From positions 3,159 to 67,158 of the forward strand of contig JACPOY010000004.1 of assembly GCA_016191245.1 (NCBI GenBank): 64,000 nucleotides of DNA, written 5' to 3'. Under the pieces are notes generated by a model. The model searched no databases. It was not told where the DNA came from and was given only the letters and a program-made list of their open reading frames with translations. A program made the translations under genes and the position numbers. This DNA is from Gammaproteobacteria bacterium (GTDB taxonomy: Bacteria > Pseudomonadota > Gammaproteobacteria > Berkiellales > Berkiellaceae). Each line of letters opens with the position of its first letter. Within the stretch, counting starts at the first letter, position 1. This document shows, piece after piece, positions 1 to 64,000 of the stretch.

Positions 1-1
1 T

Positions 2-259
2 GTTTACAACTTTATACAATTAGCTGTACGAAAAGGGAAGCTAGATCGTATACCCTTATTATTTTGCGGTAAAACAAATCTTGAGGACATTAGAGATATT
101 GCCCAGCTTGTAGATGAAGGTATTATTATTCTGCCTAAATATTTGCCTCCACAAATAAAAGATCTAAATGCCATCACAGCATGGATGTGTTTTGCGAACT
201 TCCTCAATCAACTCAGCTTAAGCAAAATTGAAAGTGACTATGCTTATTTATTGAGTTAA
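2..259 (+). CDS. 3' end of an unidentified CDS entering from the window edge
   Basis: Open frame from position 2 (VYNFIQLAVRKGKLDRIPLLFCGK...DYAYLLS) ending at TAA 257-259, convergent with the next gene; translated by hand, not in the ORF track. Confidence 0.45.
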   Translation, partial: VYNFIQLAVRKGKLDRIPLLFCGKTNLEDIRDIAQLVDEGIIILPKYLPPQIKDLNAITAWMCFANFLNQLSLSKIESDYAYLLS

Positions 260-264
260 CCCAA

Positions 265-477
265 CTAATCCATATCCTCTATCTCATCGGTTGAATTCGA
301 TATATTTTGATTAACTGGAAGTGAAGTTGAAGTTTCTGTTTGTGGACTGGATACTGAATGAGCCGTAGAATTTTGTTGGGTTGGATCTTGTTCGCTTTTG
401 TTTTCTTCAGCTACTACCTGGAAAACACCACAAATAAAGGTTACTAGCACTAATGTATTAATGATGACTTTTTTCAT
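265..477 (-). CDS. Small secreted hypothetical protein (70 aa)
   Basis: AAGGAGG RBS; Sec-type signal peptide (MKKVIINTLVLVTFICGVFQVVA); Ser/Thr/Gln-rich mature part. Confidence 0.7.
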   Translation of the reverse strand: MKKVIINTLVLVTFICGVFQVVAEENKSEQDPTQQNSTAHSVSSPQTETSTSLPVNQNISNSTDEIEDMD

Positions 478-561
478 ATTATCCTCCTTGTCATAAGTAA
501 TAAAAAAACCCTATATAATAATCAATTAACTATATAGGGTTTGCAATATCATCTTTGATAA

Positions 562-1005
562 TTATCTAGAATATTCATCCAGATTCATTTTACTACCACT
601 ATTATCATCAGGAACGCGTGGTTCTGCTTCCATCACTTTACCATGGCCATCGTGATTGTGATGATGACGTTTATGCTGGTGCTTTTTAGACGATTTCTTT
701 TGTTTCTTTGCAGGCTCTTTACCTTTAGCAGCCTTGTCGTCTTTTACTTCTTTTTCCTTTGCCGCTTCCTCTTCTTTAGCTTGCTTTTCTTTTGCCGCCT
801 CCTCTTCTTTAGCTTGCTTTTCTTTTGCCGCTTTTTCTTTAGCTACTTTTTCTTTAGCTACTTTTTCTTCATGAGCTGCTTTATTTTCCATTTCCTTTTG
901 AGCAGTTTTTTCTTTTAGTGTTTGCGCATCATCTGTGGCCAAACAATTCACTGAAATACTTAAGGAACCTACAATTATCAACGATTTTAATAATGTATTG
1001 TGCAT
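562..1005 (-). CDS. Secreted low-complexity Lys/Glu/Ala-rich protein with a His-rich patch
   Basis: Start taken at MHNTLL after GGAGG (ORF track starts at 1017); signal-like N-terminus; AKEKQAKEEE repeats; HQHKRHHHNHDGH near the C-terminus. Confidence 0.7.
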   Translation of the reverse strand: MHNTLLKSLIIVGSLSISVNCLATDDAQTLKEKTAQKEMENKAAHEEKVAKEKVAKEKAAKEKQAKEEEAAKEKQAKEEEAAKEKEVKDDKAAKGKEPAKKQKKSSKKHQHKRHHHNHDGHGKVMEAEPRVPDDNSGSKMNLDEYSR

Positions 1006-1149
1006 CGCATCCTCCATTTGCTAAAAATATAAACAGTTTTTCTTATATAAAAATACCTAAAATATGGTACTAATCATAAAAACAAGAAAATCTTTTCAAA
1101 TTATAGTTGAGAGTATGCTTTTAAGGTAAATAGTTAACCCATTATTTAT

Positions 1150-1174
1150 CCTGGGATCAGCAAGGGATCCCAGG
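1150..1174. other. Inverted repeat (hairpin) downstream of the copA-like gene
   Basis: CCTGGGATC-N7-GATCCCAGG; no clear U-tract. Confidence 0.5.
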
Positions 1175-1182
1175 CATGAACA

Positions 1183-4029
1183 TTAATGGACTATTGTGTT
1201 TCTTTTACCGGCATCTTCCATTTTAATTTGAATAGGATTACGTGACGAATGATTAAACTTTGAAGGTGAAGATGGAGGAGACTTACGATAATTTGGTTGA
1301 GCAGGTAGAGAACCATTGGATGACTTCTTTGGAGACTGACTAGTAAGGCTAGGCATTTCCTTATCTGCTGATTTTTTATCTAGATGCTGAGGGCTAAAAG
1401 TAAACACCATTTCCAATGCCTGGAATAAACCTCTAAATGAAAACATGTGCAATAGTTTTGCAAAAAATGTAGCGGGCTCGGTAATAGATTTTTCATATAC
1501 CCCCACCGCGTAATCAATATTATAAGTAAGACGCATAGAGTTTAAAACAACAAAAATTGAAGATAATCCCATGCTAATGCTTGCAATAACAGGATTAAGA
1601 ACAAACCCAAATAAGGGATATAATAGTCCTGTTGCCGCAGTGAGACTTAACAAATTATAAAACCCTGTCCAATAAAGATTCTGATGTATATTTTTCATGG
1701 TTTCTTCAGCAATGATTAAACCAGGAATAAAATTAAGTTTTTGAGTTGCAACATGTGCTGCAGAAGAAGCATGTGTCCATGAACCTACCGCAATAGAAAG
1801 ATCTGCTGCTTTCATCGCCTCTAAATCATTTATGCCATCCCCTACCATAGCCACAATTCTATTTTTCTTTTTTAAGTTTTCGATAAATTGCTTCTTCTGC
1901 TGTGAATTAAATTCAGCATTGACTTTTTTAATTCCTAACAGCTTTGCAACAGCATTGGCTGGCTCCTTTTTATCACCTGTAAGCATGATGACTTCAATAT
2001 TTCTCGCTTGCAAATCTTGCACTGTTTTCTTTGCATCGGGGCATAAATTATGTTTTAAACTAGCCACTGCGACACATTCGCCATCAATGGCGACATATAT
2101 CGATGTTAAGCCTTTTTCAGAATTTTGATTTTCTTTTACTTTGTAATGTTCCGGTATATCAATTCCATTTGATTCAAGATGAGATAAATTACCTACTAGT
2201 ACTTCTAAATTATTCACTTTTCCTGAAACACCTTGTTCTGCTTTCATCGCATCAACACAAGGAATTAATTCTTTATAAACTCCTTCTTTCATTAATGATT
2301 TTGCAATAGGGTGGTCAAATCCTTTTTCAAGACTTGCTACATATTGCATGATTGTTGCTTTATCCCAGTCTCCGGCATTTTCACCAATATAAACATCCCT
2401 AACTTCTGGCTTAGTCAGCGTTCCCGTTTTATCAAATACTACCGTATCAATTGTTGATGCCACTTCAATTGCTGAAGCATCTTTTACTAGAATTTTTTCA
2501 ATCGAAAACATAAAAGTACTAATAGCTGTTGAAATGGGGGTCGCTAATCCTAATGCGCAAGGACATGCACATAGCAAGACAGACATTGCGCTTTTTATCA
2601 TCCATGGCAAAGCGGGAACTGGACCAAAAACAAACCAACCAGCAGCAGATAAAACAGACACAGCTACGATACTAGGCACAAAAACAACTGCTAGTCTATC
2701 AACTAATTTTGATATTGAAGGTTTGGATGCGCTCGATTTATCTACATCGGCTATTACACGAGTCAAATAACCTTCTGGGCCATTTTTAGTTGCTCGAAAA
2801 AGAATCGTATGTTTCTTATTCCAACTACCACTAAAAACTTCATCTCCTTTTCTTTTTTCGCAATCTCCTGATTCTCCAGTCAACGTTGCTTGATCCATCA
2901 TTGTCTTCGTATCACTAACAATAATCCCTTCTACGGGCACGCGTTCATCGCGACGGACTTGGATAATATCGCCTTCTTTAATTTTCAAATAAGGAATTTC
3001 AACAAAATCTTCATTTCTTAATGTATTCAAGTCACGTTTTTTATGTTCATTTTTGAGAACCAATGCCGTCTGAGGTTGTAAATCAATATATACTTGGGCT
3101 AAATTTTGCACTTTACTTTTTGATTGTTCTTGAGCATTTGCTCTAATGCCTTTGCCAAGGTTTATAATTCCTAGAATCATATTAATTGCTAAGAAATGGT
3201 ATGAGAGTGCAGCAACGGGAAACAACATTGGCGCTATTACTAATAGCATGGAATATAACCAGGCACTACCCGTACCCAAAGCAATGAGAGTATTCATATT
3301 AGAAGAACGGTTTTGTCTAAATTCTCTCCATGCATCCGTAAAAAACTCTTTCCCGGTTTGCCACATCACACCAAACGTAACACCACCGATGAACAATCCA
3401 ATTAGCTGGCCTGACAAAGTTAGAGGTAATGGAATAAAACCACTAAATAAAATTAAAGCGACCCCTACTAATGCATTAATTAATGATCGACGAAGATACT
3501 GAGCAGGTTCGTCTTTGGTTCTCTCTTCTTTTATTAAGGGTTGTATCTGTTTAGCTGTCACCTTATGATCTTTGACAGCCGCATGTATGTCACGTTTTAA
3601 CCGTAATACTAATGCTCTTGTAGCGTTTTTATCATCAGGACAAAAGGTAGTAACAATAGCCGTATGAGTAGAGTAGTTTACAGTACAAGACTTTACATCT
3701 TCTTTATTAGCATTGAGTGCTTCAGTGATTAGTTTCACATCATGAATTGAGGACATACCTGAAATTGAAAATACCAATCTTTTTTCATTATCTGGAGAAA
3801 TCCAAGAGGCTGAAAATTTATCTGGATTAACATCTTTAATCAGTTGAGCAACCGTATAAGCATCGGTGCTTTGATCAACGACAATTCTTGCACGGCCAGT
3901 TACTAAATTAATCGTTATTTCTTTAATACATTTTTCATATTGTAGATTGGTCTCGATCAGAAGCGGGCAAGATTGACAGTGCATCCCATGAATATCAAAA
4001 TAAAGCACTTTATCTTTATTGTTCGACAT
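1183..4029 (-). CDS. copA: Cu(I)-type P1B ATPase (CopA-like)
   Basis: GMHCQSC metal-binding domain, TGES, CPC, DKTGT, HP, GDGIND, YN and MxxSS motifs. Confidence 0.9.
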   Translation of the reverse strand: MSNNKDKVLYFDIHGMHCQSCPLLIETNLQYEKCIKEITINLVTGRARIVVDQSTDAYTVAQLIKDVNPDKFSASWISPDNEKRLVFSISGMSSIHDVKLITEALNANKEDVKSCTVNYSTHTAIVTTFCPDDKNATRALVLRLKRDIHAAVKDHKVTAKQIQPLIKEERTKDEPAQYLRRSLINALVGVALILFSGFIPLPLTLSGQLIGLFIGGVTFGVMWQTGKEFFTDAWREFRQNRSSNMNTLIALGTGSAWLYSMLLVIAPMLFPVAALSYHFLAINMILGIINLGKGIRANAQEQSKSKVQNLAQVYIDLQPQTALVLKNEHKKRDLNTLRNEDFVEIPYLKIKEGDIIQVRRDERVPVEGIIVSDTKTMMDQATLTGESGDCEKRKGDEVFSGSWNKKHTILFRATKNGPEGYLTRVIADVDKSSASKPSISKLVDRLAVVFVPSIVAVSVLSAAGWFVFGPVPALPWMIKSAMSVLLCACPCALGLATPISTAISTFMFSIEKILVKDASAIEVASTIDTVVFDKTGTLTKPEVRDVYIGENAGDWDKATIMQYVASLEKGFDHPIAKSLMKEGVYKELIPCVDAMKAEQGVSGKVNNLEVLVGNLSHLESNGIDIPEHYKVKENQNSEKGLTSIYVAIDGECVAVASLKHNLCPDAKKTVQDLQARNIEVIMLTGDKKEPANAVAKLLGIKKVNAEFNSQQKKQFIENLKKKNRIVAMVGDGINDLEAMKAADLSIAVGSWTHASSAAHVATQKLNFIPGLIIAEETMKNIHQNLYWTGFYNLLSLTAATGLLYPLFGFVLNPVIASISMGLSSIFVVLNSMRLTYNIDYAVGVYEKSITEPATFFAKLLHMFSFRGLFQALEMVFTFSPQHLDKKSADKEMPSLTSQSPKKSSNGSLPAQPNYRKSPPSSPSKFNHSSRNPIQIKMEDAGKRNTIVH

Positions 4030-4080
4030 CTCAATTCTCCAGGAAATGAAAACTTAATTATTGTGAAGATCTATCTGATA

Positions 4081-5562
4081 TTACGAAAAAATATCATGCT
4101 CGATCTCTCTAGACGCATCATTGCGTGTTTTTGCCACTTTGTTAAGATAAAGTGACTCATTCCCTGTTAAATAGATACCATCAAATACCGAAGATTCAAA
4201 TTTTTCTATCGATTTGTTGCCTTCTCTTGCTACAGCTATTAAATCTTCTAAATCTAAGTAAATTAGACCGTCTGCGCCAATTTGATCTTTAATTTCATCT
4301 AAGGTTCGATTATGAGCTATCAAATCGTCAGTACTTGGCATATCAATACCATAAATATTTGGATAACAAATAGTAGGAGCGGCTGATGCGAAATAAACCT
4401 TTCGAGCCCCTGCTTTTCTTGCCATTTGAATTATCTCTTTTGATGTTGTACCACGAACAATGGAATCATCCACTAAGAGTACATTTTTGTTCTTAAACTC
4501 TAGCTCAATCACACTCAATTTTTGATTGACGGATTTTTTCCGTATCACTTGCCCTGGCATGATAAATGTTCGACCAATATAGCGATTTTTTACAAAGCCT
4601 TCTCTATATTCGATCCCTAAACTCCTCGCCAATGGGATAGCCGCATTTCGACTCGTTTCAGGGATTGGAATAACGACATCAATATCATCAATTGGCCATG
4701 ATTTACTAATTTTTTCTGCTAATTTTCGACCTATATTCATTCTAACTTTATAAACAGATATTTTATCTATAATTGAATCCGGTCGAGCAAAATATACAAA
4801 CTCAAATAAGCAAGGACTTAATTGAAATTTATCAGCACATTGTTGTCTGTGAATTTGACCACTTCCATCTATAAGAATTGCTTCACCTGGTTGTACGTCA
4901 TCAATAATAGAAAATCCTAAAGAAGTAAGAGCTGCGCTTTCTGAGGCTACCATAACCTCAAGCCCATCTTGGGTTTGTCTTTGACCAAAAATAAGTGGTC
5001 TAATGCCAAAAGGATCTCTAAAAGCTATCACTCCAGCATCAACAACCATTGCAACGACGGCATAACCACCGCGACATCGTTGATGGACACGTGAAACCGC
5101 TTTAAAAATATCTTCATTTGATACTTTTAAATGAGAAAGTTGTTGTAATTCATGAGCAAAAACATTCAATATTACTTCTGAATCGGAAGATGTATTAATA
5201 TGTCGCAAATCATCATGATAAAGTTCATTTTGCAGAATATCAGCATTAGTTAAATTACCGTTATGGGCTAACACAATGCCATACGGGGAATTGACATAAA
5301 ATGGTTGTGCTTCTGATTCACTTGATGTCCCTGCCGTTGGATAACGAACATGACCAATACCCATTCTACCCTTCAAATGATGCATATCCTTTGGACTGAA
5401 AACGTCTTTAACTAGTCCATTTCCTTTACGCAAAGAAAAATGTTTATTCTCACAAGTCACCATCCCAGCTGCATCTTGACCACGATGCTGTAATACAGTA
5501 AGCGCATCAAATATGGTTTGGTTTACATCTTTGGTTGAAACAATACCAACTACACCGCACAT
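4081..5562 (-). CDS. purF: Amidophosphoribosyltransferase
   Basis: N-terminal [30 protein letters not shown]. Confidence 0.98.
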
Positions 5563-5565
5563 TTT

Positions 5566-6102
5566 TTAAGACCCTTTTTTAACCAGACCTGTCTCTGACT
5601 CTTGTGAAAAGTGGAATACTTTTGCATTTTCGTCAGGCAACCTATCTTTTATCCAAATTGCTAACACTTCAAATTTACCAATAGCATAAGATTCATTCCA
5701 CCAATCTTCTTCCGGAAAAGGGGTAAGTCCTGCTATTAATATTAAAATTGTTACAAAAAAGCCACCTCTTAGAACTCCAAAAATAGAGCCAAGAACTCTG
5801 TCAGGAACACTAAATGGTGTTTTTCTTATTAAACCACCAATCACATAATTGATAATCGCACCCACAAATACTATACCAACAAAAATTAGCAAAAAGGATG
5901 TTAAATTTTTAACTAAAGCTATTTTAGTGAAAGTGATATGTTCCGCTAAAGGACTTGCATATAAAGCAGCCATACAAATAGCGAATACCCATGTCACTAA
6001 AGAAATCAATTCTTTCACAAAGCCACGGACAATACCTATTAAAATGGAGAGAAAAACTATGCCAGCTATTAATAGATCTGGTGTACTAATGCTTAATGAC
6101 AT
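5566..6102 (-). CDS. cvpA: CvpA family membrane protein
   Basis: RGFVKELISL and DRVLGSIFGVLRG motifs; lies between dedD and purF. Confidence 0.93.
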   Translation of the reverse strand: MSLSISTPDLLIAGIVFLSILIGIVRGFVKELISLVTWVFAICMAALYASPLAEHITFTKIALVKNLTSFLLIFVGIVFVGAIINYVIGGLIRKTPFSVPDRVLGSIFGVLRGGFFVTILILIAGLTPFPEEDWWNESYAIGKFEVLAIWIKDRLPDENAKVFHFSQESETGLVKKGS

Positions 6103-6118
6103 TTCATTACCTCATTAA

Positions 6119-7564
6119 TCATGGCTCAACGTTATACCTAACAATGATACCTTTTAAATTAAATTTTGCTTGTAAGCTTGCAACTAATTTTGCAGCATCT
6201 TCTTTACGAACAACAGGGCCCACAAAAACAACAGTGAGCGTTCTATCATCATCATCAGTTTTGCGAGAATATGCTGGCATTCCAAGCGCCCGTAATTTTC
6301 TCATTAAAGCGCTTGAATTTCCTGGATCGGCAAAAGTTCCAAGTTGCACCGCCCATCCACCTTGTGAAGAAAACATAGGGCGTTTTTCAACTTTGTGCTG
6401 CTTTGATTTACCTTTTACAACCGATTTAGCTTTATCTTTTTTATTCTCAGTCAGCTGAGGTTCGGGTTGCTCTACTTTAGCAACTTGAGTTTCGTGAGCT
6501 GCTTTTTTTTCTGCAGCTTTGGCTTCTGCTGCGGCTTCAGCTTCGTGCGCCTTTTGTTCTGCTTTAGCTTGTTCTGCTTTAGCTTGTTCTGCTTTAGCTT
6601 GTGCAGCTTTCGCTTGTGCTGCTTTCTCTTGTTCTGCTTTCGCTTGTGCAGCTTTCGCTTGTTCTGCTTTCGCTTGTTCTGCTTTCGCTTGTTCTGCTTT
6701 CGCTTGTTCTGCTTTCGCTTGTGCAGCTTTCGCTTGTTCTGCTTTCGCTTGTGCAGCTTTCGCTTGTTCTACTTTCGCTTGTTCTACTTTAGCTTGTTCT
6801 GCTTTCGCTTCTTGCGCTAGCTTTACTTCTTCAGCGGCTTTGGCTTCCCTTGCTGCTTTTTCTTGTGCTAGCTTTGCTTCTTTTAAAGCTTTTGCTTCTT
6901 GCGCTTTAGCTTCTTTTATGGCTTTCTCTTGGGCTAATTTTGCTTCTTGGGCTTCTTTTGCTGCTTTGATTTGGGCTGCCTTGGCTTCTTGGACTGCTTT
7001 TTCTTGCGCTATTTTTACCTCTTCTGCTGCTTTAACTTCTGCTATCTTGGTGGCTTCCCTTTCTGCTTCTTCTTGCGCCAGTTTTGCTTCTTTAGTTTTG
7101 GCTTCTTGAGCTATTTTTGCTTCTTCGGCAGCTTTAGCTGCCTCAGCTATTTTAGATTCTTGCGCTGCATTGGCTTCTAACGTCGCCTTCAATTCAGCTG
7201 CTTTTGTTTCAATTGATGATTTAGCCTCTTCTAAAGGTTTTGATATTTCAAATTCCTCAACAGATGCAGAATGATTCAATTCAGCCGCATTCACAACAAT
7301 TTCTACTTCTTTCTCAGGAGGTAATTCAGTAACTTGCTGCTTTGCACCCTTATTATTTTTATTTTCAACCTCTGGTTGATTAAGCTGTGCTAAAACGGCT
7401 GGCGTTTTGTCCTGATTAACCGATTTTTCATCTGGATGCTTTGGAATATCTTTAGCCAAATGCATCTTTGGTTTATGAGAAGTATTGAATATCATTGGAA
7501 TAAATATTACAGCTAAGGCAATGACGACAACGAGTCCAAAGATTTTTTCTTTTAACTTTTCCAT
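6119..7564 (-). CDS. dedD: DedD-like SPOR-domain cell division protein with an expanded Ala-rich linker
   Basis: N-terminal TM (GLVVVIALAVIFIP), C-terminal SPOR domain (WAVQLGTF...VFVGP); folC-dedD-cvpA synteny. Confidence 0.85.
   Translation of the reverse strand: MEKLKEKIFGLVVVIALAVIFIPMIFNTSHKPKMHLAKDIPKHPDEKSVNQDKTPAVLAQLNQPEVENKNNKGAKQQVTELPPEKEVEIVVNAAELNHSASVEEFEISKPLEEAKSSIETKAAELKATLEANAAQESKIAEAAKAAEEAKIAQEAKTKEAKLAQEEAEREATKIAEVKAAEEVKIAQEKAVQEAKAAQIKAAKEAQEAKLAQEKAIKEAKAQEAKALKEAKLAQEKAAREAKAAEEVKLAQEAKAEQAKVEQAKVEQAKAAQAKAEQAKAAQAKAEQAKAEQAKAEQAKAEQAKAAQAKAEQEKAAQAKAAQAKAEQAKAEQAKAEQKAHEAEAAAEAKAAEKKAAHETQVAKVEQPEPQLTENKKDKAKSVVKGKSKQHKVEKRPMFSSQGGWAVQLGTFADPGNSSALMRKLRALGMPAYSRKTDDDDRTLTVVFVGPVVRKEDAAKLVASLQAKFNLKGIIVRYNVEP
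6554..6809. repeat. 15-bp tandem repeat (~17 units) encoding (A/V)(E/A)QAK in dedD
   Basis: GTTCTGCTTT(C/A)GCTT-type units repeated head to tail. Confidence 0.95.
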
Positions 7565-8904
7565 GTCACACCACTTATTGCAAAAGAATTTGCATCACTT
7601 GGCCTTGAATCAACTTTATATAATCCATTATTTTGAAACTCTCTCTCAAATGATGATAATGACTCCATCACTTCAGAGACTGCATAAAAAGAACCAAAGA
7701 CAACAACAATATCTTCAGCTTGAACCATTTCCATTGTGCTATGAAATGCCTTAGTAATTGTAGGAAAGGCACAAACTTCACTAACTTTATTTTGTGTCAA
7801 TGTTTTACAAAGGCTTTCTTTTGTTGCAGCCCGGGTTTGGCAAATTGCACCAACACACCAAACATCAACTATTTCTTTCAAAGGTTCAATTATTCCTGAT
7901 AAATCTTTATCTGCTAAACTAGACCATACTGCATATATTTTCCCTTGGCAGAAAAGGCTTTTGACTTTACTCGCTAACCATTTTGCTCCTTGCGGATTAT
8001 GAGCCACATCAAAAATGATCAGTGTCTTGTTTACAATTACTTGTTCAAATCTGCCTTTCATCATGATTTTTTCAAGATCTGGCGCAATCATATTAAGCTC
8101 TGCTAATGAAAAAAATCGTTCACCCAAAATAGTATAAGCAGCCATTGCCAATGACACACTATTTGGTGGCAAATAAATATTTGTTAGTTTAACAACTTTT
8201 TCACCAAAGCGCCATTCATCGTTGTTATACTCAAAATCTTTAGCTTCCACATAAAGTGTATTATGCAAAGTTTCTGTCTGCTCCAATAAAGAAGCCATTT
8301 GAGCTTCATGGCTTAATATAACAGGGATCCCCTCGCGTAAAATACCTGCTTTTTCATATGCAATACTATCTAGCGTCTGACCAAGATATTCCTGATGGTC
8401 ATAACCAATTGACGTTATTATCGCTAAATCGGGATTAATGACATTAACAGCGTCTTGTCGACCGCCTAATCCTACTTCTAAAATGATGATATCCAATCCA
8501 AGCTTGTGCTTTTGAAAAATACTAAAAGCCGCTAAAGTAGTAAACTCAAAGAATGTGAGTTGTGTTTTCTCACGCAAAACTTCAATTTGTGTAAATGCTT
8601 CGCATAATTGCTCATCTTGCAAACACTGACCATTAATTTGTATTCTTTCGCTAAAATGATATAAATGAGGAGAAGTATAAGTTCCTACTCGCTTACCTGC
8701 CGCAAGTAATAATTTTGCCAATGTTGCGACCGTAGATCCTTTGCCATTTGTTCCTGCCACTGTTACAACTGGTACAGTAAAATTCAGTAAGCTTCCACGC
8801 GATCCAACTTCTGTTATACGGTTTAACCCTAGATCTATTGTTTTAGGATGAGCTTGCTCAATATATTCTAACCATTGTTGAAGTGAAGCTCTCTTCGTAT
8901 CCAT
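7552..8904 (-). CDS. folC: Bifunctional folylpolyglutamate/dihydrofolate synthase
   Basis: GTNGKGST, YTSPHL, LEVGLGGR, DVAHNP. Confidence 0.96.
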   Translation of the reverse strand: MDTKRASLQQWLEYIEQAHPKTIDLGLNRITEVGSRGSLLNFTVPVVTVAGTNGKGSTVATLAKLLLAAGKRVGTYTSPHLYHFSERIQINGQCLQDEQLCEAFTQIEVLREKTQLTFFEFTTLAAFSIFQKHKLGLDIIILEVGLGGRQDAVNVINPDLAIITSIGYDHQEYLGQTLDSIAYEKAGILREGIPVILSHEAQMASLLEQTETLHNTLYVEAKDFEYNNDEWRFGEKVVKLTNIYLPPNSVSLAMAAYTILGERFFSLAELNMIAPDLEKIMMKGRFEQVIVNKTLIIFDVAHNPQGAKWLASKVKSLFCQGKIYAVWSSLADKDLSGIIEPLKEIVDVWCVGAICQTRAATKESLCKTLTQNKVSEVCAFPTITKAFHSTMEMVQAEDIVVVFGSFYAVSEVMESLSSFEREFQNNGLYKVDSRPSDANSFAISGVTWKS

Positions 8905-9807
8905 TTATTTATGATTTAACTCATTCAACGAAACCACAGAGATATCTTCCGGTTGCTTTAAATGCATTAATTTTGAAATAATGCAGGCAATTTCAGCACG
9001 CATATTTCTTCTATCAACAATCATATCTATCGCCCCATGCTCTAACAAAAATTCACTTCTTTGAAATCCTTCTGGCAACGTTTGTCTCACTGTTTGTTCA
9101 ATGACACGAGGACCTGCAAAGCCAATAAGTGCTTTTGGTTCAGCAATATTAATATCTCCAAGCATAGCAAGACTTGCAGATACTCCCCCCATACAAGGAT
9201 CGAGCATAACAGAAATATAAGGTAATTTTGCCTGTGCTAATTTGGTTAATGCTGCACTCGTTTTCGCCATCTGCATTAATGAAAATAAAGATTCTTGCAT
9301 TCTCGCGCCACCACTGGTTGAAAAACAAATGAAAGGAACCCGTGATGCAATGGCTGCGTCTATTCCCATAATAAAGCGCTTTCCAACGACTCTTCCCATA
9401 GAGCCACCGATAAAACTAAATTCAAAAAATCCAGCGACAAGTGGGATCCCATGCAAAGTTCCTTTCATCACAACGAAGGCATCCTTTTCGCCTGTTTCCT
9501 TTTGGGCTTGAGACAATCTGTCTCGATATTTTTTTGTATCTTTGAATTTAAGTTTATCTTGAGGTTCAATATTCGTTCCAATTTCTTCTCGAATATCTTT
9601 ATCTAAAAATTGATCCAATCTCGTGCGTGCGCTAATTCGATTGTGGTAATCACATTTTGGGCAGACGTCTAAATTACGTTCTAATTCTGCTCTAAATAGA
9701 ACTGCGCCGCAGGCTAAACATTTCGTCCACAAACCTTCTGGTATAGATTTCTTTTTATTCTCATTCGTGCGAATTTTGGATGGTAGTAATTTTTTAAACC
9801 AACTCAT
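8905..9807 (-). CDS. accD: Acetyl-CoA carboxylase carboxyltransferase beta subunit
   Basis: Start at MSWFKK (ORF track starts at 9828); zinc finger CxxC...Cxx[25 protein letters not shown]. Confidence 0.97.
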
Positions 9808-9981
9808 ATTATGGATTATCCTACGCAAAAAACTTCGTTATTATACCCTCTAACATTTATCCATATAAGTTTATTATCAAAAACAAACACAGATTAAGAT
9901 AAAAAGTTAGTTAAATCATCCATTAAGAGCCAGATTGCACTTTAACGAGACTTTTAACTTAAGTCAATGATTTAATTAGGA

Positions 9982-10767
9982 TTATTCTAAAAACCAAGGA
10001 AATGAGGTGGCTTTGGGAAGAGAGAAATTAGTAGGGTAGCCAACATCTACCAAATATAATCCATTTGCAGGTGCCATTACTCCCGCAGCACGCCTGTCTT
10101 TTGCATGCAAAACCTCTCGTATCCATTCTGGAGGAGATTTACGCTGTCCCACAACAATTAATGTTCCAACAATATTTCGAACCATATGATGTAAGAAAGC
10201 ATTGGCTTTTACATCGATAATAATAGTGTCTTTTCGACGGATTATTTCAATATTATGTATTGTACGAGTAGCAGTTTTAGCCTGGCAATGGGTACCACGA
10301 AATGAACTAAAATCATGGCTACCAATAAGATGTTTTGCACCAATTTGCATTAACGATGTTTCTAGCTCACCCAATACCCAAGTGATGGCTTTATTTAATA
10401 TACCAGGGCAAACGGAGCGATTATTGATAACATAACAATATCGACGCCAAAGCGCTGATTTTCTAGCATCAAATTCAGATTCAACCAATTTGCACCACAT
10501 GACCCTGATATCTTTTGGCAAATAGGTATTCACCCCCCTTAGCCATGCAAACTCTGGCCTTGTAGCCTGGGTATCAAAATGTATTACCTGCCCAAATGCA
10601 TGAACACCAGCATCTGTTCGACCTGCACAAAACACTGAAATGGGATGCGCTGCTACTTTAGAAAGTGCAAACTCGACATGAGCTTGAATAGAAGGCTGAT
10701 GCTGTTGCCTCTGCCACCCAAAATAATTTGAGCCATCATATTCAATACCAAGAGCAATACGTTGCAT
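9982..10767 (-). CDS. truA: tRNA pseudouridine(38-40) synthase
   Basis: YDGSNYFGWQ, AGRTDAGVHA, FLHHMVRNIVG. Confidence 0.98.
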   Translation of the reverse strand: MQRIALGIEYDGSNYFGWQRQQHQPSIQAHVEFALSKVAAHPISVFCAGRTDAGVHAFGQVIHFDTQATRPEFAWLRGVNTYLPKDIRVMWCKLVESEFDARKSALWRRYCYVINNRSVCPGILNKAITWVLGELETSLMQIGAKHLIGSHDFSSFRGTHCQAKTATRTIHNIEIIRRKDTIIIDVKANAFLHHMVRNIVGTLIVVGQRKSPPEWIREVLHAKDRRAAGVMAPANGLYLVDVGYPTNFSLPKATSFPWFLE

Positions 10768-10816
10768 GTTCTCGTTTTCATCTGTGAAAAGAAGAGAGGA
10801 ATTATATCAAATTCTT

Positions 10817-12556
10817 CTAGAAGTGGGTATGTATATGATTAGGATCTATCTCAACTTGAGTTAATGCCTGTGTTTGAACTTGGGTAGTAGCATGAAACGG
10901 AGCGCCATTTTCCTCTGTCACAGTCATCACTATCTCCTTCCCACCTTCTCTAGACATCAATGGTGTCCATGTGACTTGTGCTTCAAGCACATGGTGCAAA
11001 TCCAATCCCTGCTGCTGGGATAAGTGATCTGTCATTGGCATTTCCATAATATCATGCAAATTTAATACGTGCTGAGATTGCTCATGCATGAAATTTGTAT
11101 GCAATAAATCATGCTGGCTATCGTATGCAAAAGAATTACCATGCGAGATCTCAACCGTTACGTGAGGGGTTTGCGTAAGTCCTGTGGCATATAAAGTAAA
11201 ATGATCAATAATTTCATTTGGCTTGGTATTGTCTTCAGATAGAAATAACTTTTTTAAATTACTGAACTGATGTTCCAAAAGATCTGAATGTATTTGAGAT
11301 AGTACAATACTATCATGAAAATCAACTGGTAAATGTGAAAAGTCATTATCAATTAATCTTTCTTCTGGAACGCGGTCAAAAAGAAAATTTCCAGTTATTT
11401 TATGATGTATAATATCGTAATTAAGTTTATCATAAAAATTACCGATCGCTTCAGGGATAAGCAGAAAGTTGTTGTATCCATTTTGATGTGAAAGTGAAAA
11501 ACTATCGCCTTTTAAAAAGTCTTTCATTAGATCATATTCAGAATATATATCTTTGATTAATAAATTTAACGCATGATCACTTAACCCAAAGTGTTTGGTA
11601 AAAACATTAGAATGCACGGGATGTTGTGTCCAACCATGAGATTCTCCAGACAATGATATTATGCCCTGATGTCCAAAGCCATATTTGACGTCTTTAGGCT
11701 GCTCAATAGTTACTGTTGCTGCAAACGCATGATGTGCAGCCAAAGGCAACAGAAGCAAAAGAGCCAAATTTATTGTCAATTTATCAGATGAATCTTCAGG
11801 TTTTCTGTTTACTAGTGCATTTGATTGATAATTTCTGTATGAAATTTTTGGATATGTTATTTTAACTGAACGAATAGTATCAACAATTCTTTTATTATGT
11901 TCATTAATGTGGGTTACGCACACTCTAACGACGAAATCATCATTGTTTTCTGATGGTCCCAAAAGATGGATTTTATTTCGAAAACTATCTGAATCAGAAA
12001 CCTCTTCTAATCCAAAACCATTTTTCACTTGGTTTTCATTAAATATAAATGTAATTGCTTTTACTAAAGAAAATAATCCTGTACCATCTTTGGGTAATTC
12101 AATTTTTCCATCTTGATTAATTAGTGCTTCATATTGATTGCCGCCAATATCTGTAATAAGCACAAAATCAGCTTTGGGAAAGTTGTTATTCGCATTATCA
12201 TTATCTTTAGCCCCATAACCGTTAATAAGTAATGGATGTGGAAATGAAAGATAATCTTTTGAAAAATCTGAATTTCCTAAAATATCGATTAATCCCTGCA
12301 CTGGCACCGTGATTTCTAAAGCATGATCTTCTTTAAGAAATTCCATTTCATCTTTAATATCTATCTCTTGGCAAAAACTTTTTAATCTTTCAAAATCTTT
12401 TTTCGTGCCAAGAGAAGCAAATCCTGGCGATTGAAAATTAAAATTCTTTGAAAGTATATTATTTGGGCAAAGTTGAGCTTTAACAGTCAATGTAGAAAAG
12501 ATCTGCGGTATTACACGTGCTTTTTCTGAACGCATTTTCTTAACTGGAAGGATCAC
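10817..12556 (-). CDS. Orphan hypothetical protein (579 aa)
   Basis: Long ORF, GTG start preceded by GGAG; no family recognised; one internal hydrophobic segment; His-rich C-terminal half. Confidence 0.75.
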   Translation of the reverse strand: MILPVKKMRSEKARVIPQIFSTLTVKAQLCPNNILSKNFNFQSPGFASLGTKKDFERLKSFCQEIDIKDEMEFLKEDHALEITVPVQGLIDILGNSDFSKDYLSFPHPLLINGYGAKDNDNANNNFPKADFVLITDIGGNQYEALINQDGKIELPKDGTGLFSLVKAITFIFNENQVKNGFGLEEVSDSDSFRNKIHLLGPSENNDDFVVRVCVTHINEHNKRIVDTIRSVKITYPKISYRNYQSNALVNRKPEDSSDKLTINLALLLLLPLAAHHAFAATVTIEQPKDVKYGFGHQGIISLSGESHGWTQHPVHSNVFTKHFGLSDHALNLLIKDIYSEYDLMKDFLKGDSFSLSHQNGYNNFLLIPEAIGNFYDKLNYDIIHHKITGNFLFDRVPEERLIDNDFSHLPVDFHDSIVLSQIHSDLLEHQFSNLKKLFLSEDNTKPNEIIDHFTLYATGLTQTPHVTVEISHGNSFAYDSQHDLLHTNFMHEQSQHVLNLHDIMEMPMTDHLSQQQGLDLHHVLEAQVTWTPLMSREGGKEIVMTVTEENGAPFHATTQVQTQALTQVEIDPNHIHTHF

Positions 12557-12657
12557 AAGGGGGCTCCTCAGGGTGCTAAAATCACAGGTATCAGTTAATT
12601 TTATCTACTAACTATACTTGTAGCACAAAACTGAGAGACCTAGATGGAAAGTTAACT

Positions 12658-12691
12658 AAAAAAGCAAAAGCCTCAACATTACTTGAGGCTT
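12658..12691 (-). terminator. Rho-independent terminator
   Basis: Stem AAGCCTCAA / TTGAGGCTT with a 6-nt loop, followed on the minus strand by UUGCUUUUUU. Confidence 0.85.
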
Positions 12692-12702
12692 CTATTCATT
12701 AT

Positions 12703-12788
12703 TTTGTTATTATTATTTCCCTGATTGTTATTATCATTTCCTTACTATATCGTTACTTTGTTATTATTATTTCCCTGATTGTTATTAT
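12703..12788. repeat. 32-bp direct repeat, two copies 54 bp apart
   Basis: TTTGTTATTATTATTTCCCTGATTGTTATTAT at ~12703 and ~12757. Confidence 0.9.
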
Positions 12789-13027
12789 TGTTCCTTCCTG
12801 AAAGATAAATTAATTTTATTTTCCCTCATTATTGTTTTTATTCCATTCTTATTATGCTTATTTTAACCCCAGTGTTTTTCGTTACGCCCGTCGAATTCAA
12901 TCGACTTAAGACTATTAAATCACATGAATGAGGATGGCGATATTGTCCCTTGGGGCAATGGACTGATTACCAAGTTTGGTTATAGGTCATAGACTTTGCA
13001 GGTAAACTTCTTGCTAAAAATGATGGG

Positions 13028-15355
13028 TTATTTTTTATTGAGCTGATCAAGGAGTAGCTGCACATTTTCCTGTTGAGTTGGTGTTCCTTTGGATAATATG
13101 TTGATTAACAATTCTCTTGCAGCCTCTATATCACCCACTTCCATATAAGCTTTAGCAAGAGAAATTTGAGCATGAACTTCATCTAGATCATTTACCAGTT
13201 CTAATTTTTCGGTTTGTTTGATAGGTGCAGAAGAAGTTTTCGTTTCTGGTATTGAATCGGATTCAACGATATGATGCGTTGCTAAATCTAAATGGGTATC
13301 CCCAGCTGTCTTAGGTATTTCTATAGACTGAGTATTGATATGAATTGCTTTTTCGCTCTCTACCTTTTCTTGAAGTAAAACAATCTTGGACCATACTTTG
13401 GGTGATATTTCTTTCAAATCTTTTGGAACAGTTTTATACCACTTTTCATAATCATGATATTTTTCAGTTAATACATATAATTCTAATAATTTAAGTAATG
13501 CGTCCCAATAGGCAGGATCCTGTGCAGCAATATCATTTTTGAGAATTTCTTGCAAAATCTTTTCAGCTTGTTGATATCTCTCATAGGCAATATAAATTTC
13601 AGCATCCTCAAGTGAGGCTATTGATTTTTTATGCAGATTTTCTTGTTCTTGTTTAGAAAGAGCACTATGTCCACCTACTTGAGGTTTGAGATATCTATTT
13701 TCTTCACTTGATACTGCTTCCAATGCTTTTTCTAAATCAAAATGCAAACCATAGTTAACTTGTACATCTGTAGATGACATATCTGGAGTTTTTTGAGCTT
13801 CTTTAAGTTGTGGCTTATAGCGATAAAAAGAATTCATCAGATTAGCCATCCAACCAAGCACCTTATGCAAACGGTGCCTACTAAACCAAAGCCATCCAAT
13901 CACCGAACATGACAGAACAAATAAAAACATTATATAAATAAGATCTTTTCTTATATCAGAATGTTTCTCATATTGAACATCATTAGAATTGGCGTCTGCA
14001 GCGCGAGATGGTGATACTTTTGGCGAGGCTGAAGATGCTTTAACATGATGTTCTGGCGAATCGGGTAATTGCTTAGATTTAATTTTAGGTATTGTATCTG
14101 GTGTCGCAACAGCATAAGACTTGTTCGGCCCCATTGTTGATTTAGTAGCAATTTCATGTGGTTGAACAGGTCCATCCAATAATGCTTTTTGTACAACGAC
14201 TTGCCTTAAGTGAGTAATTTCATCTTCTTTTAGGATCAATTGTTTTGCTAATGTTTCATTCTGATTTTGTAAATGTAGGTTTTTCTGAGAAATGTCTTCA
14301 TTTGATCTTTTTAACGTATCAATAGCCTCTTCAATCAGAGATAGCCTTTGAGCAACAAATTGACGAGTATCGATCTGAGATGGTTGCGTACTTTTCTCTT
14401 TAGATAAAAGCTCTGGGTTTTTCTTAGATATGCTATCGTCATTCTCAGCTAGCGGCGCAATAAGTTTTAATGGTTTTTGCGTGTCATCGACATATTCTTT
14501 TGTTTTAGTATAAGCAGGTTCTTTTTCTAATTGGACAGCTTGAAAAGACTCTCGATTCAGATTGTTGGCTTTGCTTTCAACAAAATTTTGCGCATTACCT
14601 TCTGAGTAATGGCTTAATTCTTGTTCTGTAGGCAAGTTAAGAACAGAACCTTGTTTAATATAGTTAATATTGCCCTGATAAAAAGCTTGCATATTTTTAT
14701 CTGCAATTGCCACAACGCCTTGCTGAACTGTAAAATCACTGTTTTCAACAAGTTTTTTGGCAATACTCCACAATGTCTCATCAAAAACTGGCCCATATTT
14801 ACTACCATAAAGTAGGGCCCCTTTTCCTTGCTTAAAGGTGCCAGTCTCTTGCTTTTGTATCTTCGTAGATTGATGAAATTGCGTTGGACTGTCAAAAGAT
14901 TTTTCTGATATCACTTTTGCCAAAGCAATTTTTGATTGGCTTGAGGATGCTTTTGGTGGATCAAGCAAAATCGTATATTCTTTAATAATTTTTCCACCAG
15001 GCCATGCAACCTGAATCAATAAATCAGCAAAGGGATCTTTCACCGGTTGCTTAGTCGATAATTGAATAACATGCTTGCCATTTTTAAGAGTAGTAATTTG
15101 AAATTGGATATGATTTAACCACCCCGATGGTTCAAGGCCTGCTTTTATAAATGCAGGTGAATCGGCAATAGATGTAATAATATCGGAAGGTTCAATTCCT
15201 TTAATATCTACTAAACCAATTTGAGCATCAAGCGGTTCATTGAGATGTGAATTTAACTTAAGTTCACCAAGTCCTAAGGCAAAAGAGATTGACGGCAATA
15301 GTCCGAAAAACAAACACGACATGCATGTCGAAGCAAGTCTTCGAACTTTTTTCAC
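13028..15355 (-). CDS. fimV: FimV/HubP family polar landmark protein
   Basis: ALGLGELKLNSHLNEPLDAQI N-terminus, LysM-like TLWSIA, central TM, C-terminal LAKAYMEVGDIEAARELL; next to asd. Confidence 0.9.
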   Translation of the reverse strand: MKKVRRLASTCMSCLFFGLLPSISFALGLGELKLNSHLNEPLDAQIGLVDIKGIEPSDIITSIADSPAFIKAGLEPSGWLNHIQFQITTLKNGKHVIQLSTKQPVKDPFADLLIQVAWPGGKIIKEYTILLDPPKASSSQSKIALAKVISEKSFDSPTQFHQSTKIQKQETGTFKQGKGALLYGSKYGPVFDETLWSIAKKLVENSDFTVQQGVVAIADKNMQAFYQGNINYIKQGSVLNLPTEQELSHYSEGNAQNFVESKANNLNRESFQAVQLEKEPAYTKTKEYVDDTQKPLKLIAPLAENDDSISKKNPELLSKEKSTQPSQIDTRQFVAQRLSLIEEAIDTLKRSNEDISQKNLHLQNQNETLAKQLILKEDEITHLRQVVVQKALLDGPVQPHEIATKSTMGPNKSYAVATPDTIPKIKSKQLPDSPEHHVKASSASPKVSPSRAADANSNDVQYEKHSDIRKDLIYIMFLFVLSCSVIGWLWFSRHRLHKVLGWMANLMNSFYRYKPQLKEAQKTPDMSSTDVQVNYGLHFDLEKALEAVSSEENRYLKPQVGGHSALSKQEQENLHKKSIASLEDAEIYIAYERYQQAEKILQEILKNDIAAQDPAYWDALLKLLELYVLTEKYHDYEKWYKTVPKDLKEISPKVWSKIVLLQEKVESEKAIHINTQSIEIPKTAGDTHLDLATHHIVESDSIPETKTSSAPIKQTEKLELVNDLDEVHAQISLAKAYMEVGDIEAARELLINILSKGTPTQQENVQLLLDQLNKK

Positions 15356-15446
15356 ATAAATCTCCTACGTATTTTCGATTTTAGTGAATTTGCTTACTTG
15401 CAAAAATTAAAAAGCAATCCACCGCTACTCTTAACATACTATAGGT

Positions 15447-16469
15447 TTATAAATAATCTCTTACCAGTATTTGTGCAATTTGTATACTATTGAGGGCTGC
15501 CCCTTTACGAATGTTATCTGCAACCACCCAAAAATTAAGACCAAATTCATGTGAGATATCTTCTCTAATTCGACCAACGAAAACAGCATTCTTGCCAGAT
15601 GCTTCTGTAACAGGACTTGGGTAACCGTGATTTTCAAGTTTATCTTTTACGATAACTCCTGGAGCTTTACTCAGTAGTTCTTTTGCCTCATGAGCGGATA
15701 ATTTTTTCTTTGTTTCAATATGAATAGCCTCAGCATGACCAAAGAAAACCGGAACACGCACCGCTGTAGGGTTTACTTTAATTTCTTTGTCATTCAATAT
15801 TTTACGCGTTTCATTGACCATTTTCATTTCTTCTTTTGTATAACCATTTGGTTCAAAAGCATCGATATGAGGAATGAGATTAAACGCAATTTGCATCGGG
15901 TAAACTTCAGAGGTTACATCGCGTCCAGATAAGGAATCTATTGTCTGCCTCGCTAATTCTTCAATAGCCGCTTTTCCCGTTCCAGATACTGATTGATAAG
16001 TTGCAATATTAATCCGTGAAATCCCAGCTACATCATAAATGGGCTTCAATGCTACTAACATTTGAATTGTCGAACAGTTTGGATTCGAAATGATGTTTCG
16101 ATTTTTATAATACTGAATATCATCTGGATTTACTTCAGGGATAACAAGTGGAATATCATCATCATTTCTAAAATGCGAAGTGTTATCAATGACGATACAA
16201 CCTGCTCTTGCTGCGATGGGAGCGTATTTGGCTGAGACACTTCCACCAGCAGAAAATAACGCAATTTGAACTTTTGTAAAATCAAAGGTTTCAACATCAT
16301 CAACGACCAGTGTTTCATCGTTAAATATAACTGATTCGCCTTTAGAGCGATGACTGGCCAGAGGATATAATCGATTGATCGGAAATTTTTCTTCCGATAA
16401 AATTTCAATCATAGCTTGACCGACTGTGCCTGTTGCACCTAATACGGCAACATCAAATTTTTTACTCAT
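15447..16469 (-). CDS. asd: Aspartate-semialdehyde dehydrogenase
   Basis: GATGTVG, NPNCST, RVPVFFGH, DNIRKGAALN. Confidence 0.98.
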   Translation of the reverse strand: MSKKFDVAVLGATGTVGQAMIEILSEEKFPINRLYPLASHRSKGESVIFNDETLVVDDVETFDFTKVQIALFSAGGSVSAKYAPIAARAGCIVIDNTSHFRNDDDIPLVIPEVNPDDIQYYKNRNIISNPNCSTIQMLVALKPIYDVAGISRINIATYQSVSGTGKAAIEELARQTIDSLSGRDVTSEVYPMQIAFNLIPHIDAFEPNGYTKEEMKMVNETRKILNDKEIKVNPTAVRVPVFFGHAEAIHIETKKKLSAHEAKELLSKAPGVIVKDKLENHGYPSPVTEASGKNAVFVGRIREDISHEFGLNFWVVADNIRKGAALNSIQIAQILVRDYL

Positions 16470-16477
16470 CTTTTACC

Positions 16478-16675
16478 TTAAGAATGCTTGAGCATAAAGA
16501 CCATTAAGGTTACCGCTCCAATAAGAATTAAAGCAAGAATACCCATTGTCGAAAAACTCTTATTGATATTTTTTTTACTTAACATTTCTGGATTGGATTG
16601 AATTTGTTTATAGAGCATCCAAACTAAAAATAAGCACGCTCCAGCTGCGAGTATCTTTATTAATGTGTCCATCAT
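16478..16675 (-). CDS. Small two-TM membrane protein
   Basis: Likely start MMDTL overlapping the aroC stop (ATGA); two hydrophobic helices. Confidence 0.7.
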
Positions 16676-17739
16676 TTCCCCCGCCTTTGACCAAACATAC
16701 ATAACCAATGATCCATCACCACTAAAGCCACCATAGCCTCAGCAACAGGAACAGCACGGATCCCCACACAAACATCATGACGCCCCGTGACAACAACTTC
16801 TACTGGCTTACCTTCTTCATCAATGCTTCTTGCCGGAATGCGAATACTTGATGCTGGCTTTAGAGCGATACTTGCAAGAATTGATTGTGAGGTTGAAATA
16901 CCAGCCAAAATTCCCCCACTATGATTGCTCAAAAAACCATTTACGGTCATTTCATCTCGGTTCTGCGAACCTCTTTGAGTAATCACTTGAAAACCATCAC
17001 CAATTTCTACACCTTTTACCGCATTAATGCTCATTAATGCTTTTGCAAGATCAGCATCTAATCTATCAAATACCGGTTCGCCTAGACCTGCGGGCACATT
17101 ATCAGCTTGTATATTTATTTTTGCACCAATGGAATCGCCACTTCGACGTAATTCTTCAATCAAAGCTTCCATTTGGCCTATTTTAGAACTGTCCGGACAA
17201 AAAAATGGATTAAGATTTACTTGCTCCCAGGAGAATTTTTCCATATCAATGGCAATCTCGCCCATCTTTGCAAGGTAAGCTTTAATCGTAATTTTTGCTT
17301 CTTCAAATAAATATTTTTTTGCAATGGCACCTGCAGCTACTCTCGTAGCCGTTTCTCTGGCAGAGGCCCGGCCACCACCACGATAATCTCTCATTCCGTA
17401 TTTCTTAAAATAGGTATAATCACCATGTCCTGGACGAAAAACATTTTTTATATTTTCATAATCTTTCGTTCGTGAATCTTCATTTGGAATGAGTAAGGCA
17501 ATAGGAGCCCCTGTCGTTTTGCCTTCAAATAGTCCTGATAGAATTTGAACTCGATCATTTTCACGTCTTTGGGTTGTAACATGTGATTGTCCGGGTTTGC
17601 GTCTATCAAGTTCAATTTGGATATCTGATTCAGCTAAGGAAAGTCCGGCAGGACAACCATCAACGACACAACCTATCGCTGGGCCATGACTTTCCCCAAA
17701 TGACGTGACACAAAAAAGTTTTCCAATAGTGTTACCCAC
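16672..17739 (-). CDS. aroC: Chorismate synthase
   Basis: [26 protein letters not shown]. Confidence 0.98.
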
Positions 17740-17743
17740 TATT

Positions 17744-18673
17744 TTACTCAGAAATCAAATGACGAAATTCGCGTAGTTCTTCTGATGTCAGTAAAAATAC
17801 GCCTTCTCCACCTTTTTCAAACTGCAACCAAGTAAATGGAATACCAGGTAATTCTGCCTCTAATAAATCTTGACCAAAACCTACTTCAACTATCAATATC
17901 CCTGTGGGAGAAAGATAATCTGCAGCATGAGCTAAAATTCGACGAATAATACCAAGACCATCTTCGTCACATAACAACGCTTGTTTAGGTTCTCGTATGT
18001 ATTCTGCAGGTAATGCATCATATTCTGCTTTACCTACATAAGGTGGATTCGAAACGATGATGTCATATTGTTTGCCAGATAGAGCAGTAAATAAATCCGA
18101 CTGGATTAAATTTACATTTTCTTCTAATCCAAATCGTTCAACATTGATTTTAGCAACTTCTAATGCACTGCTACTGATATCAACAGCATCTACGATAGCA
18201 TCTGGAAAAGTGAATGCAGCACTTATTGCTATACATCCTGAACCTGTGCAAAGATCAAGAATACGTTGAACATTTCCTTCTTCAACCCACGGGCTAAATT
18301 CATCTTCTAATAATTCAGCTATCGGTGAACGTGGAATTAACACACGTTCGTCAACATAAAAATTCAAACCCGCAAACCAGGCTTCATTTACAAGATAAGG
18401 AACAGGAATACGTTCTTCTACTCTTCTTTTTACTCTTTGAACAATGAGCTCTTTTTCTGCTAGAACCAGTTTTGCATCTAAAACATTTGTATCGATATCT
18501 GGTGGAAGATGCAAAGAAGTTAATACCAAATTAACAGCTTCGTCCCAACCATTATCGGTACCATGACCATAAACTAGATCTGCTTGATTGAATTGGGTAA
18601 CGGCCCATCGAATAAAATCTCGAATGGTGACCATTTGTTCTACAGCCTCATTGGTATCAATACCCTTTGACAT
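17744..18673 (-). CDS. prmB: Ribosomal protein L3 glutamine methyltransferase
   Basis: [32 protein letters not shown]. Confidence 0.96.
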
Positions 18674-19000
18674 TACTTCTTCTCACCTTAAAATCATGAC
18701 AATTGTTCATTCTGCAAAGAAAAGGCACCAAAATCAACAAGAATCTATGAATCAAAGCCAACTTGGTCTAGATTTACGGCAATTACTCCCAACTAGGGAA
18801 ATAACAGCACATCCAAATTTAGTTAAATACCCAAGCACCTGATTTTTAAATAAATAATAGTCAGGCTTCCCCCCCTCTACCCCTCTAAGACCAAAGTCCA
18901 GTATACAGTTACAGCAATCCATGATGAGATAAATTAATGTAATAGCGTCAAGGAAATATGTGTATGAACGCCCTTGTTATTACATTTTTGAGGGTAAAGT

Positions 19001-20176
19001 ATGAGTGAAATTAAATTCGATATCTCGATGGATCCTGACAATATTAACCTTCCTTCAAAAGTAATACATGAAGAAAGTACTTCATTTATTGATGAAGAAG
19101 GGTTACTTCCCGGAACATCAGAATCACGTGAGACAAGTGGTTTTCTAGCACTTTCTTATGGACAAACTCAACCTTCAGTTATTCAATTTGCTCCAATCGC
19201 AGATCAACAAGCATTAGTAAATATGGCATTAACTTCAAAAGGGGCAAATTTACATTATGAATTAATGCATAACAATCAGTTACTCGTGGCAACGCAAGGT
19301 GAAACTGACAATGCTGTGTTTACCGTACATTTGGACAAAAATGGAAGTTACACTTTTACTTTGCACAATCATTTAGATAGAACTTCTCCTCCAAATCTTG
19401 TCGCAAGCACTGAGCCTTCTCAAAACATTCATACTCAGCCTGGGGAGCTCTACCAACTTACATTTTATCATCAAGGGCATACTTCAGCTCAAAATGAAGC
19501 GAATGACGTCCAAATTTATTGGGGAGATAATTTAATTTACACTTTACCCTCAACAAAAAGTGAGGGTAAGGGTTATACATTTTCAGTTGAAGGTGTAGCG
19601 GGAGCAGATACGACTAAGTTGCAATTTGTGAGTACTGGTAATGAACATGCAATCAAAGACACCATTCATGATGTTTCTGTAATGAGTACGGCCCAAAACA
19701 AAGTACCCATTGATTTTGCCTATGTTGTCGCTGATATGCAAGGAAATGAAACACATGGTCAATTCACGGTTAATATAACAACAACTCCTCCTATCCAAGT
19801 AAGTAATCACGAACCTTTTGATGTAATCTTTGAACATGGAGTTTATCAAACAATTATCGTAAGCGATGGCAATGCGCAACATAATCCTCTCACAACCATA
19901 AACCTTGATAATTTATTTAATCATCTTGCAATTTCAGCTGAAAATCGAGTTGTAGAAGTTGTTCAAAGAGAAGAAAATGGTTTTGCCACGAATGTATACG
20001 AAGTGAAAATATCTGATAAAAGCCAATCCCTCGTTCCTATCACCGTTGCTGATGTGCAACTTTCATTTCCCGGAGGCGATGGAGGTCTACATGTTTTTCA
20101 ACGTAATATTTTCATAGAAGAAGGAGGCAGCAATTTAATGCCGCCTCTTGGACTTGGACACGATCATTTAGCCTAA
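19001..20176 (+). CDS. Compact protein built from RTX/T1SS-adhesin-like modules
   Basis: No signal peptide; FTVHLDKNGSYTFTLHNHLD and FAYVVADMQGN resemble Ig-like T1SS repeats; a jelly-roll-like segment (PGELYQLTFY...YWGD); C-terminal INLDNLF region. Confidence 0.6.
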   Translation: MSEIKFDISMDPDNINLPSKVIHEESTSFIDEEGLLPGTSESRETSGFLALSYGQTQPSVIQFAPIADQQALVNMALTSKGANLHYELMHNNQLLVATQGETDNAVFTVHLDKNGSYTFTLHNHLDRTSPPNLVASTEPSQNIHTQPGELYQLTFYHQGHTSAQNEANDVQIYWGDNLIYTLPSTKSEGKGYTFSVEGVAGADTTKLQFVSTGNEHAIKDTIHDVSVMSTAQNKVPIDFAYVVADMQGNETHGQFTVNITTTPPIQVSNHEPFDVIFEHGVYQTIIVSDGNAQHNPLTTINLDNLFNHLAISAENRVVEVVQREENGFATNVYEVKISDKSQSLVPITVADVQLSFPGGDGGLHVFQRNIFIEEGGSNLMPPLGLGHDHLA

Positions 20177-22954
20177 CTATTCAAAATGTGCCAATGCTAC
20201 CTGCGGTAACACTTCTTGCTGCATCATTACAGCATTACATACAGCAACAGGCTGAAAGCTTGAAATGTCCTGTTTGCCTTCGATAATTGAACCACCACCT
20301 TCTTGTAATCCTGGGATCTCATCTGGAGACTGAATCATATCTGCCATTGAAAGTGACGATCCTTTCTTTGTGATATCCTTTACAAAACTTTCCACTTCGG
20401 CTATTTCTTGAGTTGATAAAACCGTTGATGACTTCTTCGTCTCTAATGCTCCATTTGCTACATCTTCACTTTTATGATCAACCATTGATTTCGCAAATTC
20501 TTTAACTACAACTTTTTCTTGCGATATTGGCAAAGATTGTGATGTAGGATCTTCATCTTCCCAATCCGAATCCTCTTCATCTTCTTCTTGATCATCAGCA
20601 ATGCCAACTCGTCTTAATTGCAAGGCGGCTGCCAATGACGATTGAATAGGTTGGGTGTCCACTGGTTTTGATTCAACAGATTGATCATCTCCATCATGAA
20701 CGATGTCTTTTATCACATCTTTATCTGCCATTAAATTTTTTGAAAGTTGATCAACAGCAAATTTGCTATATGATTCGCTTGTATTTAAACCCTCTGTTTT
20801 AGATAGATATTTAGTTTCTTCACTTAATATTGTGCCCATTTCAATTTTTACTTTGTCATACATTTTCACTTGAAGATCATGATCAAACTGAGCTAAGAGC
20901 TTTTCAACAACTGATGCTTCGATAGATTCTTTTAAATTTATTTTATGAACTAGAAGCTCAGCCATATTTTCTGCATAGTATGATTTTGAACTTTTATCTC
21001 CATGACTAGTAAGTTGTTGTTTAATGAGAAGATCAATTTTTTCTAACATTTCTGAAATTTTGCTTTCAATTTTGATAGATTTTTCTGAATCTACTTTAAT
21101 ATCTGCACTTAGGCGAGCATGGTATAATTCTATTGCTGTTTTAATAACAGGAGATTTAGAGCGTACAAGTTCTTGCAAGTCAATCGATAATTTTTCTTGA
21201 AAGGATACGCTATTTAATTTTTGTGAAATAGTTTCACGAATGAGGGCAGTATTTGTAGCAATAAGTGCTTCTTCTTTTTCTTCATTTTCCCAAAAATTAT
21301 CAATATCAGCATCTTCCTCATCGACATGCTTTGCGGAATATTTACCACCTTCAGTTCTGGCTGATACATTTTCCATAGCTTTGAAAAGCAAATTTTTCAC
21401 TCCATCCCCACTATCTTTGCCTTTCTCTGCACTATGCTTTTCTACTGTTACCCGCTTAAGCTGTTTAGCACCCGTTACAAATTCATTCGCAGAAATAGCA
21501 AAAACTGTCTTTGTTGCTTTTGGTTCTTGCTTTTTTGACGTTTCACCGGTTGCTGTTTCAACAGGGGCCCATGTTTTAGTAACTTTTGTTGATACTGGTA
21601 GTGGCGGTGGTAATGGAGGAGGCGTAAATGACGTCACATCATTTGATTGTTCATTAATTATTTCAGATACAAAAGCATCAACTGCCTGCTTTTCCTCAAC
21701 AGTTAAGCTTTCCCTCGTGTTTGATTCATCCTCTACCAATTCCGATACAAAGGTTTCGACTTCAGTTTGCTGTTGTGTGCTTTCTGGTGTTTCTTCAACT
21801 GATTCTTTAGTTGCTTTTTCTTGGATAAGTTGTTTTTGCTTAGCAAATTGCTCTGCAGAAATGGCAAATTTCGGCCTTTGAGGGATGACGGCCTCTATCT
21901 GCGGAGCTTCAACCTTAGATTTATCCTCTACCAATTCCGATACAAAGGTTTCGACTTCAGCTTGCTGTTGTGTGCTTTCTGGTATTTCTTCAACTGATTC
22001 CTTGCTTGCTTTTTCTTGGATAAGTTGTTTTTGCTTAGCAAATTGCTCTGCAGAAATGGCAAATTTCGGTCTTGGCTGTGCTACCGGCACCACTGGAGAC
22101 AGAATAGCAGGCTCAACTGAAATCTTATCTTCGTGCGTTATTTCCATGGAAGCTGACATCTTTCCATGCTTATGATTCATTTGTGGTGCTTCACGAGGAT
22201 CTATGCCTCGCAACAAATATACTGTATCTGACTGGAACGGACCCCGGTCAGGATGAACATTAAATACTTTATAAGGTAATCTTGCTTTTTCTTGTGCAAC
22301 CACATTTTCTGCAGCAGGTATTACAACGAGAGGGAATATAGGCTTATCATTTTGTACTACAGGCACTACCTCTTCAACAATCGGTGCTACCTCTTCAACA
22401 ATCGGTGCCACCTCTTCAATAATCGGTGCCACCTCTTCAATAATCGCGACTATCTCAGGGATTTTTGGCGCATCATCAAAAATAACTTGTTTTTCTTGGG
22501 AAACTTTCCAAGCAGTAATATTTACATCATCACTTTGATATGGCTGGAAAGTGAAAATATCTGCATCCAATTCAAATTTTTCATGTACATCGGAAAAACT
22601 AAACCCATCATATGTATATGTAGTGGGAGCGAATTCAAAAAATTTAACTTGAGAATTTACATGATCAATTTGAACAATTTCTAATCTTCTAAAAGTATTC
22701 CCTAATTCACCCGCCATATCATTAGACTCTGTAGAATCTAATTCCATGAGTTCATTGAGCAATTTGGCATCACTTTGCTCTTCATTTACGAGCGGAAGAT
22801 CTTTTAAAATCTCTGGAATTTCATACTGATTTACATTTTGTTTATGATCATCTTTAAACAGACTCTTCACTTCATTCCATACTTGTGAAAAATCGTGTAT
22901 ATCACCAAAATTGCTAAATTTTACAAATAAATCATGTAGTTCTTGCGCACTCAT
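20177..22954 (-). CDS. Orphan acidic protein (~925 aa) with polyproline, WH2-like and two central/acidic-Trp motifs
   Basis: Start taken at MSAQEL (ORF track extends to 23083); PPPLPPPLP, NEFVTGAKQLKRVT, DEEDADIDNFWENEE, LAAALQLRRVGIADDQEEDEEDSDWEDED. Confidence 0.8.
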   Translation of the reverse strand: MSAQELHDLFVKFSNFGDIHDFSQVWNEVKSLFKDDHKQNVNQYEIPEILKDLPLVNEEQSDAKLLNELMELDSTESNDMAGELGNTFRRLEIVQIDHVNSQVKFFEFAPTTYTYDGFSFSDVHEKFELDADIFTFQPYQSDDVNITAWKVSQEKQVIFDDAPKIPEIVAIIEEVAPIIEEVAPIVEEVAPIVEEVVPVVQNDKPIFPLVVIPAAENVVAQEKARLPYKVFNVHPDRGPFQSDTVYLLRGIDPREAPQMNHKHGKMSASMEITHEDKISVEPAILSPVVPVAQPRPKFAISAEQFAKQKQLIQEKASKESVEEIPESTQQQAEVETFVSELVEDKSKVEAPQIEAVIPQRPKFAISAEQFAKQKQLIQEKATKESVEETPESTQQQTEVETFVSELVEDESNTRESLTVEEKQAVDAFVSEIINEQSNDVTSFTPPPLPPPLPVSTKVTKTWAPVETATGETSKKQEPKATKTVFAISANEFVTGAKQLKRVTVEKHSAEKGKDSGDGVKNLLFKAMENVSARTEGGKYSAKHVDEEDADIDNFWENEEKEEALIATNTALIRETISQKLNSVSFQEKLSIDLQELVRSKSPVIKTAIELYHARLSADIKVDSEKSIKIESKISEMLEKIDLLIKQQLTSHGDKSSKSYYAENMAELLVHKINLKESIEASVVEKLLAQFDHDLQVKMYDKVKIEMGTILSEETKYLSKTEGLNTSESYSKFAVDQLSKNLMADKDVIKDIVHDGDDQSVESKPVDTQPIQSSLAAALQLRRVGIADDQEEDEEDSDWEDEDPTSQSLPISQEKVVVKEFAKSMVDHKSEDVANGALETKKSSTVLSTQEIAEVESFVKDITKKGSSLSMADMIQSPDEIPGLQEGGGSIIEGKQDISSFQPVAVCNAVMMQQEVLPQVALAHFE
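21729..22070. repeat. ~147-bp near-perfect duplication (period 195 bp) inside the 925-aa orphan
   Basis: Two copies encoding RPKFAISAEQFAKQKQLIQEKAxKESVEExPESTQQQxEVETFVSELVED. Confidence 0.92.
22366..22447. repeat. 21-bp tandem repeat (~4 units) encoding EEVAPI(I/V)
   Basis: CCTCTTCAA(C/T)AATCGGTGC(T/C)A units. Confidence 0.9.
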
Positions 22955-23129
22955 TGTCAAATTGCCCCAAAATAATAAATTTAAACTTTGGAACAATCTA
23001 ACAGTTAAGTTAATTTTATAACATATAAAATAGTATGATTTGCGACCGAACAACAACAAAGTCAGACAAATGGATAAATTCAACCTCTAGAAATGTACTT
23101 AGCGACGATGAAGTTTCATTCACTTATTT

Positions 23130-25966
<2,837 letters not shown>

Positions 25967-25982
25967 GGTATCTCCCTTGTTC

Positions 25983-28900
25983 TTATGCCTTGGCCATTGA
26001 TTTAGCATCTTCAATATCTACGGTGACTAATCGAGATACACCAGGTTCTCGCATAGTCACACCCTGTAGTTGATGCGCCATTTCTATCGCCAGTTTATTG
26101 TGACTGACATATATAAATTGAATTGTTTTTGACATCTCTTTTACTAAATCACAAAAACGACCTACGTTATTATCGTCTAGTGGAGCGTCAACTTCATCTA
26201 ACATACAAAAAGGTGCTGGATTCAGTTGAAAAATTGCAAACACTAAAGCAACCGCTGTAAGCGCTTTTTCGCCACCAGACAATTGCTGAATTGTACTATT
26301 TTTCTTACCTGGGGGTCTGGCGATTAAAGTAATTCCTGTATCAAGTAAATCTTCACCTGTCATAATCAAATTTGCTTGACCGCCCCCAAACAAACGTGGA
26401 AACAACTTAGTAAAGCCATCACTCACTTTGTCAAAAGTTTCTTGGAATTTTGCCCGTGTTTCACGATCAATTTTCTTAATAGCGTTTTCTAAAGTCGTCA
26501 ATGCTTCAGTGAGATCATTGCATTGGTTGTCTAAGTATTCTTTACGTTGTTTGGCAGCTTCAAATTCTTCAATTGCTGCTAAATTGATGGCGCCGAGGCG
26601 TTGTATTTTTTGATCTAAATCTTGTAGATTCTGTGCCCACATGTCTTCATCAGCATCAGGAGGCATTGTTTCAAGTAAATGCTCTAGAGTGAACTCTGTA
26701 CTTTTAAGCTTTTCAAGAGCACTTTCTGCTCTGACTTGTAACGCTTGCCAAAGCATTTTAGTTTGCTCTAGAGATTCACGAACATTAACGATTTTATGCT
26801 CAAGAGAATTTAATTTTTGTTCTATTTCACGAAGTAAGTTATCGATAGAAGAAACGTTATCACGCGCATGGTTGAGTTCGTTTTCAATCAAGATTCGCTT
26901 TTCTAAATTTACTTCTAATTCTTCTCTCAACGATACAATAGGTTCTTCGTTCTTCGATAACGCTAACGTAATATTCGACACTCGCAATTCGGCACTTTCA
27001 ATTTGCTTGCTAAATCTTTCAACGTTTGTATTAAGTGAATTCACTTGCGTTTGATATGTTTGCAATGACATTGAGATCGTTTGAGCTTTAGTCGCAGTAT
27101 CTTTCATCTTGGTTCGTGCATTTTGTAATGCATCTTGTAATGATTGTTTTTGTTGACTCAATGTTTCTTGTAATTCAGTCAATCTAGACATCTCATTCAA
27201 TGCTTGATGCAAATTACTTCTTGAGCTTGACACTTCAGCAAGAGCAGATTGAATAGCTTCTTTACATTCAGACTCGTCTTTTTGAATTTGCAAATGGCGT
27301 TTTTGGTTTTGTTCAATACGATTTAACTTAATTCGACGTTCACTTTGCAACGTAATAATTTCTTGCTGATATTTATTTTTCTCTTGGTTTTTTGCATCTT
27401 TATCTAATTCAAAAGTTTTTAAACTTTCTTCACATTCATCCAATGTAAATTGCAGTTGTTCTAGCTTTTCTTGATTGAGAACAATTTGCTGATTAACATT
27501 TTTAAGTTTTTCTTCTCGCTGTAATACACCACTTTGATTATCCTTTTGAGGCGCACTCTTTCTTACCCAACCATGCCCCATCCAACAACCAGATTGTGTA
27601 ATCACCGATTCATGTTTTGCTAAGGTTGGCAGTAAAGCAATGGCATCTTCTAAGGTTTGACAGACGCTTACACTGTTGAGTAACTGATAAAGGGATTCTG
27701 GCAAAGATTGGTTTAACTTTATACAACCCATCAGACGATCACTAGAAATTGGCAAATCGTCCATATTCATAGATTGCCATTCAACTAAACTGATCCCCGT
27801 ATTTTGCAAAGCATTTAATTCAAGCGTCAAGCTTGAAAGACGCCCCTCTTCAATACCAATTGCTTCTAAAAATCCTTCTAAAACAGTTTCAACAGCAACT
27901 TCCCAGCCTGTTAAAACTTCAATATTTTCAGCCAAATATTTATTATTCAATAAGCCTTGTGATTCAACCCACGCTTTTCTTGAACCCTCATCTTTACCTA
28001 AGGCCGATGATTGTAATGCAATCAATGCAGCTTGTTGCCCTTGCTGTTCATTCAAACTTTGTTGCAATGCTTTAATTTGAGGACGCAGAGAACTGGCGGT
28101 TACAGCAGCATCTTCTTTTTGTTTAATGGCTGCCTCAAGCTGTGCTAAAACTGTATCCAACTGATCCTGACATACCAATATTTTTTCATCTATTGCTTCA
28201 AGTTCATGGGTTTCATTAGGAGGTAAATCTTTACTTTCAGCTTCCAAACGACGAAGACGTTCTTGTGTTTGTTGGATTTGTCTTTCCATTTGCGTGATTT
28301 TTGCTTTTTCAGTATCAGCAAGCCGTGTAGGGGAAAGTGCCTCTTGCTGAGCCTGTGCAGTCTTTTCGCGCCATTCTTCTAAAGCAAATTCTGCTTGTTG
28401 TTGGACTTCAGTTGCAATAGCAGCTTCTTGTTCAGCTATTTCATGCTCTGGCTGCAATTTAACAATGAGTTCCTGTAAATTCAGAATATTTTCTTTGTCT
28501 TGTTCAAGTTGTGATTGCGCTGTTAACAGCGTTTGCTCAGCATCCAATTTGTCTTGAAGTAACTGTTGATGACGTTCATGATGATGTTGGATAGCTTGTT
28601 CAATTTTAGCTATCTCACCACCTACTCCGTAATAACGTTTTTGAACTTCATTTAATTCGTCGTTTGCGTCTGTTTGAGCAACTCTTTGTTTTTCTTGTTC
28701 TGTTTTCAAATGCTGCGAATTTGATTGTTCTTCTTCTAACTTTGTTGTTAACTCTCGTATCTTCGCATCATTTTCTTGGATTTGTGCATGTAATCTTCGC
28801 CATGCTAAGGCTGCTAACTGAGCACTTAATACACTTTCCTCAGCTTTTAATGTTTTATAACGTTCTGCTGCTTGAGATTGTCTTTGCAAACGTTGAAGCT

Positions 28901-29510
28901 GACTATCTAATTCACCGCGAATATCATTAATTCTTGATAGGTTATCAAGCGTATGTTGAATTCGATTTTCAGTTTCTTTGCGTCGTTCTTTGTATTTGGA
29001 GATCCCTGCCGCTTCTTCCAGAAAATTTCTTAAGTCTTCTGGTTTTGCTTCAATAACGCGTGTAATCATTCCTTGTTCGATAATTGCATAACTACGAGGA
29101 CCTAAACCCGTCCCTAAAAATATATCGGTAATATCACGACGACGGCAACGTTGACCATTTAAAAAATAATTTGATTGTCCATCTCTGGTAACTTGTCGCT
29201 TAATTCCAATTTCAGCATACGAAGCATATTCGCCACCAATTTTACCATCTGTGTTATCGAATAATAATTCGACAGTAGCCTGTCCAACTGGTTTGCGTGC
29301 TGAGGAGCCGCTGAAGATAACATCGGTTAAAGAGCCACCCCGTAAGTGCTTTGCAGAGGATTCACCCATCACCCAGCGAACAGCGTCGATGACATTTGAC
29401 TTACCACAACCATTAGGTCCTGCAACTGCAGTCAAATTACTGAGAAGGTTAATGGTTGTTGGATCAACAAATGATTTAAAACCAGCTAGTTTAATTTTAT
29501 TTAGTCTCAT
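25983..29510 (-). CDS. smc: Chromosome segregation protein SMC
   Basis: GPNGCGKSN, long coiled coils, LSGGEKAL, LDEVDAPLDD. Confidence 0.98.
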   Translation of the reverse strand: MRLNKIKLAGFKSFVDPTTINLLSNLTAVAGPNGCGKSNVIDAVRWVMGESSAKHLRGGSLTDVIFSGSSARKPVGQATVELLFDNTDGKIGGEYASYAEIGIKRQVTRDGQSNYFLNGQRCRRRDITDIFLGTGLGPRSYAIIEQGMITRVIEAKPEDLRNFLEEAAGISKYKERRKETENRIQHTLDNLSRINDIRGELDSQLQRLQRQSQAAERYKTLKAEESVLSAQLAALAWRRLHAQIQENDAKIRELTTKLEEEQSNSQHLKTEQEKQRVAQTDANDELNEVQKRYYGVGGEIAKIEQAIQHHHERHQQLLQDKLDAEQTLLTAQSQLEQDKENILNLQELIVKLQPEHEIAEQEAAIATEVQQQAEFALEEWREKTAQAQQEALSPTRLADTEKAKITQMERQIQQTQERLRRLEAESKDLPPNETHELEAIDEKILVCQDQLDTVLAQLEAAIKQKEDAAVTASSLRPQIKALQQSLNEQQGQQAALIALQSSALGKDEGSRKAWVESQGLLNNKYLAENIEVLTGWEVAVETVLEGFLEAIGIEEGRLSSLTLELNALQNTGISLVEWQSMNMDDLPISSDRLMGCIKLNQSLPESLYQLLNSVSVCQTLEDAIALLPTLAKHESVITQSGCWMGHGWVRKSAPQKDNQSGVLQREEKLKNVNQQIVLNQEKLEQLQFTLDECEESLKTFELDKDAKNQEKNKYQQEIITLQSERRIKLNRIEQNQKRHLQIQKDESECKEAIQSALAEVSSSRSNLHQALNEMSRLTELQETLSQQKQSLQDALQNARTKMKDTATKAQTISMSLQTYQTQVNSLNTNVERFSKQIESAELRVSNITLALSKNEEPIVSLREELEVNLEKRILIENELNHARDNVSSIDNLLREIEQKLNSLEHKIVNVRESLEQTKMLWQALQVRAESALEKLKSTEFTLEHLLETMPPDADEDMWAQNLQDLDQKIQRLGAINLAAIEEFEAAKQRKEYLDNQCNDLTEALTTLENAIKKIDRETRAKFQETFDKVSDGFTKLFPRLFGGGQANLIMTGEDLLDTGITLIARPPGKKNSTIQQLSGGEKALTAVALVFAIFQLNPAPFCMLDEVDAPLDDNNVGRFCDLVKEMSKTIQFIYVSHNKLAIEMAHQLQGVTMREPGVSRLVTVDIEDAKSMAKA

Positions 29511-29613
29511 TGTCGTAACTTTCCAATCCCAAAGGGCATAAAATTGAGGCTAGCTCCAGTGCTTCATACCATGTAAACTAATTTTTAAGGATTCATTATA
29601 ACATGGTTACGAT

Positions 29614-30045
29614 ATGAGTCAGGATGCAACAAACGATCACTTAAAGATACTCCTAGTCGAAAACAGTCGCACTGCTCGCCTCTTATTAACCCGGCTACTT
29701 CAACATGAAGGCTATTTTGTTGAATCCGTCAGCTCGGGGGTCGAGGCCGTTGAGGCTATTTTACATTCAGATTATCACCTTGTAATCATGGATATTTTTT
29801 TACCGCAAATGAATGGCTATGAAGCTGCCCAACATATTCGGTCTCTCGAAAGTGATAAATCTAACATACCTCTAATCGCATTTACATCTAGTACAGATGA
29901 AAAAGACAAAAAAACCTGCTTAGAAGCCGGTATGAATGAATATGTCATCAAGTCTGATGACAATGAATCACTCCTTTTGGTGTTAGCTAGCTATCAAAAT
30001 AAAATTTTTAATGGAAATGATGCTTCCAACAAAAAAGTTTCATAA
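29614..30045 (+). CDS. Single-domain response regulator
   Basis: ILLVEN, VIMDIFLPQMNG (phospho-Asp), FTSS, conserved Lys; no output domain. Confidence 0.9.
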   Translation: MSQDATNDHLKILLVENSRTARLLLTRLLQHEGYFVESVSSGVEAVEAILHSDYHLVIMDIFLPQMNGYEAAQHIRSLESDKSNIPLIAFTSSTDEKDKKTCLEAGMNEYVIKSDDNESLLLVLASYQNKIFNGNDASNKKVS

Positions 30046-30088
30046 GTTTAATTTGTAAGGGACAGCCAATGTGGCGGCCCAAACATAT

Positions 30089-30120
30089 CCCTACCCCTCT
30101 CCCGTAAACGGTAGAGGGGT
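30089..30120. repeat. BoxC-like GC-rich palindromic repeat, copy 1
   Basis: CCCCTCTCCCGTAAACGGTAGAGGGG between convergent genes. Confidence 0.65.
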
Positions 30121-30147
30121 TCGGAAAAGAAGATTTTATTTAAAAAT

Positions 30148-32385
30148 TTACTCAGATATTTCTGCAACCCTTTCTTTCTCAACTGCAAACAATCTTTTCG
30201 CTAAGTTACCTGAGGGGCTATGCATTTTCGAATCGAAAATGCCAAGATCGCCTACTATCCAAAGATTATTTTTGGCGCGAGTTATGATGGCATACAGTAA
30301 ATGATCGCCTTGATCAAAAATAAATGGTCTTTGATCTTTTGAGGTATAAACCGGTGAGAACACTACATTTTGCCATTGCTTATCAGGCAACTCACAGCAT
30401 GTCATTACATCACAAGTTAAAGATTTAGCTTGGAGTTGTTGTTCTATCAATTCTTTTTGCGAAGGGAAAGGTGTCACAATCAGCGTATTATGTAAAGCTG
30501 TAATTAATGGACCAGTTACTAACCAATTCACAATAGCCGTTGCTTCATCTTGATTAATTAATGCATTACCTTTAGGTTCACTTGCTCCACCGACTTGAAG
30601 ACAATGATAGTGCAGTGGCTGATGATCATTTTCTGAGAGTGATAAATTAGCAGAATTTATACCGTGCTCTAAAAGCTGTTGATAGGAACTATTAGATAAA
30701 GCCACACTAAAAGCATTCCCCGTGCTTGCTAACATGCCTTTATATTGCAACTGTTCAATGCATTCTTCATCATCAAAACCATATGCTTTTAAATCCCATT
30801 CTTCTGGCATCGCACTCATCACAGCAAAGGCGGTAATATCTTGATTATCACCTAAAAATATTGCTCTTTTGACATCACCTAATAGTGGCAATATTTCTTG
30901 CGGTAATAATCGATTCGCATTATCAACGATTAATAAATCTGCATCCAAGATTTTATCTGTTTTTTGCCAAAACCCTGGTTTAGTTGCAATCAATGCATAC
31001 AATTTTTGTCCAAAATGCGATTGAAGATGAGCAATATCACTTAATAAATCTTGAGATTGATAACCTGCAGCAGTATTATCTTTTAACCATGTTACCCATC
31101 GCTCTTTTATACCTTTTACTCTAGCTGTCATTTCAACGCTTTCAACGAGCTCTTGATGAATTTTAGTTCTCTTTACTTTTAAGTAGCGCATTTTCTCAAT
31201 GATGAGTCTTCCCACGCTCTCCTTGTCGATCAAATTTTCCTCACCCAAGGCTTGGGTGAAATATTGCAAATCCTGAATGTTGAGTTTTGGGCTTGGAAGA
31301 AACCAAGACCAAAATGAACGTCTGGTAGTTTTTTTAATAAATTCAGCTTGAAGGCTCTGCAAAGCCCCAAGTTGTTCTTCATATTCTTCATCTTGAAGTT
31401 GTAAATCTAGAATATCACTTTGGGTTTCATCAATATCGATATCATCTTCTTCGATAGTTTCCTGCAAAATTGATAATTCAGATGCTAGTTTTAAACCTTG
31501 TAGATAGATGTCATAACAAGCTTGCAAGGAATTGCCTTGATCGATGTTTACTTCAAAATGATATTTATAAAGCTCTGATTGATTGAAGGAAACAATTGAA
31601 GGAATGGTTTGATTCTTTAAAGCAGCATTCACCTCAAAACTTGCAAGCACTGTCGATAACCATTTTTCTTTGTCTGATCCAATTGGTGCTTTAATAGCTA
31701 TTAATTCACCTTCTGCGAGCAATAAGGCATGAACAGCTGAGATCAATTCTTGTCCAGTTAATGGACGAACACCAGATAACTGACCACAAAGTAGTTTTGT
31801 ATTTTCATAAAGTTCTGAATTCGTCAATTGTGGTTTACATTCACTTTCGTCATAACTTGCGTAAGATTCGAGCAGTTTTGTTTGCTGACATTTTTCAGGT
31901 TTTTGTTCAATAACAATAACTTGATCTAATAAAGTGAAACCCAATTCCTTTATTCGCTCTTGCCATGTTTTATCGCTTAAGTTATCAAGCAATTTTTTGC
32001 AGGACTTTAAAACTTTGGCCCAGGTATCAAATGCTAGCGTGTTTTCTTCTGTTAACCACTCAAAGCGGCACCAATCATCAAAACTATGTAGTTGTTCACT
32101 AAAAGGGCTTTGGCCAAGAAGTGCCTCAAAATGAATCGGCGGCATCCATGGTAATTGATTGTCAGAACATGGGATCCATAATGGGATCCAATATTCTTCT
32201 TCGTTTTCTTTTTTGCCAACAAAGGGAGCGACCCACTGGTTGGATGAACTTTGTGGGAACGATACTTCTTTACTGTTGATAAACTGAAAGTTGTACTGCT
32301 TTGGGATAGATAGTTTATTTAAAGCACTACGCCATAGATTATGATGCCAATAAGTTAAAATGGCTGCCGACGAAGGAGTGGACAT
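30148..32385 (-). CDS. Degenerate superfamily-1 (UPF1/DNA2-like) helicase homolog
   Basis: Motif positions recognisable but altered: KAPIGSDKE, IVDNANR, GDNQDI, TPFPSQ, TRAKNNLWIVGD. Confidence 0.7.
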   Translation of the reverse strand: MSTPSSAAILTYWHHNLWRSALNKLSIPKQYNFQFINSKEVSFPQSSSNQWVAPFVGKKENEEEYWIPLWIPCSDNQLPWMPPIHFEALLGQSPFSEQLHSFDDWCRFEWLTEENTLAFDTWAKVLKSCKKLLDNLSDKTWQERIKELGFTLLDQVIVIEQKPEKCQQTKLLESYASYDESECKPQLTNSELYENTKLLCGQLSGVRPLTGQELISAVHALLLAEGELIAIKAPIGSDKEKWLSTVLASFEVNAALKNQTIPSIVSFNQSELYKYHFEVNIDQGNSLQACYDIYLQGLKLASELSILQETIEEDDIDIDETQSDILDLQLQDEEYEEQLGALQSLQAEFIKKTTRRSFWSWFLPSPKLNIQDLQYFTQALGEENLIDKESVGRLIIEKMRYLKVKRTKIHQELVESVEMTARVKGIKERWVTWLKDNTAAGYQSQDLLSDIAHLQSHFGQKLYALIATKPGFWQKTDKILDADLLIVDNANRLLPQEILPLLGDVKRAIFLGDNQDITAFAVMSAMPEEWDLKAYGFDDEECIEQLQYKGMLASTGNAFSVALSNSSYQQLLEHGINSANLSLSENDHQPLHYHCLQVGGASEPKGNALINQDEATAIVNWLVTGPLITALHNTLIVTPFPSQKELIEQQLQAKSLTCDVMTCCELPDKQWQNVVFSPVYTSKDQRPFIFDQGDHLLYAIITRAKNNLWIVGDLGIFDSKMHSPSGNLAKRLFAVEKERVAEISE

Positions 32386-32450
32386 GGTTATTGATAAGCC
32401 TTATTCCATTGAAGCTGAGATAAGCTTACCAAAAATTAGGCTCTATAGAT

Positions 32451-32487
32451 AAAAAAACCGCTTGATGTTGCCATCAAGCGGTTTTTA
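32451..32487. terminator. Intrinsic terminator, possibly bidirectional
   Basis: AAAAAAACCGCTTGATG-TTGC-CATCAAGCGGTTTTT. Confidence 0.9.
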
Positions 32488-32508
32488 TTGTGAGGTTTTA
32501 AGGAAAGC

Positions 32509-32832
32509 TTAGATTCCTGGTCTCATCCGTGGGATGTAATCTAAGTCATCCCTTTTCTTAGGCTGAGGATAAGGGACATCTGGACCATGTGGCCTTGCTG
32601 CCCTACCATTTTGTGGAGCGAACTCATTTGAAAGACCATTGCTCATTTCTGGGTTCATTTGATGAACATTTCCAGAAATGTAGTCACCATGCTTAACAAC
32701 GTTAAAGCGAGTAGCTTCGGATGTATTGCGACCTGTTAAAGCGTTATAGCCAAGAGTATCTAATGCATCGAAGTCACTATATCTTTGGCATACGCCAGCA
32801 CTTCTTAAAGGACCTTTTACGCTCATATACAC
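32509..32832 (-). CDS. Hypothetical protein (105-107 aa)
   Basis: ORF followed by the terminator; start at GTG 32832 or ATG 32826; weak RBS. Confidence 0.6.
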   Translation of the reverse strand: MYMSVKGPLRSAGVCQRYSDFDALDTLGYNALTGRNTSEATRFNVVKHGDYISGNVHQMNPEMSNGLSNEFAPQNGRAARPHGPDVPYPQPKKRDDLDYIPRMRPGI

Positions 32833-32927
32833 TAAACCTTATTGTTCTGACTCAAATTTTCTTGATTATATCGATGGCCTAATACCTTGTCTACTTTGCT
32901 TGTAGTCCATTTATCAGTATAGGCCAT
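32832..32927 (-). CDS. 31-aa upstream ORF overlapping the next start by 1 nt
   Basis: AAGAGG RBS then MAYTDKWTTSKVDKVLGHRYNQENLSQNNKV; its TAG shares the G with the downstream GTG. Confidence 0.45.
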   Translation of the reverse strand: MAYTDKWTTSKVDKVLGHRYNQENLSQNNKV

Positions 32928-32944
32928 CCTCTTATCTTTAGTGT

Positions 32945-33130
32945 TTAGAAATCTTTCCAAATTTGACTGTCATTTTCTTCAACTATGCCATCTCTTTTTT
33001 CAGCAATTTTTTGCGCTTTTTGCATCTCTTTTTGCACAGAATCAGGGATTTCTTTGCGATTTTGATTATAGTCGCGCAAAAATTTATCAATCTCGCTCAT
33101 ATAGCCGGTTCTTTGAATTTTATTACTCAT
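32945..33130 (-). CDS. CBU_0585-like small protein
   Basis: YMSEIDKFL...KIAEKRD pattern, directly downstream of nfuA; recognised from memory, not by search. Confidence 0.7.
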   Translation of the reverse strand: MSNKIQRTGYMSEIDKFLRDYNQNRKEIPDSVQKEMQKAQKIAEKRDGIVEENDSQIWKDF

Positions 33131-33140
33131 TTAATGCTCT

Positions 33141-33752
33141 CTATGATGCGTAATAGGGATTTTCACCTTGGGTGTGATCTGTGACATCGATCACTGCCGT
33201 AATTTCAGGGAGCTGTGTCATCAGAGACTTTTCAATACCTTGCTTCAAAGTCACATCAACCATACCACAACCATGACACCCCCCCCCAAAGCGCAAGACT
33301 ACTTCCTTCATTGGGGTTATTTCAACTAAAGTCACCATACCACCATGACTTGCCAGATTCGGATTTACTTCAGTATGTAAAATATAATTCACTTTTTCGG
33401 CTAAGCTATCATCTTCATTAGGCTTAGCACCCTTTAAATTGGGCGCAGTTATAGCCAACTGGCCACCTAATTTATCGCTTTTATAGTCAATTTCAGCATC
33501 TTCTAAATAGCTGACGCTGGCTCTATCTATATAAAGGGTAAATTTTTCGAATGGGACAACAATATCACCTCCACGATGTTCACCCGGGGGACAAAAGGAA
33601 ATACTTACGTCCGCATTGGGAAGCCCAGGATGATCGAGAAACAATCGCAACCCCATGCCTGGCATTTCTTCTTTGGTAATAAGATGATGAAAATGTTCTT
33701 GAGCACTTTCGGTTATAAGTATTTTCGGAAGAGTTACGGCATCTACACTCAT
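33141..33752 (-). CDS. nfuA: Fe-S cluster carrier NfuA
   Basis: N-terminal ATC-like domain; VNPNLASHGG and FGGGCHGC (CxxC). Confidence 0.95.
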   Translation of the reverse strand: MSVDAVTLPKILITESAQEHFHHLITKEEMPGMGLRLFLDHPGLPNADVSISFCPPGEHRGGDIVVPFEKFTLYIDRASVSYLEDAEIDYKSDKLGGQLAITAPNLKGAKPNEDDSLAEKVNYILHTEVNPNLASHGGMVTLVEITPMKEVVLRFGGGCHGCGMVDVTLKQGIEKSLMTQLPEITAVIDVTDHTQGENPYYAS

Positions 33753-33966
33753 TTATCACCTGACGGGTCGAAATTAAGTTTGTATTTTACTTGATAATCG
33801 TTATCATTTGCTACCTAACCAATCCTTTGGCATGATAGTTAATAACCAATTAATAGAATTATTTATTCTGCTAATTAGTTTTGATATACTGCCCATTAGT
33901 TGTTTTACAAGGAAATGCTGGCTTATAGAGTCGGATTGCATTTTCTGCACTGCCACGGAGAGTTGA

Positions 33967-34170
33967 ATGGCTGACAGAAACGTTTTGGATTTTCGGGCGC
34001 AAGCTGAGCAAATGATGCGAATCATTGAAACCCGTCTTCAAGCTGGACAACGCGGTGCAGCGGTTGAATTTTTAATTCTCAAATTTAAAGCGCTTTATGA
34101 ACAAGGCGTATCTAGCGGCAAACTGTATGAAAGTGAGGGTATATTCCCGTATACGCCATTTTCTGAATAA
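33967..34170 (+). CDS. Small hypothetical protein (67 aa)
   Basis: GGAGAG RBS before ATG; fills an otherwise empty interval. Confidence 0.6.
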   Translation: MADRNVLDFRAQAEQMMRIIETRLQAGQRGAAVEFLILKFKALYEQGVSSGKLYESEGIFPYTPFSE

Positions 34171-34325
34171 CAGAAGCTGAATTTACTTAAAGTACACATT
34201 AACACCTCTCACTCATTTTCATAATTATTTGAAAAAGCCTAGTTTTTTGTCCAAGCCTTTAGTTTGGTTATACCACTGATATATGTCATACTATTAACAT
34301 GATGTCACAGTAGTGAGATACTTGT

Positions 34326-34613
34326 ATGTCAACAGGTCCAGAAGATAAACATGGGAGTTACCTTCCAATGCAAGGCAGCAATGAAGACAAAAAACTCTTA
34401 GAAGAATTAAAAAGTAAGATAGATGGAAAACTATCGCAAAAAATTGATAAGTATTTAACAATTTATTCTAGTGATTTCGAAAAGCATTTGGTTCAATTTT
34501 TGAGAGCTGAAAAAGATATCAATCTTAAACCCGAAGAGCTATCGAAAAAAGTTTCAAATAAATTAAATGAATATAAAGAAAAACGCAAAAATAATCCGGG
34601 TATGAAACGCTGA
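34326..34613 (+). CDS. Small Lys/Glu-rich hypothetical protein (95 aa)
   Basis: ORF preceded by GAG; helical, highly charged. Confidence 0.6.
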   Translation: MSTGPEDKHGSYLPMQGSNEDKKLLEELKSKIDGKLSQKIDKYLTIYSSDFEKHLVQFLRAEKDINLKPEELSKKVSNKLNEYKEKRKNNPGMKR

Positions 34614-34692
34614 TATTTTTGACGTTTGAGAATGGACGCTACATAATGTGGAACCTTTCGAGTAGTTGAGCAGTTCGAGTAGTAGGTGATAT

Positions 34693-34962
34693 ATGTTTAA
34701 AGGGCCAAACCACGATAACAACAGACCAAAAGCTGGGAGCGAGTGCTTGGAAGCTGCGGATAAAAAACCATATTCTCCTAGTCGAGATGAAACCATTCTT
34801 CAGGATGCAAAATCATTACCCGTCATACCAGGTGGCACACCCTTAAAAGATATTCCAGACAGAATTGAACAAAAAGCTTTTTGTCCTGCTTTCCAATATT
34901 GCGAGAGACAACTTGCAGAAGCAGATGCTCAATTAACTGCTGCTAACAAACAGCGCCTTTAG
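34693..34962 (+). CDS. Small hypothetical protein (89 aa)
   Basis: AGGTGA RBS; Pro-rich N-terminal half. Confidence 0.6.
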   Translation: MFKGPNHDNNRPKAGSECLEAADKKPYSPSRDETILQDAKSLPVIPGGTPLKDIPDRIEQKAFCPAFQYCERQLAEADAQLTAANKQRL

Positions 34963-35210
34963 TTGATTAAATATTTTACAATTTTCTTTACAAAAATATA
35001 GAAGTCTTTATCCTGGTCCCCAAATTCGTATTCAACTTGAACCTGGGGAGCTACACCTATTTTATCCTAGTATGCTAACCGCTTATCGGATAACCCCTAG
35101 CCAAACTTAGCTAACCATGAAAAAATTTTCGCTCAAGCACTTTACTTAAATTATAACTATGTTAACATACCAAAAATCATTAAGTTGAATAGTTAAATCA
35201 GGAAATCATT

Positions 35211-35405
35211 ATGGCTATATTATTCACTCCAAGCACAGAACGTTCATCAAGTTTAGACAAACCAAAGGGTGAATTTGCTGATGTTCTTCGATTAGCACCT
35301 AAGGCAATACATCCTTTGTATGATGCTACAAATGTCGTGCTATCTTACAATGATCCAAAATTAAAATTAGATGTAGAGGCTACATCTAGAATGAGAAACC
35401 GCTAA
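35211..35405 (+). CDS. Small hypothetical protein (64 aa)
   Basis: AGGA RBS; followed by a palindromic repeat. Confidence 0.55.
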   Translation: MAILFTPSTERSSSLDKPKGEFADVLRLAPKAIHPLYDATNVVLSYNDPKLKLDVEATSRMRNR

Positions 35406-35412
35406 TTCAAAG

Positions 35413-35469
35413 CCCCCTCTCTCTTTTCTTATCCCCTCTCCCCTTGCGGGAGAGGGTTAGGGTGAGGGG
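35413..35469. repeat. BoxC-like GC-rich palindromic repeat, copy 2 (most complete)
   Basis: CCCCTCTCCC-CTTGC-GGGAGAGGG-TTAGGGTGAGGGG with an upstream pyrimidine tract. Confidence 0.8.
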
Positions 35470-35474
35470 TAAAA

Positions 35475-35720
35475 TTAAATCACAATCGCGTCATGCGTCT
35501 GCATATCATAAATAACCCACCCAATTACCAAACCTAAGCCACACAATGGACCTAATAGTTTAGGTAAAAAGCTGCCTATAGATAATCCTCCAGCAAGGGC
35601 CATCACTCCTAGCGTTTTATCAGAGTGAGTCAATCCATTTTGTAGCATGAATTGGACATCGCCAAAAAAGCTACCACCAGCAATTTGTTGAATTTCCTGA
35701 GAAACAAGTTCGCGCATCAT
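35475..35720 (-). CDS. Double-glycine-leader peptide (bacteriocin/microcin-like precursor)
   Basis: AAGGAGGT RBS; leader MRELVSQEIQQIAGG; hydrophobic Gly-rich core. Confidence 0.75.
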   Translation of the reverse strand: MMRELVSQEIQQIAGGSFFGDVQFMLQNGLTHSDKTLGVMALAGGLSIGSFLPKLLGPLCGLGLVIGWVIYDMQTHDAIVI

Positions 35721-35844
35721 ATACCTCCTTGACTGAAACTCTGTTTATGTAACGAAATGATAATTCGTTAGCACTTGAGAAAGATAACGATCAACTTTGT
35801 AAAAAGAAACCTTTTTTACAAAAATTTTCTTAAATATTTTTTTA

Positions 35845-36633
35845 TTAAATATGACGTGAAGCGTTTTGAAATAAATTAAAGAAATTTTGTGACGTTACTT
35901 CTGCTATCTTACTAAGCGGTTCGTTTCGAAGTTCAGCAATGAACTCAGCAACATAGCGTACATAACCTGGAAGATTAGGTTTTCCACGATGCGGGTTTGG
36001 CGCAAGATAGGGACAATCTGTTTCTATTAACATTCTCTCTAACGGTACTTTACGTGCGACATCTTGAATTTGTGTTGCATTCTTAAAAGTAACAATGCCA
36101 GAGAAAGAAATATAGAAATCTAAATCTAATGCTTGTTTTGCCATATCCCAATCTTCGGTAAAGCAATGCATAACACCGCCTACCTCATTTATTTTTTCAT
36201 CTTGCATAATTGAAATCGTATCTTTTTGTGCAGCTCGCGTATGAATAATAAGAGGCTTGTTAAATTGACGAGCACAATCGATATGTTGTCTGAATCTCGT
36301 TTGTTGCCATAAAAGATCACCATTTGAACGATAATAATCTAACCCTGTCTCACCAATAGCAATAACGTTTGGATGAGACGCGTTTTGGTTTAATTTCACC
36401 ATGTCTAAAGGTTGATTCGGATTTTCATTAGGATGTAAGCCTGTAGAAATAAAGACATTGCTAAATTTTTCAGCTATAGCAGTTAAAGCGCTGTGGTCAT
36501 CTAATGTGACAGCAACACATAAAAAGTAACTTACTTCGTTATCCTTTGCTTGAGATATGACATTTTCTAGCTTGCCGTCGAATGGCGTTAAATCCAGCAT
36601 GTTTAAATGGCAATGAGAGTCAATTAAGATCAT
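35845..36633 (-). CDS. tatD: TatD family nuclease (YcfH type)
   Basis: IDSHCHL, IGETGLDY, HTR, HCFT, ETDCPYLAP. Confidence 0.95.
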   Translation of the reverse strand: MILIDSHCHLNMLDLTPFDGKLENVISQAKDNEVSYFLCVAVTLDDHSALTAIAEKFSNVFISTGLHPNENPNQPLDMVKLNQNASHPNVIAIGETGLDYYRSNGDLLWQQTRFRQHIDCARQFNKPLIIHTRAAQKDTISIMQDEKINEVGGVMHCFTEDWDMAKQALDLDFYISFSGIVTFKNATQIQDVARKVPLERMLIETDCPYLAPNPHRGKPNLPGYVRYVAEFIAELRNEPLSKIAEVTSQNFFNLFQNASRHI

Positions 36634-36639
36634 TTTATT

Positions 36640-37014
36640 TTACATCGTATGCGTTTGACGATCTGATGATAATGCACCAGCTAAGTATGTTTCAATTTTA
36701 TTTCGGATTTTAAAACCCTCATCTCCTTGAAATTGTACGCCAATACCTGATGCTCTGTTACCTTGCGCACCATTTGGTGTGATCCAAATAACTTTACCAG
36801 AGGCTGGTAATTTTTCAGTTTCTTCCATGAGATTTAATAGCATAAAAACTTCTTCACCTAATTTATAAGATTTCGCTGTAGGGATAAATAATCCACCATG
36901 CTTTACAAAGGGCATATAGGTTGCGTAAAGAACAACTTTGTCTCGAATCGTCAAAGACAAAATCCCCTTTTGCTGGGTTGTGGTTGAGCTAGGGTCTTCG
37001 CTATGCTCGCCCAT
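36640..37014 (-). CDS. pilZ: Type IV pilus PilZ protein
   Basis: YMPFVKHGGLFIPT, VIWITP, GIGVQF, THTM C-terminus; downstream of holB. Confidence 0.93.
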   Translation of the reverse strand: MGEHSEDPSSTTTQQKGILSLTIRDKVVLYATYMPFVKHGGLFIPTAKSYKLGEEVFMLLNLMEETEKLPASGKVIWITPNGAQGNRASGIGVQFQGDEGFKIRNKIETYLAGALSSDRQTHTM

Positions 37015-37894
37015 ATTTTTTCTCCCCTTGACATATATCCTGCCATTGGCAAAATAATGACTCGAACACTAATGATTTGTTAACGCCAGGCAAAGAAAGG
37101 TGTTTAATTGCTTCTTGCACATTGTCTAAAAAAGTAAAAACCTGCGTAGTTGTTATCGTTTGTAACAATGATTTAAGCTGATTTTCATTTACATCATTGA
37201 ATAAAAAATCAGTCTTGCTTTGCAAAGCGTAACGTATTATTTCAATCAACCAATAATAAATTAAGTATAGTGCAGCGAAAGGGTCTGCGACGATGAATTG
37301 CTGTATATCCTCTCTTTCAAAAGCTTTTACATTACCTTCACTAAATGCTTGCATCAGTGCAATTCTTTGCTGATGATTCTCATTTACTATTTCAAGCGCC
37401 GGTTGAGGAATATTAATGATAAAACAACGGCTCTTAATGGTGGGCAATAATAATTTGAGGTTTTCAGCAACTAATAATAATACTGCATCCCCTAAAGGTT
37501 CTTCTAAAGTTTTCAACAATGCGTTTGCAGACGCCGGCAATAACTTATCTGCTCCTAATAAACTTACGACTTTGCGCCCCTGTTGATGCGAGGTTTGTTC
37601 AATATAATGACTCATATTGCGGATATCATCTATGCCAATACCTTCATCATCAAAACTTAAACACTTGAAATCAGGATGATGTTGTTGCAAATATAAATAA
37701 CAAGAACGACATTGCCCGCAAGCCCCATCTTTTGTGGGCGATTGACATAATAATAATTGCTCAAATGTTTGTACAAGCTGGGTTTTGCCTATTCCTTTTG
37801 GCCCACAAAATAAAAACGCATGGGGGATTTTTTGCCTTAATACTTGTTGTAATAATCGTTGCCAAATAGGTTCAAGCCAAAGTTCAAAGATCAT
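37001..37894 (-). CDS. holB: DNA polymerase III delta' subunit
   Basis: GPKGIGK, zinc CxxC, HPDF, ANALLKTLEEP, LPTIKSRC. Confidence 0.93.
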   Translation of the reverse strand: MIFELWLEPIWQRLLQQVLRQKIPHAFLFCGPKGIGKTQLVQTFEQLLLCQSPTKDGACGQCRSCYLYLQQHHPDFKCLSFDDEGIGIDDIRNMSHYIEQTSHQQGRKVVSLLGADKLLPASANALLKTLEEPLGDAVLLLVAENLKLLLPTIKSRCFIINIPQPALEIVNENHQQRIALMQAFSEGNVKAFEREDIQQFIVADPFAALYLIYYWLIEIIRYALQSKTDFLFNDVNENQLKSLLQTITTTQVFTFLDNVQEAIKHLSLPGVNKSLVFESLFCQWQDICQGEKKYGRA

Positions 37895-38520
37895 AATTTA
37901 TCTTTTAATATGTTTTGAATGGTGCTTTGCACTGCTGCCAATGGATTCGAAGCATCAACAACATAATAGCGTTCAGATTGTTTTGCCATCTGTAAATATT
38001 GCTGACGAATTTTCTCGAAAAAACTCATCTTCTCCTTTTCGATTCTATCTAAATTGCGATTTTTTTGAATGCGCTCAAAAGCAGCCTCTACCGGCGCATC
38101 CAAAATAATTGTCAAATCGGGATGAAAATTACCCATAGCCCAGCGATTAATCTCATCAATTTTTTCAATTGCTATCCCTCGCCCTGCACCTTGATATGCA
38201 TAGGTTGCATCAGTAAATCTGTCACATACAACCCACTTGCCTTGATTCAGAGCCGGTTTAATCACATGTTCGACATGTTGTAACCTGCCAGCATAAAGTA
38301 ACAATAATTCTGTTTCAGCTAATGTAGTTTCTTCAAATTCAGATAATAGAATTCCGCGAATGGCTTCAGCAATGGGTGTACCACCTGGTTCACGCGTAAC
38401 AATAACCTCATTGCCTGCATTTTGAATAAGATTGGCGATAAAATTAACATTACTTGATTTGCCTACCCCTTCAATTCCCTCAATGGTAATAAACTTGCCT
38501 TTTTGAGTCGAATGTATCAT
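37891..38520 (-). CDS. tmk: Thymidylate kinase
   Basis: [29 protein letters not shown]. Confidence 0.97.
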   Translation of the reverse strand: MIHSTQKGKFITIEGIEGVGKSSNVNFIANLIQNAGNEVIVTREPGGTPIAEAIRGILLSEFEETTLAETELLLLYAGRLQHVEHVIKPALNQGKWVVCDRFTDATYAYQGAGRGIAIEKIDEINRWAMGNFHPDLTIILDAPVEAAFERIQKNRNLDRIEKEKMSFFEKIRQQYLQMAKQSERYYVVDASNPLAAVQSTIQNILKDKL

Positions 38521-39616
38521 TTATCGTTCCTTGTTGGGGCGTGAATTTTGGTAAACCTATACAATTTGGAATGACAGGACGCAAGTCCAAACCTGTATAG
38601 ATTGGCTGAGGAACCTTAGCTACTTGATAAAGTTCAACTGCAGTATTGTGATCAGCGAGTGAAGCTGAAAATTGATGACTGCCATCACCTCTTGCAACAA
38701 AATAAAGCGCTTCACTTTTATCAGGGTGCAATGCAGCCAAAATAGATTTCATGCCAGGCATTGCGATAGGAGTAGGAGGCAAGCCTTTATGGACATAAGT
38801 ATTATAAGGGGTATCCAGTTTGAGTTGATCACGCGTCAGGCGTCCCAAGTAATTTTTTTGCAGACCATAAATCACACAAGGATCAGTTTGCAGGCGCATA
38901 TTTTTAGCTAGTCTTCGTTGAAAAACGCCAGAAATCATTTCTCGTTCTTTATCTAGAGCTGATTCTTTTTCAATAATAGAAGCTAAAATAAGTGCCTCAT
39001 AAGGGGATTTCACAACAATATCCATTGCACGTGATTGCCAAGCTGCATCTAATTTGGAGCGCAACAGATGATGCGCTCTTTTGAGTATATCGATATCAGA
39101 CATATTGGAAGTATAAAAATAAGTCTCAGGAAAAAACTGTCCTTCTGGAGAAACGTCCAGCCCAAGTGTTGTCATGATATCTTGGGTCGATTTTCCTTGT
39201 AAGGTTTGCTTTAGTTTAGGTAGTTGCGATAAAGCCTGTAAAACATCTTCAAAAGTACTTCCTTCTACAATTGTAAAAGGATATTGAATAACATCGCCTC
39301 TGCTAATTTTATCAATGAGTTTTTCGGGTGTAATGGATAAGGGGATAAGATATTCCCCTGCTTTAAGTGACTTCTCAAGGCCTCTATATTGTAACCACCA
39401 ACATAACAACTGTGCTTGCGTCTTATTGAGAACGCCTTGTCTTTTTAATTGATGCACCATCAAATTAGCACCCACACCGGGCTTGAGATTATATACAACC
39501 GTGTGAGTACTATCTTGAAGTGGGCTATGAATGAAGTGCTGATAGGCAAAAATAGCGCAGGCACACAGCACCAGCGCTATGACAAGGCTAGATCCGACGA
39601 AAAATAAGCGACCCAT
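38480..39616 (-). CDS. mltG: Endolytic transglycosylase MltG
   Basis: [40 protein letters not shown]; start uncertain; overlaps both neighbours. Confidence 0.93.
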
Positions 39617-40838
39617 TGGTGCCGCCAAATCCAAATGAGTTCGAGAGACAAACATCTATTTTCATTTCTCTTGCATGGTTTGGCACAAAATCAAGATCGC
39701 AATCTTCACTGGCCTTCACTAAATTAATAGTAGGAGGCGCAATTTGATCGCGCATGGCAAGGACACAAAACATCGCTTCAATCGCACCAGCGGCACCCAA
39801 TAAATGTCCCGTCATTGATTTTGTTGAACTCACAGGAATTTTTTTCGCATACTCACCAAGAGCAACTTTAATTGCCATACATTCACCAGCATCACCTACC
39901 TGTGTTGATGTGCCATGTGCATTGATATAGTCAATTTCATCCGCAGAAATCCGAGCATCTTTCATTGCATTGGTCATCGCATCCGCTTCGCCCAATCCCC
40001 CTTCAGAGTATGAAGTGATATGAAACGCAGAAGCACTCATGCCAAAACCAATCAATTCTGCATATATTCTCGCACCGCGCTTTTTCGCAGTTTCATATTC
40101 TTCTAAAACGAGAACGCTTGCGCCATCACCTAAAACAAATCCATCTCTGTCTACATCCCAGGGACGACTTGCTCTTTCAGGATCATCATTACGTGTTGAT
40201 AATGCACGTGCCGCTGCAAAGCCACCAATACCAAGTGGTGTACTCGCTTTTTCAGAACCACCCGCTATCATCACATCAGCATCACCATAAGCTATGCATC
40301 TTGCAGCTAGCCCTATGCTATGCACGCCTGTAGTACACGCCGTTGCACAAGCAATATTGGGTCCTTTAAAACCATGCATAATTGATACATAACCTGAGCT
40401 CATATTAATAATGGCTCCAGGGATAAAAAATGGAGATATGCGACGAGGACCTGAATCTCTTAGCTCATCATGGTTTTTTTCAATATAAGCTAAACCACCA
40501 ATGCCTGAACCAATAGAAACGCCAATGCGTGAAGCATTGTCTGGATTCGCTTGTAGTCCTGCATCTTTTATAGCTTGAGCCGCAGCTGCAATACCATATT
40601 GGACAAAAGTATCCATTTTACGGGCATCCTTTGTAGAGATCCCATAAAGTTGTGGATCAAAATCGCGTACCAATCCCGCAATTTTTGCATTAAAATTGGA
40701 AATATCAAATGTATCGATAACTCTGATGCCACTTTTACCAGCAAGAATATTACGCCAGCAGGTTTCAACTTCATTACCTAAAGGCGAAATAACACCTAGT
40801 CCCGTAACAACGACTCGTCGTGATGGTTGGCCGCTCAT
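39588..40838 (-). CDS. fabF: 3-oxoacyl-ACP synthase II
   Basis: [38 protein letters not shown]. Confidence 0.97.
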
Positions 40839-40901
40839 CTACTTCCCCTTTGATACAGATAGGGCTATAACTACGCCCTACCTGTGTTTAGTTAGGAATT
40901 A

Positions 40902-41165
40902 TTATTTTTTCTTTGCGTGCTCTTCAACGTAAGCAATGGCTTCCCTTAAGGTCGTGATTTTCTCAGCTTCCTCATCAGGGATTTCAATTTCAAATTCTTC
41001 TTCTAATGCCATTACGAGCTCAACTGTATCAAGCGAATCCGCTCCTAAGTCATCTACGAATTTAGATTCAGGATGTACTTTATCCCGCTCTAATCCGAGC
41101 TGCTCCACAACGATATCCGTAACTCGCTCCTCGATGCTGTTCATGACAACTTGTTCCTCAGCCAT
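40902..41165 (-). CDS. acpP: Acyl carrier protein
   Basis: [20 protein letters not shown]. Confidence 0.98.
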
Positions 41166-41323
41166 ATTATGACGTGCGCTCCACTAAATAAAGTTAATAA
41201 ACTAACATTAATGGTTAATACCTAGTTAGCGTGAGCGCAAATGCTAGCAAAATATTCTCATTCACGCTACCACTGCACCACCTTTCTCCCTTTAATCTGA
41301 CAATTAAAAAGAAAAAGAGAATG

Positions 41324-42079
41324 TTAGACCATTAACATACCACCATTTACATGTATAGTTTCACCAGTTATATACCGTGCTTGTTCCGATGCTAAAAACC
41401 CAACGCTTGCCGAAATATCTTCAGGTCGGCCCATCTCCCCTACTGGTATAGAGGTTAACAAGGCTGTCCGCTGAGCTTCCGGTAAAACGCGAGTCATATC
41501 GGTATCGATAAATCCCGGTGCCACTACATTAACAGTTATACCACGAGATGCAATTTCTTTTGCCAATGATTTTGAAAAAGCGATAACGCCTGCTTTTGCA
41601 GCACAATAATTTGCTTGTCCTGGATTTCCCATGACACCAACCACAGAGCTCACAGAAATAATTCTGCCCCATCTGGCTTTTAGCATGCCTTTTAAACAAG
41701 CTTTGCTTAAGCGAAATACGCCAGTCAAATTGGTTTGTAAGGTAGCATCCCATTCTTCATCTTTCATACGCATGACCAAATTATCACGAGTAATGCCTGC
41801 ATTATTTACTAATAAAAGCACTGGACCTACTGAATTTTCAATCGCTTTTAAGTTAGAAAGAATAGAGTCTGCATTGGCAACATCTAAAGTAATACCATAG
41901 CCTTTTATTCCGTTTTGTTCTAAATACTTGGAAATAGCATCGCTTCCTTTTTCAGTGGTAGCACTGCCTATTACCGTCGCCCCCATTTGTCCAAGAACCA
42001 ACGCAATAGATTGACCAATACCACGACTTGCACCTGTTACCAATGCAACTTTGCCTTCAAGAGATGATAATTGCCACAT
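41324..42079 (-). CDS. fabG: 3-oxoacyl-ACP reductase
   Basis: TGASRGIG, NNAGITRD, YCAAK, PGFIDTDMT. Confidence 0.97.
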   Translation of the reverse strand: MWQLSSLEGKVALVTGASRGIGQSIALVLGQMGATVIGSATTEKGSDAISKYLEQNGIKGYGITLDVANADSILSNLKAIENSVGPVLLLVNNAGITRDNLVMRMKDEEWDATLQTNLTGVFRLSKACLKGMLKARWGRIISVSSVVGVMGNPGQANYCAAKAGVIAFSKSLAKEIASRGITVNVVAPGFIDTDMTRVLPEAQRTALLTSIPVGEMGRPEDISASVGFLASEQARYITGETIHVNGGMLMV

Positions 42080-42084
42080 ATGAT

Positions 42085-43035
42085 TTATCCTAATTGTATT
42101 AATGCTGCTTCTAATTCCGCAGGTAATTCTATCGCAATTGATTTTAACTCAGGCTCAATGCGTTTTATTAAACCTGTTAATACCTTACCTGGACCGCATT
42201 CAATGACTTGCTGTATGCCATCAGACTTAAGTCTTTGCACAGTTTCAACCCAACGTACAGGCATAAAAAGTTGTTGCACCAAACGTTCACGAATATCATC
42301 TGGATGAGAACTTATTTCTACGTCAACATTATGAATGACAGGGATCTTTGGTGATGATATTTTGATATCAGCTAATCGCTTAGCAAGTCCCAACGCAGCA
42401 GGTTTCATTAAATCACAATGCGAAGGTACACTAACAGGTAACATAACAACTCTTTTTGCGCCTCTTGTCTTTGCTAAGGCACAAGCACGTTCTACGGCAG
42501 GTGTGTAACCAGCAATTACAGTTTGCCCAATCGCATTATAATTGGCAGGACTGACAACCTCACCTTGTGCTGCTTCTTTACAAACATCTAATAAAATATC
42601 GTTATTTTCTAAACCAATCACGGCAGCCATTGCGCCTAAGCCTTGCGGAACTGCTTCCTGCATTAATTGCCCTCTAAGAGCAACGAGTTGCACTGCATCT
42701 TCTAAACTTAATGCCTGAGCGCAAACCAATGCCGTATATTCCCCTAAACTATGACCTGCGAGCATTTTTGGCATCATCCCGCCTTTAGATTGCCATACTT
42801 GCCATAATGCGACCCCGGCAGTTAATAAGGCAGGCTGAGTATTCACCGTATCATTTAAGCTTTCTTCAGGACCATACTGCGTAAGTTCCCATAGATCTTT
42901 GCCTAATGCTTGTTTGGCTTGTTTAAATATTTCTGTAATAAGAGGGAATTTTTCGCTAGCTTCTTTTAGCATTCCCACGGATTGAGAACCTTGACCGGGA
43001 AAAACAAATGCTAATGTTGGATGTACTTTTGCCAT
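42085..43035 (-). CDS. fabD: Malonyl-CoA:ACP transacylase
   Basis: FPGQGSQ, GHSLGEY, SVPSHC. Confidence 0.97.
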   Translation of the reverse strand: MAKVHPTLAFVFPGQGSQSVGMLKEASEKFPLITEIFKQAKQALGKDLWELTQYGPEESLNDTVNTQPALLTAGVALWQVWQSKGGMMPKMLAGHSLGEYTALVCAQALSLEDAVQLVALRGQLMQEAVPQGLGAMAAVIGLENNDILLDVCKEAAQGEVVSPANYNAIGQTVIAGYTPAVERACALAKTRGAKRVVMLPVSVPSHCDLMKPAALGLAKRLADIKISSPKIPVIHNVDVEISSHPDDIRERLVQQLFMPVRWVETVQRLKSDGIQQVIECGPGKVLTGLIKRIEPELKSIAIELPAELEAALIQLG

Positions 43036-43042
43036 ATTTCAC

Positions 43043-64000: not shown

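Follow-up and report, generated by a model that had tools for sequence, protein, structure and literature searches.

A probable small RNA gene with interleaved Hfq-type and CsrA-type motifs downstream of fimV in a Berkiella-like gammaproteobacterium

The window analyzed here is a stretch of 64,000 nucleotides from a Berkiella-like gammaproteobacterium with a genome of 2.96 Mb (2,962,019 bp, 37.7% GC). It contains a FimV/HubP gene on the minus strand (13028-15355), identified by matches to TIGR03505 and TIGR03504, with the stop codon at 13030-13028. The gap between fimV and the next open reading frame is 470 nt long and contains the whole motif array described below. The next reading frame (10817-12556, minus strand) encodes a protein of 579 amino acids, here termed p579, which had no match in Pfam, NCBIfam, or PDB, and is followed by truA (tRNA pseudouridine synthase) and accD. 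A conserved block before p579 (TTTGTGCTAnAAGTATAGTTAGTAnnCTTAACTA, window approximately 12600-12640, minus strand) holds the inverted repeat TAGTTA...TAACTA and is probably the promoter or operator of p579, or a leader hairpin. Neither strand of 12557-13027 contains an open reading frame of at least 40 amino acids, and the AAU AAU AAC frame through the A-rich body is interrupted by stops. The original prediction had placed a candidate sponge RNA at 12658-12860, between the fimV stop and a clean terminator. Both landmarks are where it put them, the terminator consisting of a 12-bp stem followed by CUUUUUU, and the locus was correctly chosen; its extent was not, as it omitted the promoter and 47 conserved nt at the 5′ end. 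The unit spans about 12907 to 12655 on the minus strand (253 nt; 130-210 nt in sister species), and the locus very probably constitutes an RNA gene in its own right, ~250 nt long and so far unannotated. Its features, all on the minus strand, are listed in the direction of transcription.

12940-12989, minus strand: upstream block, a putative regulator site, TGACCTAnnACCAAACTTGnnn ... GTCCAT..(palindrome-like GTCC-N4-GGAC)..CAATAT, from the alignment of nine orthologues and from further orthologues
12914-12922, minus strand: putative extended −10 promoter TGaTTTAAT, conserved as TGnT(T/G)(T/C)AAT in 14/14 orthologues
12890-12905, minus strand: 5′ hairpin GUCGA-UUGAAU-UCGAC, with pairing conservation and covariation
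12880-12889, minus strand: single-stranded box GGGCGUAACG, with invariant columns in alignment A1
12867-12870, minus strand: G box 1 (GGGG), with the first AAN tract after it; GGG invariant in A1 and present in all 13 model-positive orthologues
12695-12866, minus strand: A-rich unstructured body (56% A), in which seven GGA boxes alternate with (ARN)≥4 tracts
GGA boxes, position of the first G, minus strand: 12844 AAUGGAA; 12824 GAGGGAA; 12798 and 12794 CAGGAAGGAA; 12774 CAGGGAA; 12741 UAAGGAA; 12720 CAGGGAA
(ARN)≥4 tracts, minus strand: 12842-12828, 12795-12778, 12771-12757, and 12717-12703
12750-12788 and 12696-12734, minus strand: duplication, 39-nt units of 95% identity, 54 nt apart, with a 32-nt exact match inside
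12655-12694, minus strand: intrinsic terminator, 12-bp stem (12694-12665), 6-nt loop, and tail CUUUUUU; 3′ arm of the stem ...CUUUUGCUUUUUU

The order of the elements after the −10 box is AAGUC, the hairpin, GGCGUAACG, a few A-rich bases, GGGG, AAUAAUAA, the variable A-rich body, and the terminator. All minus-strand motifs named in the original prediction are present in the sequence, including the AAUAAUAAC-type tracts that separate the GGA boxes, and six of the seven GGA read ANGGA. The predicted 32-nt duplicated unit was also recovered, exactly and as part of the longer 39-nt unit. Each copy is composed of AAUAAUAAC-AAU-CAGGGA-AAUAAUAAUAAC, and a third echo, 70% identical, lies at 12813-12852; Tandem Repeats Finder gave no report on the duplicated region. 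The recent 54-nt-spaced duplication was found in no orthologue and accounts for part of the seven GGA of the source genome. The predicted fold agrees with the small degree of self-pairing noted originally: the minimum free energy is −32 kcal/mol over 253 nt (z = −1.72), and, apart from the hairpin at the 5′ end and that of the terminator, the fold has just one weak internal hairpin. Unpaired probabilities of 0.80-0.96 were obtained for six of the seven GGA, which sit in long open stretches, in a GGAA context and not in hairpin loops, while the seventh is buried in a stem. A G-quadruplex formed by the four G boxes is unlikely, given loops of 17-35 nt. When the locus was ranked among 295,634 windows of 200 nt across the 2.96-Mb genome, its seven GGA fell within the top 0.57%, its six ANGGA within the top 0.023%, and its 16 overlapping (ARN)3 within the top 0.036%. 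At least six ANGGA together with at least eight ARN were encountered in only one further genome region, which lies inside a 344-aa open frame. The locus is the sole non-coding stretch of the genome that unites both motif types at such density.

The transcription start is predicted at about 12907/12906. The extended −10 promoter is overlooked by a simple sigma-70 scan because there is no −35 box. The upstream block (12989-12940) has the shared form TGACCTAnnACCAAACTTG ... GTCCAT ... GGACAATAT and appears in sister species as TTGACC-N11-TTGACC and GTCCTTAAGGAC. An RNA hairpin formed by its GTCC..GGAC was rejected, since the pairing pattern is lost across species; the block is therefore read as a DNA element. 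Two known promoter or regulator types were also considered for this region and rejected. A sigma-54 promoter is suggested by TGGCAC-N5-TTGA in the upstream block of one sister species, but the −24 GG varies elsewhere (AA, AC, AG). Direct repeats of the PmrA type have an expected spacing of 11, whereas TTAAT-AGTC-TTAAG has a spacing of 9. The LetA box TNAGAAATTTCTNA, which the original prediction had not seen, is indeed absent within 12900-13100 at up to two mismatches, and the GacA box TGTAAGN6CTTACA is absent from the same interval at up to three. Legionella had been invoked as the regulatory context, but the organism is not a Legionella; for the Berkiella-like host, the framework of LetA, RsmXYZ, and CsrA is an analogy from a related order only (PMC5338858).

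Downstream of the predicted start, 97.5% of the alignment cells of the 5′ hairpin are paired, and in two of the five base pairs both partners are exchanged (GC to AU and AU to GC, in either direction). Its covariation score was reached by 0/500 shuffles, and in slid-register controls the paired fraction drops to 3-50%. The hairpin is absent from two orthologues (G001 and G005). Covariation of this kind speaks for selection acting on the RNA, and hence for transcription of the minus strand. The GGCGUAACG motif, the last nine bases of the box GGGCGUAACG, is invariant in the nine aligned orthologues; a further one (G015) has the variant GGCAUAACG. At the 3′ end, a hairpin with a U tail occupies the equivalent site in 14/14 orthologues, with stems that differ in sequence and range from −11.9 to −23 kcal/mol.

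Conservation downstream of fimV had been proposed as a check on the RNA. A BLAST comparison of relatives gave weak matches, the reading of which revealed shared blocks upstream of 12860, and a covariance model (R1) was built from the 5′ 70 nt. This model found exactly one copy in 13/17 genomes of the genus and no match in 19 genomes from 11 sister genera of the family or order. A 14th species (G005) carries a divergent orthologue downstream of fimV (locus L208 on G005:C2), in which the upstream block, the extended −10, an A-rich body with GGA and GGGG boxes, and the terminator persist but both the GGCGUAACG box and the 5′ hairpin are missing. That the body is retained despite this loss suggests that it is the functional core. 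A search for paralogues by a 14-mer pattern was noisy; the covariance model indicates a single copy per genome. Scanning the genome collection with CTTAAGTC-N-GGCGTAACG returned chiefly chance matches. All 13 model-positive genomes share the order fimV, sRNA, p579 homologue, and p579 is flanked by fimV and truA in each of the 13 examined genomes, at a distance from the sRNA that varies between about 100 and about 900 nt. Genus g7 has p579 right behind fimV and no sRNA element in between; the sRNA is therefore an innovation of its genus.

The constant gene order raises the question of independence. There is no other terminator between the fimV stop and the terminator of the sRNA, so that fimV transcripts must read through and the sequence doubles as the fimV 3′ UTR. 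Together with the synteny in 13/13 genomes, this would fit an element that is merely the 3′ UTR of fimV, a cis-acting leader or attenuator for p579, or both. Such an explanation is very unlikely, because the element has an extended −10 and an upstream block of its own in 14/14 orthologues, p579 possesses a conserved upstream block past the terminator, the fimV-p579 arrangement exists without the element in genus g7, and the distance to p579 is variable. Both routes could nevertheless contribute, with some of the sRNA initiated at its own promoter and some processed from the fimV mRNA. Still less credible is a functionless AT-rich spacer or a simple sequence generated by slippage. The body does evolve fast in length and sequence, and it underwent a recent duplication, but invariant blocks, hairpin covariation, promoter, terminator, and motif architecture are kept across deeply diverged species. 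The FimV C-termini of the orthologous genomes share 32-60% identity, and the co-location of promoter, covarying hairpin, and terminator in 14 species despite this divergence supports the sRNA. The unannotated RNA postulated in the original prediction is very probable.

The motifs of the body are conserved to different degrees. The orthologous bodies contain 51-66% A and two to four (ARN)≥4 tracts each. High ARN scores are expected of any very A-rich RNA, a point that is addressed by dinucleotide-preserving shuffles: pooled over the orthologues, 76 (AAN)4 were observed versus 13.1 ± 4.3 in the shuffled sequences, and 0/500 shuffles reached the observed value. Individually, (AAN)4 was enriched with p ≤ 0.01 in 9/13 orthologues by the same control and with p < 0.05 in 10/13 by mononucleotide shuffles. 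The G residues of the bodies are clustered, with 142/204 in runs of at least two (54 expected) and 27 runs of at least three (3.4 expected). Pooled GGA amounted to 35 versus 16.7 expected and ANGGA to 21 versus 9.5; with the source genome left out, the values were 28 versus 14.3 for GGA and 15 versus 8.1 for ANGGA (p = 0.0125). All shuffle tests treat kin species as independent, and independence is thereby overstated. The number of GGA per orthologue is mostly two to three among the 12 others, with four in G010 and G014 and five in G013 (GGA in the terminator counted), and the enrichment is individually significant in the source genome and G014 only. The order of the G boxes is kept: box 1 reads GGGG(A/U), box 2 (A/C)NGGA, and box 3 A(N)GGGA(A/U), and often a fourth box, GGGGGA, lies directly against the terminator. 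Box 1 has no GGA in roughly half of the species, where its sequence is GGGGU or GGGU. The expected motif conservation was seen for the AAN tracts, which are enriched in the orthologues, and not for the high GGA count. Both the AAN phase and the G boxes are under selection, with the AAN phase as the stronger and more universal signal.

Both potential protein partners are encoded in the genome, which contains one hfq (105 bits) and one csrA (91 bits). The Sm core of Hfq is ~90% identical to that of E. coli Hfq over residues 1-69, including SIYLVNGIKLQG and SQMVYKHAISTV. Residues Y25, N28, G29, I30, K31, Q52, S60, and T61, which we take to be those of the distal ARN pocket in the Hfq-poly(A) structure, are unchanged, and the host Hfq has an intact distal face of the E. 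coli type. For CsrA, the genome-wide scan for ANGGA density revealed a second non-coding locus (L210, G000:C25:81768-82086, minus strand), an unannotated RNA candidate of about 240-290 nt with a strong terminator. Most of its eight A(N)GGAU motifs are placed in hairpin loops, and among the Rfam models PrrB_RsmZ scores best, at 24 bits (E = 0.0017) against a gathering score of 44. The candidate is 73-85% nucleotide-identical in 15/17 genomes of the genus and weakly detectable in genus g7, and its fold energy is −0.30 kcal/mol per nt versus −0.13 for the fimV-linked sRNA. The two RNAs have no upstream block in common. TTAGAA(A) upstream of the RsmZ-like RNA resembles half of a LetA box. This RNA is very probably the canonical CsrA sponge of the lineage.

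The fimV-linked RNA might itself serve primarily as a CsrA sponge beside the RsmZ-like RNA, with A(N)GGA motifs 20-35 nt apart bridging CsrA dimers and A-rich linkers keeping the sites open. The rarity of its six ANGGA in the genome, the accessibility of most GGA, the positional conservation of the G boxes, the pooled enrichment that persists without the source genome, and the presence of csrA are all consistent with this role, and in Legionella mRNAs CsrA binding requires no more than two A(N)GGA sites (PMC5338858). We nevertheless regard it as unlikely. The orthologues have only two to three GGA, about one per 60 nt, and roughly half of the species have no GGA in box 1. The GGA lie outside hairpin loops, unlike those of the RsmZ-like RNA that the genome also encodes; a LetA or GacA box is absent, as is any Csr/Rsm match in Rfam at E ≤ 10, and the triplet periodicity of the linkers is left unexplained. 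CsrA is not the best-supported primary partner, given the few GGA of the orthologues, the RsmZ-like sponge elsewhere in the genome, and the missing LetA/GacA box.

The reading that we favor, with a probability of roughly 0.45, is an independently transcribed Hfq-binding sRNA, either a CrcZ-like decoy or a class-II-like sRNA, in which any CsrA binding would be secondary. The RNA would be made from the extended −10 promoter under the control of the conserved upstream regulator site. Its 5′ hairpin may be protective, and the A-rich scaffold between the 5′ box and the terminator would stay unstructured, so that the distal face of Hfq could take up the repeated (AAN)4-6 tracts and its proximal face the U tail of the terminator. 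The distal side of Hfq recognizes ARN repeats (PMC8121710). The sRNA would thereby occupy Hfq, as a titrating decoy like CrcZ of Pseudomonas or as an Hfq-dependent sRNA of the class-II type. Three to four positionally conserved G boxes, two to three of which read A(N)GGA, would add a secondary CsrA-binding capacity, and in the source species the 54-nt duplication would have multiplied the module of AAN tract and CAGGGA and raised the capacity. We infer transcription of the sRNA, its start site, and protein binding from the sequence. The invariant GGCGUAACG box is the feature that a pure sponge model leaves unexplained.

This box is central to an alternative in which the RNA is a base-pairing class-II Hfq sRNA, with GGCGUAACG and/or the G boxes acting as seeds for CGUUACGCC or C/U-rich mRNA sites and the AAN tracts and terminator anchoring Hfq. 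The most conserved unpaired segment is close to the 5′ end, a position shared with many seed regions, and ARN tracts combined with a U-tail terminator fit the anatomy of class-II sRNAs (PMC6239178). The exact complement CGTTACGCC occurs at just eight other genome sites, none of which coincides with a ribosome-binding site; the most promising of them is inside a dotD-like coding sequence. Antisense blastn-short searches gave low-complexity matches only (E ≥ 0.14). With G005 keeping the gene without the box and two to seven ARN tracts being more than one Hfq hexamer needs, we consider a seed-based regulator improbable. The DotD-like lipoprotein gene, which carries the GGCGUAACG complement in its coding sequence (G000:C11:~153900-154800, plus strand), is followed by a second, presumably dotC-like lipoprotein gene; the complement was judged to be a chance occurrence. 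Within the favored reading, the decoy is preferred over a seed-based regulator because the tracts exceed the use of one hexamer, because the capacity was apparently expanded by module duplication, and because the body of the G005 orthologue survives the loss of the 5′ box.

Additional CsrA binding to the Hfq-binding sRNA is plausible, since the A(N)GGA boxes are conserved, single-stranded, and 20-35 nt apart. McaS provides a precedent for dual binding, as it also binds CsrA via GGA motifs (discussed in PMC10729762). A stronger version, in which one RNA co-titrates both regulators, the (AAN)n tracts loading Hfq hexamers and the A(N)GGA motifs loading CsrA dimers, is doubtful. The sRNA would then answer to a regulator distinct from LetA/GacA and operate alongside the RsmZ-like sponge, and the Hfq and Csr networks would be coupled in an intranuclear amoeba pathogen. 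As a single-stranded array of interleaved Hfq-type and CsrA-type motifs that grows by module duplication, the sRNA offers a simple natural system in which to ask if two global regulators can be linked by one decoy. A comparative study of Berkiella from 2022 lists "Number of sRNA 0 / 0" (PMC9803151), and the fimV-linked sRNA and the RsmZ-like RNA provide a first way into the post-transcriptional control of these bacteria, which are obligately intranuclear.

The comparison with Rfam envisaged in the original prediction (CsrB, RsmX/Y/Z, and CrcZ) turned out negative. No match was obtained at gathering thresholds in the whole window, no Csr/Rsm match at E ≤ 10 in 12450-13150, and none at the sRNA locus when the RsmY and RsmZ models were run genome-wide. 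The sub-threshold matches at E ≤ 10 were limited to CrcZ, greA, rli40, and STnc230 and arose from A-rich tracts or from the terminator. Those to CrcZ (RF01675) comprised three local matches of 9.8-16 bits on AAN tracts only, and their shortfall from the gathering score of 95 means that there is no homology.

With CsrB, RsmX, RsmY, and RsmZ (clan CL00106), the sRNA shares multiple GGA, an intrinsic terminator, growth by module duplication, and a host that encodes CsrA. It differs from them in that its GGA occur in open single strands in a GGAA context instead of A(N)GGAU hairpin loops, in that its orthologues have two to three GGA, and in that it has neither a GacA/LetA upstream box nor a match to the covariance models; moreover, a separate RNA of the same genome fits the CsrA-sponge class. 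McaS, ChiX, and MgrR of E. coli resemble it in the combination of ARN motifs, which bind the distal face of Hfq, and a U-tail terminator for proximal binding, the anatomy of class-II sRNAs (PMC6239178). Unlike these, to which it has no sequence relationship, the sRNA shows no identified pairing seed, and its ARN tracts far exceed the need of a single hexamer. The A-rich motifs of CrcZ bind the distal face of Hfq and act by sequestration (PMC4063720). CrcZ, CrcY, and CrcX of Pseudomonas are about 400 nt long, compared with 130-250 nt for the sRNA, and CrcZ is without the conserved G/GGA boxes and the 5′ hairpin and box. The CrcZ promoter depends on sigma-54 and CbrB and is located beside cbrB, whereas no such promoter was found for the sRNA, which has its extended −10 beside fimV. 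The sRNA is similar to these RNAs in having several AAnAAnAA-type motifs in single-stranded stretches, a modular body built from repeats, and a terminator at the end. It is best described as a new, genus-restricted sRNA family of the known protein-binding or decoy kind with an unusual interleaved motif array.

Follow-up and report, generated by a model that had tools for sequence, protein, structure and literature searches.

Does this locus encode a bacterial imitation of the eukaryotic nucleation-promoting factors (NPFs) of the Arp2/3 complex? The question was raised by a sequence-only reading of the window (the whole stretch of 64,000 nucleotides from contig JACPOY010000004.1 analyzed here), in which polyproline, WH2-like, central, and acidic Trp motifs had been assigned to one open reading frame (ORF).

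Identification of gene X

The whole coding sequence of the gene (referred to as X) was located at 20177..22954 on the minus strand using the ORF list and translation, with the stop codon at 20177-20179, and encoded 925 amino acids beginning with MSAQELHD. The motif positions given previously all agreed with this single minus-strand ORF, the WH2-like segment ending at 21502 instead of ~21505. A longer ORF from a TTG start at 23083 was unlikely because the orthologs all begin with MS(A/V) at the shorter start of X. When X was compared with a metagenome relative of 80% identity (from L024), the dN/dS value across 261 codons was 0.28, and this indicated that the gene is under purifying selection. 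A promoter and terminator scan around X gave counts equal to those of shuffled sequences, and no convincing PmrA-type regulatory repeat was seen upstream by eye. The whole protein had no significant match in Pfam, NCBIfam, or PDB, and none of the WH1/EVH1, GBD/CRIB, SHD, and WAHD regulatory domains was found in it by Pfam and NCBIfam; it also had no signal peptide and no clear recognized Dot/Icm E-block in the C-terminus.

The motif pattern of X exceeds chance. Only five Trp residues are present in the 925 amino acids, two of them within acidic runs; when the sequence was shuffled 20,000 times with its composition preserved, two or more acidic-run Trp residues arose with P=0.0055 and two or more L[KR][KR][VT] motifs with P=0.0037. 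The genome has 2165 ORFs of at least 150 amino acids, of which two contain a polyproline tract and four a strict acidic-Trp motif, and X was the only one with both.

Proline-rich and WH2-like segments

The polyproline tract TPPPLPPPLP (residues 444-453; 21596..21625, minus), a candidate site for profilin, SH3, or EVH1 proteins, is N-terminal to the putative actin-binding motif, as in NPFs, and its Pro columns were invariant across the orthologs. It is followed shortly by the conserved motif KTWAPVET (21554..21577, minus), of which K-T-W-A was invariant in alignments A1 and A2, other orthologs having KKKW or RKKW; KPLAPVET is carried by P0013, an unrelated protein with polyproline, WH2, central, and acidic elements (PVCA).

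The WH2-like segment of X, FAISANEFVTGAKQLKRVT (V; 21446..21502, minus), contains LKRV at 21449-21460, preceded by a helix at residues 491-501 in the AF2 model. Its spacing differs from the WH2 consensus, and it gave no match to the Pfam WH2 model (PF02205; cut-off of 23.1 bits) at E<=10 or E<=1. Using hhalign, this segment aligned to the WH2 motifs of P0012 and P0013 with probabilities of 92-94%; a weak alignment, in register and of low probability, was obtained with the second N-WASP WH2. The WH2 of the window X is degenerate. At the V position, the sequences of orthologs were ADLLAAITKGTALKKT, GDLLDAIKAGKKLKKV, MDLLEQIKAGKKLKHV, AFLAAIQKGMGLLKKM, and SMMAEMGKVVLKKA, and canonical WH2 motifs were found in five orthologs at the position of FAISANEFVTGAKQLKRV. 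One ortholog (G013) exceeded the Pfam cut-off with 23.4 bits, and four more remained below it with 15-17 bits; the E values for G014, G015, and G007 were 0.006-0.017, and a separate scan with the same model found matches in 2 of 8 sequences. The WH2 scan proposed earlier was positive at the cut-off for one ortholog, but not for the protein in the window. LKRV-type basic motifs were retained in only approximately half of the family.

Putative central-acidic modules

Downstream of V, the amphipathic "central" helix C1, VKNLLFKAMENVSAR (21356..21400, minus), corresponds to an AF2 helix at residues 518-532, and its L..A(L/F/M) core was retained in 13/13 members. This helix was in register with the C helix IVGALMEVMQ of N-WASP at an hhalign probability of just 8.7%; in P0012, the element that aligned with it was the C helix, GLMGALSRALRK. 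It is followed by the acidic segment A1, DEEDADIDNFWENEE (21278..21322, minus), in which 5 of the 10 residues flanking Trp555 (21290-21292) are acidic and which is fused directly to the helical domain described below. At A1, 13/13 members had an aromatic residue in the acidic run (W in 9, F in 3, and Y in 1). A lack of conservation of the Trp and LKRV residues in homologs was among the findings that had been named as counting against the sequence-only reading; the aromatic residue of module 1 survived this comparison throughout, and LKRV-type motifs in approximately half of the family. Since Trp555 lies right where the predicted folded domain begins, with the first long AF2 helix starting at residue 550, its conservation could be structural. 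Searches of PDB sequences with module-1 and whole-VCA profiles retrieved only noise and no WASP-family chain, and those with whole X and three single segments yielded noise alone; short motifs with variable linkers escape such searches, and MAFFT misaligned alignment A4. The proposed layout of polyproline, WH2-like segment, C helix, and acidic Trp segment was borne out in its order and spacing in every member covering the region, but the likeness of the module-1 C helix to N-WASP was weak.

The second module, C2-A2, SSLAAALQLRRVGIADDQEEDEEDSDWEDED (20549..20641, minus), contains an AF2 helix at residues 768-786 and Trp798 (20561-20563), 9 of whose 10 flanking residues are acidic. A profile built from 13 orthologous segments was compared with 177,635 PDB sequences, and N-WASP CA constructs accounted for five of the top eight matches (best E of 0.11); in hhalign, the alignment of this module (LQLRRVGIADD...SDWEDED) to N-WASP CA, whose sequence was checked on PDB 6uhc_H, had a probability of 83.5%. 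The previous claim that this module fits the central-acidic pattern was supported. In P0005, Pfam Myo1_CA was the sole match on the C2-A2 segment (E of 0.16). The RR pair of C2 was retained in 10/13 aligned segments. The A2 tail was more variable: among 14 members, it was acidic with Trp in five, had Phe or Tyr in three, was acidic only in four, and was absent in two; Trp was retained in P0003, P0005, G008, and G014. The second acidic tail is not conserved family-wide, and since an acidic-Trp A2 was found in just 5/14 members, the proposed arrangement with two CA modules for both Arp2/3 sites is not a family-wide one. Furthermore, neither acidic segment is at the extreme C-terminus, where the VCA of NPFs is expected: in this protein of 925 residues, the last residue of A1 is 559 and that of A2 is 802.

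Helical domain, repeats, and terminal regions

The helical spacer noted earlier between the two modules was found to be an all-helical folded domain (residues ~550-755; 20690..21307, minus) with an AF2 pLDDT of ~90, which was conserved in all orthologs. This was the sole confidently folded part of X; elsewhere, the model consisted of disordered sequence, with short isolated helices at V, C1, and C2, as would be expected of linear motifs. When the AF2 model was compared with PDB structures by Foldseek, nothing matched at E<=0.001; generic helical bundles came closest, and a BAR-like reading (Lsp1; E of 0.024 and TM of 0.31-0.35) was rejected as unsupported. The domain is possibly a dimerization or membrane-binding bundle.

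The N-terminal domain (residues 1-~105; 22640..22954, minus) is conserved, with the motifs (V/I)PEILKDLP and N.FRR(L/I) (alignment A6), and was modeled by AF2 with low confidence; its profile matched within the same genus alone, always just downstream of ligA. Between this domain and the polyproline tract, Tandem Repeats Finder detected two repeats. One lies in a hypervariable spacer and has 3.8 copies of a 21-bp unit (22368..22446, minus) encoding EEVAPI(I/V) heptads; the repeat types in the spacers of orthologs, among them AAEKA, VANGN, and DAV, are unrelated to it. The other is a tandem duplication of 195 bp (21723..22073, minus; copy number of 1.8, with 95% identity between copies). It encodes two RPKFAISAEQFAKQKQLIQEK units, which echo the WH2-like helix of X. 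Their F-x-I-x(4)-F-A motif was also duplicated in P0005 and G011, each copy in G011 following its own polyproline tract. The conserved C-terminal tail (IPGL ... PQV..AHFE; 20180..20317, minus) is a candidate export signal: I880-P-G-L and the terminal P-Q...H-F were invariant in alignment A1, and related endings (IPGL...PQVE.HVEQHFG type) were found in all orthologs.

Distribution and divergence of the family

The order smc-zipA-ligA-X was syntenic across Berkiella, and X was located directly downstream of ligA, among housekeeping genes, in 13/17 Berkiella genomes. It was missing from two complete Berkiella genomes and, therefore, appears to be dispensable. The overall identity among the orthologs was only ~17-28%, and all members spanning the region shared the order of polyproline, V, C, acidic-aromatic segment, helical domain, and RR-helix. 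When the family profile was compared with 1.84 billion proteins, 12 matches were obtained: 10 family members together with P0012 and P0013, which are unrelated to X and have textbook polyPro-WH2-C(-A) modules. Scores of profiles are inflated by polyproline and acidic low-complexity sequence. A word-indexed homolog search with the X protein retrieved only itself, and a search with an 8-sequence profile only P0002 and the fragment P0003. Genome contigs gave no related locus when scanned with the single X protein and two, but no more, with alignment A2; a scan of metagenome contigs for relatives of X found none. No relatives of P0013 were found in 401 gammaproteobacterial genomes by a search that was uninformative. 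These results suggested that the family is restricted to Berkiella and occurs almost nowhere else, X being a fast-evolving, genus-specific protein of Candidatus Berkiella.

Proposed function

The reading that we consider fairly probable is that X is a host-actin effector imitating the output region of WASP-family NPFs; as a mimic of such a factor it is credible, and the family is probably a hitherto undescribed one of host-actin effectors. Export, actin binding, and the binding and activation of Arp2/3 by X are features that we infer. Berkiella is obligately intracellular, with a Dot/Icm system and more than 200 predicted effectors, and strain CC99 has 17/27 dot/icm genes (PMC9803151). In the genome containing X, DotB scored 572.9 bits against an NCBIfam cut-off of 463.3, and a Dot/Icm system is encoded here also. 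X would be delivered to the amoebal host, with this type IVB system as the likeliest route; its polyproline tract would recruit profilin-actin or SH3/EVH1 proteins, and its WH2-like helix would hold an actin monomer. Arp2/3 would then be engaged by the amphipathic C helix together with the acidic Trp segment, so that branched actin is nucleated at the location of X; the helical bundle of ~200 residues probably serves to position X or to oligomerize it. In this species and those closest to it, C2-A2, of the WAVE/N-WASP-like type, may be a further element that binds Arp2/3. A more elaborate version appears doubtful: two CA modules on a single polypeptide (the first WASP-like and bundle-fused, the second WAVE/N-WASP-like), ~240 residues apart in cis, might fill both activator sites of one Arp2/3 complex without oligomerizing, as a "built-in dimer" NPF, and, after Dot/Icm delivery, drive actin-dependent transport of the vacuole to, or entry into, the host nucleus. 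The filling of both sites is itself speculative.

Alternative explanations

VopL/VopF, TARP, and BimA of Burkholderia pseudomallei are actin nucleators or elongators that act directly. X might similarly nucleate or elongate actin without Arp2/3, through WH2-like units and polyproline joined by a dimerizing bundle, the acidic runs being incidental. Counting the 65-amino acid duplication, the window X has three WH2-like units, and P0005 and G011 also have repeated F-x-I-x(4)-F-A units (in the latter, each with its own polyproline tract); several orthologs have canonical WH2 motifs, the folded helical domain could oligomerize the protein, and there are Legionella precedents in RavH and MavH (PMC13481308, PMC10381072). 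However, V is a single unit in most orthologs, and neither the acidic run with an aromatic residue after the C helix in 13/13 members nor a second CA-like module that best matches N-WASP CA has a role in WH2-only nucleators; we regard this explanation as unlikely. It is quite unlikely that X binds Arp2/3 without activating it, as a decoy, inhibitor, or scaffold like Arpin, cortactin NtA, or SidG: the acidic segment is preceded by conserved polyproline, C helices, and a WH2 that is canonical in five orthologs, a set belonging to an activator and not to a pure binder. In favor of it are the internal location of the acidic-Trp motifs, which resembles SidG and cortactin but not WASP, the degenerate WH2 of the window X, and the known Legionella effectors, which mostly damp Arp2/3 (PMC13481308).

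X could also have nothing to do with the host, as a disordered repeat-rich protein tied to smc-zipA-ligA or the envelope, with motifs arising by chance from low complexity. Against this are the four or five short motifs conserved in order across 13 divergent orthologs, one of which reaches the Pfam WH2 threshold, the top PDB match of module 2 to N-WASP CA, the retrieval by the profile of independent PVCA proteins among 1.84 billion sequences, the uniqueness of the motif combination within the genome, and the obligately intracellular life of the organism (PMC9803151). The conserved position among housekeeping genes, hypervariable repeats, dispensability in two complete genomes of the genus, and lack of a significant match of the window X in Pfam, NCBIfam, or PDB are in its favor, but we consider it very unlikely, and a reading as a "cell-division protein" from synteny was ranked lowest.

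Comparison with known systems

The order of polyproline, WH2, amphipathic C helix, and acidic Trp segment in X is the same as that in WASP/N-WASP and WAVE/Scar, and module 2 resembles the ILSRRIAVEYSDSEDD...DW type of WAVE. Outside the motifs, no homology with WASP/WAVE was detectable, and there was no counterpart of WH1, GBD, SHD, or WAHD; X differs furthermore in its added second C(A) module, degenerate WH2, and bacterial, genus-restricted N-terminal domain. The VCA of X has an internal position and runs into a helical domain of ~200 amino acids, in contrast to the C-terminal one in WASP, WAVE, and RickA. To our knowledge, bacterial NPF mimics are few: RickA, ActA, and BimA of Burkholderia thailandensis. 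RickA of Rickettsia is a bacterial Arp2/3 activator with a Pro-rich region and C-terminal WH2-C-A. It and X are both bacterial proteins without a Sec signal, from obligate intracellular bacteria, that imitate (in X, putatively) the output module of host NPFs, but RickA is from an alphaproteobacterium and X from a Legionellales-related gammaproteobacterium, and only X has the helical domain and second CA. RickA was not among the 12 matches of the family profile in 1.84 billion proteins, and no relationship in sequence was detected by that search. Listeria ActA, B. thailandensis BimA, and baculovirus P78/83 activate Arp2/3 via actin-binding, central, and acidic elements, which in ActA and BimA are not at the C-terminus. 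These three proteins are surface-anchored or in the viral capsid and function in actin-tail motility; X is unrelated to them in sequence and has a different domain order.

Among effectors closer to Berkiella, SidG of Legionella pneumophila, from the same broad order and with the same secretion system, is a Dot/Icm effector whose internal acidic A domain binds the Arp2/3 holocomplex and needs Trp442 (PMC12904589). X shares the internal acidic-Trp segment and also has polyproline, V, and C elements, whereas SidG has the A element alone, is gated by Rac1, carries a catalytic triad of Cys-His-Asp, and disrupts the cytoskeleton (PMC12904589); no similarity between the two was found by the profile search of 1.84 billion proteins. 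The Legionellales effectors MavH, RavH, and VipA assemble host actin by WH2-like helices and/or proline-rich regions (PMC10381072, PMC13481308, PMC3285593); their action on PI(3)P membranes does not depend on Arp2/3, a central-acidic module is absent from them, and no homology to X was found. The known Legionellales actin effectors in the literature searched were WH2-type nucleators, inhibitors, and the A-domain-only SidG, and no NPF mimic was found described there for Legionellales or Berkiella; in the earlier reading, too, no such protein was known from this lineage.

Significance

NPF mimics in bacteria have taught much about Arp2/3 activation. If the proposed function is true, the X family would be an independent, convergent polyPro-V-C-A module, unusually internal and with a second CA in some species. 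The 13 natural variants, differing in Trp/Phe/Tyr, canonical or degenerate WH2, and the presence or absence of A2, are a ready mutational series, which could test the real requirements of Arp2/3 activation. Berkiella associates with host nuclei and enters them. Nuclear entry by actin-based means has been discussed for other bacteria (PMC6507137), and an actin-assembling effector would be an obvious candidate for this step in Berkiella.

Motif array and genomic context of the gene

A single ORF at 20177-22954 on the minus strand encoded a protein of 925 amino acids (P0001; N-terminus MSAQELHD), referred to here as the window protein. The sequence-only reading had described it as a putative mimic of Arp2/3 nucleation-promoting factors (NPF) with two central-acidic (CA) modules, and all five of the quoted motifs were recovered in place within this minus-strand ORF: a polyproline tract (TPPPLPPPLP; residues 444-453), a WH2-like segment V (FAISANEFVTGAKQLKRVT; 485-503), the central helix C1 (VKNLLFKAMENVSAR; 519-533) and acidic segment A1 (DEEDADIDNFWENEE, with Trp555; 545-559) of module 1, and the C2-A2 segment of module 2 (SSLAAALQLRRVGIADDQEEDEEDSDWEDED, with Trp798; 772-802). 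The protein contains five Trp residues; composition-preserving shuffles of its sequence gave P values of 0.0055 for two Trp with acidic surroundings and 0.0037 for two L[KR][KR][VT] motifs. Across a crude proteome derived from this genome (2165 ORFs, each ≥150 amino acids), a polyproline tract was found in two ORFs and a strict acidic-Trp motif in four, and this ORF was the only one to contain both. A short distance C-terminal of the polyproline tract lies K-T-W-A-P-V-E-T (21554-21577, minus strand), which was invariant or nearly so in close orthologs; we know of no NPF element that matches it. The N-terminal half contained a 21-bp repeat (x3.8) and a 195-bp tandem duplication.

The gene (G+C of the window, ~37%; assembly, 2.96 Mb in 30 contigs) is located downstream of smc-zipA-ligA. 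Convergent with it is a gene for a 391-aa protein (19001-20176, plus strand; weak T1SS_rpt_143, DUF5801, and DUF642 matches only), followed by prmB and aroC. The two ORFs meet stop-to-stop, 0 nt apart.

Distribution of the family

No significant match to the window protein was found in Pfam, NCBIfam, or the PDB, and a word-indexed protein search returned only the protein itself. Related genomes were searched in six frames, and the locus downstream of ligA was then inspected; a syntenic ortholog was detected in 13 of the 17 genomes of Candidatus Berkiella (G000-G002 and G007-G016), that of G016 being an N-terminal fragment only. The gene was missing from the syntenic site in G005 (locus L042; 81% complete), which retained the convergent neighbor, and in G006 (L040; 99% complete), which lacked this otherwise syntenic neighbor as well; some Berkiella can therefore dispense with it. 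Nor was the gene detected in G004 or in the incomplete G003, where other genes lie downstream of ligA. The 11 remaining genera of the family yielded no full homolog, with short, weak matches to the polyproline region in G023 and G028 only. When 1.84 billion representative proteins were searched exhaustively with an HMMER profile, 12 proteins were retrieved; ten were family members, among them the metagenomic P0005 (1043 aa), a closer relative, and P0003, an 80%-identical fragment. The dN/dS of 0.28 against P0003 marks the gene as real and under relaxed purifying selection.

Conservation of the motif series

Overall identity to the window protein was 17-28%, and the middle of the protein consisted of unrelated repeats that differed per species; despite this, the order and similar spacing of the motif series were retained in every member spanning the region. 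In all covering members, the series started with a polyproline tract, a K(K/T)W motif, and a helix of the actin-monomer type. At the V position, five members had a canonical WH2 (ADLLAAITKGTALKKT, GDLLDAIKAGKKLKKV, MDLLEQIKAGKKLKHV, AFLAAIQKGMGLLKKM, and SMMAEMGKVVLKKA); P0005, G008, G010-G012, and the window protein itself had the variant F-x-I-x4-F-A-x5-(L/I/M)K, and G001/G002 had NKFLDEIRA. All covering members then had an amphipathic helix (core L..A(L/F/M)), and after it an acidic run with a terminal aromatic residue (Trp in 9, Phe in 3, and Tyr in 1 of 13) preceding a helical domain. Non-conservation of the Trp and LKRV residues, named by the sequence-only reading among its grounds for refutation, was not seen at the module-1 position, where an aromatic residue was present in 13/13; for LKRV it was seen in part, an L(K/R)(K/R/H)(V/T/A)-type motif being present in about half of the family. 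C-terminal of the helical domain, a further helix carried an RR pair in 10 of 13 aligned segments. The second acidic tail is a trait of some lineages only: it contained Trp in 5 of 14 members (the window protein, P0003, P0005, G008, and G014) and Phe/Tyr in three, was acidic only in four, and was absent in two. The C-terminal tail IPGL...PQVE.HVEQHFG was also conserved.

AlphaFold2, using a shallow 4-sequence alignment, predicted one confidently folded part of the window protein, an all-helical domain (residues 550-755; pLDDT ~90), for which a structural-neighbor search gave no informative match. Short isolated helices in disordered surroundings coincided with V (491-501), C1 (518-532), and C2 (768-786). 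Trp555 falls right where the predicted domain begins (its helix starts at residue 550, with pLDDT rising from 68 to 90), and (W/F)..EEKEEALI is retained as a single block; the module-1 aromatic residue could therefore be kept for structural reasons.

Comparison with WH2 and N-WASP

The V segment of the window protein is a degenerate, WH2-like motif: it gave no match to Pfam WH2, while the G013 ortholog scored 23.4 bits (gathering cut-off, 23.1), and those of G014, G015, and G007 scored 15-17 bits. In a separate scan of eight sequences, two matched this model. The two non-family matches of the family profile among the 1.84 billion representatives are, on sequence grounds, textbook polyPro-WH2-C(-A) proteins. 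P0013 (1267 aa; Pseudomonadota MAG, MES2204021.1) ends in polyPro-KPLAPVET-SFLDAIKKGAPQLKTV-ITALLERRKFLEVE-SDSDEEEDAWDVD; P0012 (348 aa), which may be of eukaryotic or viral source, contains a coiled coil, polyproline, NDLLAQIRAGGVKLRKA, GLMGALSRALRKRRGAI, and a C-terminus rich in Cys/His (possibly a zinc finger). KPLAPVET of the unrelated P0013 echoes KTWAPVET of the window protein. By hhalign, the family aligned with both at 92-94% probability through polyproline and V (and C for P0012), with part of these scores owed to polyproline.

When a module-2 profile (13 segments) was compared with 177,635 distinct PDB sequences, N-WASP CA constructs accounted for five of the top eight, in register; single matches were not significant (best E 0.11), and a top rank by chance is very unlikely because CA peptides are a mere handful of PDB sequences. 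Against N-WASP VCA (reference checked against 6uhc_H), this profile gave 83.5% probability with the CA part covered, and the sole Pfam match of the P0005 module-2 segment was Myo1_CA (E 0.16). The module-1 C helix aligned with that of N-WASP, and V with the second N-WASP WH2, in the register expected but at low probability (8.7% and 14.7%, respectively), and the module-1 profile matched no WASP chain in the PDB.

Proposed function and alternatives

These results suggested that the window protein is probably an exported effector that imitates the output module of NPF and that activates host Arp2/3 or, at a minimum, engages it. Polyproline and V would feed actin to Arp2/3, the helical bundle would position or oligomerize the protein, and C2(A2) would provide an additional Arp2/3 contact in this species; simultaneous occupation of both Arp2/3 sites in cis by the two CA modules, as originally envisaged, appears unlikely. 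The putative mode of action resembles that of WASP/WAVE VCA, RickA, ActA, and BimA, but the window protein belongs to none of these families, shows no detectable homology to them, has no regulatory domains, and carries its VCA internally rather than at the C-terminus.

Actin effectors described in Legionellales include the WH2-like nucleators VipA, MavH, and RavH, the inhibitors LegK2, WipA, Ceg14, and RavK, and SidG, which binds Arp2/3 via an internal acidic Trp-containing domain (PMC12904589); no polyPro-V-C-A activator mimic from this order was found in the searchable literature. A WH2/polyproline nucleator acting independently of Arp2/3, in the manner of RavH, MavH, or VopL, is an unlikely alternative. 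Binding of Arp2/3 for inhibition or scaffolding, as by SidG, Arpin, or cortactin, is slightly less likely again. A role not directed toward the host seems quite improbable. Berkiella live as obligate intracellular bacteria of amoebae, in association with the nucleus, and have a Dot/Icm system and >200 predicted effectors (PMC9803151); this genome encodes a DotB that exceeds its NCBIfam cut-off. Neither a signal peptide nor a recognizable Dot/Icm E-block was found in the window protein, and its proposed export is based on the biology of the organism and the conserved C-terminus. The C-termini of the 391-aa neighbor (..LPPIEHHFI, ..LPPLDHHFI, and ..GLGHDHLA) resemble those of the target family (..MPQVEAHVEQHFG and ..PQVALAHFE), and this likeness may represent a shared export signal; similar endings were found on a few other large ORFs of the genome (e.g. 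..PILPQIETVVTGEAHL).

Other candidate actin mimics

The comparative genomics paper on Berkiella mentions neither actin, WH2, nor Arp2/3. Outside the window, contig C11 of the same genome carries a minus-strand ORF of 1391 aa (N-terminus MPNDEDDWETDSEPVGKN...), among only four with a strict acidic-Trp motif; its N-terminal DDWETD closely resembles the NtA motif through which cortactin binds Arp2/3, and the product may be a second Arp2/3-targeting effector. In a sister genus (G028, locus L018), a minus-strand ORF of 684 aa, non-homologous to the target family, contains three polyproline tracts, WH2-like GRAGLMAAIAQRG..LNTV and LGDIGDALSQLRKTKK, an acidic Trp motif (IDDDNSWIDW), and C-helix-like AISRAMKARRDQV. 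Judging from such motifs, mimicry of actin regulators seems to be common within the bacterial family to which Berkiella belongs.
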